Under the pieces are notes generated by a model, which ran no database searches, had not been told where the DNA came from, and was given only the letters and a program-made list of their open reading frames with translations. Source: a virus (taxonomy: Duplodnaviria > Caudoviricetes). From it: DNA of 34,521 bases. Below, in pieces: positions 1-34,521 of this stretch. Positions within the stretch are counted from its first letter, which is position 1, and the number at the start of each line of letters is the position of its first letter. The translations under genes were made by a program, and so were the position numbers. Location of the stretch: IMG/VR virus record IMGVR_UViG_3300033485_000053, positions 1 through 34,521 of that record; one strand, 5' to 3'.

Positions 1-2
1 CA

Positions 3-158
3 GCTACAAACGCCAGCCGGTGCGACCTTTACGCGCCAGGAGAAAAGGTTTGCCTAGATGTGGACGGAGAGAATGGCCCGGCAGATGAAACGAGCGATGA
101 GGAAGCGATTTTGGCAATTTGCGAACATAGCGGAAGAGGCAGGAATGGATGTGTCTAA
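3..158 (+). CDS. Partial hypothetical cassette protein (5' end outside window)
   Basis: Frame 3 is open from the edge (ATNASRCDLY...GRNGCV*). Its TAA lies inside the GTCTAAC core site at 153-159. Confidence 0.5.
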   Translation, partial: ATNASRCDLYAPGEKVCLDVDGENGPADETSDEEAILAICEHSGRGRNGCV

Positions 159-278
159 CGAAAAATTAACCAGCGGTGCGATTGATGCACCTAAACAGGA
201 GAAATAAACATGGACGACACCACTGACGATATAAACAATCCCGCTGGCGCACCGTCTGCGTTGAATGTAGGGTTGGGC
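153..278 (-). repeat. attC-like site 1 (126 bp, long loop)
   Basis: GTCTAAC...TTAAC-CAG-CGGTGCG pairs with CGCACCG-T-CTG-C-GTT-G-AA...GTTGGGC; unpaired T, C and G lie on the + strand right arm. Confidence 0.85.
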
Positions 279-419
279 ATCGGAACCCTATTTGCTCTTT
301 CTGGCTGTTCTGGCGCGACAGGAAACATCACTGCGACCGATCCAACAGAGCGCGGATTATCGTATCTTGCCGCTGCCATTGTCACAGCCGCAGTAATTAA
401 AGCGATATGCAACAAGTGA
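210..419 (+). CDS. Cassette A: small hydrophobic protein, possible lipoprotein
   Basis: AGGAG RBS at 197-201 and ATG 210 are in the attC loop. Lipobox-like LSGC and a hydrophobic C-terminal helix. Confidence 0.6.
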   Translation: MDDTTDDINNPAGAPSALNVGLGIGTLFALSGCSGATGNITATDPTERGLSYLAAAIVTAAVIKAICNK

Positions 420-420
420 T

Positions 421-525
421 GCCCAACGTGGAGGTAAGCCGCAACCAACAGCGGCAACAAAATGATGAATGAAACCACAAACTCAAGCCCGCTGTTGGTT
501 GTCGGACTTGACCGTAAAGTTAGCC
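421..525 (-). repeat. attC-like site 2 (105 bp)
   Basis: GCCCAAC-GTGGA-GGTAAG-CCG-CAACCAACAGCGG pairs with CCGCTGTTGGTTG-T-CGG-A-CTT-G-ACC...GTTAGCC. Confidence 0.9.
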
Positions 526-776
526 CGCCGCCATGCCCATTTTGCGGGAAGCCGGTTGACCTTACCGACGAAGATACGCTCTATCAATCCGGTTCCGGAT
601 GGAAATTCGATGAGGATTTGCAAATGCGAACATATCACCGGATTAACGAAGTGCCAAAGGAGCAATGGTGCTACGGAATGCACTGCCCGGAGCCAGCGGG
701 AGGGTGTGGTGCAGAGATACATGGTGACAGCAAGGATGAGGCGCTAGCGAAGTGGAGCAAGTGGGCTAACGAATGA
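462..776 (+). CDS. Cassette B: Lar-like (restriction alleviation family) zinc-binding protein
   Basis: PCPFCG ... C..GGCGA ... SKDEALAKW pattern typical of Lar-family phage proteins. Starts inside attC 2. Confidence 0.7.
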   Translation: MMNETTNSSPLLVVGLDRKVSPPPCPFCGKPVDLTDEDTLYQSGSGWKFDEDLQMRTYHRINEVPKEQWCYGMHCPEPAGGCGAEIHGDSKDEALAKWSKWANE

Positions 777-828
777 AGCTCAGGGGCGGGCGGCTTCTCG
801 CCCGTCCCGCTGGAGCGACCAGTTAGGC
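764..828 (-). repeat. attC-like site 3 (65 bp)
   Basis: GGCTAAC...GCT-CAG-GGG-CGGGCG pairs with CGCCCG-T-CCC-G-CTG-G-AGC-GACCA-GTTAGGC. Confidence 0.9.
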
Positions 829-856
829 TAGGTTTTTTTGATAAGAGGAGAAAAGC

Positions 857-1123
857 ATGGAATACAAACACGTTTTTACAGGATCGTCAGAAACAGAAGG
901 CGAGCTGCGCACCTTCTTGGGCGCAGCGGAATCACTTGATAGCGGAGTGCCAAGAAAACTGTTTACGAACGACTACTACTGGAAAGTGATGACCGTCGGG
1001 CGTAATGGCGAGAAAGACGCTTATCCGAGGTCGCAGGCCAAGGACGACATGGGCGGATTTTTTGAAGAGCGTGACGGGCTTGTTTATCTGACAGAAAAGG
1101 CGAAGAGCTGCATACATGCCTAA
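857..1123 (+). CDS. Cassette C: hypothetical protein
   Basis: GAGGAG RBS upstream. Stop TAA is inside the GCCTAAC core site. Confidence 0.75.
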   Translation: MEYKHVFTGSSETEGELRTFLGAAESLDSGVPRKLFTNDYYWKVMTVGRNGEKDAYPRSQAKDDMGGFFEERDGLVYLTEKAKSCIHA

Positions 1124-1177
1124 CGCAAAGGTAAGCGGCGGAGCGTAGCGGAGTCCGCCTTGACCGTATGGTTAGGC
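1118..1177 (-). repeat. attC-like site 4 (60 bp)
   Basis: GCCTAAC-GCAAA-GGTAAG-CGG pairs with T-CCG-C-CTT-G-ACC-GTATG-GTTAGGC. Confidence 0.9.
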
Positions 1178-1200
1178 ATTTGACAATAGGAGATGAAAAG

Positions 1201-1377
1201 ATGATAGCAATAGAAACTAGATGCCGTTGCGCAAGATGCAAAAAAATAATAAAAGGAAAGCAAAATATCGCTAATTATGAAAAATATAAGCCATATTGCA
1301 GCTACCACTGCCAACAGTGGCACTGACTGGAAGAAGCGCAAAGGCACATAAAAACATTAGTGCCTAACGTGAAATAG
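1201..1377 (+). pseudogene. Cassette D: small zinc-finger protein with in-frame TGA at 1324-1326
   Basis: AGGAG RBS at 1188-1192. MIAIETRCRCARCKK...KPYCSYHCQQWH*LEEAQRHIKTLVPNVK*; CxxC...PYCSxxC resembles a YacG-like finger. Confidence 0.55.
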
Positions 1378-1470
1378 ATACCCTAAAAACTCCGACTAAT
1401 GCACCTTTATTTTTTGTAGTAGCATGAAAGCAAAGTTAATTTTTTAACTAAAAGCGCAGATTTTTACACC
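1362..1470 (-). repeat. attI-like terminal site, copy 1
   Basis: Core site GCCTAAC without a hairpin partner, then sequence 90/105 identical (ungapped, hand-aligned from the AAC) to 8941-9045. Confidence 0.7.
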
Positions 1471-1698
1471 ATGCCAGAACAAATCTGTGGAACCTGCAAC
1501 CATGCATCATTTGGTAAAACGAATGACTGCACCGCCGCAAGCAATATCTGGGAGCGTGGCAGACACATCGAACCGTGGCTAGTAGAGTGTATGCACAATC
1601 CAGCAAAGTGGGAGCCGATAAATACTCACAAAGACTGGGCATCGAAAGCTGTTAGAATAGAAACTATCAAAAACGCATTGAAGAAAGCCGAAGAATGA
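1471..1698 (+). CDS. Hypothetical Cys-containing phage protein
   Basis: ORF whose stop overlaps the next start (ATGA). No clear RBS; ATG abuts the 105-bp repeat. Confidence 0.55.
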   Translation: MPEQICGTCNHASFGKTNDCTAASNIWERGRHIEPWLVECMHNPAKWEPINTHKDWASKAVRIETIKNALKKAEE

Positions 1699-2114
1699 CA
1701 TCACCATACGCATTTGCAAATAAACAAAAAGCACCTATCCCGTTGGAGCATGATATTCAATGTGCATACTTTGAGTGGGCGCGTAATCCTGCAACGCTGA
1801 AAAAATATCCAAAGATACGCTGGCTGCACGCAATAGCCAATGGCGGGGCGCGTCATGTCGTGGTGGCGGTTAAATTGAAGCGAGAAGGTGTTTTAAAGGG
1901 CATTCTCGATGTTTGTCTGCCATGCTGTAGTGGTGATAAGCATGTTACCTATTCGACGCTCAGAATCGAGTTTAAACGCCCAAAAGAGAAAGAAACGAAA
2001 GAGCAGATCGAATTCGCTGAATTTTGCCGCAACGAAGGGCAGAAATGCGTTGTCTGTTTTGATTCTATCGACGCAATACAGATAACCAAAGATTATTTGG
2101 AGGGTAAATTATGA
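1695..2114 (+). CDS. VRR-NUC family (PD-(D/E)xK) nuclease
   Basis: EHDIQ...HAIANGG.R...LKREGVLKGILD...IEFK....QIEF motifs. Confidence 0.85.
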   Translation: MTSPYAFANKQKAPIPLEHDIQCAYFEWARNPATLKKYPKIRWLHAIANGGARHVVVAVKLKREGVLKGILDVCLPCCSGDKHVTYSTLRIEFKRPKEKETKEQIEFAEFCRNEGQKCVVCFDSIDAIQITKDYLEGKL

Positions 2115-2311
2115 TTGACGATTCTATGATTGCACGATTGCTAGAGCAATGTGATCTGAATGACGCTGTACCTACCGTATATCGTGAAGAGTTAAAACAA
2201 TTCGCCCGTGCTTGCTATGCTGCCGGGCGTGATGATGAAAAATTTGATTCAATTCGTTCTATAGCTAATCTCGCAAAGCAAGGCGAACATCCCCTAATCT
2301 CCAATACCTAG
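2111..2311 (+). CDS. Hypothetical protein
   Basis: ATGA-coupled to the nuclease gene with GAGG RBS. Overlaps the convergent gene at its 3' end. Confidence 0.55.
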   Translation: MIDDSMIARLLEQCDLNDAVPTVYREELKQFARACYAAGRDDEKFDSIRSIANLAKQGEHPLISNT

Positions 2312-2477
2312 TGACCCTCCCGCGAATCTTCACAGGTTGCGGGATTGTTTTATCTGTTATAGCTCTACCTATGAAATATGGCGTATTCTTGATTCCGTAT
2401 ATCTCGACAATCTCTGCACAAGTTAGATATACGCCGTCCTCCCATTTATTCATGCGTGGCGGGATATTCGGAGTCAT
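2265..2477 (-). CDS. AlpA/excisionase-like winged-helix protein
   Basis: YLT.AEI.E.YG...IPQPVKI.GR..R.WRLGDV. ATG 2477 is coupled to the upstream stop. Confidence 0.6.
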   Translation of the reverse strand: MTPNIPPRMNKWEDGVYLTCAEIVEIYGIKNTPYFIGRAITDKTIPQPVKIRGRVTRYWRLGDVRLALRD

Positions 2478-2791
2478 TTCATACGTCCAATTTCTGCTGA
2501 AGCGCAAACTATTGCGCGACGAGTTGCTTCTTCATTTCCGTATCCTATATCTGTTTTTTCTGTAACTGATTCTCCATTGCCGAATTTTACTTCAGTTGCG
2601 TATGCTCGAAAATCTATTCCCAGTCTCAATTTAACTGCCAAACACAAAGCATCACCGTCATCCTCTAACGGGTTCCATATCGCGCCGTTTTCAGTAAAAA
2701 AAGCATTTAATGGATGCTGATTACCGTCTAAGTTTTGTAATATTATCCCTGCTGCCTTCGCCGCTAATTCCAACAATTCTTTATCGTTCAT
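2474..2791 (-). CDS. Conserved phage hypothetical protein
   Basis: MNDKELLELAAKAAG...WNPLEDDGDAL.LAVKL...ATRRAIV pattern; ATGA coupling. Confidence 0.8.
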   Translation of the reverse strand: MNDKELLELAAKAAGIILQNLDGNQHPLNAFFTENGAIWNPLEDDGDALCLAVKLRLGIDFRAYATEVKFGNGESVTEKTDIGYGNEEATRRAIVCASAEIGRMK

Positions 2792-2970
2792 GTCAACCAT
2801 CTCCCAATAATAACCATCCCCGCATAAGCCAATACCCACCATTGCCAGCCTTTTCCTGAATCCATGTCATCAGGCTCATCCAACAATGCGCGATAACCGT
2901 ATGCTTCAGTAAGCGTGCGCGGGAAACGGTTTACGCATAGACCGTATTCTGCGTGTAGATTGTCAGGCAT
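2788..2970 (-). CDS. Small hypothetical membrane protein
   Basis: RFPRTL.EA motif and C-terminal hydrophobic helix; overlaps neighbours in the operon. Confidence 0.6.
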   Translation of the reverse strand: MPDNLHAEYGLCVNRFPRTLTEAYGYRALLDEPDDMDSGKGWQWWVLAYAGMVIIGRWLT

Positions 2971-3229
2971 AAGGATGCTCCGTTTCTTTTTGATTTATGC
3001 TATATTCCGAAATCTGCTCATCTGTCATTTCGTCAGGGCAAAATTCAATCATCAAAGAATCAATCTTTGCTTGTTGAGAATTGCATCTTTTCTCAAACAT
3101 TTCACTTGCTGCAATAGCCATACGCGCCGAGGCTTCAGCATTGCCGAGGTCGTGGCGAAGTGTTGCGATTTCTTTTTTCAATTCAGAGATTTCCTTTTCG
3201 CATTGCTCAACAGCTTGTAATAAGCTCAT
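2963..3229 (-). CDS. Hypothetical coiled-coil phage protein
   Basis: AGGAG RBS; QAKIDSLM.E.CPDEMT.EQ motif recurrent in phage proteins. Confidence 0.75.
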   Translation of the reverse strand: MSLLQAVEQCEKEISELKKEIATLRHDLGNAEASARMAIAASEMFEKRCNSQQAKIDSLMIEFCPDEMTDEQISEYSINQKETEHPYA

Positions 3230-3241
3230 TTTGTAATCTCC

Positions 3242-3526
3242 TTATTCTTGCATAAACATCAAAGAGTCAGGCACAACGAATTCCATCCGTTTATCCTTAT
3301 CCATTGCGCGATATACCAGCAATTTACCGCGAATGCGTTTAAGAAAATCGTTTATTGCTGATTGTGGCGTTGCGCCATTACCATGTGTTGATTCCAAGCA
3401 GGCAGAACCAGCTTTATCCTTGAACTCGCAATTATAGAATGACGCGCTCCAACGGCTTTTCTGGTTAGGGTAATAGATTAAGCGAATTTCGATGTTAAGC
3501 GTATCGCAATAGTCTTGAATGTTCAT
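3242..3526 (-). CDS. Hypothetical protein
   Basis: RBS and ATGA coupling within the leftward operon. Confidence 0.7.
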   Translation of the reverse strand: MNIQDYCDTLNIEIRLIYYPNQKSRWSASFYNCEFKDKAGSACLESTHGNGATPQSAINDFLKRIRGKLLVYRAMDKDKRMEFVVPDSLMFMQE

Positions 3527-3720
3527 TTCATCTCCTTAGTAATATCCAGCGAGGTGCTGGTCAACTGCATATCAAATTCTTCGCAAGCCATTAACTGCCT
3601 AGCCAATACATACAGTGATACAGGGCATCCGGAACGCTCTACCATGCGTCTTGCAGCCTGCCGACCGATACTAGGATATAGACGGGCAGCGCGTAATGCT
3701 ATTTGTGCGTTTGGTGTCAT
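3523..3720 (-). CDS. Hypothetical protein
   Basis: ATGA coupling on both sides. Confidence 0.65.
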   Translation of the reverse strand: MTPNAQIALRAARLYPSIGRQAARRMVERSGCPVSLYVLARQLMACEEFDMQLTSTSLDITKEMK

Positions 3721-4133
3721 TTTTTCCTCATTTCTTCTGCCATAGCAGCAATAGCATCAGCAAGCCATAAACCATCTTCACTTTTGAAAAAAGCGAATTT
3801 ATCCAGTAGTTGTTCAAGAGCATCAGCACTAGCCTGCATACTCGATTCTGCATCGTGCTTGTCGAGCCATTGCTGGATGGATGTGGCAGTGGCGCTGAGT
3901 GCCGCTTCTTGTAAAATAAAAGCGTTCTCGCCCGCCTCCGCGATGCTATCTTGTGCGTCCGGTAAGTGACAATACATATTTGCATATTTTCTGGCGCGCT
4001 CGACTTCATTGATAGCTTCGGCCAGCATCGCGTTGTGTGCAGCAAGCCGCTCGTTCTCGACTTTGAGTTCTGCAACCTCTTCTCGCAGACGCTTGGCTGC
4101 GTCAAGTTCCATTTGCACTAGTAAGCTGGTCAT
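3717..4133 (-). CDS. Hypothetical coiled-coil protein
   Basis: AGGAG RBS and ATGA coupling. Confidence 0.7.
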   Translation of the reverse strand: MTSLLVQMELDAAKRLREEVAELKVENERLAAHNAMLAEAINEVERARKYANMYCHLPDAQDSIAEAGENAFILQEAALSATATSIQQWLDKHDAESSMQASADALEQLLDKFAFFKSEDGLWLADAIAAMAEEMRKK

Positions 4134-4777
4134 TTCTTCTCTCCTATTATTCCGTGGGCGGCTTCTACTGCGCGAGTATAGTCAATCCAATCCTCGGCAT
4201 CCATTTTATAAGAACGCACAGTATTCTGTGCAATTTTTAGTACTACCTCCTCACTCAGCGGCTTCTGCTGTGGGAATGGTTCGGCATACAAAGGCTTTGC
4301 CAGATGCCTAGTGCTGGGCATCAATGATTTTGTATCATAAACAAGATGCCCAGCAACTCCTTGCCAAGCAACTGGCTCCTGCTCCATCAGTTCCTTATCG
4401 CGTTCTTCGCGTCCGGCCTGCTTGCCTCCTTCATAAGCCGCCGCAGTGCTGATTGCGCAGGAATCTACCCCGCGCTGATACTCTGCCGCTTTGATGGCGG
4501 CTAGTTCTTCTTGTCCTTTATCAGACATTTTTAATGTGGGCATAAGATGGCATACTAAAGCCTGCTGCGCTGCTAGTTTATCTTGTGCAATGTATGCCTG
4601 CGTATCTGCCGCAAGTCTCGTGCTAAGCAATTCAGATTCCAGTTCCGTAATCCTCTGTTGGCTTTGTTCGGTGGCCGCTTTCCATACATCGAACTCACTC
4701 CGGCCTGCATCCAGTGCTTTACCTTCGTTTCCCTTCCAAGTCTCAAACGCTTCCCGCATATCAGATTCGTAATTCAT
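4130..4777 (-). CDS. Hypothetical phage protein (starts MNYESD)
   Basis: QEPVAW...PLYA.P motif typical of phage accessory proteins. The longer ORF-track version extends into the IS. Confidence 0.75.
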   Translation of the reverse strand: MNYESDMREAFETWKGNEGKALDAGRSEFDVWKAATEQSQQRITELESELLSTRLAADTQAYIAQDKLAAQQALVCHLMPTLKMSDKGQEELAAIKAAEYQRGVDSCAISTAAAYEGGKQAGREERDKELMEQEPVAWQGVAGHLVYDTKSLMPSTRHLAKPLYAEPFPQQKPLSEEVVLKIAQNTVRSYKMDAEDWIDYTRAVEAAHGIIGEKK

Positions 4778-6085
4778 AAAAGTCTCCGTGATACCCCCGG
4801 CTTTAGCCGTGGGGAGGTAAGGAGACGGTTTTGAAGTTGCATTCCCGTCTCGGTTGACAATCTCACACAAATAATATATCGTGTGTAAATGGATGTCAAG
4901 AAAGCATATAGGTTTAGGTTTTACCCAACGCCAGAGCAAGAGCAAATTCTTGCCAAGACGTTCGGGTGCGCTCGCTTCGCCTATAACCACATGCTGCGGA
5001 TACGCACTGATGCGTGGTACAAAGAACAAAAGCGAGTGGGCTACCACGAGACCTCCGCTTTGTTGACTGAGTTGAAAAAGCAGCCTGAAACAATCTGGAT
5101 GAACGAAGTTTCCAGCGTACCAGTGCAACAGTCTCTGCGACATTTGCAAACCGCATTCGGAAATTTTTTCGCCAAGCGTGCCAAGTATCCGGCCTTCAAA
5201 AGCAAACACGACAAGCAGGCAGCGGAATACACTTCCAGTGCCTTCAAATGGGACGGCAAAGCATTGAAACTGGCAAAGATAGATGCGCCGTTAAATATCC
5301 ACTGGTCGCGCACCTTGCCAAAAGCAGCGAAGCCAACCACAGTCACGGTATCCAAGGACGCAGCAGGACGGTACTTCGCTTCGTTACTTTGCGACGACAC
5401 GGTGATGCCGAAGCCGGAAGCCGCAGGACAGATCGGTATTGACTTAGGGCTTACCCACTTCGCCATACTTTCGACTGGCGAGAAGATTGCAGCACCAAAC
5501 ACGTTCCGCAAGAATGAATCCAAGCTCGCAAAGTTACAGAGGCGACTGGCGAAGAAGCAAAAAGGCTCGGCAAACAGATTCAAGGCCAAGCGCAAAGTAG
5601 CAAGGCTACATGCCAAGACGGCAGATACCCGCAGGGATTTTCTACACAAACTTTCAACCCGGCTGGTCAACGAAAACCAAGTTATCGCCATTGAAAGTCT
5701 CGCCGTCAGCAACATGCAGAAGAACCACTGTTTGGCAAAGTCAATCAGCGATGCTGGCTGGTCAGAGTTTGTCAGGCAGCTCGAATACAAGTCGCTGTGG
5801 TACGGGCGCACCTTGGTCGGCATTGACCGCTGGTATCCATCCAGCAAGCGATGCTCCGACTGTGGGCATACTGTACCAAAAATGCCGTTGAAAGTTCGCG
5901 AGTGGGTATGCCCAGAGTGCGGCAGTATCCATGATCGAGACATCAATGCAGCGCGCAATGTTTTAACCGCTGGGCTTGCGGGGTTAGCCCATGGAGTCGA
6001 AGTAAGTCCTGTCATCATTTGATTGTTGTCGGGCATTTGTCTGTGAAGTGGGAATTCCCTGCCTTTAGGCATGGGGAGCAGTCAA
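4778..6085 (+). mobile_element. IS200/IS605-family element, tnpB only (no tnpA)
   Basis: Left end GATA-CCCCCGGCTTTAGCCGTGGGG (4790-4814). Right end GAAT-TCCCTGCCTTTAGGCATGGGG (6052-6076) ending in TCAA (6082-6085). Inserted 3' of TCAT. Confidence 0.9.
4889..6022 (+). CDS. tnpB: RNA-guided endonuclease TnpB
   Basis: KAYRFRFYPT..Q...L..TFGC.RF N-terminus; RuvC GIDLG, IAIESL and DRDINAARN; CSDC/CPEC zinc finger. Confidence 0.95.
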   Translation: MDVKKAYRFRFYPTPEQEQILAKTFGCARFAYNHMLRIRTDAWYKEQKRVGYHETSALLTELKKQPETIWMNEVSSVPVQQSLRHLQTAFGNFFAKRAKYPAFKSKHDKQAAEYTSSAFKWDGKALKLAKIDAPLNIHWSRTLPKAAKPTTVTVSKDAAGRYFASLLCDDTVMPKPEAAGQIGIDLGLTHFAILSTGEKIAAPNTFRKNESKLAKLQRRLAKKQKGSANRFKAKRKVARLHAKTADTRRDFLHKLSTRLVNENQVIAIESLAVSNMQKNHCLAKSISDAGWSEFVRQLEYKSLWYGRTLVGIDRWYPSSKRCSDCGHTVPKMPLKVREWVCPECGSIHDRDINAARNVLTAGLAGLAHGVEVSPVII

Positions 6086-6105
6086 TTCATATCCTCCGCA
6101 ATAGC
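5950..6105 (+). ncRNA. Predicted TnpB omega/reRNA (5' boundary uncertain), guide from the flank at 6086-~6105
   Basis: Inferred from the established TnpB reRNA layout: tnpB 3' end, right end and 3' flank. Confidence 0.5.
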
Positions 6106-6249
6106 TTTAATAGAAACGGTAATCAACTCACGCTTATCCTGCAACAGCAATATCTGGCTACACGCTACAGCCATTTGCTTATCAATCAGGTCTAAATCGC
6201 TTGCCAATGCTGCGAGTGCAATGGCTTTATCAGATAGGGTAATCATCAT
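6082..6249 (-). CDS. Small hypothetical protein (55 aa)
   Basis: MMITLSDKAIALAALASDL...AEDMN*. ATGA-coupled to the upstream gene; the stop is supplied by the IS end. Confidence 0.65.
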   Translation of the reverse strand: MMITLSDKAIALAALASDLDLIDKQMAVACSQILLLQDKRELITVSIKAIAEDMN

Positions 6250-6674
6250 ATCTCCTTAACAATAACATCATCAGAAGATGCGCCGATAGAACGCATCACA
6301 GTTTCAATCAGCAAATCGCGGCATTCTGGTAGCTTGCCTGCGACATAAACACCGGACTTGCTCGACTTCCATCCTATTGCACCAGCTGCAATATGGCTTA
6401 TATCCACAATCTCGCCATCCTCTACAACATACAATCCGATGATGCAAGACATTGAACTACGGCTTACATGGCGGATGCAGGTGTAAATCTTCCCAGCAAT
6501 TCCATATCCTCTACCCGCCGGAAGAATCAAGCCATCCAAGTCATCAATACACTGCAAACGATATGCTTCGCGTCCTTTAACGAATGGCAGCTTAATCCAA
6601 TCATCAGATGGTGCGCGTCCATCTAGTTGATAGATTCGTCCGTTTGGGGCGCGGTGGTAAGTATATGAAGTCAT
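6246..6674 (-). CDS. Hypothetical protein
   Basis: 142-aa ORF, ATGA-coupled on both sides. Confidence 0.7.
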   Translation of the reverse strand: MTSYTYHRAPNGRIYQLDGRAPSDDWIKLPFVKGREAYRLQCIDDLDGLILPAGRGYGIAGKIYTCIRHVSRSSMSCIIGLYVVEDGEIVDISHIAAGAIGWKSSKSGVYVAGKLPECRDLLIETVMRSIGASSDDVIVKEI

Positions 6675-7318
6675 TTGTTAGCTTTCTTAGCCGCAATGCG
6701 TTGTTGGTGTCCTAATGACAAGCTAAGAACCATGCCTCGCCATTCATTCCACCATTTCAATGCGCCAGAATCCATTTGTGATATTTCATCATCGGTAAAG
6801 TTTTCCCATTGAGCATGAGAAAATAGCTTGCATCCGATTTTGATGTGCATATCCATAATCAGGACGAAATACTTAGTCCCGATGAGTTGGATAGGTTCGT
6901 TTTCTAGCGGGATACCTTCTCCGTATGTAGCCCCGACCAGATTCGCCCCGTCCAGATTCGCCCCGCGCAGATTCGCCCCGCGCAGATACGCCCCGACCAG
7001 ATACGCCCCGCGCAGATACGCCCCGACCAGATACGCCCCGTCCAGATTCGCCCCGACCAGATACGCCCCGTCCAGATTCGCCCCGACCAGATTCGCCCCG
7101 TCCAGATTCGCCCCGTCCAGATTCGCCCCGACCAGATTCGCCCCGTCCAGATTCGCCCCGCGCAGATTCGCCCCGCGCAGATACGCCCCGACCAGATTCG
7201 CCCCGCGCAGATTCGCCCCAGCACTAAAAGCGGCTTCTACGCATATTTTCATACTTGCGCATTCAAGCGAAAAGATTACAGAGCCAGTAAAGCGGTTTTT
7301 GATTTCAAATAAAGACAT
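6671..7318 (-). CDS. Pentapeptide-repeat protein
   Basis: 19 x GA(N/Y)L(R/V/D), framed by FEIKNRFTG and IKIGC...W..F domains. GGAG 7 nt before ATG 7318. Confidence 0.9.
   Translation of the reverse strand: MSLFEIKNRFTGSVIFSLECASMKICVEAAFSAGANLRGANLVGAYLRGANLRGANLDGANLVGANLDGANLDGANLVGANLDGAYLVGANLDGAYLVGAYLRGAYLVGAYLRGANLRGANLDGANLVGATYGEGIPLENEPIQLIGTKYFVLIMDMHIKIGCKLFSHAQWENFTDDEISQMDSGALKWWNEWRGMVLSLSLGHQQRIAAKKANK
6930..7219. repeat. 15-bp coding tandem repeat, ~19 copies
   Basis: GCCCCG(AC/TC/CG)CAGAT(T/A)C units. Confidence 0.95.
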
Positions 7319-7640
7319 TTTCATTCTCCAAAGTTAAGTTAGTAACGAGTGCCGCGATGTACGGTTACAACAGATTCTGTAGTTTCGCGCAGAATCCGAG
7401 CCGCAGACTTGATGCGTTTCCAATAAGCGCATCGTTTGACGCGCCGAAGTGTGCGCCAGTGGGTAAGTGTGGTGTGAGTGATGCTCATGGCTGCGCGTAT
7501 CATGCTGTCACCTCATTATGTTGTATTGCTGTTGACCAAAGCTCTATTTGTGTCATTGGAACGCCGACGAACTGAGCGCGCAGACGAGCAAAGGTAAGGG
7601 AGAATTCTGCTAGTTCTAGGAAATATGTGCGGGTCATGGC

Positions 7641-7910
7641 TTATTTACCAAGCCATTCTTGCGATTCTTTTTTCATGCCGTCAAGATTTCTAGCAAGCAT
7701 CGCGGCAAAACTGACGAAATAACCAGATTGTGTATTTGTGCTTGCCATATCGGCAGCCCAACGCATATTTTTAGAACGGAGCTGTTGTTCAGCTTGTTCT
7801 GGTGTGAATTTAAGCTCTAAAAGCAACGCGGCGCAGTTTATCCATTGTGAACCATATCTGCTTGAGCTAAATGCATCAGATGTTTTTTTTGCTAATTGTT
7901 TTGCATTCAT
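7641..7910 (-). CDS. Hypothetical protein, first gene of the leftward operon
   Basis: AAGGAG RBS, downstream of the leftward promoter. Confidence 0.75.
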   Translation of the reverse strand: MNAKQLAKKTSDAFSSSRYGSQWINCAALLLELKFTPEQAEQQLRSKNMRWAADMASTNTQSGYFVSFAAMLARNLDGMKKESQEWLGK

Positions 7911-8040
7911 TTTGTAAATCTCCTTTAAGTGTTTAGGTCTATTAGCTGACCGATTAGCTTTGTTGGAAAGGCTGCTAGTTCCTCATTTACCCTCATTTAA
8001 CAGCGAGCCTCACTATCGCCGCACCTAACCAACAGTTCGC

Positions 8041-8069
8041 ATACTATAGATACGATTCAACCTTGTCAA
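8041..8069 (-). promoter_or_regulatory. Sigma70-type leftward promoter
   Basis: TTGACA-17 bp-TAGTAT on the minus strand. Confidence 0.7.
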
Positions 8070-8115
8070 GCATTTTGTGCGCGCAGATTAAAAATATATG
8101 TGATGCGGAAATATG

Positions 8116-8144
8116 TTTACTTTTTGGAGTTGTGCGCGTACAAT
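8116..8144 (+). promoter_or_regulatory. Sigma70-type rightward promoter reading into array 2
   Basis: TTTACT-17 bp-TACAAT immediately before the attC half-site. Confidence 0.55.
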
Positions 8145-8168
8145 TCAGTCTTGAATGCCGTGTTAGGC
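8145..8168 (-). repeat. attC half-site (one arm only)
   Basis: T-CAG-T-CTT-G-AAT-GCCGT-GTTAGGC has the same spacing as the other right arms. No complementary arm seen upstream. Confidence 0.65.
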
Positions 8169-8195
8169 ATTTTAACAACGAAGCGGAGTAAGAAA

Positions 8196-8420
8196 ATGAA
8201 AAAGCCATACCCATCACTGTGCAAAGACTGCAAACACAGCAAGACAGAAGAACGTAGCGAGTGGAACTTGAGATGTCACCATCCAGTTGTAAATGCAAAA
8301 GACCCGTGGGCGCTTGCAAGCATCAATGCGGGTGGAAGTAATTGCTCCACCGTGCGAGAAAAGCACTGGCCTGCGGCTTGTGGAATGCGCGGCGCACTTT
8401 GGGATGGGAAGAGTGTCTAA
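8196..8420 (+). CDS. Cassette E: Cys-rich hypothetical protein
   Basis: GGAG RBS at 8185-8188; LCKDCKH...C.HP...C...R......CG..G.LW; TAA inside GTCTAAC. Confidence 0.75.
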   Translation: MKKPYPSLCKDCKHSKTEERSEWNLRCHHPVVNAKDPWALASINAGGSNCSTVREKHWPAACGMRGALWDGKSV

Positions 8421-8477
8421 CGCAAAGTTAACCGGCTCCGCGCTTTTGCGGAGTCCGGGTTGAACGGCGGGTTAGCC
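8415..8477 (-). repeat. attC-like site 5 (63 bp)
   Basis: GTCTAAC-GCAAA-GTT-AAC-CGG-CTCCGC pairs with GCGGAG-T-CCG-G-GTT-G-AAC-GGCGG-GTTAGCC. Confidence 0.9.
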
Positions 8478-8705
8478 ACTACGCCAAGAGTGCTAGGGCA
8501 TTCCAGAGATTGCAGAACGCAACAGTGGATGATTACATGCCCCAAATGCGCCAAGCAATTCGAGCCGCAAACAACGCGACTTTCATGGCAGTCAATGGAT
8601 TGTCCGAAGTGCGGAACATCTTTGATCGCCGATTACAATGCGGAGCCACCAACTGTGAGGGTGGCTAACGTGGAGTTGAGCGGGCGCGCTGAGAACGCAA
8701 TTTAA
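8460..8705 (+). CDS. Cassette F: zinc-ribbon protein
   Basis: Two CPKC motifs. Probable TTG start with GGAG (8450-8453) inside the attC arm. Confidence 0.65.
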   Translation: MNGGLATTPRVLGHSRDCRTQQWMITCPKCAKQFEPQTTRLSWQSMDCPKCGTSLIADYNAEPPTVRVANVELSGRAENAI

Positions 8706-8747
8706 TCAACCACGCTTCGGGCGCTCCGCTCGAACGGAAAGTTAGGA
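8663..8747 (-). repeat. attC-like site 6 (85 bp)
   Basis: GGCTAAC-GTGGA-GTT-GAG-CGG-GCGC pairs with GCGC-T-CCG-CTC-G-AAC-GGAAA-GTTAGGA. Confidence 0.9.
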
Positions 8748-8754
8748 ACTTACC

Positions 8755-8952
8755 ATGAAACAGAAAAAGATAGAACTTCTTGTAACCTATAAATTTAAGG
8801 TTAGTTATGAGCACGCAGACCACCTACGAGAGATAAAAAAAGAACTCAAGAAACACCCGATAACCAACATGGATGGAGCAGGAGTAGCAAGCGATGGGGT
8901 TGTCTATGGATACTCATGCAAACTTATTAAGGCGTTTCCTAACGTGAAATAG
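8755..8952 (+). CDS. Cassette G: hypothetical protein
   Basis: The AGGA of the core site could act as RBS. Ends PNVK* in the attI-like site, like cassette D. Confidence 0.7.
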   Translation: MKQKKIELLVTYKFKVSYEHADHLREIKKELKKHPITNMDGAGVASDGVVYGYSCKLIKAFPNVK

Positions 8953-9045
8953 GCACCCTAAAAACCCCAACAAATACACCATAATTTTTTTTAGCCACAT
9001 GAAAATAAAGTTAAGTTTTTAACTAAAAGCGCAGATTTTTACACC
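8937..9045 (-). repeat. attI-like terminal site, copy 2
   Basis: Direct repeat of 1362-1470; the last 30 bp are identical. Confidence 0.7.
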
Positions 9046-9058
9046 AAAAGGAACTGAT

Positions 9059-9283
9059 ATGGAAGAGAAGACACCAAAGAAACGCGGACGCAAGACAATC
9101 TCGAAGGATGGCGCAAAGATGCTTAACCGTAACTTCAGGACTACGGATGCAGAATGGGAATCGTGCCTATTGTTTGGCGGCGGAAAGTGGATTAGATCGC
9201 AGATTCATCGGAAGATTAGGCTGGATGCTCAGAAAAAGGTTGATGAAATGTGCGCACCAGTTTTGGCAGAAACGGAGAAATAA
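9059..9283 (+). CDS. Small putative DNA-binding protein (ribbon-helix-helix-like)
   Basis: KKRGRK basic N-terminus; RNFRTTDAEW...GG.KWIR; AAGGA RBS. Confidence 0.6.
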   Translation: MEEKTPKKRGRKTISKDGAKMLNRNFRTTDAEWESCLLFGGGKWIRSQIHRKIRLDAQKKVDEMCAPVLAETEK

Positions 9284-9284
9284 C

Positions 9285-9446
9285 ATGGAACAGAAATTAA
9301 AAATAACGCGTAATAAAATAAAAGAAAAGCTACAGGAAGGACTAGATGTGAACAACTGGTCTATTGTTGGAACAAGAGGATCAAACGCAGCATTTTTGAA
9401 GCTTCTTATTGAATATCTTAAGAGCAAAGGAATTGAAGTGCATTGA
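9285..9446 (+). CDS. Hypothetical protein
   Basis: GGAG RBS; follows the previous stop directly. Confidence 0.6.
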   Translation: MEQKLKITRNKIKEKLQEGLDVNNWSIVGTRGSNAAFLKLLIEYLKSKGIEVH

Positions 9447-9452
9447 CAGTAG

Positions 9453-9746
9453 ATGACATCAATCGTGGATAATATAGTTGACCTGCACGCAGCAAGAAAA
9501 GAGCGCGAGCCGCACAGCACAGGTGAAGCTAGATGCTTGTCTTGTAACCACGAATGGATAGCGGTAGCACCTACTGGCACAGTTTGGCTAGAATGTCCTG
9601 AATGCTCGATTGAAAAAGGCAGATTCGTCGCGCATCACGAAAGAAGTGGCGACCATTGGGAATGTGATTGTGGGTGTGACTTGTTCTACATAACACCGGA
9701 CGGAATGTATTGTCCTAATTGCGGAGATTGGCAGCATGGATTCTGA
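9453..9746 (+). CDS. Zinc-binding hypothetical protein
   Basis: CLSC, CPEC, CDCG and CPNC motifs. Confidence 0.75.
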   Translation: MTSIVDNIVDLHAARKEREPHSTGEARCLSCNHEWIAVAPTGTVWLECPECSIEKGRFVAHHERSGDHWECDCGCDLFYITPDGMYCPNCGDWQHGF

Positions 9747-9761
9747 CGCATCATAATGATA

Positions 9762-9813
9762 GGGCGGATAACTCAGATGGTTAGAGCAATGCCATCTCCC
9801 TTTCCGCCCACCA
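9762..9813 (+). pseudogene. Truncated tRNA-like element (acceptor stem, D-arm and CCA; no anticodon or T arm)
   Basis: GGGCGGA/TCCGCCC-A-CCA and TAACTCAGATGGTTAGAGC. Confidence 0.6.
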
Positions 9814-9825
9814 ATACATAAAGAG

Positions 9826-10014
9826 GTGATTGGAAAAATGAAAAATTGGATAATTGAATTAGTAACCAATAATGTGTTATGTAATAACATAGAAATAGAC
9901 GCAGAATCAATCGAAAAGACTGATTATCAAACACTATTGATTGACGGAGAAAAATGGGAATTGCCAAACATTTGCGGACTAAGTTTCGGGCGCGTTGAAT
10001 GTATAAGCGGGTAA
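9826..10014 (+). CDS. Hypothetical protein (start uncertain)
   Basis: ORF track; GAGG nearby. Confidence 0.45.
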   Translation: MIGKMKNWIIELVTNNVLCNNIEIDAESIEKTDYQTLLIDGEKWELPNICGLSFGRVECISG

Positions 10015-10360
10015 CGTGATTACGCAACAGGGTAATTATGTGTTAAAATAAATCATGGGAAGAAAAACACAGCGGCTCAAAAAGCCCAAAATCATGCCAG
10101 ATGAAGATATGGTGATAATGCGTAATCTATCATTCGTTATGGCTCCTTTGGTTTTATTGCTCATGTGGATTATAGGTTAGTAAGCACTAACAAACAAAAC
10201 GAGGATTAAAAACTTTGACATAAGATTATGTGGATAATTGGAAGTGTTTTATTTATTATGGTCGCCGTTACAGAGTTTATTTCTGGCAGTGTAGAAAATG
10301 GAGCAACACATTTAGCTCTTGGAGCTATTTATATGCATATATTCTTTATGGAAAGTAAAA

Positions 10361-10687
10361 ATGTCTGAACAACAATATCAATGCCCTGTATGCAATCAGC
10401 AATATACCCAGTTCACTGCTAAGCTTCATGCTGGATGTGGAGTGGTTATGGTGTCAGCCATTTCAGAAGAGGCTGAAGAATATAAGCTGCAACTTAAAAC
10501 GCGAGGAATTGGACATCAAAGAATAGAAATAGTTACATCAAGCATTGCGGATACAGATATAAACGAAAGCGTGATAGATTCATCTGAAGTTGATATTGCG
10601 CCAGAACCAATCAGTCAAGCTCAAGAAACCGCGCCTATTGCAGCACAAGAGCCAAAGAAGCGCGGCCCGAAGCCAAAGGCTAAATAA
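10361..10687 (+). CDS. Hypothetical protein upstream of terS
   Basis: N-terminal CPVC and C-terminal PKKRGPKPK. Confidence 0.65.
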   Translation: MSEQQYQCPVCNQQYTQFTAKLHAGCGVVMVSAISEEAEEYKLQLKTRGIGHQRIEIVTSSIADTDINESVIDSSEVDIAPEPISQAQETAPIAAQEPKKRGPKPKAK

Positions 10688-10699
10688 GGTAGTAATAGA

Positions 10700-11218
10700 A
10701 TGCCACCAAGACAAAAGCCCGGAACAGATGAAGAGATACTCGCCGATTGGGATACTGGCGACTATTCAAAGCTCCACGGCGGAACAAAGACACAAAGCGA
10801 CCTATCATATAAGCATCATTGCTCTATAGGTAGGATAAACAAGTTAGTAAAGGGAAGAACCCCCCAAAACTTACAGATTGTGAACAACTTAATTTATGCG
10901 AATCAAGAGCTTGCAAACAAAAATGAATTTGAAGTGAATGCGGTGAATAAGGTTGTTGACGAACGTACAAAACATATCCAATTCTTCAATGATGCCGCTG
11001 TGCTAAATGTAAGAGACTCGTTAGCTGCTCCATGTGAAAGCCAAAACGATTTCAGGGCAAGAGCTGAGACAATAGCAAAGGGGCGCGAGGTTGTATTGGG
11101 AAAGACTCCTGATACAGCTATTCAGATCAATAGTTCAGGAAATACTCAGATAGTCAGCGCAGACATGAGCGCACAAGACGCTGCTAGGGCTTATGCTGAT
11201 ATGGTATCTAGGAAGTGA
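10700..11218 (+). CDS. terS: Terminase small subunit (putative)
   Basis: HTH-like N-terminus; overlaps the terL start; C-terminal AARAY helix. Confidence 0.7.
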   Translation: MPPRQKPGTDEEILADWDTGDYSKLHGGTKTQSDLSYKHHCSIGRINKLVKGRTPQNLQIVNNLIYANQELANKNEFEVNAVNKVVDERTKHIQFFNDAAVLNVRDSLAAPCESQNDFRARAETIAKGREVVLGKTPDTAIQINSSGNTQIVSADMSAQDAARAYADMVSRK

Positions 11219-12849
11219 TTACGGGCTTTGACTTCAAGAATCCAGACTATGCCGCTGTTTATGCCGAACGTGCTAAACGGTTATCGCATATAAGGAACAA
11301 TCCGCATTTGTTGCCGGGTTTGAAGGCTTACTATCGAGACAATATCCCGCAATTCATCACAGATTGGGGCTGTACGTTTGACCCACGCAATCCGGAGAGA
11401 AACCTTCCTTCTGCTATACCTTTTATCCTATTTCAAAAGCAAGTTGATTGGGTAGAGTGGTTTTTAGAGTTATGGAAGAGCGGCAAATCTGGGCTTACTG
11501 AGAAGAGCCGCGATGCTGGTGTAAGCTGGCTAACTGTTGCTACTGCTTGCTCAATATGCCTATTCAACGAAGGTATTGTAGGCGGGTTTGGAAGCCGAAA
11601 AGAGGAATATGTTGACAAGATAGGCTCGCCTCATTCTCTATTTGACAAGGCACGAACATTCTTGCAAATGCTACCTGCTGAGTTTACAGGTAGTTGGTCT
11701 GCCCCTCATATGCGTGTATTGTTTAGCGATACCGGGTCTAGTCTAACTGGAGAATCTGGCGATGGTATTGGGCGTGGTGCTAGAACGTCATTTTACTTTG
11801 TTGATGAATCGGCTTTCCTTGAAAGGCCGCATCTTGTAGAGGCTTCGTTGTCACAGACTACAAACTGCCGTATGGATGTATCAACGCCTAACGGTATCGG
11901 CAATCCTTTTGCTGAAAAGCGTAGAGGTGGGAAAGTCCCTGTTTTTACATTCCATTGGCGTGATGATCCACGCAAAGGCGAGGAATGGTACGAAGAACAA
12001 AAGGCAAAGCTAGACCCTATAACGCTTGCGCAGGAAGTTGATATTAACTATTCGGCTTCAGTTGAGGGCGTACTTATTCCTTCAGATTGGGTGCAGTCTG
12101 CTATCGGGGCAGATGAAAAGCTGATGATAGGAATATCAGGGGTTCGCAAGGGTGCGCTGGATGTTGCTGATGAGGGCAGAGACGAAAATGCGTTCTGTGG
12201 GCGTTCAGGGATATTGATAGAGTATCTGGAAGGTTGGAAAGGTGCTGGTTCAGACATTCTCGCTACTGTAGAGCGTTCCTTTATGAATTGTGACAAGTTG
12301 GGGTACTCAGCCTTTGATTATGATGCTGACGGACTTGGTGCTGGCGTTCGTGGCGATTCTAGGATGATTAACGAGAGGCGTGAAGAGTGCAAGGAAAAAC
12401 AGATTGCAGTTATGGCCTTCCGTGGTTCCGGTGCTGTTACAAAACCTGAGATGCAAACTATCCCCGGAAGGAAGAACAAGGATATGTTTGCAAATGCAAA
12501 GGCTCAGTCATGGTGGATGCTTCGCAAACGGTTTCAAGATACTCATAGAGCAGTTACGGAGAATAGAGTGCCTGATGATGTGGATGAGTTAATATCAATC
12601 AGCCCTTCATTAACAACGTTAAATCAATTAGTGGTAGAATTGTCGCAACCAACTTATTCAATAAATGGAAGCGGAAAGATTCTAGTTGATAAATCTCCGG
12701 ATGGAACAAAATCACCAAACCTTGCCGATGCAGTAATGATTGCTTTTTCATCGTCCGTTGTTGTTGCTTCGGATAAACGAGATAATAAAAAGAAAGACAA
12801 GTCCGCCGTACATGGTGGACATAACCACGCTCAAGGATGGATGACATGA
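11215..12849 (+). CDS. terL: Terminase large subunit
   Basis: EKSRDAGVSW (Walker A region), YFVDESAF (Walker B), VSTPNG, ALDVADEG nuclease, SPNLADA. Confidence 0.95.
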   Translation: MITGFDFKNPDYAAVYAERAKRLSHIRNNPHLLPGLKAYYRDNIPQFITDWGCTFDPRNPERNLPSAIPFILFQKQVDWVEWFLELWKSGKSGLTEKSRDAGVSWLTVATACSICLFNEGIVGGFGSRKEEYVDKIGSPHSLFDKARTFLQMLPAEFTGSWSAPHMRVLFSDTGSSLTGESGDGIGRGARTSFYFVDESAFLERPHLVEASLSQTTNCRMDVSTPNGIGNPFAEKRRGGKVPVFTFHWRDDPRKGEEWYEEQKAKLDPITLAQEVDINYSASVEGVLIPSDWVQSAIGADEKLMIGISGVRKGALDVADEGRDENAFCGRSGILIEYLEGWKGAGSDILATVERSFMNCDKLGYSAFDYDADGLGAGVRGDSRMINERREECKEKQIAVMAFRGSGAVTKPEMQTIPGRKNKDMFANAKAQSWWMLRKRFQDTHRAVTENRVPDDVDELISISPSLTTLNQLVVELSQPTYSINGSGKILVDKSPDGTKSPNLADAVMIAFSSSVVVASDKRDNKKKDKSAVHGGHNHAQGWMT

Positions 12850-13037
12850 AAAACAAAATAGCCATGTTGCCTAATCCTGATAACCAAAGCCATGAATGGT
12901 GCAGCATTTGCTCCGATGACAATATCGTTGCGGTAGTTCAAGGGAAAACAAACTGCTATTATTGCGGCAATACGATAGTATTATGTAGCAAGCATGCTAA
13001 ACAGCTTTTTGATGAATTGAAAGAATTGGTTAAATGA
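12846..13037 (+). CDS. Small Cys-rich hypothetical protein
   Basis: ATGA-coupled to terL; CSIC, CYYC and LCSKH. Confidence 0.6.
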   Translation: MKNKIAMLPNPDNQSHEWCSICSDDNIVAVVQGKTNCYYCGNTIVLCSKHAKQLFDELKELVK

Positions 13038-13276
13038 ACATTATCTTTGGATTCGATATTACAGATGGAAACTTTGTTGGTACGCTTGACGAAGTTATCG
13101 TTCGATTACCATATGATGTTGTATTCAGATTCCCATATATGGTAGGAATGAAACAAAGATGTTTTGCAGTTCGATGTTTTGCAGTTCCAGAGGATATTGT
13201 GAGAGAATATATCAATGCGCAAAAAGAGAACGATCAGACGATTCGGCAAGCCAATACTAAGATCGAGTGGCGATAG
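13034..13276 (+). CDS. Hypothetical protein
   Basis: ATGA-coupled; contains a 15-bp tandem duplication. Confidence 0.55.
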   Translation: MNIIFGFDITDGNFVGTLDEVIVRLPYDVVFRFPYMVGMKQRCFAVRCFAVPEDIVREYINAQKENDQTIRQANTKIEWR

Positions 13277-13300
13277 GATGAGATATTTGCGGAGTAATGG

Positions 13301-13606
13301 ATGAAAACAGGAACCGTATCGCTTAACAATGCATCACTTCATATCGGATATTCTCAGGTAGTCAAGCCTAACCAGCGCGGATTGCTTCGTGAGATAACTG
13401 AGTTCTTCGTCCCTGATACACAACGCGGGAAAGGTGAAGGAACTGCGTTACTTGAATCTGTATGCGAGCAGGCTGATAATGAAGGCATATTCCTGCTGAT
13501 TAAGCCTGATAATAGCCGTCTAGGCGCGTTCTATGCTCGGCATGGATTCGAGACTTTGCAGGGCGGAGAAAATACTTTTATGATTCGCAAGCCAGTTGTG
13601 CTATAG
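13301..13606 (+). CDS. GNAT-family N-acetyltransferase
   Basis: FVPDTQRGKGEGTALL acetyl-CoA motif and FYARHGF. Confidence 0.85.
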   Translation: MKTGTVSLNNASLHIGYSQVVKPNQRGLLREITEFFVPDTQRGKGEGTALLESVCEQADNEGIFLLIKPDNSRLGAFYARHGFETLQGGENTFMIRKPVVL

Positions 13607-13656
13607 TTAGCGCATACTAACCCTATTTCCTAACGTCGTGAGACGCTGGAGGACTG

Positions 13657-16053
13657 ATGGAACAAGATAATACTGAAGATGTATCTGAAGAATCCACTGA
13701 AAGCATCGTAGAAGAGGCTAAAGAACGATTCGAGCGCGCTAAGGATATGTATTCAGCTTCACGCGCTCAAGCTGTTGCTGATACTCGTTTCGCGCTTGGT
13801 GATAGCGATAATCTATGGCAATGGCCTGAAGATGTGGCTACATCTCGTCAAGGTGATCGCCGCGTGTGTCTTACAGTAAATCTCACCGCACAGCATTGTA
13901 ATCAAATAATCAACCAGATTCGCCAGAATCGCCCATCATGCAGGGTTATGCCTGTTGATGATATGTCCGACAAAAAGACCGCCGAGATACTGGCTGGCCT
14001 CATCCGAAACATCCAAACAACAAGCAATGCAGATGATGCACACGATACTGCCGCTGAACATGCAATCTATGGCGGCGAAGGATATTGGCGCGTCATTACT
14101 GAGTTTGAATCTGACTCGTCGTTTAATCAAATTATCAAAATCAAAGCATGTCCTAACCCACAACTCGTATATATTGACCCAGATGCTGTCGAGCCAGATA
14201 AGTCTGACGCAGAATGGGGTTTTATCTTTGAGGATGTGAAAAAAGACACCATTGAGCGTGAATATCCAGAACTCAAAGGAGAATTGTCTAGCTGGGTTGA
14301 GGATAAGAAATATCAGTGGGTTTCTGAGGACACCGTCCGAGTAGCCGAGTATTTCTATGTCGAATACGTCAAAGACACGGCATTATTGCTTGCTGATGGT
14401 AGCTCAACGCTTGAAAGCACATTGCCAGAAAACGTAACACGCAAGGATATGAAGCTGGTAAACAGCGACACTGGCGAATCTATCGAGATAATCAAAGAAC
14501 GCGATACATTCCGCAAGCAATGGAAATGGTGCAAGCTAGTCGGCGGACATGATAAGCCGTATGAAGAACGAGATTGGCCGGGCGCGTATCTGCCTATCAT
14601 TGCAACCATAGGCAAAGAGGTAAACGTCAATGGTCAGGTGATTCGCAAAGGAATTGTGCGAGATTTAAAAGACCCTGCGCGTATGGTTAATTACTCATAC
14701 TCCGAGACTGTACAAACTTTGGCTTTACAGAACAAAGTCCCTTACATGGCTAGTGCAGAGGCTATAGAAGGCTTTGAAGGAATATGGGGTAATGCCAACC
14801 TTGAGAACCGTGCATATCTTCCATATAACTCATTTGACGAAGCTGGTCAGCCTTTGCAACCACCACAACGCCAGCCTCCAGCGATTATGCCAGCAGCGCA
14901 AGTTCAGTTATTGCAGCTATCTACAGAAGAGATGCGCGGTGCGTCTGGGCAGCAGAATAGCAACTTTGGCATCAAGTCTGAAGCATCAAGCGGTGTAGGT
15001 ATTCAACGCCTGAAGCAACAAGGCGAAATTGCCACGTTCCACTTTCCTGATAATCATGCTCGCGGTTTGAGATATGAGGCAAAGATTCTGATAGACCTTA
15101 TCCCGAAGGTTATGGACACCAAGCAGATAGTTCGTGTGCTTGGCTTGGATGGAAAGCAAGAACAAGCAACGCTTGACCCTTCGCATCAAAACGCTTATTA
15201 CGAGCAAGATATTGGTGATGGCGATATTCAAAAGATATTCAATCCTACCATCGGGCAATACGATGTTGTTATTGACACAGGGCCGTCATTCCAGACTCAA
15301 CGCCAAGAGGCTTTTGCTACATTGTCCGATATGTCTAGCCGTAATCCTGCCTTGATTGATAAGGCCGGAGACTTGATTATGCGCAATTCTGATTATCCGG
15401 GCGCAGACCAAATTGCTGATAGGCTGGAGAAATTCCTGCCGCCCGAAGTCCGCGATCAAAAGAATGGTGCTGCGCAGCAATTACAGCAAGCAACACAAGC
15501 AGCCCAACAGATGCAGCAACAACTCCAGCAGATGCAGCAAGTAATGCAGGAAATGCAGCAGAAATTGCAGGCGGCTGAGAGCGGACAAGCTAAGGCTCAG
15601 ATGGAAATACAGGCAAAGATGCAATTATCCGCTGCTGAGATAGAAGCCAAGAAAGAAATGGCATTGCTGGATGCACAGGTTCAAGATCAAAAGCATCAGC
15701 GCGAGATAGCTGCACGTCAACAACAGGCCGAGATTGAGGCGCAGATTAAACAGCAAACCATAGCTATGGAAATCCAAGCCCGTCAACAACAAGCTGATGC
15801 TGATGCCAAGTTCAAGAAAGAGCAGACGTTAGTAAATGCTCACTTATCTATTGACGCGGCAGAAAAAGATGCTTGTGCAAAAGTCAAGATGGCGCAGATG
15901 GAAATTGAAAGCCGCGAAGATATTGCTGAATTGAACGCTTATGTAGAACTAAAGAGAGCTGGAATTGATAATCCAGACCTGACGGCAGATGTTACGGACG
16001 ATTTAAAAGAAGATGATACAAATAGCTTGACAATCATCGCGGATTCGCAATAA
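13657..16053 (+). CDS. P22-like portal protein
   Basis: QWP...R.CLTVN, GIVRDLKDP.RM.NY, YDVVIDTGPSF.TQRQEA; Q-rich coiled-coil C-terminus; follows terL. Confidence 0.92.
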   Translation: MEQDNTEDVSEESTESIVEEAKERFERAKDMYSASRAQAVADTRFALGDSDNLWQWPEDVATSRQGDRRVCLTVNLTAQHCNQIINQIRQNRPSCRVMPVDDMSDKKTAEILAGLIRNIQTTSNADDAHDTAAEHAIYGGEGYWRVITEFESDSSFNQIIKIKACPNPQLVYIDPDAVEPDKSDAEWGFIFEDVKKDTIEREYPELKGELSSWVEDKKYQWVSEDTVRVAEYFYVEYVKDTALLLADGSSTLESTLPENVTRKDMKLVNSDTGESIEIIKERDTFRKQWKWCKLVGGHDKPYEERDWPGAYLPIIATIGKEVNVNGQVIRKGIVRDLKDPARMVNYSYSETVQTLALQNKVPYMASAEAIEGFEGIWGNANLENRAYLPYNSFDEAGQPLQPPQRQPPAIMPAAQVQLLQLSTEEMRGASGQQNSNFGIKSEASSGVGIQRLKQQGEIATFHFPDNHARGLRYEAKILIDLIPKVMDTKQIVRVLGLDGKQEQATLDPSHQNAYYEQDIGDGDIQKIFNPTIGQYDVVIDTGPSFQTQRQEAFATLSDMSSRNPALIDKAGDLIMRNSDYPGADQIADRLEKFLPPEVRDQKNGAAQQLQQATQAAQQMQQQLQQMQQVMQEMQQKLQAAESGQAKAQMEIQAKMQLSAAEIEAKKEMALLDAQVQDQKHQREIAARQQQAEIEAQIKQQTIAMEIQARQQQADADAKFKKEQTLVNAHLSIDAAEKDACAKVKMAQMEIESREDIAELNAYVELKRAGIDNPDLTADVTDDLKEDDTNSLTIIADSQ

Positions 16054-16127
16054 TGCGGGTGTAGTAAGTGCTAACTATGGCATTTCATAGTGTTCCTAAC
16101 GTCGAGATGACGCCGGAGGTTGTAAAA

Positions 16128-16925
16128 ATGACTGACCAAGTTGAAGAAGTTGCAGCACCAGAAGTTGTAGATACTGAAGCTACGCAGGAAACCGTAGAGA
16201 CTCCAACACCCGAAACTGAGTTGGGCGAGGATGATAAGGAAACTCAGGCCGTAGAGAAAACATATACCCAAAAGGAATATGACGAAGCTACCGCAAAGAT
16301 TAGAAAGAAAGCCGAGGCTGTAGCAGAACGAAGAGCATTGAAAGTTTATGCGGAAAAGCTGGAATCGCTTAATGTGAAGCCAGCACAGCAACAGGAAGTG
16401 AAGGCGGATAACGGAAAGCCGCAACTCTCGAAATATGAGAATGTTGAGGATTACGTTGAAGCTGTAGCAGACTGGAAGCTGAATCAGCGTGAACAAGGTT
16501 TGCAACAAGAGAAAGCGGCAAAGCAACAGAGCGAAGTTAGCGTAAAGGTTCAAAGGATTTTGGAAGATGCTGAAAAAATCCCCGGATTTGATCGTGACGA
16601 ATTCGCTTCATTGCCAGTTAGTAGCTCTATGGCTGAAGCCATTATGGACAGCGATAAAGCTCCTCAAGTTGTGGCATATCTTGCATCTAACCCTGATGAC
16701 GCAGAACGTATCAATAAACTAAGTCCGGCAAGGCAAGCGGCTGAAATTGGCAAGTTGGAAGTTGCACTTTCAACAGTCACAAAAGTAAAGGCATCAAGCG
16801 CACCTGCACCGATTAAGCCACTTGGCAGTCGTGGTAGTGCGACAGGTACACTTGCAGACGCAAAGAGCATGGATGAATACGAGGCCATGCGGCGCAAGCA
16901 GGGTGCTAAATGGAATAGACGATAG
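16128..16925 (+). CDS. Scaffolding protein
   Basis: GGAGG RBS; acidic N-terminus, Y.EA.ADWK, YLASNP, SAPAPIKP; between portal and coat. Confidence 0.85.
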   Translation: MTDQVEEVAAPEVVDTEATQETVETPTPETELGEDDKETQAVEKTYTQKEYDEATAKIRKKAEAVAERRALKVYAEKLESLNVKPAQQQEVKADNGKPQLSKYENVEDYVEAVADWKLNQREQGLQQEKAAKQQSEVSVKVQRILEDAEKIPGFDRDEFASLPVSSSMAEAIMDSDKAPQVVAYLASNPDDAERINKLSPARQAAEIGKLEVALSTVTKVKASSAPAPIKPLGSRGSATGTLADAKSMDEYEAMRRKQGAKWNRR

Positions 16926-16988
16926 TAAAGGTTGGGTGAAAGCCCTTATTTGTAACTCATACGCTGTGAAGCGTTAGGAGGATTTAAC

Positions 16989-18194
16989 ATGAGCAACGTC
17001 TTAGCAACGAGTAGCATTGTAGCAAAAGAAGCATTGGCTGTTCTTGAGAACATGCTGGGCTTTTCCCATAACGTCAATCGAGACTATGAGGATGAATTCA
17101 CGGGCAATATGAGCCGTGGTTATGCTCCGGGTCAAACCATTAACATCAAACGTCCTCCACGTTATACATATCGTGATGGTCGTGTTGCTGTGCCTCAATC
17201 AACAACCGAAAGCACTATCCCACTGACTCTCGCCCAAGGTGGTTCTGACCTCAGCTTTAGCTCCGCTGAACGTACTTTGTCTGTAACTAAGCTGGAAGAT
17301 AAAGTATATGCGGCAATGGCTCCGGTACTAAACGAGATTGACCGTCGCGGTCTGGAAATGGCACGATTCTCCACGTTTAATGCGCTGAACCCAACCTATG
17401 CAGCAGCGAATACTCAGGCATTGGCTATCTCTGCATTGACTGGTATCAATCGCCGTCTGGATGAAATGGCCGCACCGATGGATAGGAACCGCACCATGAC
17501 TCTTTCGCCCGGTCTGAATGCTGACTTGGTGACTGGTCTGACTGGTCTGTTCAACGCACAAGATACCATCGCAAAGCAATATCGCTCTGGTCGTGTTGAG
17601 AATGCGCTGGGCTTGGCCTTTGAAATGGATCAGAATATCTCGACCCATACCAATGGTGCAGCTACTGCAACTAACATCAACGGCGCGAATCAGATTGGTT
17701 CGACTATCACCGTTACGGCTGTTGCTGCTGGTACTCTGACTCGTGGTACTCGTATCACTCTGCCGGGTGTGTTTGCGGTAAACCCTCAATCGCGTCAATC
17801 CACTGGTGTACTGGCTCAGTTCATCGTTACGGCTGACGTTGCACAGGGTGCGACTTCCATCCCTATCAGCCCAGCAATCGTAACCACTGGCGCATTCCAG
17901 AACGTAACCGCTTCGCCAACTACCGGCCAGCCTTACGTTATCTTTGGTGCTGCATCGACAAGTTACACTTGCTCGGTTGGTTATCACAAGGATGCGTTCA
18001 CGCTGGCTTGCGTACCATTGCAGGCTGTTCCTACTGGCACTGGTGCTAAGTCGTCTCAAGAAAGCCGCAACGGTCTGTCTGTGCGCGTTACTGAGGGTTA
18101 CGATGTGACCAACGATAACAGCATCATGCGTATTGACGTGCTGTATGGGTGGGCCGCTACATATCCTGAGTTGGCTTGCGTTTACGCAGGGTAA
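16989..18194 (+). CDS. P22-type major capsid (coat) protein
   Basis: G.TINIKRPPRY, MDQNI..HT.G, YHKDAFTLA..PL, RIDVLYGW...YPELA. Confidence 0.95.
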   Translation: MSNVLATSSIVAKEALAVLENMLGFSHNVNRDYEDEFTGNMSRGYAPGQTINIKRPPRYTYRDGRVAVPQSTTESTIPLTLAQGGSDLSFSSAERTLSVTKLEDKVYAAMAPVLNEIDRRGLEMARFSTFNALNPTYAAANTQALAISALTGINRRLDEMAAPMDRNRTMTLSPGLNADLVTGLTGLFNAQDTIAKQYRSGRVENALGLAFEMDQNISTHTNGAATATNINGANQIGSTITVTAVAAGTLTRGTRITLPGVFAVNPQSRQSTGVLAQFIVTADVAQGATSIPISPAIVTTGAFQNVTASPTTGQPYVIFGAASTSYTCSVGYHKDAFTLACVPLQAVPTGTGAKSSQESRNGLSVRVTEGYDVTNDNSIMRIDVLYGWAATYPELACVYAG

Positions 18195-18207
18195 TTGATA
18201 ATTTACA

Positions 18208-18315
18208 TTAACTGACAAACCCTTCGTGATACTTTCTTTTGCCCTCGATGCAAGCAAGCTCTGCTTCTTCGGGGGTATTGAAAGAACCAAGACGGATTCG
18301 TTTAGATTCAACACG
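18208..18315 (-). pseudogene. AP2-domain remnant of an HNH-AP2 homing endonuclease
   Basis: RVESKRIRLGSFNTPEEAELACIEGKRKYHEGF* with no upstream HNH domain. Confidence 0.65.
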
Positions 18316-18333
18316 AATTAAAGGAGAATTAAC

Positions 18334-19056
18334 ATGGCAGTTTATCTTACACAAGCATACGGCGGATTCCCAGCATCTTCGACTAATCCGGTAATCTTTC
18401 CACCTTCTACTGAAGCTGCACTTATTGCAGAAGGTAAAGCAACCGCTGCCGGAACTACAGGAGGCGAAAATACTCGCGGTGGCCCCGGCTACTTTGCAAC
18501 TCAAGGCGGCAACAAAGCAATGATTGACCAAGTTGGTGTAGGTCGTGATGTAGCTAACGTCAATAAAGCCCCATTGATTTCAACCGCAATCCCGATGGGT
18601 TCTTTGGCTTTCACAGCATACGAAACTAATGGCACAGCACCTACTGCTGGCACGATGTATCTGACTGAAATTAATATCTCTGCTGCACAGACATATACCG
18701 GCATTGGCGTTTTGAATGGTACGACTGTTGGCACTGATAATCATTTGGTGGCTCTGTATGGCGCTGATGGTACTCTGCTGGCTAATTCTGCTGTTGCCGG
18801 TGCTTTGTCTGCTGGAGCCTCAGCTTGGCAAGACCGAGCATTCGCGGCTCCGATTACGCTGATTCCGGGTCGCTACTTCCTTGGCGTGCAATCAAATGGC
18901 ACTACTGCAACATTGCGCCACTTGGAGACCGCGCTTGGTGCAACTAACAGCACTGGCGCGCAAGCAGGTGTATTTGGCACTATCCCAGCAACATTGACGA
19001 CCGTACCTGTGACGATCACCAATGCACAGGGCGTGATAACTAGACTTTACGTTTAA
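18334..19056 (+). CDS. Putative virion structural/decoration protein
   Basis: AAGGAG RBS; directly after the coat gene; G/T/A-rich. Confidence 0.7.
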   Translation: MAVYLTQAYGGFPASSTNPVIFPPSTEAALIAEGKATAAGTTGGENTRGGPGYFATQGGNKAMIDQVGVGRDVANVNKAPLISTAIPMGSLAFTAYETNGTAPTAGTMYLTEINISAAQTYTGIGVLNGTTVGTDNHLVALYGADGTLLANSAVAGALSAGASAWQDRAFAAPITLIPGRYFLGVQSNGTTATLRHLETALGATNSTGAQAGVFGTIPATLTTVPVTITNAQGVITRLYV

Positions 19057-19107
19057 AGTTTAGCGTTCATTCCCCATTAGAAAATAATGGGGAATTTAAG
19101 CTAAATT
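19057..19107. terminator. Hairpin, possible terminator or processing site
   Basis: ATTCCCCATTA-gaaaa-TAATGGGGAAT (19069-19095) with an outer TTTAGC/GCTAAA stem. Confidence 0.55.
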
Positions 19108-19164
19108 GTTCTAACCGCTTGCATCGTTGTGAAACGCCCAAGCGATCTATTCTAAGGAGTTCCT

Positions 19165-19872
19165 ATGACGACGGCCCTTGTGCTTATAAGCGATGCATTG
19201 AAGGAGATAGGAGTTCTTGCTGAAGGCGATACTCCATCCGCTGCGATGGTTGATGATGCTCTGCGTGCATTAAATCGTTTGATGGCATTGATAAGCAATG
19301 ACCAGTCTTTTGCCTATTATCAAAATATGGTATCTCGCCCGTTGACTGGTGAGACTTCATTTACTATTGGGCCAACTGGCGACGTTGTAACAGATAGGCC
19401 GATAAGCATAGAGACTGCATTCGTTGACCGCAACGGTATTAGCTATCCTGTCCGTGTAATTGATAACGTGTTATGGGATGGAATCATTTATAAGGGCATT
19501 GCTGGCGCAAATACAGCGTATGTCTATTACGAGGCGACAATGCCTAATGGTATCGTCCATGTATGGCCTTTGGCTACTGGGTGTACTCTAAATCTGCGTG
19601 TGGTTAATGTGGTTGCATCTTTTGCTACATCGGCAACTGTGTTATCGCTTCCGCCCGGATATGAAGAATGCCTGACGAGTAATCTCGCTGTGCGTCTTGC
19701 ACCTCAATATCCGGCAGGGATTCTTTCACCTGTGACGGTTCAATATGCCAAGAGTTCGCTGAAACAATTGCAGCGTAAGAACAACGTAATCCCGACAATG
19801 AAACTTCCATCTGTTGTCACTGGACGCAATAATAATATGGGTTCGCTGGCTAACTTCTTGGGGGGTATCTAA
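19165..19872 (+). CDS. Head-tail connector (P22 gp4-like)
   Basis: LISDALKEIGVLAEG.TP...DALRALN; LPPGYEE.L..NLAVRLAP.Y. Confidence 0.85.
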   Translation: MTTALVLISDALKEIGVLAEGDTPSAAMVDDALRALNRLMALISNDQSFAYYQNMVSRPLTGETSFTIGPTGDVVTDRPISIETAFVDRNGISYPVRVIDNVLWDGIIYKGIAGANTAYVYYEATMPNGIVHVWPLATGCTLNLRVVNVVASFATSATVLSLPPGYEECLTSNLAVRLAPQYPAGILSPVTVQYAKSSLKQLQRKNNVIPTMKLPSVVTGRNNNMGSLANFLGGI

Positions 19873-19873
19873 C

Positions 19874-20029
19874 GTGCCATACTCGCTCAAGCAGAACGCT
19901 TTGTTCCGTGCGGCTGCACATAATCCTGATATCGCTAAATCCAGCGGAATCCCAATGCAAACAGCAAAGAAACTCGCGGCAGAAGGAATTAAACGAAAAA
20001 CCAATAAACTCATGGAGAAAATCAAATGA
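19874..20029 (+). CDS. Small basic phage protein
   Basis: GTG start; PYSLKQ..F.AAAHNP..AK..GIP pattern seen in podovirus virion modules. Confidence 0.65.
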   Translation: MPYSLKQNALFRAAAHNPDIAKSSGIPMQTAKKLAAEGIKRKTNKLMEKIK

Positions 20030-20421
20030 AAGTATCTGAACTCAAGAAAGCTACTGAAGGCCCACTAGAACAACTTGCTGCGCGTGTGTTTGCTGCGCGT
20101 AATATCACACATCGCGCTCACTGGGCTGCGAAAGGTGCAGGTTCATATGCTGAGCATATCGCGCTTGGTGAGTTCTATGATGGCGTGATTGATGCCATTG
20201 ATTCGATCATTGAAGTTGACCAAGGTATGTATGGTCTGATTGCAGACTTTACCGTTGAGGATAGCAAGCCTACTGACATGGCAAAGTATCTTAGGGATGA
20301 AGGCGCATGGATTGAGGCGAACCGCGCAAACTTTTCTAAGTGTTCGGCGGTTCTTAATCTGATTGATGGGTTATCGGCTATCTATCTTCGCACATCATAC
20401 AAACTTACTAATCTGAAATAA
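20026..20421 (+). CDS. Ferritin/Dps-like (DUF5856-like) protein
   Basis: H.AHW.....SYAEH.ALGEFYD....D...E..QG...N..D.......YKL.NLK. Confidence 0.75.
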   Translation: MKVSELKKATEGPLEQLAARVFAARNITHRAHWAAKGAGSYAEHIALGEFYDGVIDAIDSIIEVDQGMYGLIADFTVEDSKPTDMAKYLRDEGAWIEANRANFSKCSAVLNLIDGLSAIYLRTSYKLTNLK

Positions 20422-21401
20422 TGGCTAATCGGCTCGCCCAGCTTAATGATGAAATGTCGCATAAGACATTTATATCGCCTGATAATCCTATCGGGAATGC
20501 ACTCGTATCATGGGCAAAAGGCGTTAAACAACGTGCATTAAATCCATTGCAGACAGTAGCAGATGAAGCGCAACGCTGGCGCGATATGACGCCAACGGAA
20601 ATGGCTACGAATATCAATCCGGCGCACGGTATCAGTAGTATGGCTGGTATATTCGCTGGTAAAGGCGCAAAGACTGCTGATTTGGTTATGCTTAACAAGG
20701 CGAAGGAAATGCAGCAAGCTGGCATTCCAGATAAAGAGATTCATGCTGTGACAGGTTGGACATTTGGATTCCCTGACGGCAAGCCACGTTTTGAGATACC
20801 TGATAACACAATGACGATTAACCTACCTGCTGCGGATAAAAAAGGCGTGCAGACTGCTGATAGCCCAATAGGTAAATTAGTATCGCATCCAGAGCTATTC
20901 GATGCTTATCCTGACTTGGCACATTATCGCGGTGAGATAACGCAAGGGCCGAAGATTGACGAAAGCGGATCATTCTCGCGCAGCCGTTTGACTCGCGCTC
21001 CAATGATTCAGGCATCAGGACAAGATGCTAAATTGCCTACTATCCATGAATTGCAACACGCAGTTCAAGAGATAGAGGGATTCGCTAGAGGTGGAAGCCC
21101 GGAAATGTTTAATCAAGCTGATGATTCGCAATTAGCAAAATCTGCACTATCGCCACTGGATTTATACAAAAATCTGGCAGGTGAATCAGAATCACGACTA
21201 TCTGAACAACGAGCAGCAATGGCTCCAGAACAACGTGCAGCAAGTTACCCGACAACAATGTTTGACGTTCCTGCCGAGAGTCAAATTGTTCGCTATCGGG
21301 ATGCTATTGCGAAGACTATTCCTGATATTGAGCCATTATATATTGATGATAGATACGATGCTCTTATCAATACCGCAAAACAATCATTGGGAGTTCAATA
21401 A
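20421..21401 (+). CDS. LPD23-like domain protein with HExxH motif
   Basis: TGW.FG.PDGKPRFEI.D, HPELFDAYP.L, HELQHAVQEIEGFARGGSP, Y.NLAGE.E.R. Confidence 0.75.
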   Translation: MANRLAQLNDEMSHKTFISPDNPIGNALVSWAKGVKQRALNPLQTVADEAQRWRDMTPTEMATNINPAHGISSMAGIFAGKGAKTADLVMLNKAKEMQQAGIPDKEIHAVTGWTFGFPDGKPRFEIPDNTMTINLPAADKKGVQTADSPIGKLVSHPELFDAYPDLAHYRGEITQGPKIDESGSFSRSRLTRAPMIQASGQDAKLPTIHELQHAVQEIEGFARGGSPEMFNQADDSQLAKSALSPLDLYKNLAGESESRLSEQRAAMAPEQRAASYPTTMFDVPAESQIVRYRDAIAKTIPDIEPLYIDDRYDALINTAKQSLGVQ

Positions 21402-23068
21402 TGCCAGTTATGCCCGGATTCTTTGGCGGAGAGGATATTCAGCGTAGTCTGAACTTATCTGATAATCGCTGTATCAACTTATATCCTACGACTAACGATT
21501 CTGGAACGGTGACAGGGTTAATCACAACTCCCGGACTTTCTCTGTATTCGACTATTCCGGGCAGTATCATTGCATCTGGAATATATACTGCATCGAATGG
21601 ACGTTGCTTTATGACGGCTGGAACAACTCTTTATGAGATTACCTCTGGTGGTGCATTGACAAGTCGCGGAACTATTACATCTTCATCCGTTGCTCGCATG
21701 AGCGATAACGGGATTGAAATGATTATCGTTAATGGTATAGATGGATGGCTTTACACATTCGATACAAACGTATTGGCTAAAATATCCGTAGTTCAGTTGG
21801 CGTTTACAGTCACATTGGCAACTCCTGCGGTATTTTCGACTGCTGTTGTCCATAATCTGAATGTAGGGGATAAGATTAGATTGACTACAACGGGCGCATT
21901 GCCGACTGGATTGGCAACGCTGACGGATTATTATGTGATAGCTGCAGGATTCGGAGCATCATCGTTTCAGGTATCTTTGACTCCCGCCGGTGCTGCTGTG
22001 AATACATCAGGTGCGCAATCTGGCGTACACACTTTAACAAGTAGCGGTTATGGGTTCCCGAATGGAAGTAAGACGGTTTCATATATCAATGGTCGGTTTG
22101 TTGCGTGCGCTCCTAATACTCAGGCTTTCTATGTTTCTGATGTTCTGATGGGCGTAAATTGGAATCCATTAAATGTGCAAACTGTAGATTCAAACCCTGA
22201 CTATCTGATTGGTGGCATTGCATCGCACAATGAGCTAATCATGTTCTGCGAACAATCAGGCGAGGTATTTTATGACTCTGGAACTGTACCGAGTCCATTT
22301 GTTCGTAACGTGTCAGGCGTGTTTGAAGTTGGCTGCATTGCGCCTTACTCAATAGCGAAGATAGATAACTCAGTTATGTGGCTCGGAAAGAGTACGACAG
22401 GACAGGGCATAATCTACCGTTTGAACGGTTACACACCAGCCCGTATGTCAACGTATTCCATCGAATACGCAATCCAATCTATGACGGTTATAACTGACGC
22501 TATAGCCTTTACATACCAACAAGACGGGCATCATTTTTATGTATTGACTTTCCCAACTGGAAACAGGACATTCGTATTTGATGTGAACACGCAGTTATGG
22601 CACGAACGCGCTGGTTTTGCTGGTGGATTGTTGAAACGCTGGGAGGCTCAAGAGTACGCATTCTTCGACAATAAGCATCTTGTGTGCGACTTTGAAGAGG
22701 GCAAGATTTATTACTTGAATCTTGATGCATATCTTGACGGTATAGAAACGCACAAATGGATTCGATCATGGCGTGCTCCGCCTTCTGATATGAAACGTGC
22801 AATTCATCACAAGTTGACATTAGAGGCCGAGGTTGGCGTAGGATTGCAAGGCGGAGTAACCCCGACAGTCATGCTTAAATACTCCAATGACGGCGGACAT
22901 ACATGGTCTGCTGATAATTGGCGCGATATGGGAATAGGTGCTGCTGGCGAGTATTCAAAGCGCGTTTTCTGGCATCGTTTGGGAATGACTACTGGGCAGC
23001 CGAGAATTTATGAATTATCTGGCACTGCGCCTGTTAAAACTATGTTGCTAAACGCTTATTTAGAGTAG
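21401..23068 (+). CDS. Packaged-DNA stabilisation / tail hub protein (P22 gp10-like)
   Basis: RCINLYP...TPGL, MSDNG, GCIAPYS, YQQDGHHFYVLTFP...T.VFD..T.LWHER, SNDGGHTW. Confidence 0.9.
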   Translation: MPVMPGFFGGEDIQRSLNLSDNRCINLYPTTNDSGTVTGLITTPGLSLYSTIPGSIIASGIYTASNGRCFMTAGTTLYEITSGGALTSRGTITSSSVARMSDNGIEMIIVNGIDGWLYTFDTNVLAKISVVQLAFTVTLATPAVFSTAVVHNLNVGDKIRLTTTGALPTGLATLTDYYVIAAGFGASSFQVSLTPAGAAVNTSGAQSGVHTLTSSGYGFPNGSKTVSYINGRFVACAPNTQAFYVSDVLMGVNWNPLNVQTVDSNPDYLIGGIASHNELIMFCEQSGEVFYDSGTVPSPFVRNVSGVFEVGCIAPYSIAKIDNSVMWLGKSTTGQGIIYRLNGYTPARMSTYSIEYAIQSMTVITDAIAFTYQQDGHHFYVLTFPTGNRTFVFDVNTQLWHERAGFAGGLLKRWEAQEYAFFDNKHLVCDFEEGKIYYLNLDAYLDGIETHKWIRSWRAPPSDMKRAIHHKLTLEAEVGVGLQGGVTPTVMLKYSNDGGHTWSADNWRDMGIGAAGEYSKRVFWHRLGMTTGQPRIYELSGTAPVKTMLLNAYLE

Positions 23069-23090
23069 AATCTGAGTAATTGGAGGAATT

Positions 23091-23441
23091 ATGAATAAAC
23101 TGATGAATCCGCAACAAATGCAGCCACAACAGCCAATGATGGAGCAGGGAATGCCAGCACAACCCGCTGCTCCTACTAACTTTTTGGCGCGTGCTGCTCA
23201 ACCGCCAGAACAAAATGCTCAGGGAAAGCCATTTAACGGTTCTGTAACTGTCAATGGAAAAAAAGTAGAAGTAGAAGATGGAATTGCCACTATGGGAGAA
23301 AAAAAGTTTTTTGTCTCAACTGATGGAAGTGTCGTAATTGACCAGAATCGTAATGTTGTTGGCAGTGTTGAAAATGGTAAATTCGTTCCAACAACTGAAC
23401 AACATATCGCTGAACTTAAAAAGCGTGGAATCGTGCAATGA
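23091..23441 (+). CDS. Hypothetical protein
   Basis: GGAGG RBS; Q/P-rich N-terminus. Confidence 0.7.
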   Translation: MNKLMNPQQMQPQQPMMEQGMPAQPAAPTNFLARAAQPPEQNAQGKPFNGSVTVNGKKVEVEDGIATMGEKKFFVSTDGSVVIDQNRNVVGSVENGKFVPTTEQHIAELKKRGIVQ

Positions 23442-23884
23442 TTGAATTTTGTGTGGAGGATTATGCTGATGTGATAGCAGAAATCAAACCATATTATGCT
23501 CTGCATTATGACGAATTAGCATCTAATAAAGAGATTGAACTTGACCCGAATTATGAAGTATATGAAAAATTACACGAGGCAGGAGTTTTGCATGTTGTTA
23601 CGGCTAGAGATAATGGTATATTGGTAGGCTACCATATTTCATTTGTAATGCCGCATTTGCATTATAAGCAAAGTTTAACTGCGCATACTGACATTTATTA
23701 TCTGCGCAAAGATTGCAGAGTAGGAATGAACGGAGTAAATCTGTTTAAGTTCATGGAACAAAGTTTGCGCGTTCGTGGCGTTGAGCGAATTTACATGATG
23801 ACCAAGACAGATGCAGACAAAGGCGTTATTTTGGAAAGACTTGGTTATGTTGAGAAAGAGCGCATCTATACTAAGATGATTTAA
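23438..23884 (+). CDS. GNAT-fold protein in the tail module
   Basis: DIYYLRKDCRVG..G..L; ILERLGY...ERIY.K. Confidence 0.75.
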   Translation: MIEFCVEDYADVIAEIKPYYALHYDELASNKEIELDPNYEVYEKLHEAGVLHVVTARDNGILVGYHISFVMPHLHYKQSLTAHTDIYYLRKDCRVGMNGVNLFKFMEQSLRVRGVERIYMMTKTDADKGVILERLGYVEKERIYTKMI

Positions 23885-23920
23885 TTTACTCATACGCTGT
23901 GAAGCGTTAGGAGCGGTAAT

Positions 23921-25054
23921 ATGGGCGGAATAATAGGGAGCGTTGCACAAGTAGCAATTCCAGCGGCGGCGGCTGTTTTTGGTGGCCCTGCTGCGGCTGC
24001 CTTTATGGGTACAAGTGCTGCCGTAGGTTCTGCTGCTGCCGGAGCATTAGCGGGCGGTTTAACGTCTGCCGCAACCGGAGGAAATGTTCTTGCCGGAGCC
24101 GCAATGGGAGGGCTGGGTGGATATGGGATGGGTGGAGGGTTTAGTAGCGTACCTGTTCTATCGACTCCATCCGAGATAATGGCAGCGGCTCCCGGAATAG
24201 ACGCTTCGACAGCGGCGGCGTTGTCTAATGGTGGACTATCTGCTGAGCAGGCATCCATAATGGTTGCAAATGGTGCTACGACTGCTGATATGGCTACTGT
24301 AGCGCAAGCATATCAATCTGGTTCGGCTCCTTTGTTGTCAAATCTTAGTCAAGGCGCTCAATCGTTTTTGACAAGTCCAAATGGCAGCAGGCTAATGGGT
24401 TCTCTTGTGTCTGGCGGTGCTGCTTTATATGGGGCAAGCCAAACATCAGATGCAGCATTAAAAGCCGCACAATTAAGCGCACAACAAAGTCAGAACGCGC
24501 TTAACCAACAACAACAACAATTCAACATTGGACAGGCTAATCAAAAGCCGTGGATGGGTGCGGGACAAACTGCACTCGGCGCGCAACTTGATTTGATGGG
24601 TTTGCCCGGTGGAACAACTGGAAATGCTACTAATCAACTTGCTCAACTGCAGCAATCTCCGGGTTATCAATTCCAATTGCAACAAGGTCAACAAGGTCTT
24701 GATGCTAGTGCTGCTGCTCGCGGTGGAATGGGTAGCGGAAAAAATGCTGTTGCGGCTTCAGACTATAACCAGAACTACGCATCTACTGCTTATGGAAACA
24801 GGCTTCAACAGCTTGCCAATCTTTCAACCACTGGACAAAGTGCCGCATCTGGTATGGCGTCGCAGGGTATGAATTATGCGACTAACACTGGCAACATCAT
24901 GCAGAACATGGGGAATACTCAAGGCAACGCGCTGATGACTGCTGCTAATGCTACTCAGTCTGGTATTTTGGGCGCGGGTCAGGCGGCAAGTAATTATTTC
25001 AATCCCGGCCAGAATAATCAATCAACGCTCAACTATAAATTAGTTCCAGCATAA
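23921..25054 (+). CDS. DNA ejection/transfer protein (gp7-like)
   Basis: G/A-rich; PW..AG..AL and SPGYQFQLQQG....ASAAARGG..SG...Y.QNYA motifs. Confidence 0.8.
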   Translation: MGGIIGSVAQVAIPAAAAVFGGPAAAAFMGTSAAVGSAAAGALAGGLTSAATGGNVLAGAAMGGLGGYGMGGGFSSVPVLSTPSEIMAAAPGIDASTAAALSNGGLSAEQASIMVANGATTADMATVAQAYQSGSAPLLSNLSQGAQSFLTSPNGSRLMGSLVSGGAALYGASQTSDAALKAAQLSAQQSQNALNQQQQQFNIGQANQKPWMGAGQTALGAQLDLMGLPGGTTGNATNQLAQLQQSPGYQFQLQQGQQGLDASAAARGGMGSGKNAVAASDYNQNYASTAYGNRLQQLANLSTTGQSAASGMASQGMNYATNTGNIMQNMGNTQGNALMTAANATQSGILGAGQAASNYFNPGQNNQSTLNYKLVPA

Positions 25055-25064
25055 AGGAATAATC

Positions 25065-26270
25065 ATGGTCGATTTAAATTATGGATTACTTGACACTCAA
25101 TTCGGGCAAAAGCTCGGCGCAGAATTCGACCCTACTGTTATCGCTGAACGCCAGAATAAACTGATGGATTTATACAATCAGCGCGCCATTCAGAATGCGG
25201 CGGTAGCGGCTGCGCAAAACAAACAAGCAGCAATTGCTAATTTATCTCCTGATGAGCAAGTGCAAGCTCAACTCGGAGTTCCACCAGAAAAAATAATGGA
25301 ACGCCGCCAGCAAATGGCATTTATGAAAGGCGCAGATAGGTTTTTAGGTGGCGCACCAATTACAGGACAATATGACTTATCATCGCCACAATCTACCGCT
25401 AGCGTGATGTCCGACATTAGCCGCATTGCAGACCCTACAGAAAAAGCTCAAGCAATGGCGGCATTGCAAGCGCAACAAGGCGGTGCGCCAGCGGTTACAC
25501 AACCTGACGAGCAAGGTATCAGGGATTATGCTGTGCGTGGAGTGTTGGCAGGGGTTCCGGGTGCTGATAAATTGCTTAATGTAGGAGTGAAGTCAGATGA
25601 AGGGGTGCCAATTGACATTATGAGTGGAGGAAAGGCTATGAAAATAATGTCAAGATCGGGTCGTATTATTGGTGAATCTCCAAGAGTTACACAAGAGCCA
25701 TTAGTTCCTGTCAAGCAAAATGATGGAACAGTAATATATATGCCTAGAAGTCAGGCTATTGGTGAACAAGTTGGAACGGCGACATCAAGCGATAAACCGC
25801 TTACTGAATTTCAGGCAAAGGATGTTGGATATGGAACTCGTGCGCAACAAGCGCATGATATTTTGAATAAAGTAGGAGTAAATTACAGTCCTGCAAAACT
25901 TAATGCGGCAACATCTGTTGAAAATGTACCCGGTATAGGATGGGCAGCAAACGCCGCATTGGGAGATACTGAGCAATCGGTAGGGCAAGCGCAACGAAAT
26001 TTTATTAATGCAGTATTGCGCCAAGAATCTGGCGCGGCTATCGCCTCGTCTGAATTTAACAATGCTCGGAAACAATACTTCCCGCAGCCCGGAGATTCTG
26101 ATTCTGTTATTGCACAAAAACAAGCGAATAGAGAACGTGTAATTGAATCATTTAAAATAGGAGCAGGGACGCAAGGAGCAAAACATTTTGCTCCATCAGT
26201 AGTTACACAATCATCTGCTCATCCGGCAGATATTAATTCATTGCTTCAACAATATGGAACAGCGAGATAA
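25065..26270 (+). CDS. Putative ejection protein
   Basis: Position; QAQRNFINAVLRQESGAAI..SEF.NA.KQYFPQPGD..VIAQK..NR motif. Confidence 0.7.
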   Translation: MVDLNYGLLDTQFGQKLGAEFDPTVIAERQNKLMDLYNQRAIQNAAVAAAQNKQAAIANLSPDEQVQAQLGVPPEKIMERRQQMAFMKGADRFLGGAPITGQYDLSSPQSTASVMSDISRIADPTEKAQAMAALQAQQGGAPAVTQPDEQGIRDYAVRGVLAGVPGADKLLNVGVKSDEGVPIDIMSGGKAMKIMSRSGRIIGESPRVTQEPLVPVKQNDGTVIYMPRSQAIGEQVGTATSSDKPLTEFQAKDVGYGTRAQQAHDILNKVGVNYSPAKLNAATSVENVPGIGWAANAALGDTEQSVGQAQRNFINAVLRQESGAAIASSEFNNARKQYFPQPGDSDSVIAQKQANRERVIESFKIGAGTQGAKHFAPSVVTQSSAHPADINSLLQQYGTAR

Positions 26271-26272
26271 TT

Positions 26273-27931
26273 ATGGCTGATATGACGCAAGTTTATGATG
26301 CTCTGAGAAATGCACATGCTGCTGGTGACACAGAAGCTGCGCAAAAATTAGCCGCATATATTCAAAGTCAACCTGCCGATATTTCTGCGCAATCCTCAGA
26401 CGCTCCCGCTCAACCAATAGCAAAGCCTAGCCTATTGGAAAGATTTAAGGCTGGAATTGGCGATCCAGTGCGCGCATTAGGATTGACAGCACGCGCTGGA
26501 TTAGAGGGTGCTGGTGATGTAGCTGGAATTATTGGAAACCCAATATCTGCTATGACTGGTGGAGCATTGCGCCGTCCCGCTGATATTGCTGCCGGACTTG
26601 CTTCGGATTTAGGATTGCCAACAGCAGACACTCCGACAGAACAATTTGTTAATGCCGCAACTCGTGGCGGAATAGGTGCGGGTGGAACGGTAGGGATAGG
26701 TTCGCAACTTGCGCGATTACCAGCGAACATAGGTAGGTTTGGCGAGGTATTGGCTGCTCAACCAGTCGCGCAAGTAGTGTCTGGTGCTGGCGGCGGTGCT
26801 GGTGCTGAATTGGCACGTCAGGGAGGGGCTGGTGCTGGTGGTCAATTTGCGGCTGGATTAGCTGGGGCTGTATCTCCAACTACGATAGCAAAAGGTGCGC
26901 CAATGTTAGGGCGCAGAACTGCTAATGTCATAGGAGGATTAGGTACTCATACTGGTGGACTTCCAATCCAAGAGGCTGCAAAAGCTGGATATTCTGGAGG
27001 TGATTCGGCGGATTTATTCGCAAAAAATATGCGTGGAAATGTTCCTATATCCGACATATTGGATGCAGCAAAAGCTAATCTACAGGAAATGGGGCAAGCT
27101 AAATCTGCTGCCTATCGCGCAGGTATGGCTGACGTATCAAAGGATGCTGGAGTATTGAATTTTGATGGGATAGACAAAGCCGTTAAAAATGCTGGCGATG
27201 TTGTTACTTTCAAAGGCCAAACTAAAAATGCAAAAGCTGCTGACATTCAACAAAAAATAGCTGATGAGGTTGCTAACTGGAAATCTTTACCTCCAGACGA
27301 ATTCCATACACCTGAAGGATTAGACGCGCTAAAGCAGAAAATCGGCGGTATTGTTGAAAGCATACCGTATGAAGAGAAAACGGCGCGTATGGTTGGCGGC
27401 AATATTTACAACGCGATAAAAGATTCAATCACTAAACAAGCCCCAACTTATGCAGATACGATGCGTGGATATTCTAATGCAACAGATCAGATTAGAGAAA
27501 TTGAACGCTCATTATCTCAAGGTGGTAATGCTTCAACTGATACACAGCTTCGTAAGCTTCAATCTATCATGCGTAACAATGTAAATACGAACTATGGTAG
27601 TAGAGTAGATTCAGTACGCGCATTAGAACAACAAGGCGGAAATGAGATGATTCCGGCATTGGCTGGTCAGGCTCTTAATACGTGGACTCCTAGAGGATTG
27701 GGCGGTGCAGTTGCTGGTGGTTTAGGGATGGGAGGTTATGCTATGGGTGGCCCAGCATTGGCAGTTCCTGTATTAGCAGCACAATCTCCTAGATTAGTTG
27801 GTGAAGCGGCTTTAAAAGTCGGTCAAGGTGCTGGAATTGTTAATCGCCTTGCTGGAGATACAGCATATCCTGACATGAATAATGCGTTAATACGAGCGGC
27901 TCAATATGGCGCAATGGGAGCTAACCAATAA
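26273..27931 (+). CDS. Putative ejection protein
   Basis: Position; AL.NAHAAGDT.AA..LA N-terminus; HTPEGLDALKQ; SPRLVGEAA. Confidence 0.7.
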   Translation: MADMTQVYDALRNAHAAGDTEAAQKLAAYIQSQPADISAQSSDAPAQPIAKPSLLERFKAGIGDPVRALGLTARAGLEGAGDVAGIIGNPISAMTGGALRRPADIAAGLASDLGLPTADTPTEQFVNAATRGGIGAGGTVGIGSQLARLPANIGRFGEVLAAQPVAQVVSGAGGGAGAELARQGGAGAGGQFAAGLAGAVSPTTIAKGAPMLGRRTANVIGGLGTHTGGLPIQEAAKAGYSGGDSADLFAKNMRGNVPISDILDAAKANLQEMGQAKSAAYRAGMADVSKDAGVLNFDGIDKAVKNAGDVVTFKGQTKNAKAADIQQKIADEVANWKSLPPDEFHTPEGLDALKQKIGGIVESIPYEEKTARMVGGNIYNAIKDSITKQAPTYADTMRGYSNATDQIREIERSLSQGGNASTDTQLRKLQSIMRNNVNTNYGSRVDSVRALEQQGGNEMIPALAGQALNTWTPRGLGGAVAGGLGMGGYAMGGPALAVPVLAAQSPRLVGEAALKVGQGAGIVNRLAGDTAYPDMNNALIRAAQYGAMGANQ

Positions 27932-28167
27932 TGCCAGTCTTAACCCCTCCACCATATAGAGTTCAGGACATAACAAGCCAGCCGTGGCAAAAATGGTTTT
28001 CGTTCGTATTTTCGATGATAACTAAATTTTATACAGAAAATAACGTGGTAATTGATTCGTCTTCTAATGGCTTGGTTTTGAAAGATACAGCAGGGCATTA
28101 TTGGAAAGTGACGGTATCTGTAGGTGGAGTTTTGACTACAACAGACTTGGGAACGACTAAACCGTAA
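27931..28167 (+). CDS. Small tail-associated hypothetical protein
   Basis: TAATG-coupled; GLVLKD..G.YWKV.V...G.LTT. Confidence 0.65.
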   Translation: MPVLTPPPYRVQDITSQPWQKWFSFVFSMITKFYTENNVVIDSSSNGLVLKDTAGHYWKVTVSVGGVLTTTDLGTTKP

Positions 28168-28176
28168 GGGATAAAT

Positions 28177-29007
28177 ATGGCAGTTTTAACGACATTCAGA
28201 CATCGCTTTTGGGATAACTCAGGGAATCCTCTTGCTGGTGGATTGGTCTACACCTATGGTGCTGGTAGCTCTACGCCATTGGCTTCATATACCGACGCTG
28301 GCGGACTTACGCCTAATACGAATCCGATTATCCTTGATGCAAAAGGCGAGGCTAATATCTGGCTTAATGGTCAGTATAAAATCAATGTGACTGATGCGGC
28401 TGGCGTTCAGATAACTGGATGGCCTGTTGATAATATCGGCGCGTCTGTAACTGGAGCAACTCAGCTTTATGTTGATAACGCTGTCGCTGGCGCGAATGCT
28501 TATACAGATAGCAAGACTGCGGCAGCGATTGCTACGGCTGCGGCTGATGCCACGGCTAAGGCTAATGCTGCTGCTGCTTCGTCTGCATCATTGGTAACTG
28601 GAACTAGATTAGCATTCCAACAATCCGCTGCACCTATAGGATGGGTTAAAGATACCACGGCGGCTTTGAATGATACTGCAATGCGTATCGTTACGGGTGC
28701 TGTTGTCGGTGGGGGGGCAGTACCATTTAGCACGGCTATGGGGACAACTGCTGTATCTGGAACTACAGGAAGTCATACACTGACCATTGCTGAAATGCCT
28801 AGTCATACCCATGTGCAAACACAACAAACAGCAGGCGGAGGTGCTGGAACTGGCGCAGGACTTGGCCCCGGAACATCTGCATCTGCGGCTGGTTCTATTT
28901 CCACCCAAGCTCAAGGCGGTGGAGGCGGGCATACTCATGCGGCTACAGGATTAACAACAACCATGAATATCGCATACGTCGATTTCATCATTGCGGTGAA
29001 GAGTTAA
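28177..29007 (+). CDS. Tail fibre/spike-type protein with head-binding-like N-terminus
   Basis: F.DNSG.PLAGG.VYTY.AG..TP..Y.D...PNTNPIILD..G; HTLT.AEMPSHTH. Confidence 0.8.
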   Translation: MAVLTTFRHRFWDNSGNPLAGGLVYTYGAGSSTPLASYTDAGGLTPNTNPIILDAKGEANIWLNGQYKINVTDAAGVQITGWPVDNIGASVTGATQLYVDNAVAGANAYTDSKTAAAIATAAADATAKANAAAASSASLVTGTRLAFQQSAAPIGWVKDTTAALNDTAMRIVTGAVVGGGAVPFSTAMGTTAVSGTTGSHTLTIAEMPSHTHVQTQQTAGGGAGTGAGLGPGTSASAAGSISTQAQGGGGGHTHAATGLTTTMNIAYVDFIIAVKS

Positions 29008-29009
29008 TC

Positions 29010-29333
29010 ATGGCTGAAATTAAACTTGTTTGTCCGTACTCGCAACGTGAATGCGTAAAAAATGGTTCTGGTGTATTAGTCGAAGGAAAGATTGAGACTC
29101 ATGCTTGCCCGAAGTGGATAAACATAATCGGGAAAGAGCCGCAAACTGGACAAAATATCAATCAATGGAATTGTTCAGACGCTTGGGTTCCGATTCTTTT
29201 GATTGAAAATAGTAAGATGCAGCATGAAACAGCGGCTTCAGTAGATATGTTCCGGGAGTCTATGCTGCAAGCAAATGAAGTAAGCAGAGAGCTTTTACTC
29301 GCAAATTCTGACACAATTAAAAAACTGTGCTAG
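29010..29333 (+). CDS. Conserved tail-region hypothetical protein
   Basis: C..W..I.G..PQTG....W.C...W.P.LLIENS...T.A.V..FR. Confidence 0.7.
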   Translation: MAEIKLVCPYSQRECVKNGSGVLVEGKIETHACPKWINIIGKEPQTGQNINQWNCSDAWVPILLIENSKMQHETAASVDMFRESMLQANEVSRELLLANSDTIKKLC

Positions 29334-29367
29334 TATTCACTAACTTGACAAATGAAGGAGCATTACC

Positions 29368-30138
29368 ATGATACTTGACAACGTGAACAGGAAAGTCCAA
29401 GTAGTTTTGACAGGCGCAAAAACAACTCTCGATATGCCAATTACGGTTGACTATATTGATACGACACCTATCAGCACTAAATCTGGTCTAATCTCAACCA
29501 CTACAAACGGTGTTACTACTGTTGATGTAGTACCCGCTCCTGATGCACATATTGAACGCAAAATCCGTTCTCTGACTGTATATAACAAAGATACGGCAGC
29601 AAAAACCATCCAGATTTTCATTAGCGATAATGGAGTTCAATATCAAGTTCAGGATGTGACGCTGCAAGTTGATGATGTTCTGATGTTCACTGAATTGCAT
29701 GGCTGGTCGATGATTGATGGAAATGGCAATAAAAAGACCACTTCGACTATCAGCGGGTTGCTATCCACATCACCTTCTACTGGAATCGGTTACGCTACGG
29801 GTGCAGGTGGTGCAGTTGTTCAGATTACTAACCGTTCAACGGGTGTAACGCTGAACAATGTATGCGGTACGATTCAGACCGATACAACATCGCTGGCTGC
29901 TGGTGCAAGTGCTGTGTTTACCGTAACCAACTCCCGTGTTGCAATCGGTGACGTTGTGATTCTTTCACAACGTTCAGGCTCGTCTAATGCTGCTGGTGTC
30001 GCAGGTACAACTTTTGCAAACGTGGTTGCGGTGGCTAATGGTTCGTTCAATATCGCAATCGACAATAAATCTACGACTACTGCTGAGACTGGCGCGATCA
30101 TCTTGAATTTCGCAATTATCAAGGCCGTTTCTTTGTAG
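29368..30138 (+). CDS. Putative virion structural protein
   Basis: AAGGAG RBS; GIGYATGAGG.V.Q.T.RSTGVTLN..CG.I.....SLAAG....F.VTNS.V. Confidence 0.7.
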   Translation: MILDNVNRKVQVVLTGAKTTLDMPITVDYIDTTPISTKSGLISTTTNGVTTVDVVPAPDAHIERKIRSLTVYNKDTAAKTIQIFISDNGVQYQVQDVTLQVDDVLMFTELHGWSMIDGNGNKKTTSTISGLLSTSPSTGIGYATGAGGAVVQITNRSTGVTLNNVCGTIQTDTTSLAAGASAVFTVTNSRVAIGDVVILSQRSGSSNAAGVAGTTFANVVAVANGSFNIAIDNKSTTTAETGAIILNFAIIKAVSL

Positions 30139-30193
30139 AATGATAGCTTAGTGATAAAAGCATGAAAACGAAATCTATAAAAGGAGTAATGGT

Positions 30194-30526
30194 ATGAAAC
30201 GAATCGTCGCCATAATCATCTGCGCGGTATGTTTCATACCGTTAGCTTTCGCTGCTACCGCAATCAGAAATGACACATCGCAGACAAACAATTATGCGCC
30301 AAATGCCGTAATTGATAAGTACAAGCCATACTGTGATGCAACTGGAACGCTTGCTGGTTATTACATGCCAGCAGCTACCAATCTGACATATAATGCATCT
30401 GGTGTTGTTTCGACAATATCAGAAATGGATGGTACTAGCGGAGTAGCCGGAACGAATACTTTTAACTCCACGCTTACTTATTCTGGTGCGAATGTAATAT
30501 CTACAAGCTGCCCTGTGAAACAGTAA
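30194..30526 (+). CDS. Hypothetical protein with signal-peptide-like N-terminus
   Basis: MKRIVAIIICAVCFIPLAFA-A; AAGGAG RBS. Confidence 0.7.
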   Translation: MKRIVAIIICAVCFIPLAFAATAIRNDTSQTNNYAPNAVIDKYKPYCDATGTLAGYYMPAATNLTYNASGVVSTISEMDGTSGVAGTNTFNSTLTYSGANVISTSCPVKQ

Positions 30527-30571
30527 AACTATAACGCATCGCCTGTGAAGGTCTGCAAAAGGAATGATACG

Positions 30572-33500
30572 ATGAAAAAGACACTGCAAATATTAGCTGT
30601 TTCAATTATTGCAACCATATTGGCATTTACGGCGGTTCCTAGCCTTAAAGCCTATGCCGAAGTCTTCATTGCTCCTTTGATTGTCCAGCCCAATCTTGTA
30701 GGCGGGAATGCGGTAGGACTAACTGTTAATGGCACGGCGGCAGGAACAGTTACATCCGTATCTGGTTCTACAGCAAGCGGGGTTACGGTATCTGTTACTA
30801 ATGCAAGCACTGTTCCAGTTGTGTCTGTTTCTTTGGGTGCGATTTCTCCTTCAAGCGTAACCGCTAATTCTATATCGACTTCCGCGCTTAGCGGTTCTTT
30901 CGTTACTGCAATCGCAAATGGCGGAACGAATCAGACGGCTTTCACTGCTCCAGTTTCTGGCGTAAATGCCATTCCTTACTTCGATGGAACTCGTCTAGTA
31001 ACTGATGCCGTTCCTTCGGATTTCGGATATAATGCTGCATCAGGAATTGCAACATTCGGAACAATAAGCGCATCTGCTGTATCCGTATCTTCTTTCTCAG
31101 CCCCCCAATCAGGTATAAACCCAGTTATATTTAATACTGCGTCAGGATTAGCTACTGATACTATTGCAGAGCATTTTGGATATGAGCCTGCTACTGATAC
31201 CGTTCATACCGGAATCTTGCATATCCATAGTCCCGGAACTACAAACGCAACATTCACCAATACTGCTGCTCAAGGCCCATTAGGCGGCTCTGGAATGATT
31301 GGTTATTCAGATCCCGGCGCAGCAATTAACTCTGGTAGCCGTTTGGGATTCTATCTTTCTGGCGGTTCTATTGATGCTGCGCATACTTTGGTTAATTCTG
31401 TAGGTTGGGGCGGTTTCGCTACTGAAAATTTCTCAGGAACGAATCAAGGTTCTGATTTCCGCATTTTCACAACTCCTAATGGCACGACTACCGCATCGCG
31501 TCGTCTTGTCGCAACATTCGGTCAAGATGGTTTATTGACAATGCCAGTAAGCGGTATTGCTCTTAGTACAGCGAAGATTACCGGACTTGCTAATGGAACT
31601 GCACCTGCTGATGCGGTGAACTACGGACAACTTTCTGCTGCTACTGGCGGTATGTTGCCACAAACTCCTTGTGCCACTCCAAACGTAATTGACGATACGC
31701 TTGCAACGCCTCCCGGTTCTCCAGTATTGGGCGAGGCATATCTTGTCGCGGCATCTGGTGTAGGCGCATGGACTGGACTTGATGGTCACTTGGAACAGTG
31801 GAATGGCGCGACATGGACTGATATATGGGGTAGGGTTGTTGCTGTAGGTGATCGCGTCTGTCTTGCGCTTGAGCATGGAACTGTAGCTGGTGGTTTCGCT
31901 ACTAAAAGTAAGAACATCGCTCAAGTAACTGGTGCAACTCCTGGCGCATATACTTATGCTTTTACCGCTCCTGCAAACAGCTATACAGTGGCAATTAACG
32001 GTGCTAACTCACCTGACTTAGGGCATGGATATTACTACAACGGAACATCTGCGGCATGGGTTGAATTCATCGTTGGCGGCTCTCCTATTGCAAGTACTGG
32101 TTTAACGGCGACTGGGCAGACATGGACGATTGATACCAATATCACTGTTGATAAAAATACCGTTCAGACGTTGACGAATAAGACACTCACGGCTCCGACA
32201 TTGACTACCCCTGTATTGGGGGCTGCGACAGCGACAAGTTTAGCGACTGGAACACTTAGCGCGACTGGACAGATTACATCAACTCAGGCAACAGGTAGCG
32301 CACCATTCGTTGTATCTTCCACAACACCTGTAGCTAATCTATCAATCGGAGGAAATGCTGCTACTGTAACAACTAATGCAAACCTTACTGGTGATGTGAC
32401 AAGTACGGGAAATGCTACAACTCTTGCTAATGTTGGGGGTTCTACTCCAGCACTTGTTCATGCGGCAGAATTGCGTGCTAATGCTGCCTCAAGTGTAAAT
32501 TCGGCAAGTACATTGGTTATGCGTGATGCTGCCGGTGCGTTTGCTGCGTCTACTGTAACAGCAACAGTAACGATGACGGCTGCTAACGTAGTAGCAACAA
32601 CCAATATCACCACACCTTCCATAAATGGTGGTCAACTTGCAGGATTTCGTAATAAGCTGATTAACGGAGATATGATAATCAATCAGGTTTATGGAACTGC
32701 AAGCACTGTTCCTGCAACTTCTACTTATGTATCTGACCAGTGGAAATATACAACGACACAAGCATCTAAGTTGACATTCCAGACTATTGCAGATGCGCCA
32801 GCCGGATTCAAATACTCTGAACTTGTAACGGTTGCTGCACAGTTTGCTCCTGCCACTACAGACCAGTTTGTATTGTGGCAACCAGTAGAGGGACAGAATA
32901 TCGTTGACCTGCAATTCGGTGTTGCAACTGCTCAAACAATAGCTGTGTCAACTTACACAAAGTCAAGTATAGCTGGTACATATTCTTGCTTCATTCAGAA
33001 TGCGTCTGCTAACCGCTCCTATGTCGGCACTATGACTGTGACTGCTGGATGGGCTAAATCAACCTGTATCGCCACTATAGCTGATACTGCTGGGACATGG
33101 GCTACTGATAATACCGCCGGTTTGTGGGTAGGCGTTGATTTAGGCAGCGGTGCTAATTTCAATACAACATCAGGTTCATGGCAGACTGGTAACTTCACTC
33201 GAACCGCTGGATCTGTTACGTTCGTTAATCAAGTTGCTGGTTCGACATTTAACAGCACTGGATGGCAATTAGAACAAGTCAGTTCTGGAGCTACTGCTGG
33301 ATCTTCGTTTGAGCATGCAAGTTACGCAGACCAGTTGCGTTGGTCACAAAGGTATTTGCCTGTTTTTAACAGTACAGGGACGGCTAGTCCATTAGGTAGC
33401 GCGATGGCGTTTTCTACAACTATTGAATTGACTTATTACCAATTTAAAGTAACTCCGAGAATTGCTCCAACTGGGATAGTAACTTCTAATCAATTCTCAA

Positions 33501-33670
33501 CATATATGGGCGGGTCTGTTTTTGTAACAAGCGCAGTAGCACTAGATTCAGCATCATTAGATGGGGCTTTCCTTAATTTAACAAATTCAGGAATGACAAT
33601 AGGCCAAGCAGGTTTGACTTACGCAAGTAATCCATCATCTCAAATATATTTTACTGGTTCGCAAATGTAA
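30572..33670 (+). CDS. Large tail-fibre-like protein
   Basis: KITGLANGT...DAVNYGQL; DUF2793-like TPPGSP..GEAYLVAA...GAWTG.DG; GFRNKLINGDM.INQ; QLE.......FE......L...QRY. Confidence 0.8.
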   Translation: MKKTLQILAVSIIATILAFTAVPSLKAYAEVFIAPLIVQPNLVGGNAVGLTVNGTAAGTVTSVSGSTASGVTVSVTNASTVPVVSVSLGAISPSSVTANSISTSALSGSFVTAIANGGTNQTAFTAPVSGVNAIPYFDGTRLVTDAVPSDFGYNAASGIATFGTISASAVSVSSFSAPQSGINPVIFNTASGLATDTIAEHFGYEPATDTVHTGILHIHSPGTTNATFTNTAAQGPLGGSGMIGYSDPGAAINSGSRLGFYLSGGSIDAAHTLVNSVGWGGFATENFSGTNQGSDFRIFTTPNGTTTASRRLVATFGQDGLLTMPVSGIALSTAKITGLANGTAPADAVNYGQLSAATGGMLPQTPCATPNVIDDTLATPPGSPVLGEAYLVAASGVGAWTGLDGHLEQWNGATWTDIWGRVVAVGDRVCLALEHGTVAGGFATKSKNIAQVTGATPGAYTYAFTAPANSYTVAINGANSPDLGHGYYYNGTSAAWVEFIVGGSPIASTGLTATGQTWTIDTNITVDKNTVQTLTNKTLTAPTLTTPVLGAATATSLATGTLSATGQITSTQATGSAPFVVSSTTPVANLSIGGNAATVTTNANLTGDVTSTGNATTLANVGGSTPALVHAAELRANAASSVNSASTLVMRDAAGAFAASTVTATVTMTAANVVATTNITTPSINGGQLAGFRNKLINGDMIINQVYGTASTVPATSTYVSDQWKYTTTQASKLTFQTIADAPAGFKYSELVTVAAQFAPATTDQFVLWQPVEGQNIVDLQFGVATAQTIAVSTYTKSSIAGTYSCFIQNASANRSYVGTMTVTAGWAKSTCIATIADTAGTWATDNTAGLWVGVDLGSGANFNTTSGSWQTGNFTRTAGSVTFVNQVAGSTFNSTGWQLEQVSSGATAGSSFEHASYADQLRWSQRYLPVFNSTGTASPLGSAMAFSTTIELTYYQFKVTPRIAPTGIVTSNQFSTYMGGSVFVTSAVALDSASLDGAFLNLTNSGMTIGQAGLTYASNPSSQIYFTGSQM

Positions 33671-33681
33671 GGGGATAACAA

Positions 33682-33834
33682 ATGGATTTCACTGGATGGC
33701 ATTATTACAAAGACGCATCAAATATAAATAATATCGGGATACGAAGCCCAGATGGAAGAGTATCAAGGTTGCTGACTGATAAAGAAGTCGCCGCATGGTT
33801 GGCTATTCCCGGTAATTCTGCTAAATTGGTGTGA
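33682..33834 (+). CDS. Small tail-fibre-associated protein (50 aa)
   Basis: MDFTGWHYYK...EVAAWLA.PGN; GGGGA RBS. Confidence 0.55.
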   Translation: MDFTGWHYYKDASNINNIGIRSPDGRVSRLLTDKEVAAWLAIPGNSAKLV

Positions 33835-33838
33835 TGAT

Positions 33839-34057
33839 ATGGAATTTGAACTTATAAAATATCTTCTTGAAGTAATTGGCGGATTGATGTCATTACTTGT
33901 TATCGTAATCGGATGGATAGGCGGTAGAATACATGGACGACTCGATTCAATCAGCACATCACTTTCTGCGATTGAAAAAGACTTGCGTGCTGACCTTTCA
34001 CACCTTGATAGGAGAATGGCAGTTGTTGAAACTAAATGTGGAGTAACAGTACGGTGA
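33839..34057 (+). CDS. Putative holin or lysis membrane protein
   Basis: One transmembrane segment plus a coiled coil, upstream of the endolysin. Confidence 0.55.
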   Translation: MEFELIKYLLEVIGGLMSLLVIVIGWIGGRIHGRLDSISTSLSAIEKDLRADLSHLDRRMAVVETKCGVTVR

Positions 34058-34212
34058 GAGACGAAGAACATCTAAAGCATCAGATTGAGGATGCCAAGAA
34101 AAATAAGCGAGAGCCTGTACCCGCCCATGACGATTGTGAGCTTTGTGGCAGATGGAGCGCGCATCTTCTTGATGGACTTTGCCCATCTTGCAAAGCGAAG
34201 CATAAACTGTGA
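34054..34212 (+). CDS. Small C4 zinc-finger protein
   Basis: GTGA-coupled on both sides; CELC...CPSC. Confidence 0.6.
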   Translation: MRDEEHLKHQIEDAKKNKREPVPAHDDCELCGRWSAHLLDGLCPSCKAKHKL

Positions 34213-34521
34213 TTACTTCTGAACAATTATCTGAAGCATTGGATTGTCCGTTAGAACGTGCGCAGAAATGGTGCAAACCGATTAACGCTGCTATGCGAGA
34301 ATTCGACATTAACACGAATGAGCGTATTGCGGCATTCATCGCGCAAATTGGGCATGAATCAGGCCGTCTCGTTTATGTAAAAGAAATATGGGGGCCAACA
34401 GCTTCACAGCGCGGCTATGAATTCCGCCACGACCTCGGCAATACTGTTGAAGGTGATGGTCACAAATATCTTGGGAGGGGCTTAATTCAGATTACAGGAC
34501 GCGCCAATTATCGTGTATGTG
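34209..34521 (+). CDS. GH19 (chitinase-like) endolysin, truncated by the window end
   Basis: RIAAFIAQIGHESG.L...E; DLGN...GDG.KY.GRGLIQITGRANY. Confidence 0.92.
   Translation, partial: MITSEQLSEALDCPLERAQKWCKPINAAMREFDINTNERIAAFIAQIGHESGRLVYVKEIWGPTASQRGYEFRHDLGNTVEGDGHKYLGRGLIQITGRANYRVC

Follow-up and report, generated by a model that had tools for sequence, protein, structure and literature searches.

Two rows of small genes in a tailed-phage record

The window, that is, the whole stretch of DNA analysed, comprises the 34,521 nucleotides of IMG/VR record IMGVR_UViG_3300033485_000053 (Caudoviricetes). The record is linear and about 83% complete, with about 17% of the genome missing. Two arrays of small genes separated by hairpins are found in it.

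Array 1:
3..158, +: 3' portion of a cassette gene that is truncated at the contig edge; its TAA lies within R' of attC site 1; no family match
153..278, - (attC top strand -; recombining bottom strand +): attC site 1; predicted crossover AA|C at 158/159; missed by the covariance model
210..419, +: cassette gene, 69 aa; start within attC site 1; no family match
421..525, -: attC site 2 (G16, A20, T24); predicted crossover 426/427; fold z -3.5; ATG of the next gene in the loop
462..776, +: cassette gene, 104 aa, Lar-like restriction-alleviation family; weak matches to PHROG 599 and PF14354
764..828, -: attC site 3, with a 7-nt spacer; predicted crossover 769/770; covariance model E 1e-9
857..1123, +: cassette gene, 88 aa, from a conserved but functionally uncharacterised family; its TAA falls within R' of attC site 4
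1118..1177, -: attC site 4; predicted crossover 1123/1124; fold z -3.4; covariance model E 8e-12
1201..1379, +: final cassette gene in array 1, encoding a small Cys-rich protein; internal TGA at 1324-1326
1362..1406, -: attI-like site A; predicted crossover AA|C at 1367/1368 on +; 83% identical to L198 across 48 bp

Array 2:
8116..8144, +: sigma-70-like promoter match (9/12, a chance-level score), oriented into array 2 from its distal end
8145..8168, -: truncated attC, with the L''/R'' arm alone left
8196..8420, +: cassette gene, 74 aa; homologs at 52-57%
8415..8477, -: attC site 5; predicted crossover 8420/8421; covariance model E 2e-12
8460..8705, +: cassette gene, zinc-ribbon-like; start TTG 8460 or ATG 8529; reads into attC site 6
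8663..8747, -: attC site 6 (G16, T23); predicted crossover 8668/8669; covariance model E 6e-10
8755..8952, +: final cassette gene in array 2 (65 aa), which takes its stop from the attI-like site
8937..8980, -: attI-like site B; predicted crossover 8942/8943; opens the second copy of a 109-bp repeat

Genes and sites are interlaced. The long loop of attC site 1 contains the ribosome-binding site and ATG of the next gene, the N-terminus of the Lar-like protein is encoded by attC site 2 and its stop lies in the spacer of attC site 3, while the frame of gene 1201..1379, if followed past the internal TGA, runs on to a stop inside attI. The first copy of the repeat (1363-1471) is opened by attI-like site A, and the second (8938-9046) is 86% identical to it. 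A promoter scan found 14 sites against 13.6 expected.

The hairpins are attC-type sites

The six hairpins that a preliminary description had reported are all present at the coordinates listed above, and their identity as real attC-type sites is confirmed. In each of them the R' and R'' boxes carry the AAC/GTT core, as a YAAC...GTTR pair, and the L stem is a perfect 9 bp, that is, three fully paired triplets. Counting from the 3' end of the + strand, an unpaired G16 is found in 6/6 sites, an unpaired T24 in five and T23 in the remaining one, and a third unpaired base at position 20 in 5/6. Every site thus shows on its + strand the extrahelical G16 and T23/24 around a 6-bp stem, base 20 being optional in attC sites, in agreement with the bottom-strand numbering (G16/N20/T23-24) of Nivina 2016. 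Spacers, typically 5-6 unpaired nt in attC sites, are 5 nt in 11 of 12 cases and 7 nt in one (the site at 764), overall in line with attC sites. The + strand is purine-rich and folds lower than the - strand in all six sites, the margin being only 0.3-2.7 kcal/mol.

Our final scanner detected exactly six sites in 34.5 kb and none in 40 Markov shuffles, with rules that were fixed after inspecting the sites (earlier versions gave two and four). The preliminary description had proposed a search with a covariance model. The model used here, with 66 positions, was trained on 43 bacterial attC top strands picked by a window-derived pattern, so that the test is not fully independent; it matched four of the six sites (E 2e-12 to 1e-9), in each case on the - strand, and had no other match in the window. 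Two sites of 105 and 126 nt, which have long loops, were missed because they are longer than the model. Likewise, the minimum-energy structure of site 1 (153-278) is not attC-shaped because of its long loop. A sequence-only model built from the six sites was dropped as circular, and an Rfam search gave no match.

Hence, the proposal that the phage bears cassette arrays, with attC sites separating small genes, was right. The half-site also mentioned there has a counterpart in the truncated attC at 8145-8168; the two attI-like sites (1362-1406, 8937-8980) had, however, been overlooked. Folding of 8020-8169 gave no complete hairpin, and two contigs of run X4 carry the 8145-8168 arm together with a full left arm.

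Related phages switch cassettes at AA|C

Crossover had been placed at G|TT. Related phages switch instead at AA|C, on the left of each site, since it is the bottom strand that carries the coding sequence; comparison with these relatives indicates that crossover in the window takes place at the same point. GTT as read along the coding strand represents R''. A cassette consists of an attC site and the gene downstream on the + strand (159-426, 427-769, 770-1123 and 1124-1367 in array 1; 8421-8668 and 8669-8942 in array 2).

Eight pairs of viral loci, from about five independent cassettes, switch at AA|C: five keep the site and the downstream gene, three the upstream gene only, and none the upstream gene plus the site. 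One whole cassette is 100% identical between L101 and L110, and its neighbours on either side are new; in other contigs, too, cassettes that are 99-100% identical occur in differing surroundings. For 857-1123 and 8460-8705, divergence of the homologs sets in 2-3 nt past AA|C, and the C-terminal tail of the homologs of 8755..8952 changes exactly after the Pro-Asn of the core, giving proteins that end in PN plus differing tails. Cassette-precise variation among relatives, suggested earlier as a check, is therefore seen, albeit with AA|C and not G|TT as the boundary. Such switches suggest, indirectly, that the sites may be recombined as folded bottom strands by an integron integrase.

Not all copies behave in this manner. 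Gene 8460..8705 has copies at 87% and 99% in runs X2 and X3, and record 14 of X2 and record 20 of X3, similar to the window over the gene of cassette 8421-8668, depart from it within attC site 5 (at 8469 and 8462, respectively). In X4 contigs, the 8150-8190 arm is joined to another gene. On the partial sequences compared, the upstream attC is therefore not kept in every copy. attC site 3 is a high-depth repeat with many different flanks in runs X2 and X4.

None of the 80 loci with terminase matches at 61-77% carries such arrays as judged by the strict scanner, and blastn of array 1 against 50,697 GenBank phages gave no match. As no close relative of the phage was found, gain and loss in its own lineage were not seen. 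Run X1, which resembles the source sample, contains no excision joint; one joint (523-1121) was not taken as excision, as it is weak and has one side of 21 nt.

The cassette genes are inverted

The unpaired bases lie on the + strand, which is therefore the recombining bottom strand, and the genes lie on the + strand too. The genes of the window are inverted relative to bacterial cassettes. Their assignment to the + strand is backed by homolog families in 3/3 cases tested, and no antisense ORF in the window has a credible match. In a complete integron, the genes lie on the attC top strand and are read from Pc beside attI; here the bottom strand carries them, and they are directed towards attI. 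The orientation of genes with respect to attC has been regarded as fixed because strand selectivity puts genes under Pc.

Inverted polarity appears to be general among such phages. By strand calls that are simple ORF heuristics (L146 was miscalled) on loci that may overlap and are then not independent, 39/40 called viral loci are inverted, while called bacterial loci are canonical in 68 cases and inverted in nine; viral flanks are 152 inverted, 4 canonical and 71 unclear, and bacterial flanks 58 inverted, 182 canonical and 255 unclear. Of 30 phage intI loci that have attC sites, 29 are inverted. PHROG matches were obtained for 10/29 bottom-strand ORFs versus 0/29 top-strand ORFs.

Both arrays end in an attI-like site

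The 109-bp repeat ends both arrays, and it opens with an attI resembling the one found in the iron-oxidising Gallionella family. By homology and position, an attI appears to head each array. The arrays are thus attI-bearing, and not bare attC clusters.

The same attI core lies 151-158 bp before a full intI in three MAGs, and the motif occurs in 65/201 genomes of the Gallionella MAG's family (against one for the reversed motif used as control). Of 30 fetched copies, ten have intI or a remnant about 150 bp downstream and 20 have none; solo attI docks are therefore common in that family. Homology to attI ends after about 40 bp in the window, where the intI promoter region is missing. In two phage-like contig pairs, L292/L306 and L302/L303, attI and the DNA downstream are common, and the upstream DNA differs from AA|C on. 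The exact attI pattern has 23 matches in metagenomes: two are the window's own record, about eight are attI-like by context, and the others looked like chance. The single IMG/VR match, inside a gene, was rejected as chance.

As the preliminary description had noted, no IntI is in view: a PF00589 profile search of the record for tyrosine recombinases gave 0 matches, and IntI tblastn against it a best E of 2.7. With four and two same-strand attC sites, the arrays correspond to CALINs (at least two same-strand attC within 4 kb, no intI nearby). While intI adjoins attI in a complete integron, unrelated genes follow both attI sites of the record.

Host and cargo

We infer a Gallionella-family betaproteobacterium as host. 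attC site 5 matches, at 96.6% over 59 nt, an attC from a Gallionella MAG in which that site belongs to a canonical array. The Lar-like gene has 124 homologs, many with PF14354, the best (82%) in a Ca. Ferrigenium altingense MAG; in IMG/VR it has three weak loci, none with attC. The 88-aa gene (857-1123) has 26 homologs besides itself (66-89%); no IMG/VR loci were found for it, and a search of 401 + 5 bacterial genomes did not detect the family. One cluster of this family has a member named from Methylobacter, a point against the preferred interpretation given below. Portal relatives were rejected as proof of host, being distant (39%, 30%) and present in 2/201 family genomes.

Some cargo genes have phage homologs without attC; those of 8196..8420 are ordinary phage genes without attC at 2/2 loci. 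Cargo in relatives includes DNA methyltransferases, Mom-like proteins and PAPS reductase. An ESM Atlas search gave only leads under 0.9.

How the arrays may have been built

Our preferred interpretation, which we hold to be probably correct, is that the two cassette arrays of this tailed phage, each with a host-type attI at its end and its genes backwards, are loaded and reshuffled by the IntI of the putative Gallionella-family host. Action of IntI in trans, advanced from the start, still seems the best reading, and it may continue at present. The + (bottom) strand would be the substrate, folded and cut at AA|C by IntI, and new cassettes would enter at attI, the downstream end of the row. Since the genes point at attI, we propose that their transcription starts at a phage promoter at the opposite end of the row. 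A gene could obtain its ribosome site and start codon from a hairpin loop, and its stop or a short C-terminal tail from the next site.

An alternative, which we regard as unlikely, is that the arrays are frozen relics: IntI would have loaded them in an ancestor or an earlier host, and by now they would only be inherited and decay. The truncated attC at 8145-8168, the internal stop at 1324, the lack of an excision joint in X1 and the loss of attI homology and of the intI promoter region after about 40 bp all fit decay. Relics would not, however, be expected to keep perfect 9-bp stems and unpaired bases in six sites and two intact attI cores, nor would 99-100% identical cassettes be expected in differing neighbourhoods in other contigs.

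Still less probable is that the phage encodes its own IntI in the missing 17% of its genome. Array 1 runs off the contig end, 201 IMG/VR loci encode IntI relatives, and three of 50 records with such arrays have an IntI over the cut-off. In IntI-bearing phages, however, intI directly follows attI, where unrelated genes are found here in both arrays; a Gallionella-type attI lies within 330 nt upstream in 0/81 phage intI loci; and eight of ten records that are at least 90% complete lack any tyrosine-recombinase match.

The view that the hairpins are mainly RNA structures, or shared repeats for homologous recombination, and that IntI plays no part in the phage can account for start codons in loops and for copies that switch within a hairpin and not at AA|C; we consider it very improbable, as it does not explain AA|C switches between otherwise unrelated sites, an attI at the right end of both rows, or conserved unpaired G and T, which are IntI recognition features. 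Finally, that the arrays are host chromosomal integron DNA, misassembled or recently picked up, is hardly credible: attC site 5 and attI are close to Gallionella-family sequences, and the two repeat copies have a common 31-nt stretch where contigs break, but depth in X1 stays even, at about 8-11, across the arrays and phage genes alike, without a single difference, gene polarity in host arrays is the opposite, and cargo genes have attC-free phage homologs.

Significance and comparison with known systems

A tentative generalization of IntI-mediated loading, for which the odds seem to us somewhat adverse, is that phages of freshwater and wetland Proteobacteria maintain a cassette economy of their own, in which ordinary phage genes become cassettes of mirror polarity and pass from phage to phage via host or phage IntI. 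Polarity would act as a firewall, because host defence cassettes would not be expressed in a phage array, nor would phage counter-defence cassettes in a host array. If so, families with and without attC (the Lar-like family, that of 8196) would be a record of cassette making, and paired cassette and non-cassette forms of a gene would bear on how cassettes arise. A large phage pool of opposite polarity would also mean that IntI drives the turnover of phage accessory genes, and would offer a precise mechanism for part of phage mosaicism.

The preliminary description named no precedent in a tailed phage, but integrase-less attC clusters are in print. According to the text of Qi et al. 2023 (PMC9892861), attC clusters without intI occur in tailed phages (17 among 10,705 genomes), an association termed infrequent, and IntI1 recombined five of six phage attC sites tested, with bottom-strand preference. 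Those phage CALINs resemble the window in being intI-less attC clusters, and their cargo includes a methyltransferase; that text carries no remark on bottom-strand genes, on solo attI docks in virulent-phage CALINs or on cassette-precise exchange between phages. Two of the phages were scanned here: the polarity of TJE1 is canonical, that of ctTUS972 (MW202573) inverted as in the window. A literature search confined largely to openly accessible papers found no paper on inverted phage cassette polarity, nor any on solo host-type attI docks in phages.

The sedentary chromosomal integrons of the Gallionella family resemble the window in the attI core and about 20 bp after it, in the attC sequence family, in the AA|C crossover and in having solo attI arrays without intI. 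Their genes, in contrast, are on the top strand and point away from attI, whereas those of the phage are on the bottom strand and point towards it. In the reverse integrons of Treponema, as described in Cury 2016 (PMC4889954) and 10.1101/2020.05.09.085589, intI and cassette genes are co-oriented, as in IntI-bearing phage relatives. The phage arrays are, however, not reverse integrons: in Treponema, intI is flipped and gene stops lie in R'', whereas intI of the phage relatives is on the bottom-strand side as usual and stops in the window lie in R' or in the next site. The phages thus combine the usual intI/attI/attC arrangement with flipped genes whose stops lie in R' or beyond.

Strand and architecture of the attC sites

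The six hairpins of the preliminary description are all present, four in array 1 (153-1177) and two in array 2 (8415-8747, with a truncated attC at 8145-8168), and their attC architecture holds: each has AAC/GTT cores and three perfectly paired triplets. Counted from the + strand 3' end, unpaired bases occur at position 16 (G in 6/6), at 20 (5/6) and at 23 or 24 (T in 6/6). An attC scanner, whose rules were tuned on these six sites, returned exactly the six in the window and none in 40 shuffles. The attC covariance model foreseen at the outset, built from 43 bacterial top strands, matched four of the six sites and missed two; the matches lie on the - strand only.

In the available text of Nivina et al. 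2016 (PMC5027507), G16 and T23/24 are bottom-strand positions, the cut falls between A and C of AAC within R', and the bottom strand is the purine-rich, more stable one. By all these criteria (G16, T23/24, AAC cleavage, purines, stability), as that text gives them, the + strand of the window is the attC bottom strand.

The + strand also carries the genes. Ribosome sites are present at its ORFs, which belong to homolog families (matches, self included: 88-aa protein 27, 65-aa protein 5, Lar-like protein 124). Seven antisense ORFs tested gave one Pfam match, below threshold. Genes of bacterial integrons lie on the attC top strand and those of the window on the bottom strand; the window cassettes are, therefore, mirror images. 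In each, the attC leads and the gene comes next. Two cassette genes have their start codon within their own hairpin loop, and several stop in R' or a few codons inside the following site. One gene is interrupted:

1324-1326, + strand: TGA within the final gene of array 1, beyond which its frame runs open to a stop inside attI

The last gene of array 2, which is intact, likewise runs to a stop inside attI.

Crossover position

Relatives were compared in 54 viral loci obtained by a pattern scan. Among locus pairs that switch exactly at the left core, five keep the site and the downstream gene, three keep only the upstream gene and none keeps the upstream gene with the site; these pairs derive from about five cassettes, and a looser tally gives 7 and 2. 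Two loci, L101 and L110, have one complete cassette in common at 100%, with new neighbours on both sides. In the bacterial control, upstream DNA and site are kept in three pairs, from arrays with conserved leaders. Phage-like contigs bearing the Gallionella-type attI of the window diverge upstream from AA|C, and copies of window genes in other metagenome runs depart from the window 2-3 nt past AA|C (1126, 8671). The C-terminus of every homolog of the 65-aa protein consists of Pro-Asn and a tail that differs among them; one such tail is a translated attC-5-type site. The cassette boundary is AA|C; the G|TT crossover proposed earlier must be abandoned, as relatives switch at the left-core AA|C instead. 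Exceptions exist: two contigs with the 8421-8668 gene depart from the window within its upstream attC, and the truncated 8145 arm is joined to another gene in two contigs. Hence, hairpins and genes are sometimes re-paired.

Polarity in phages and bacteria

By ORF ends, 65 of 121 viral sites were inverted, 20 canonical and 36 unclear; the same pattern in bacteria (138 loci fetched of about 690 estimated) gave 27 inverted, 194 canonical and 37 unclear among 258 sites. By amino-acid composition, 39 viral loci were inverted and one canonical, against 9 and 68 in bacteria, with 6 ties. Mirror polarity is general among phages.

An IntI above the TIGR02249 cut-off was found in 3 of 50 of these viral records. 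Complete phage integrons, with inverted array, attI and full IntI in this order on one strand, are present in L278 (G016), L279 (G049) and L280 (G030); two of the three continue with an excisionase-like gene and a phage integrase. IntI relatives in IMG/VR amount to 201 loci. Among 81 examined, the scanner detected attC sites in 30 (29 inverted, 1 unclear), and the Gallionella-type attI was found in none. In 20 of these loci, PHROG matches fell on 10/29 bottom-strand and 0/29 top-strand ORFs, the functions named being DNA methyltransferases, PAPS reductase and a Mom-like protein. No attC accompanies homologs of the 8196 gene (8196-8420) in 2/2 loci, and the Lar-like family has members both with and without hairpin-encoded ends. 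The cargo looks phage-born.

The GenBank virus Rctr41k (KX853513.1, 4680-5678; L355) encodes an IntI-like protein, annotated xerD, with 46.5% identity to a host IntI; the gene sits among small genes and methyltransferases, and the scanner found no attC site nearby. On a Flavobacteriales-labelled MAG contig (L142-L144, L175-L176), possibly misbinned, near-identical attC sites form a long array in both orientations, with conserved leaders.

attI docks and probable host

A 109-bp repeat (1363-1471 and 8938-9046, 86% alike) opens at YAA|C directly after the last gene of each array. Over its first 22 bases, it agrees at 19 positions with a stretch that precedes a full intI by 151 bp in a betaproteobacterial MAG; in two further MAGs, one Gallionella and one Nitrosomonadales, this core is found 158 bp ahead of intI. 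Each array terminates in what its sequence identifies as an attI. The motif is found in 65/201 genomes of the Gallionella MAG's family, which we infer to be Gallionellaceae; a reversed-motif control gave 1. About 150 bp downstream of 30 fetched attI copies there was a long intI match in 6, an intI remnant in 4 and neither in 20, the last figure indicating that trans-served arrays are already present in such hosts. The attC 5 site is 96.6% identical to one of a canonical Gallionella array, and the Lar-like protein shares 82% identity with one from Ca. Ferrigenium. No tyrosine recombinase was detected in the window, in agreement with the preliminary description, nor was any IntI remnant.

In many Gallionella-family genomes (L321-L349), copies of attI lack intI, and some have canonical arrays; up to four motif matches occur in one genome. 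The distal repeat parts (1407-1471, 8981-9046), not present in host attI sites, are AT-rich, contain a small inverted repeat and stop just ahead of a start codon; they may represent a promoter or operator of the phage that has become fused to attI. Two short elements whose beginnings resemble the attI of the window, each with a gene directly after it, lie inside an inverted phage array (L109, L136).

Phage genome and reads

The linear record (34,521 bases, ~83% complete) encodes terminase, portal, scaffold, capsid, head-closure and ejection proteins and an endolysin, the gene set of a tailed, P22-like particle. In the closest run by read match, a wetland metagenome (X1), read depth is even across both arrays and adjoining phage genes, and contigs 1-523, 494-1470, 1442-3097 and 8426-9045 show no difference from the window. 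Two further features lie between the arrays:

4791-6078: IS200/IS605-type element with terminal hairpins and a lone TnpB gene (ORF 4889-6022, + strand; PF01385, PF07282)
6671-7324, - strand: pentapeptide-repeat protein, ~19 copies of a 15-bp unit

The former is oriented opposite to the leftward phage operon; the latter gene is wholly absent from one contig of run X3 (joint 6676-7352). Single small genes within 2268-3720 and 9266-9474 are missing from contigs of X1 and X3. No attC sites are found at the joints (2466-2787, 9266-9474, 9290-9447), so that ordinary gene gain and loss acts in the region too.

Proposed mechanism

The comparisons establish the sites, their strand and polarity, the attI homology and the crossover position. 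During infection, a host IntI would excise and insert phage cassettes; IntI is linked to SOS in many bacteria, according to the available text of PMC8946536. New cassettes would enter at attI, and transcription of the row would start from the end opposite attI, at a phage promoter for which a weak match at 8116-8144 is a candidate. With reading from the far end and entry at attI, the newest cassette would come last, reversing the bacterial order. A canonical host cassette landing in the phage array would be antisense. Host arrays reportedly keep a stock of anti-phage systems (10.1101/2024.07.02.601686), which suggests a hypothetical reason why a separate polarity could pay the phage.

Comparison with known systems

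The array observation is real, and by definition the window arrays are CALIN, not a complete integron. The headline of the preliminary description, cassette arrays without an integrase in a phage, was in print before: Qi et al. 2023 (PMC9892861) published attC clusters in virulent phages, recombined by IntI1. Of their phages scanned here, TJE1 has a canonical array and ctTUS972 an inverted one like the window's, an inversion that passes without remark in the body text of that paper. In the literature searched, neither inverted phage cassettes nor solo host-type attI docks were described. What sets the window arrays apart is their mirror polarity together with two host-type attI docks. The reverse integrons of Treponema, in the account available, differ in that intI is flipped, not the genes; in the window, the genes are flipped.

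Follow-up and report, generated by a model that had tools for sequence, protein, structure and literature searches.

Inverted integron cassettes in two phage arrays that end in attI-like sites, and a probable role for host IntI

Overview

The window, the whole 34,521-nucleotide stretch of Caudoviricetes DNA analysed here (IMG/VR record IMGVR_UViG_3300033485_000053), contains two arrays of integron cassettes, at 1–1405 (array 1) and 8149–8980 (array 2), in which the genes are inverted relative to their attC sites. Each array ends in a close match to attI, and we consider it likely, with a probability of roughly three in four, that a host chromosomal IntI excises and inserts these inverted cassettes in trans. 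The preliminary description of this DNA had treated 153–8952 as one array; there are two, and the roughly 6.7 kb that separates them holds ordinary phage genes.

Phage attC clusters as such are already published (Qi 2023, PMC9892861), and the inversion appears to be what is added here. That report describes phage CALINs, attC clusters without IntI that carry methyltransferase cargo, and five phage sites that recombine with attI1 via the bottom strand. The window shares the IntI-less attC clusters with these phages; the text of the report is silent on gene polarity relative to the site, on attI in virulent-phage CALINs and on starts inside sites. A literature search, confined to the text of papers outside subscription journals, turned up no account of inverted cassettes in phages.

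Architecture of the arrays

The arrays comprise six full attC sites and one half site (array 1, four sites; array 2, two and the half site), all with the minus strand as canonical top strand and no neighbouring IntI. The window sites form the R''-L''-loop-L'-R' imperfect palindrome with one extra base in L'', which lies on the right arm of the plus strand at all five sites scored (site 764, which has a 7-nt spacer, fell outside the first scoring). A structural detector, which gave on average 0.02 hits in a shuffled window (n = 100), recovered five of the six full sites, missing that at 1118, and called minus as top strand for each. A sequence profile, built from 39 host attC sites oriented by the position of intI and hence independent of the bulge, gave nine window hits, all on minus; eight are array sites (four with E ≤ 2e-6) and the ninth is a chance match (E 0.8). 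The bulge-based rule agreed with the intI layout at 74/74 host sites, and the canonical direction first assigned to these sites stands.

Array 1 runs off the contig: its first gene (3–158, plus) is a 3′ part cut by the contig end, with its TAA stop in the R' box of the long, 126-nt attC at 153–278 (minus). The loop of this site contains AGGAG and ATG 210, from which a 69-residue gene (210–419, plus) starts. A 17-codon ORF (419–472, plus), the ATG of which overlaps the upstream TGA, crosses the left arm of the next site and ends beside ATG 462/465, a geometry that makes translational coupling to that start possible. The second long attC (421–525, minus, 105 nt) heads a gene of the Lar-like restriction alleviation family (462–776, plus) with an attC-encoded N-terminal extension. 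Next come a short attC (764–828, minus, 65 nt), an 88-residue gene without a family hit (857–1123, plus) that has its own Shine-Dalgarno (SD) sequence, GAGGAG, past the site and its stop in the next R' box, a 60-nt short attC (1118–1177, minus) and a Cys-rich gene (1201–1326, plus) with its own SD (AGGAG) and a TGA at 1324, beyond which the frame stays open until TAG 1375–1377 within the terminal site. The attI-like terminal site (1362–1405, minus) has an R box and an L box without a hairpin partner, and begins a 109-nt repeat (1363–1471).

Array 2 opens with the half attC (8149–8168, minus), a right arm of L'' and R'' only. A plus-strand promoter-like site (8116–8144, 9/12) adjoins this start and is a candidate driver of the plus transcript, although alone it does not rise above chance; a half site with a promoter was found at 0/48 array heads. 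A Cys-rich gene of 74 residues (8196–8420, plus) with its own SD (GGAG) stops in the R' box of a 63-nt short attC (8415–8477, minus). The double zinc-ribbon gene (8460–8705, plus) has its TTG start in L'' and runs into an 85-nt attC (8663–8747, minus), and a 65-residue gene (8755–8952, plus) stops at a TAG within the attI-like terminal site (8937–8980, minus), which begins the second 109-nt repeat (8938–9046). An Rfam search of 1–9500 gave zero matches and no LexA box was found near the arrays.

Coding strand

All seven complete cassette genes lie on the bottom strand, rather than on the top strand with their ends at their own attC as in a canonical cassette. That they are genuine, as had been proposed, is borne out by family hits and homologues for plus-strand ORFs: 124 homologues for the Lar-like gene, itself included (one at 82% named from Ca. 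Ferrigenium), three for the gene at 8460–8705 and four, besides itself, for that at 8755–8952. The gene at 210–419 differs from its copy in another viral locus, L012, by nine synonymous and four non-synonymous codon changes. None of the seven minus-strand ORFs matched PHROGs, and they gave one sub-threshold Pfam hit (E 0.011).

An artefact, through an erroneous orientation call or because the true genes are the minus-strand ORFs, is scarcely credible: family hits fall on the bottom strand only and the intI-oriented profile agrees with the polarity, although the strand scorer did miscall at least one cassette (L733:7580) and left 13 viral and 26 genomic calls ambiguous.

The inverted class in phages and bacteria

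A survey, with patterns biased toward proteobacterial-type sites, supports inverted phage cassettes as a distinct class, as the preliminary description had proposed. On viral contigs 241 of 271 cassettes were inverted and 17 canonical, against 23 inverted and 150 canonical of 199 in bacterial genomes, the remainder being the ambiguous calls. PHROG matches were found for 15/64 bottom-strand and 0/64 top-strand ORFs. In chromosomal integrons of the Gallionellaceae family 46 of 54 cassettes were canonical, three inverted and five ambiguous; the 20 regions chosen independently of a match to the window gave 33 canonical, one weak inverted and two ambiguous (n = 36). Purine skew was rejected as a polarity indicator, being negative on the top strand in viral and bacterial sets alike.

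Of 113 viral loci, 97 were purely inverted, 12 purely canonical and one mixed. These 12, together with the canonical array of phage TJE1, indicate that inversion is not obligatory for a phage array. The attC sites went undetected in the fetched flanks of 80 terminase relatives, so the arrays are patchy within the phage group. A blastn search of both arrays against 50,697 GenBank phages returned zero matches, and no protein homology was found between pools in a small sample of 244 viral and 150 chromosomal genes.

Cassette unit and breakpoints

Natural breakpoints show the extent of the cassette unit: it opens at the AA↓C in one R' box, takes in the hairpin and the gene that follows, and closes at the next AA↓C, the bottom-strand R' crossover point expected of attC. 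Such junctions were seen in 13 near-identical pairs. Loci L413 and L440 agree at 99.8% as far as an AAC; what distinguishes them is one cassette, and its two ends have only about 9 nt in common. The window cassette 153–419 is also present in L012 beside different neighbours. In the contigs of one DNA run that may be the source of this DNA, a single joint lies at a site (523 to 1121), on a side of 21 nt that is too short for reliance.

Among 516 unique viral sites, 103 pairs shared the downstream flank only and 59 the upstream flank only; site identity of at least 0.8 was found in 18/103 of the former and 0/59 of the latter, against 4/400 random pairs, counts that are not independent. As identical copies had been merged beforehand, the absence of pairs sharing both flanks leaves such copies out. 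An earlier, stricter two-sided test was underpowered, with seven pairs only (5 vs 2, p 0.45). Each site moves together with its downstream gene, in agreement with the proposal that attC sits 5′ of its own gene; with the R' breakpoints, this comparative evidence supports the view that the recombinogenic strand is probably the mRNA-sense strand.

Were the sites relics of a host integron, similar repeats could recombine by homology or by single-strand annealing, and genes would be exchanged without IntI. The difference between L390 and L405 is flanked by two near-identical sites and could be explained by homologous recombination, right-arm homology could place long sites in front of unrelated bodies, with the junctions close to R'', and the window has one half site and one premature stop. 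We nevertheless regard this account as very unlikely: AA↓C junctions with fewer than 10 shared nucleotides occur, sites track the downstream gene only, the bulge, boxes and attI are all retained, and a phage cassette is found in register within a host array.

Terminal sites and the source of the recombinase

A lone attI-like site, absent from the preliminary description and identical at 20/23 nt to chromosomal attI of the Gallionellaceae family, terminates both arrays; that of array 2 matches three such attI sites. The motif was present in 23/49 array 3′ tails against 3/48 heads (0.045 expected), and lies 137–173 nt before intI in 16/30 host-family loci (best 20/23 nt, background ≤ 18). By sequence match and position it probably corresponds to the attI at the array head of a complete integron. 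The genes read toward attI, and in the scanned array 2 region (7800–9300) no Pc upstream of attI reads into the cassettes; the sole minus-strand promoter-like site there lies past the array at 8041–8069 and points away from it (10/12, chance level for the region). In a Rhodanobacter prophage, the terminal site matches the attI of its own host over 12 nt in a row.

The host of the phage is likely a Gallionellaceae bacterium, and the 82% Lar homologue named from Ca. Ferrigenium speaks for this. The short sites are no closer to those of this family than to those of other taxa (0.76 vs 0.80; 0.88 vs 0.88), a search by coat protein across 251 host-family genomes brought up no close prophage relative (35% at most), and an exact search of viral contigs for the terminal repeat of the window gave none. 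The sedentary chromosomal integrons of this family resemble the window arrays in site anatomy, in attI and in one shared long site; they differ in that intI adjoins attI and the genes lie on the top strand.

IntI is present in 116/201 host-family genomes and in none of 27 array-bearing phage records, which suggests that host IntI acts in trans. It is unlikely that the shuffling is instead done by a recombinase of phage origin, whether IntI or a small enzyme of the Xer type, encoded in an unsequenced part of the genome or supplied by a helper phage; cassettes and polarity would then still be as described. The record of the window, 83% complete, gave no match to TIGR02249 and has no small tyrosine recombinase beside the arrays; the missing part leaves room for one, and tyrosine recombinases occur in 7/40 inverted-array records, in some cases no more than 2 kb away from the attI end. 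The window does, however, include both attI ends, neither of which has a recombinase ORF next to it, and 19/22 near-complete array-phage records lack a PF00589 match. The tyrosine recombinases in the other three are prophage-like, those inspected resembling prophage integrases, and no protein family is common to the array phages (none in more than 8/19). The terminal sites, moreover, follow the host attI in two host groups, which also argues for host IntI.

Translation starts within long sites

Three of the seven complete cassette genes start inside attC, as the preliminary description had noticed for some, and the other four start after the site. ATG 210 with AGGAG in a long loop and TTG 8460 with GGAG in the stem are as it described, as are the three N-termini (...SALNVGLG, ...VGLDRKVS and LNGGLA) encoded by attC arms; ATG 462 does lie in a long-site loop, but has no SD match. 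The conserved part of the gene at 8460–8705 begins directly after R'', ahead of the next ATG. The start at 8755 is supported, with all four homologues beginning at the same Met; the core-site AGGA in RBS position, suggested for this gene, is rare elsewhere (3/213).

The idea of the site as a translation-initiation module would apply to long sites, of which 48/85 have the start inside, and not to most short sites, where a gene with its own SD and ATG follows the site in 201/339. In long sites the loop carries an SD and an ATG, and the right arm would encode the first 17–26 residues, in one or other of the two frames in which the R'' TAG is not read. Long sites reappear on unrelated gene bodies, joined at R'' (37/42 similar long-site pairs head unrelated bodies). 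Copies of site 421 (95% and 81%) occur in two chromosomal integrons of the host family, where they precede different gene bodies, and a phage gene (phrog_625, E 2e-18) stands, inverted, behind a copy of a long site of the window in a host integron. Gene callers misplace the starts of such genes because the start codon is inside the site.

Proposed mechanism and comparison with known systems

Insertion of new cassettes would take place at the attI-like site, where the transcribed array has its 3′ end. With arrays inside phage operons, any inverted cassette would be transcribed at whatever landing spot; by the same geometry an ordinary host cassette in a phage array would be antisense, hence silent, and a phage cassette in a host integron would be antisense to Pc. 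With a single mixed locus among 113, the case for host cassettes being captured silently is thin.

More tentatively, and at rather less than even odds, these phages may operate a mirror-image integron on the host enzyme, with an attI matched to the host of each phage, and be a birthplace of cassettes; the long attC would serve as a portable start module, attached by IntI at R'' to bodies that lack a start, and the reversed polarity would silence host defence cassettes in the phage and phage cassettes in the host. The polarity may instead be real and non-adaptive, cassettes arising in phage operons by IntI targeting of coding-strand TAA-C at gene ends without selection for silencing, a reading that we place somewhat short of an even chance. 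It contests only the silencing step and is compatible with host IntI acting in trans. IntI inserts at short GWT secondary sites (10.1101/2022.09.11.507474), the stops of several window genes fall in an R' box, and canonical phage arrays exist. Gene-end targeting is nonetheless unsupported here, as stops in R' are alike on both strands (237/451 vs 199/450), and by itself this reading leaves the 97 purely inverted loci against one mixed unexplained.

The first origin of cassettes is a long-open question. Identical long sites fused at R'' to different bodies offer a concrete, assayable step in cassette making. Chromosomal integrons store anti-phage cassettes (10.1101/2024.07.02.601686); if phages shuffle methyltransferase, Lar-like and other small genes via the host enzyme and a host-matched attI, both parties to the conflict make use of the integron, and the terminal site would predict the hosts of uncultured phages.

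Known systems offer partial parallels. Translation is assisted by ORF-11, which lies in attI1, and by small ORFs within attC (PMC8876359, PMC11511950), so that there, as here, a cassette gene obtains its SD and start signals from the recombination site; in those systems, however, a separate leader peptide aids the next cassette, whereas in the window the site would encode the N-terminal end of its own gene, with which it moves. Known IntI side reactions include top-strand (R'') recombination and the use of attG secondary sites (PMC5027507, 10.1101/2022.09.11.507474); through these a site could become linked to new DNA at R''. Top-strand recombination flips site and gene together, whereas in the window the gene is inverted relative to its own site and the sites are in canonical register with attI. 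In support of the inverted polarity, a site of the Rhodanobacter prophage, on the mRNA strand, is identical by eye at 55/60 nt to the attCaadA7 bottom strand as given in Qi 2023. An example from that report, MW202573, is itself inverted at two detector-found sites, as is attC1 of P12002L.

Polarity of the window arrays

The preliminary description treated 153..8952 as a single cassette stretch; the cassettes are in fact divided between two arrays, 1–1405 (truncated by the contig start) and 8149–8980, which together have six complete attC sites plus a lone right arm. The inter-array stretch carries ordinary phage genes, mostly on the minus strand. The phage record, 83% complete, includes coat and terminase genes and a P22-like portal region. 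An ORF of 377 aa (4889–6022, plus strand), which we take to be IS200/IS605 TnpB-like, sits inserted amid these minus-strand genes, and a pentapeptide-repeat-like gene (6671–7324, minus strand) contains about 19 tandem units of 15 nt. Several other phages (records G002, G016, G027 and G042) have two arrays each, on opposite strands in three.

The extra L′′ base had been placed on the plus-strand right arm, and it lies there at all five window attC sites scored for it. Our detector (0.02 hits per shuffled window) recovered five of the six full sites, all with the minus strand as top strand. Host arrays adjoining intI gave a check on polarity that does not rely on the bulge rule: in 11 such regions the rule matched the classical layout at 74/74 sites, and a profile built from 39 of these gave nine window matches, all minus, eight of them at array sites. 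The proposed plus-strand genes, which lie on the attC bottom strand (inverted, as opposed to canonical, cassettes), gained homologues in the cases of 462 (Lar-like, 462–776), 8460 (double zinc-ribbon), 8755 and 210; genes 857, 1201 and 8196 are assigned from Shine–Dalgarno sequence (SD), ATG and position only.

Inverted cassettes in viruses and genomes

Three pattern scans of viral contigs (at least 372 loci) and one scan of genomes (170 loci) were compared, with gene strand scored by a codon and SD model. Among the viral matches listed, 271 cassettes at 113 loci comprised 241 inverted, 17 canonical and 13 ambiguous, as against 150 canonical, 23 inverted and 26 ambiguous among 199 genomic cassettes at 61 loci; two prophage-like loci account for six of those 23. 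When alternate viral cassettes from the first scan were examined, PHROGs matches were found for 15/64 bottom-strand ORFs, including six DNA methyltransferases and two HNH proteins, and for 0/64 top-strand ORFs. These counts and the bottom-strand-only matches uphold the suggestion of a distinct inverted class. Codon changes across 20 homologous pairs agree with the strand assignment, being synonymous in 63% of cases in the bottom frame, 50% in the mirror frame and 7–10% in the other four. We regard these arrays as a genuine and widely occurring form of integron cassette array: they are CALINs that possess an attI, and neither complete integrons nor canonical cassettes.

Against generality, 12 of the 113 viral loci listed have canonical cassettes exclusively, and one further locus is mixed. 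Canonical phage arrays include those of G042 (L649:3240–4200), which is headed by an attI-like site of the form seen in inverted arrays, and TJE1 (L302), together with loci L421, L422, L571 and L558, the last carrying RtcB as a cassette. In one phage array (L442:3302–3985) a single canonical cassette encoding a trypsin-like peptidase (PF13365) lies amid ten inverted ones and is a candidate captured host cassette, antisense in its present position.

Qi 2023 (PMC9892861) describes 17 phage CALINs and bottom-strand activity; its text makes no remark on polarity, which its figures may show. The literature searched yielded no description of phage cassettes in inverted orientation. On inspection, its example MW202573 proves to be inverted at the two sites detected, as does P12002L attC1.

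Mobile unit and crossover

The first window cassette recurs at viral locus L012 with 82% identity and different neighbours, the homology having an R′-box AA|C at each of its limits; despite indels between the copies, the reading frame, the loop ATG and the SD are all retained. Among 516 unique viral sites (identical copies merged beforehand; pairs non-independent), site similarity averaged 0.67 for pairs with the same downstream gene (at least 0.8 in 18/103), and 0.57 for pairs with the same upstream gene (at least 0.8 in 0/59), random pairs giving 0.56. Breaks in near-identical viral pairs fall at the R′ core. Since site similarity tracks the downstream gene and breaks lie at this core, the bottom strand that recombines appears, to judge from sequence comparison, to be the mRNA-sense one, as had been proposed. 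A stricter co-travel test (seven pairs) was not significant, and the difference in one phage pair could be explained by homologous recombination. Viral loci L413 and L440 have one gene body with different 5′ parts, joined at CAAC outside any attC, possibly a secondary-site junction.

Predicted translation starts within attC sites

As judged from start signals in the sequence, the proposal that genes start inside attC holds for long sites (95 nt or more) and fails for most short ones. An SD and ATG lie in the bottom-strand loop at 48/85 long sites, versus three on the top strand, and the frame stays open for 30 codons beyond the site in 43; at short sites they directly follow the site on the bottom strand in 201/339, versus 15 on the top. 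Two frames run through R′′ (33 and 31 of 64), and the TAG-reading frame never does, which is partly forced by the open-frame filter. Short native starts (10 residues or fewer) are found in 67/118 Lar homologues; the remainder carry extensions, some 29 of which (counted by eye) end in arm-coded peptides. One homologue of gene 8460 has a long-site N-terminus and another begins just ahead of the conserved block, at a point before the next ATG in the window, which makes the TTG start plausible.

Of 42 long-site pairs with at least 0.80 identity, 37 head unrelated bodies (similarity cut-off 0.65, close to the background of 0.6), with the break at or just beyond R′′. The long site is therefore portable, passing from one gene body to another more slowly than cassettes are shuffled.

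The terminal attI-like site

Both window arrays close with a 109-nt repeat (copies 86% alike) that begins with an R box lacking a hairpin partner. The motif RYYYAAC-N6/7-TAGRC occurs in 23/49 array 3′ tails, one or two of these perhaps being attC arms that escaped detection, versus 3/48 heads (0.045 by chance). The terminal site (1362–1405 and 8937–8980) matches the attI found in a Gallionellaceae-titled MAG, in whose family IntI is present in 116/201 genomes; the motif lies 137–173 nt before intI in 16/30 intI loci of this family, 662 nt before it in one, and is absent in 13. Three attI sites of the family match the window site at 20/23 nt, against a maximum of 18 across 80 mixed loci, two of them from Gallionellaceae, and the homology spans about 40 nt. 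In a Rhodanobacter caeni prophage array, the end site and the attI of its own genome have 12 consecutive nt in common. In these two cases, terminal sites follow the host.

Beyond the attI match, the repeat (1405–1471 and 8980–9046) is conserved across both arrays and unlike host sequence; its A/T tracts hint at an element that bends or is bound by protein. In array 2 the last gene ends at the terminal-site TAG; in array 1 a TGA interrupts the last gene 17 codons ahead of that TAG (1324–1377), possibly a recent nonsense change or read-through. Five host-family loci (L688, L689, L695, L687 and L694) have attI-like sites with canonical cassettes and no intI within 1.5 kb either side.

Enzyme and exchange with the host

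No IntI was found in 27 array-bearing phage records by a search in which a class 1 IntI control scored. PF00589 matches occur in 7/40 inverted-array records and 3/22 near-complete records, those inspected resembling prophage integrases, and no gene family is common to more than 8/19 array phages. Two host chromosomal arrays contain the window's long site 421. In one (G085, a host-family genome), it heads a phrog_625 gene, antisense amid canonical cassettes, and the family match starts at residue 22, directly after the site-coded part. Host arrays otherwise hold few inverted cassettes.

Sequence comparison shows the polarity, the mobile unit, the crossover, the likeness to attI, the lack of IntI in the records searched and a host array that contains a phage cassette. 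The simplest reading of cassette movement is that host IntI would act in trans, with new cassettes inserting at the 3′ attI. Cassettes would be expressed from phage operon promoters (a candidate at 8116–8144 matches at chance level), translation would begin at the loop starts, cassettes crossing between phage and host would be silent, and joining at R′′ may generate new cassettes. PMC5027507 describes both strand selectivity and the loss of Pc expression upon inversion.

Beside a cassette headed by the window's long site, a host chromosomal array (L732:10199–11427) holds two more inverted cassettes, with weak AlaRS-fragment-like and endonuclease-like matches.

Follow-up and report, generated by a model that had tools for sequence, protein, structure and literature searches.

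Described integron systems and the phage locus

Clusters of attC sites close together and lacking an integron integrase (CALINs) have already been described in phages. Qi et al. 2023 (PMC9892861) reported 17 phage CALINs; of six sites tested, IntI1 recombined five, and in the Shewanella prophage M16-3 a CALIN begins with an attI. The locus analysed here resembles them in that the phage lacks intI and has at least two attC sites within 3 kb of each other, but it carries two attI copies with every gene facing attI; inverted genes, gene starts inside hairpins and turnover at a phage attI are not described in the sections of that paper considered here. With the sedentary chromosomal integrons of Beta- and Gammaproteobacteria (e.g. 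locus L191) it shares the attI core, the attC type and the polarity of attC relative to attI. It differs from them in that intI is not beside the site, the genes point to attI, the sequence beyond the attI core is another one and no cassette promoter from attI into the array was listed.

The anatomy of attC sites in the relevant parts of Bouvier 2009 (PMC2727003) and Nivina 2016 (PMC5027507) is also found here, including R and L boxes with an unpaired spacer, an extra G in L'' and a T further in, the bottom-strand cut at AAC, and extended R'/R'' pairing in a cassette. According to the same parts, the bottom strand is chosen so that cassettes are expressed from Pc, the promoter next to attI, a rationale that cannot apply to this locus, in which the bottom strand is the coding strand. 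Insertion at attG and the SALINs (bioRxiv 10.1101/2022.09.11.507474) likewise indicate that IntI is able to place cassettes outside its own integron, although attG, as presented in the portion of that preprint considered, is unlike attI and attC, whereas a conserved attI core is reused here.

The window, which is the whole stretch of 34,521 nucleotides analysed, encodes terminase, portal (with P22-like relatives), scaffold, coat, Ad3/Hc3 and ejection proteins. The contig starts within array 1 and represents 83% of the genome, leaving about 17% uncovered. Seven small phage genes (A-G) are arranged in two rows, all reading toward a docking site, and both arrays terminate at copies of this fixed site (1368 and 8943), which are 86% identical over 109 nt. 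We consider it likely that these are two attC cassette arrays in the accessory region of a P22-like phage, with attI-type ends and genes directed toward attI, served in trans by a host IntI. The features are the following:

Array 1
153..278, minus strand: attC hairpin 0 (attC model E-value 1.5e-5; extra G at 263, T at -8)
159..426, plus strand: cassette A, hairpin 0 plus gene A (ORF 210-419, 69 aa; core run 10)
421..525, minus strand: attC hairpin ahead of gene B (E-value 2.1e-7; fold z -3.5)
427..769, plus strand: cassette B (ORF 462-776, 104 aa, Lar-like zinc-binding protein)
764..828, minus strand: attC hairpin ahead of gene C (E-value 2.6e-8; one spacer of 7 nt versus 5)
770..1123, plus strand: cassette C (ORF 857-1123, 88 aa, no family)
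1118..1177, minus strand: attC hairpin ahead of gene D (E-value 1.4e-8)
1124..1367, plus strand: cassette D, first at docking site 1 (read directly from the sequence)
1362..1471, minus strand: attI-type docking site 1 (predicted crossover 1367|1368; conserved tail; repeat D2)

Array 2
8116..8144, plus strand: promoter-like sequence ahead of array 2 (9/12 consensus bases)
8150..8168, minus strand: half attC site (extra G at 8153, T at -8)
8162..8420, plus strand: cassette E remnant (ORF 8196-8420, 74 aa, cysteine-rich, no family; core with one mismatch)
8415..8477, minus strand: attC hairpin ahead of gene F (E-value 6.2e-10)
8421..8668, plus strand: cassette F (ORF 8460-8705, zinc-ribbon-like)
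8663..8747, minus strand: attC hairpin ahead of gene G (E-value 2.1e-11)
8669..8942, plus strand: cassette G, first at docking site 2 (ORF 8755-8952, 65 aa)
8937..9046, minus strand: attI-type docking site 2 (predicted crossover 8942|8943; conserved tail; repeat D2)

The boundaries of cassette A were set by the AA|C rule given below. The loop of hairpin 0 contains an AGGAG ribosome site and the ATG (210) of gene A, whose product has no PHROG or Pfam match. The first 19 codons of ORF B are inside hairpin 421..525 and its stop falls in the next hairpin (764..828); its product matches PF14354 with an E-value of 0.002, below the cut-off. The likely start of gene F and its stop both fall within hairpins, and the stop codon of gene G comes from docking site 2. 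The ORF of cassette D from 1201 ends at 1326 and the frame then reopens up to a stop at 1377 inside docking site 1, so that the gene looks broken; its minus-strand ORF is longer, against the orientation toward attI. At the half site 8150..8168 no full hairpin was found by our own detector or the attC model and only the arm adjoining gene E remains, so that cassette E is likely fixed in place. Since promoter matches were no commoner than in shuffled sequences, position is the one argument for a promoter at 8116..8144.

Core complementarity and attC anatomy

The core sites paired across six of the genes in the earlier note were found at their positions as exact reverse complements. Counted from the G of GTT, the matching run was 10 bases for A, 8 for B, 7 for C, 8 for D, 9 for F and 8 for G, that is, 7-10 bases in six of the seven genes, and 5 for E (8 bases with one mismatch). 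The total of 55 was compared with a permutation mean of 37.6 (sd 4.6), and only 8 of the 5040 pairings reached it, so the proposed complementarity across genes withstood the shuffling of pairings; when the permutation was restricted to positions 6-9, 84 of 5040 pairings were as good. Runs inside single hairpins were 3, 3, 5, 9, 5 and 5, and the two ends of one hairpin do usually mismatch, as had been noticed (five of six within the 7-mer, the exception being hairpin 1118-1177). An additional right core, overlooked earlier, is present at 151-159, and its partner is expected left of the contig end. The analysis was repeated with the first cassettes of 15 of 17 distinct loci from other phages, some of them related to one another, two loci being omitted because the nearest modelled hairpin was more than 700 nt away; the total was 124, whereas 20,000 permutations averaged 85 and never exceeded 119. 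This across-gene match is the textbook footprint of integron cassettes. It is what an opened circular cassette leaves, as the earlier note held, in line with the relevant part of Bouvier 2009 (PMC2727003), in which most cassettes have 9-11 complementary nt. It fits both polarities equally and cannot tell them apart.

An attC model built from 11 bacterial attC sites only gave six matches in the 34.5 kb, all on the minus strand, with E-values from 1.5e-5 to 2e-11. Our own hairpin detector recovered all six with plus as the bottom strand, none on the opposite strand and none in 10 shuffles, together with one further match at 34286 that is likely false; an initial stricter detector, which caught only three of the six sites of the window, was replaced. 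The sites have the composition of attC, with R''/R' boxes carrying AAC and GTT, L''/L' boxes and 5-6 nt spacers in a single-strand hairpin. The L boxes pair at six of six positions in every hairpin, and one hairpin has a 7-nt spacer. An extra G and a T at -7 or -8 were present on the plus strand in all seven right arms, and it is on that strand, in the arm opposite AAC, that the hairpins leave a G and a T unpaired. The position of unpaired bases marks the bottom, recombined strand, according to the part of Nivina 2016 (PMC5027507) considered, so that plus is taken as the bottom, recombined strand. Minus-strand folding was discarded as a polarity test because it did not separate the polarities, whereas the position of unpaired bases did; for hairpin 0 the minus strand folded no better than shuffles (z -0.2). 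Rebuilt circle junctions folded better than the integrated form in five of six cases.

Since all six hairpins match on the minus strand, the coding strand would be the recombined strand, the predicted cut AA|C would follow every gene, and a hairpin would belong to the gene downstream of it. The comparison of related phages also favours the predicted cut at AA|C. The earlier note had the circle opening at G|TT and was wrong on this polarity: the canonical G|TT sits on the minus strand and corresponds to AA|C after the gene on plus.

Docking sites and gene orientation

Judged by sequence and position, the terminal core of the arrays is an attI. The docking-site core was also found next to bacterial intI genes: of 27 loci from bacterial genomes, 5 have an intI match that begins 85-223 nt past the site, as against none of 69 viral loci. 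Of the five, only L191 has an intact ORF next to the site, an integron integrase scoring 488.8 bits (cut-off 265), and pieces of intI are present at L092, L081, L192 and L193; at most bacterial site matches intI is absent nearby or present as fragments only. A raw count of sites was rejected as evidence: copies with at most one mismatch occur in 7 of 401 genomes (order of G007) versus 4 with a reversed control, so that only the neighbouring intI counts as evidence. In three genomes with intact or partial intI (G006, G007 and G010) the DNA examined lacks the site. The 14-mer of the docking site is present in the 69 viral loci, the search pattern itself being the reason why the attI core does not vary among the loci retrieved. 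In 20 of these loci (17 distinct) the attC model gave 35 matches, all upstream of the site with the same polarity and none downstream, and the attI core stands at array ends in many unrelated phages. A search with the 18-base tail motif of the docking site gave 0 viral loci, and a weak scan listed no minus-strand consensus promoter (Pc) at either site of the window.

In the standard layout the gene is on the attC top strand, 5' of its attC, and is read from the attI side. The phage genes are instead on the bottom strand, 3' of their hairpin. Among rows with a core run of at least 7, taken from 22 viral and 12 bacterial rows, 12 of 13 viral first cassettes had their longest ORF pointing to the site, and 6 of 7 bacterial-genome ones had it pointing away (Fisher p 0.0012, rows not independent); a second count gave 16 of 17 viral first cassettes toward the site. 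Phage CALINs are already published, and no paper on an inverted cassette layout was found. The textbook footprint noticed earlier leads on to an integrase-less, mirror-image integron platform in a phage.

Cassette exchange and the probable recombinase

Three related phages (L001, L008 and L061) are 92-96% identical to each other before the left AAC and 93-95% past the docking site, with only 39-54% identity in the 40 nt following that AAC. In L014, a hairpin-plus-gene unit of 367 nt lies between a gene and the docking site, which are adjacent in L011, with flanks 96% and 100% identical. Hairpin-plus-gene units thus appear to be exchanged at the docking site among related phages. The expectation that cassettes occur with differing neighbours was confirmed for gene B and a neighbour gene in other phages: in L071, L072 and L073=L074 a homologue of gene B is flanked by hairpins and has different neighbours, and in L070 a homologue is present without hairpins. 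Gene F has homologues in L203 and L204. Hairpin 764..828 is 88% identical over 60 nt to a hairpin of L022, and hairpin 8415..8477 is a common type: in three other runs many different genes adjoin it to the left and to the right, its loose ends there being at 8417-8419 and 8473-8480. A homologue of gene C in run X3 matches up to 1126 and has a different hairpin thereafter, while the search of metagenome contigs with gene C gave only the window's own contig. Another contig of run X3 shares the promoter-like sequence and half site up to 8155 and diverges beyond, which speaks against a gene being tied to its upstream hairpin in every case.

That these units moved fairly recently, as had been proposed, was not borne out. 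No circle, junction or recombination event was seen in the source-run contigs (about 10x depth, 65% of the run), and no excised form was listed; cassettes E and D and a nearby gene are decayed, and a contig of run X3 has part of the hairpin, gene G and the docking site at 89% identity, cassette G being at the docking site in that relative too. No viral relative of gene G was found when searched. The joints 523-1121 (X1), 788-8660 (X2, X4) and 1167-917 (X3) were rejected as excision products or circles, resting on 21-39 letters across an unread gap; they are read as shared hairpin types. Neither array matched any of 50,697 annotated phage records. Among terminase relatives, 4 of 80 loci have a single hairpin or site-like match and none has an array in the DNA examined; the arrays therefore do not go along with the head genes. 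The best match of TnpB was from Burkholderia stagnalis (72.5%), a weak hint of the host.

In the proposed mechanism, the coding strand would be freed as a single strand during phage replication and would then fold, and IntI may cut it at AA|C. A circle composed of a hairpin and its downstream gene would be released and re-inserted at an attI-type site, pushing older cassettes upstream, and transcription of the genes may come from phage promoters located where the oldest cassettes lie. A ribosome site and start within their own hairpin would serve several cassettes, with the stop supplied by the following hairpin or by attI, and old cassettes that lose a hairpin arm would become ordinary phage genes. 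With four plus two full hairpins and no integron integrase on an 83%-complete contig, the locus falls within the definition of a CALIN and outside that of a complete integron, in which intI lies beside attI. No tyrosine recombinase (PF00589) matched on the contig, so a host IntI likely acts in trans. That a recombinase encoded by the phage, in the unassembled part of the genome or by a co-infecting phage, moves the cassettes is rather improbable. The contig does start in array 1, and two of four near-complete records checked have a tyrosine recombinase; both enzymes, however, score far under the IntI cut-off and are of the ordinary phage-integrase kind, G416 (99% complete, with the site and four hairpins) has no PF00589 match, and bacterial integrons that have a classical IntI carry matching sites and hairpins.

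The core match does not bear on another possibility, namely that former attC cassettes are now moved mainly by homologous or template-switch exchange in the hairpin stems, via phage recombination functions, the match being inherited, since such exchange keeps both cores with the gene. It would explain that gene F in run X3 (99% identical) retains only the outer arms of both hairpins (8462-8687), that L195 and L196 differ within the upstream hairpin (78% in the preceding 18 nt against 98.3% in the shared gene, which does not always travel with that hairpin), and that hairpin types are common to many genes. As the main process it is nevertheless unlikely: L001, L008 and L061 diverge from 2-3 nt past AAC without keeping the left arm, the extra unit of L014 lies entire and exactly at the docking site, and an attI core kept at array ends in many unrelated phages makes little sense without an integrase. 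Stem exchange probably acts in addition to IntI. The ordinary orientation, in which the hairpin follows its own gene with G|TT on plus, or else cassettes were inserted backwards by top-strand recombination, agrees equally with the across-gene match; Nivina 2016 (PMC5027507), in the part considered, has top-strand recombination inverting cassettes at a low rate, and one contig retains 18 nt of hairpin after gene F. It is very improbable and already largely refuted by the breakpoints in relatives and the minus-strand matches: the six hairpins score on minus only, genes G and D are followed by the attI core and no hairpin, and conserved genes are followed by differing hairpins in relatives. Top-strand insertion, moreover, would flip attC relative to attI and leave the usual relation of gene and attC, whereas here the attC-attI relation is usual and the gene is flipped. 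Although the hairpins are intergenic inverted repeats, it is hardly conceivable that they are transcription terminators or REP-like repeats matching by chance. This reading, already rejected in the earlier note in favour of integron-type cassettes, is refuted by the permutations (8 of 5040 in the window, 0 of 20,000 in other phages) and the attC model. The full attC anatomy is present, the terminator scan of the window listed none of the six hairpins, an Rfam scan of the window gave no family, reading frames pass through four of the hairpins, and the variation of stems and loops among copies counts against REP-like repeats.

The phage therefore likely swaps accessory genes using an enzyme borrowed from its host. 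The docking core is tied to bacterial integrons with an intact classical IntI, which names a candidate enzyme and two substrates, and hairpins carrying a ribosome site and first codons bear on how genes get joined to attC. It seems somewhat probable that many phages of Betaproteobacteria keep their own attI and a mirror-image, hairpin-first cassette pool, with the host IntI as the engine of accessory-gene swapping. Host integrons depend on this enzyme and this site as well, so cassettes could then pass between the host and phage pools; once in a host integron, a phage cassette would lie antisense to Pc. Should host IntI be what fills the phage sites, some of the mosaicism of phages would stem from site-specific recombination carried out by a stress-linked host enzyme, with phages and integrons drawing on one cassette pool.

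Setting and polarity of the cassettes

The virus record (34.5 kb) was estimated to be 83% complete. Genes for terminase, P22-type portal, scaffold, coat, head-closure and ejection proteins are found from 11.2 kb onward, and the first 9 kb contain small accessory genes, the cassettes among them. The features of the two arrays are the following:

Left end, + strand: accessory genes A-D, bounded by GTT and AAC cores
8.2-8.9 kb, + strand: accessory genes E-G, bounded by the same cores
8150-8168: half site before gene E
1362-1471 and 8937-9046: 109-bp element after D and after G
1435-1449 and 9010-9023: short palindrome in the tails of these elements

Other elements were observed in the window. A TnpB gene of the IS605 family (4889-6022, region 4780-6085) is inserted within a minus-strand phage gene region, and a joint of run X3, another sequencing run, lies near it (4533-4637). 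The best match of this TnpB in the plasmid collection, from Burkholderia stagnalis (72.5%), gives a weak hint of Burkholderia as a possible host. A pentapeptide-repeat protein gene (6671-7324) carries a 15-nt tandem repeat. A perfect 20-nt inverted match links cassette D (1284-1303) with an unrelated gene 5 kb away (6384-6403), and a 22-nt inverted match (95%) links 3136-3157 with 34425-34446. One source-run contig skips 9266-9474, with 12 other letters in between, and represents a variant or relative without that stretch.

The earlier note had reported that the core left of each gene matches the reverse complement of the core on its right, and every match quoted was located at its stated position. 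Matching runs across genes A to G were 10, 8, 7, 8, 5, 9 and 8 bases long, and those within the six full hairpins 3, 3, 5, 9, 5 and 5. The observed across-gene total was reached by 8 of 5040 re-pairings, and in first cassettes of other phages (n=15, from 15 of 17 distinct loci, some mutually related) the total of 124 exceeded all 20,000 permutations. R'/R'' pairing across 9-11 nt in most cassettes is described in Bouvier 2009. The analysis confirms the across-gene match, the known footprint left by integron cassettes, and supports the cassette nature proposed for these units.

In the six hairpins the L boxes pair 6/6 with one extra G, which lies in the + strand arm that faces AAC, and a T is found 7 or 8 nt further in than this G in 7/7 arms, the half site before E included. 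The hairpin detector found nothing on the opposite strand or in 10 shuffles; one long match at 34286 is probably false. According to Nivina 2016, the unpaired bases belong to the bottom strand and face AAC; both Bouvier 2009 and Nivina 2016 place cleavage within that bottom-strand AAC. A covariance model trained solely on 11 hairpins from bacterial loci gave six matches in the window, each of them to the minus strand, with E values from 1.5e-5 to 2e-11. Judged from sequence, these minus-strand-only matches and the placement of the unpaired bases identify the coding (+) strand as the predicted bottom strand of the attC hairpins. With this assignment, the crossover would occur at AA|C directly after each gene, and a cassette would consist of a hairpin and the gene downstream. 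The cut at G|TT proposed previously was corrected to AA|C on the basis of the extra G and the T on the + strand, the six model matches and the exchange breakpoints after AAC. Gene anatomy is consistent with hairpin-first cassettes: the ribosome site and ATG of ORF A are inside the loop of the upstream hairpin, the first 19 codons of ORF B are inside its own hairpin, ORFs B and F terminate in the next hairpin, and ORF G terminates in the terminal site.

Terminal site and gene direction

No hairpin follows D or G; instead, the two copies of the 109-bp element (86% identical) are present. The 14 bases at its start were found in 69 viral loci, many of these being chance matches. The covariance model, applied to these loci, yielded 35 matches in 20 of them (17 distinct), all upstream of the site and with the polarity of the window. 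Bacterial loci with the site were collected by a longer pattern (19) and from one order (9, of which 8 had an orienting motif), giving 27 oriented loci. IntI matches start 85-223 nt past the site in 5/27 bacterial-genome loci (two of the five from one genome) versus 0/69 viral loci. At locus L191 the integron integrase is intact (488.8 bits, cut-off 265), with hairpins and genes on the opposite side of the site. The aligned site core of the bacterial loci equals that of the window, an identity imposed by the search pattern. By its position, the element is read as a putative attI of beta-/gammaproteobacterial integrons; no paper naming it as attI was found in the literature search.

The tails behind both cores (1385-1471 and 8960-9046) are 86% conserved and unlike bacterial attI tails. 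Besides the palindrome, they contain direct L-box repeats (ACACC-like), which might be accessory integrase sites; no viral contig carried an 18-base motif of the tail. In locus L038 a second attI-like core lies within the array, upstream of the matched site by about 1000 nt, so attI duplication occurs in other phages too. One bacterial genome (G315; loci L189, L192 and L193) has three attI-core copies, two adjoining intI pieces.

In first cassettes of viral loci the longest ORF points toward attI (12/13), and in those of bacterial-genome loci it points away (6/7; p 0.0012 for the comparison), counting core matches of at least 7 bases (9 viral and 5 bacterial rows below this threshold were dropped) in rows that are not independent. 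The one bacterial locus that departs from this is L086, a contig of 968 nt with a site similar to the phage type. In a second count, with hairpins defined by the model, 16/17 first cassettes of other phages pointed toward attI. In the window, homologues back the + strand for genes B and F, and the minus-strand ORF is the longer one in gene D. L086 (Anabaena genome bin) and L095 (Saccharibacteria genome bin, with methyltransferase-like ORFs) show the phage-type layout with genes toward the site, and may be phage contigs within those bins.

Cassette exchange and decay

Three loci (L001, L008 and L061) are 92-96% identical over 300 nt ending at an AAC and 93-95% identical beyond attI, with 39-54% identity in the 40 nt past that AAC and a different hairpin and gene in each. 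Here the hairpin differs along with the gene; under a G|TT cut on the + strand it would be kept by the gene upstream. A gene that directly adjoins attI in L011 is found in L014 as well (96%), where a 367-nt hairpin-plus-gene unit lies between it and the same attI. Divergence begins 2 nt past AAC in homologues of C and F from other runs. As regards cassettes in other contexts, gene B is a cassette between other neighbours in L071, L072 and L073 (equal to L074), and it stands without hairpins in L070.

Other comparisons run against a clean AA|C model. The gene shared by L195 and L196 is 98.3% identical, but identity is only 78% over the 18 nt that precede it and 63% behind it. In one run-X3 contig, gene F (99%) is flanked by no more than the outer arms of its two hairpins; a second contig of that run contains the promoter and the half site that precede E, followed by different sequence. 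Exchange inside the hairpin stems, which would likewise preserve the across-gene core match, seems to occur in addition to AA|C recombination.

Cassette movement on the scale of close phage relatives is shown for other families; the proposal that the cassettes of the window phage moved fairly recently is unproven. No circle or excision joint appeared among source-run contigs matching the window (contigs drop rare forms), cassette G also occupies the position next to attI in a relative at 89%, and signs of decay are present: an arm of the hairpin is missing at E, gene D is interrupted by a stop, and the spacer of one hairpin is long. A zinc-ribbon-like gene behind site 2 (9453-9746), which is a cassette between hairpins in L195/L196, retains here only a decayed core and no hairpin, and is likely a domesticated cassette. 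On the minus strand (8069-8010), a leftward promoter-like sequence (10/12 consensus bases) is followed by a GTTAGG core preceded by a half-site-like run, a layout that resembles, in mirror image, the promoter plus half site ahead of array 2 and may be what remains of a third array directed leftward.

Recombinase and relation to known phage arrays

No PF00589 match was detected in the window, 83% complete. Tyrosine recombinases were found in 2/15 other viral records (only 4 of the 15 at least 90% complete), both ordinary phage integrases; one record at least 90% complete (G416) has the site and four hairpins without a tyrosine recombinase. The simplest explanation would be a host IntI acting in trans on the phage cassettes.

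Qi et al. 2023 (PMC9892861) report 17 CALINs from phages, five sites on which IntI1 was active, and, in a Shewanella prophage, a CALIN preceded by an attI. Inverted genes, a feature of the window, are not described in the text consulted, tables and supplement aside. The literature search, with subscription papers outside its coverage, found no description of phage arrays that are inverted and docked at attI, and the available portions of the attG preprint and Ghaly 2021 (PMC8352920) contain nothing on them. The window carries a mirror-image integron platform that lacks an integrase and has two attI-type copies.
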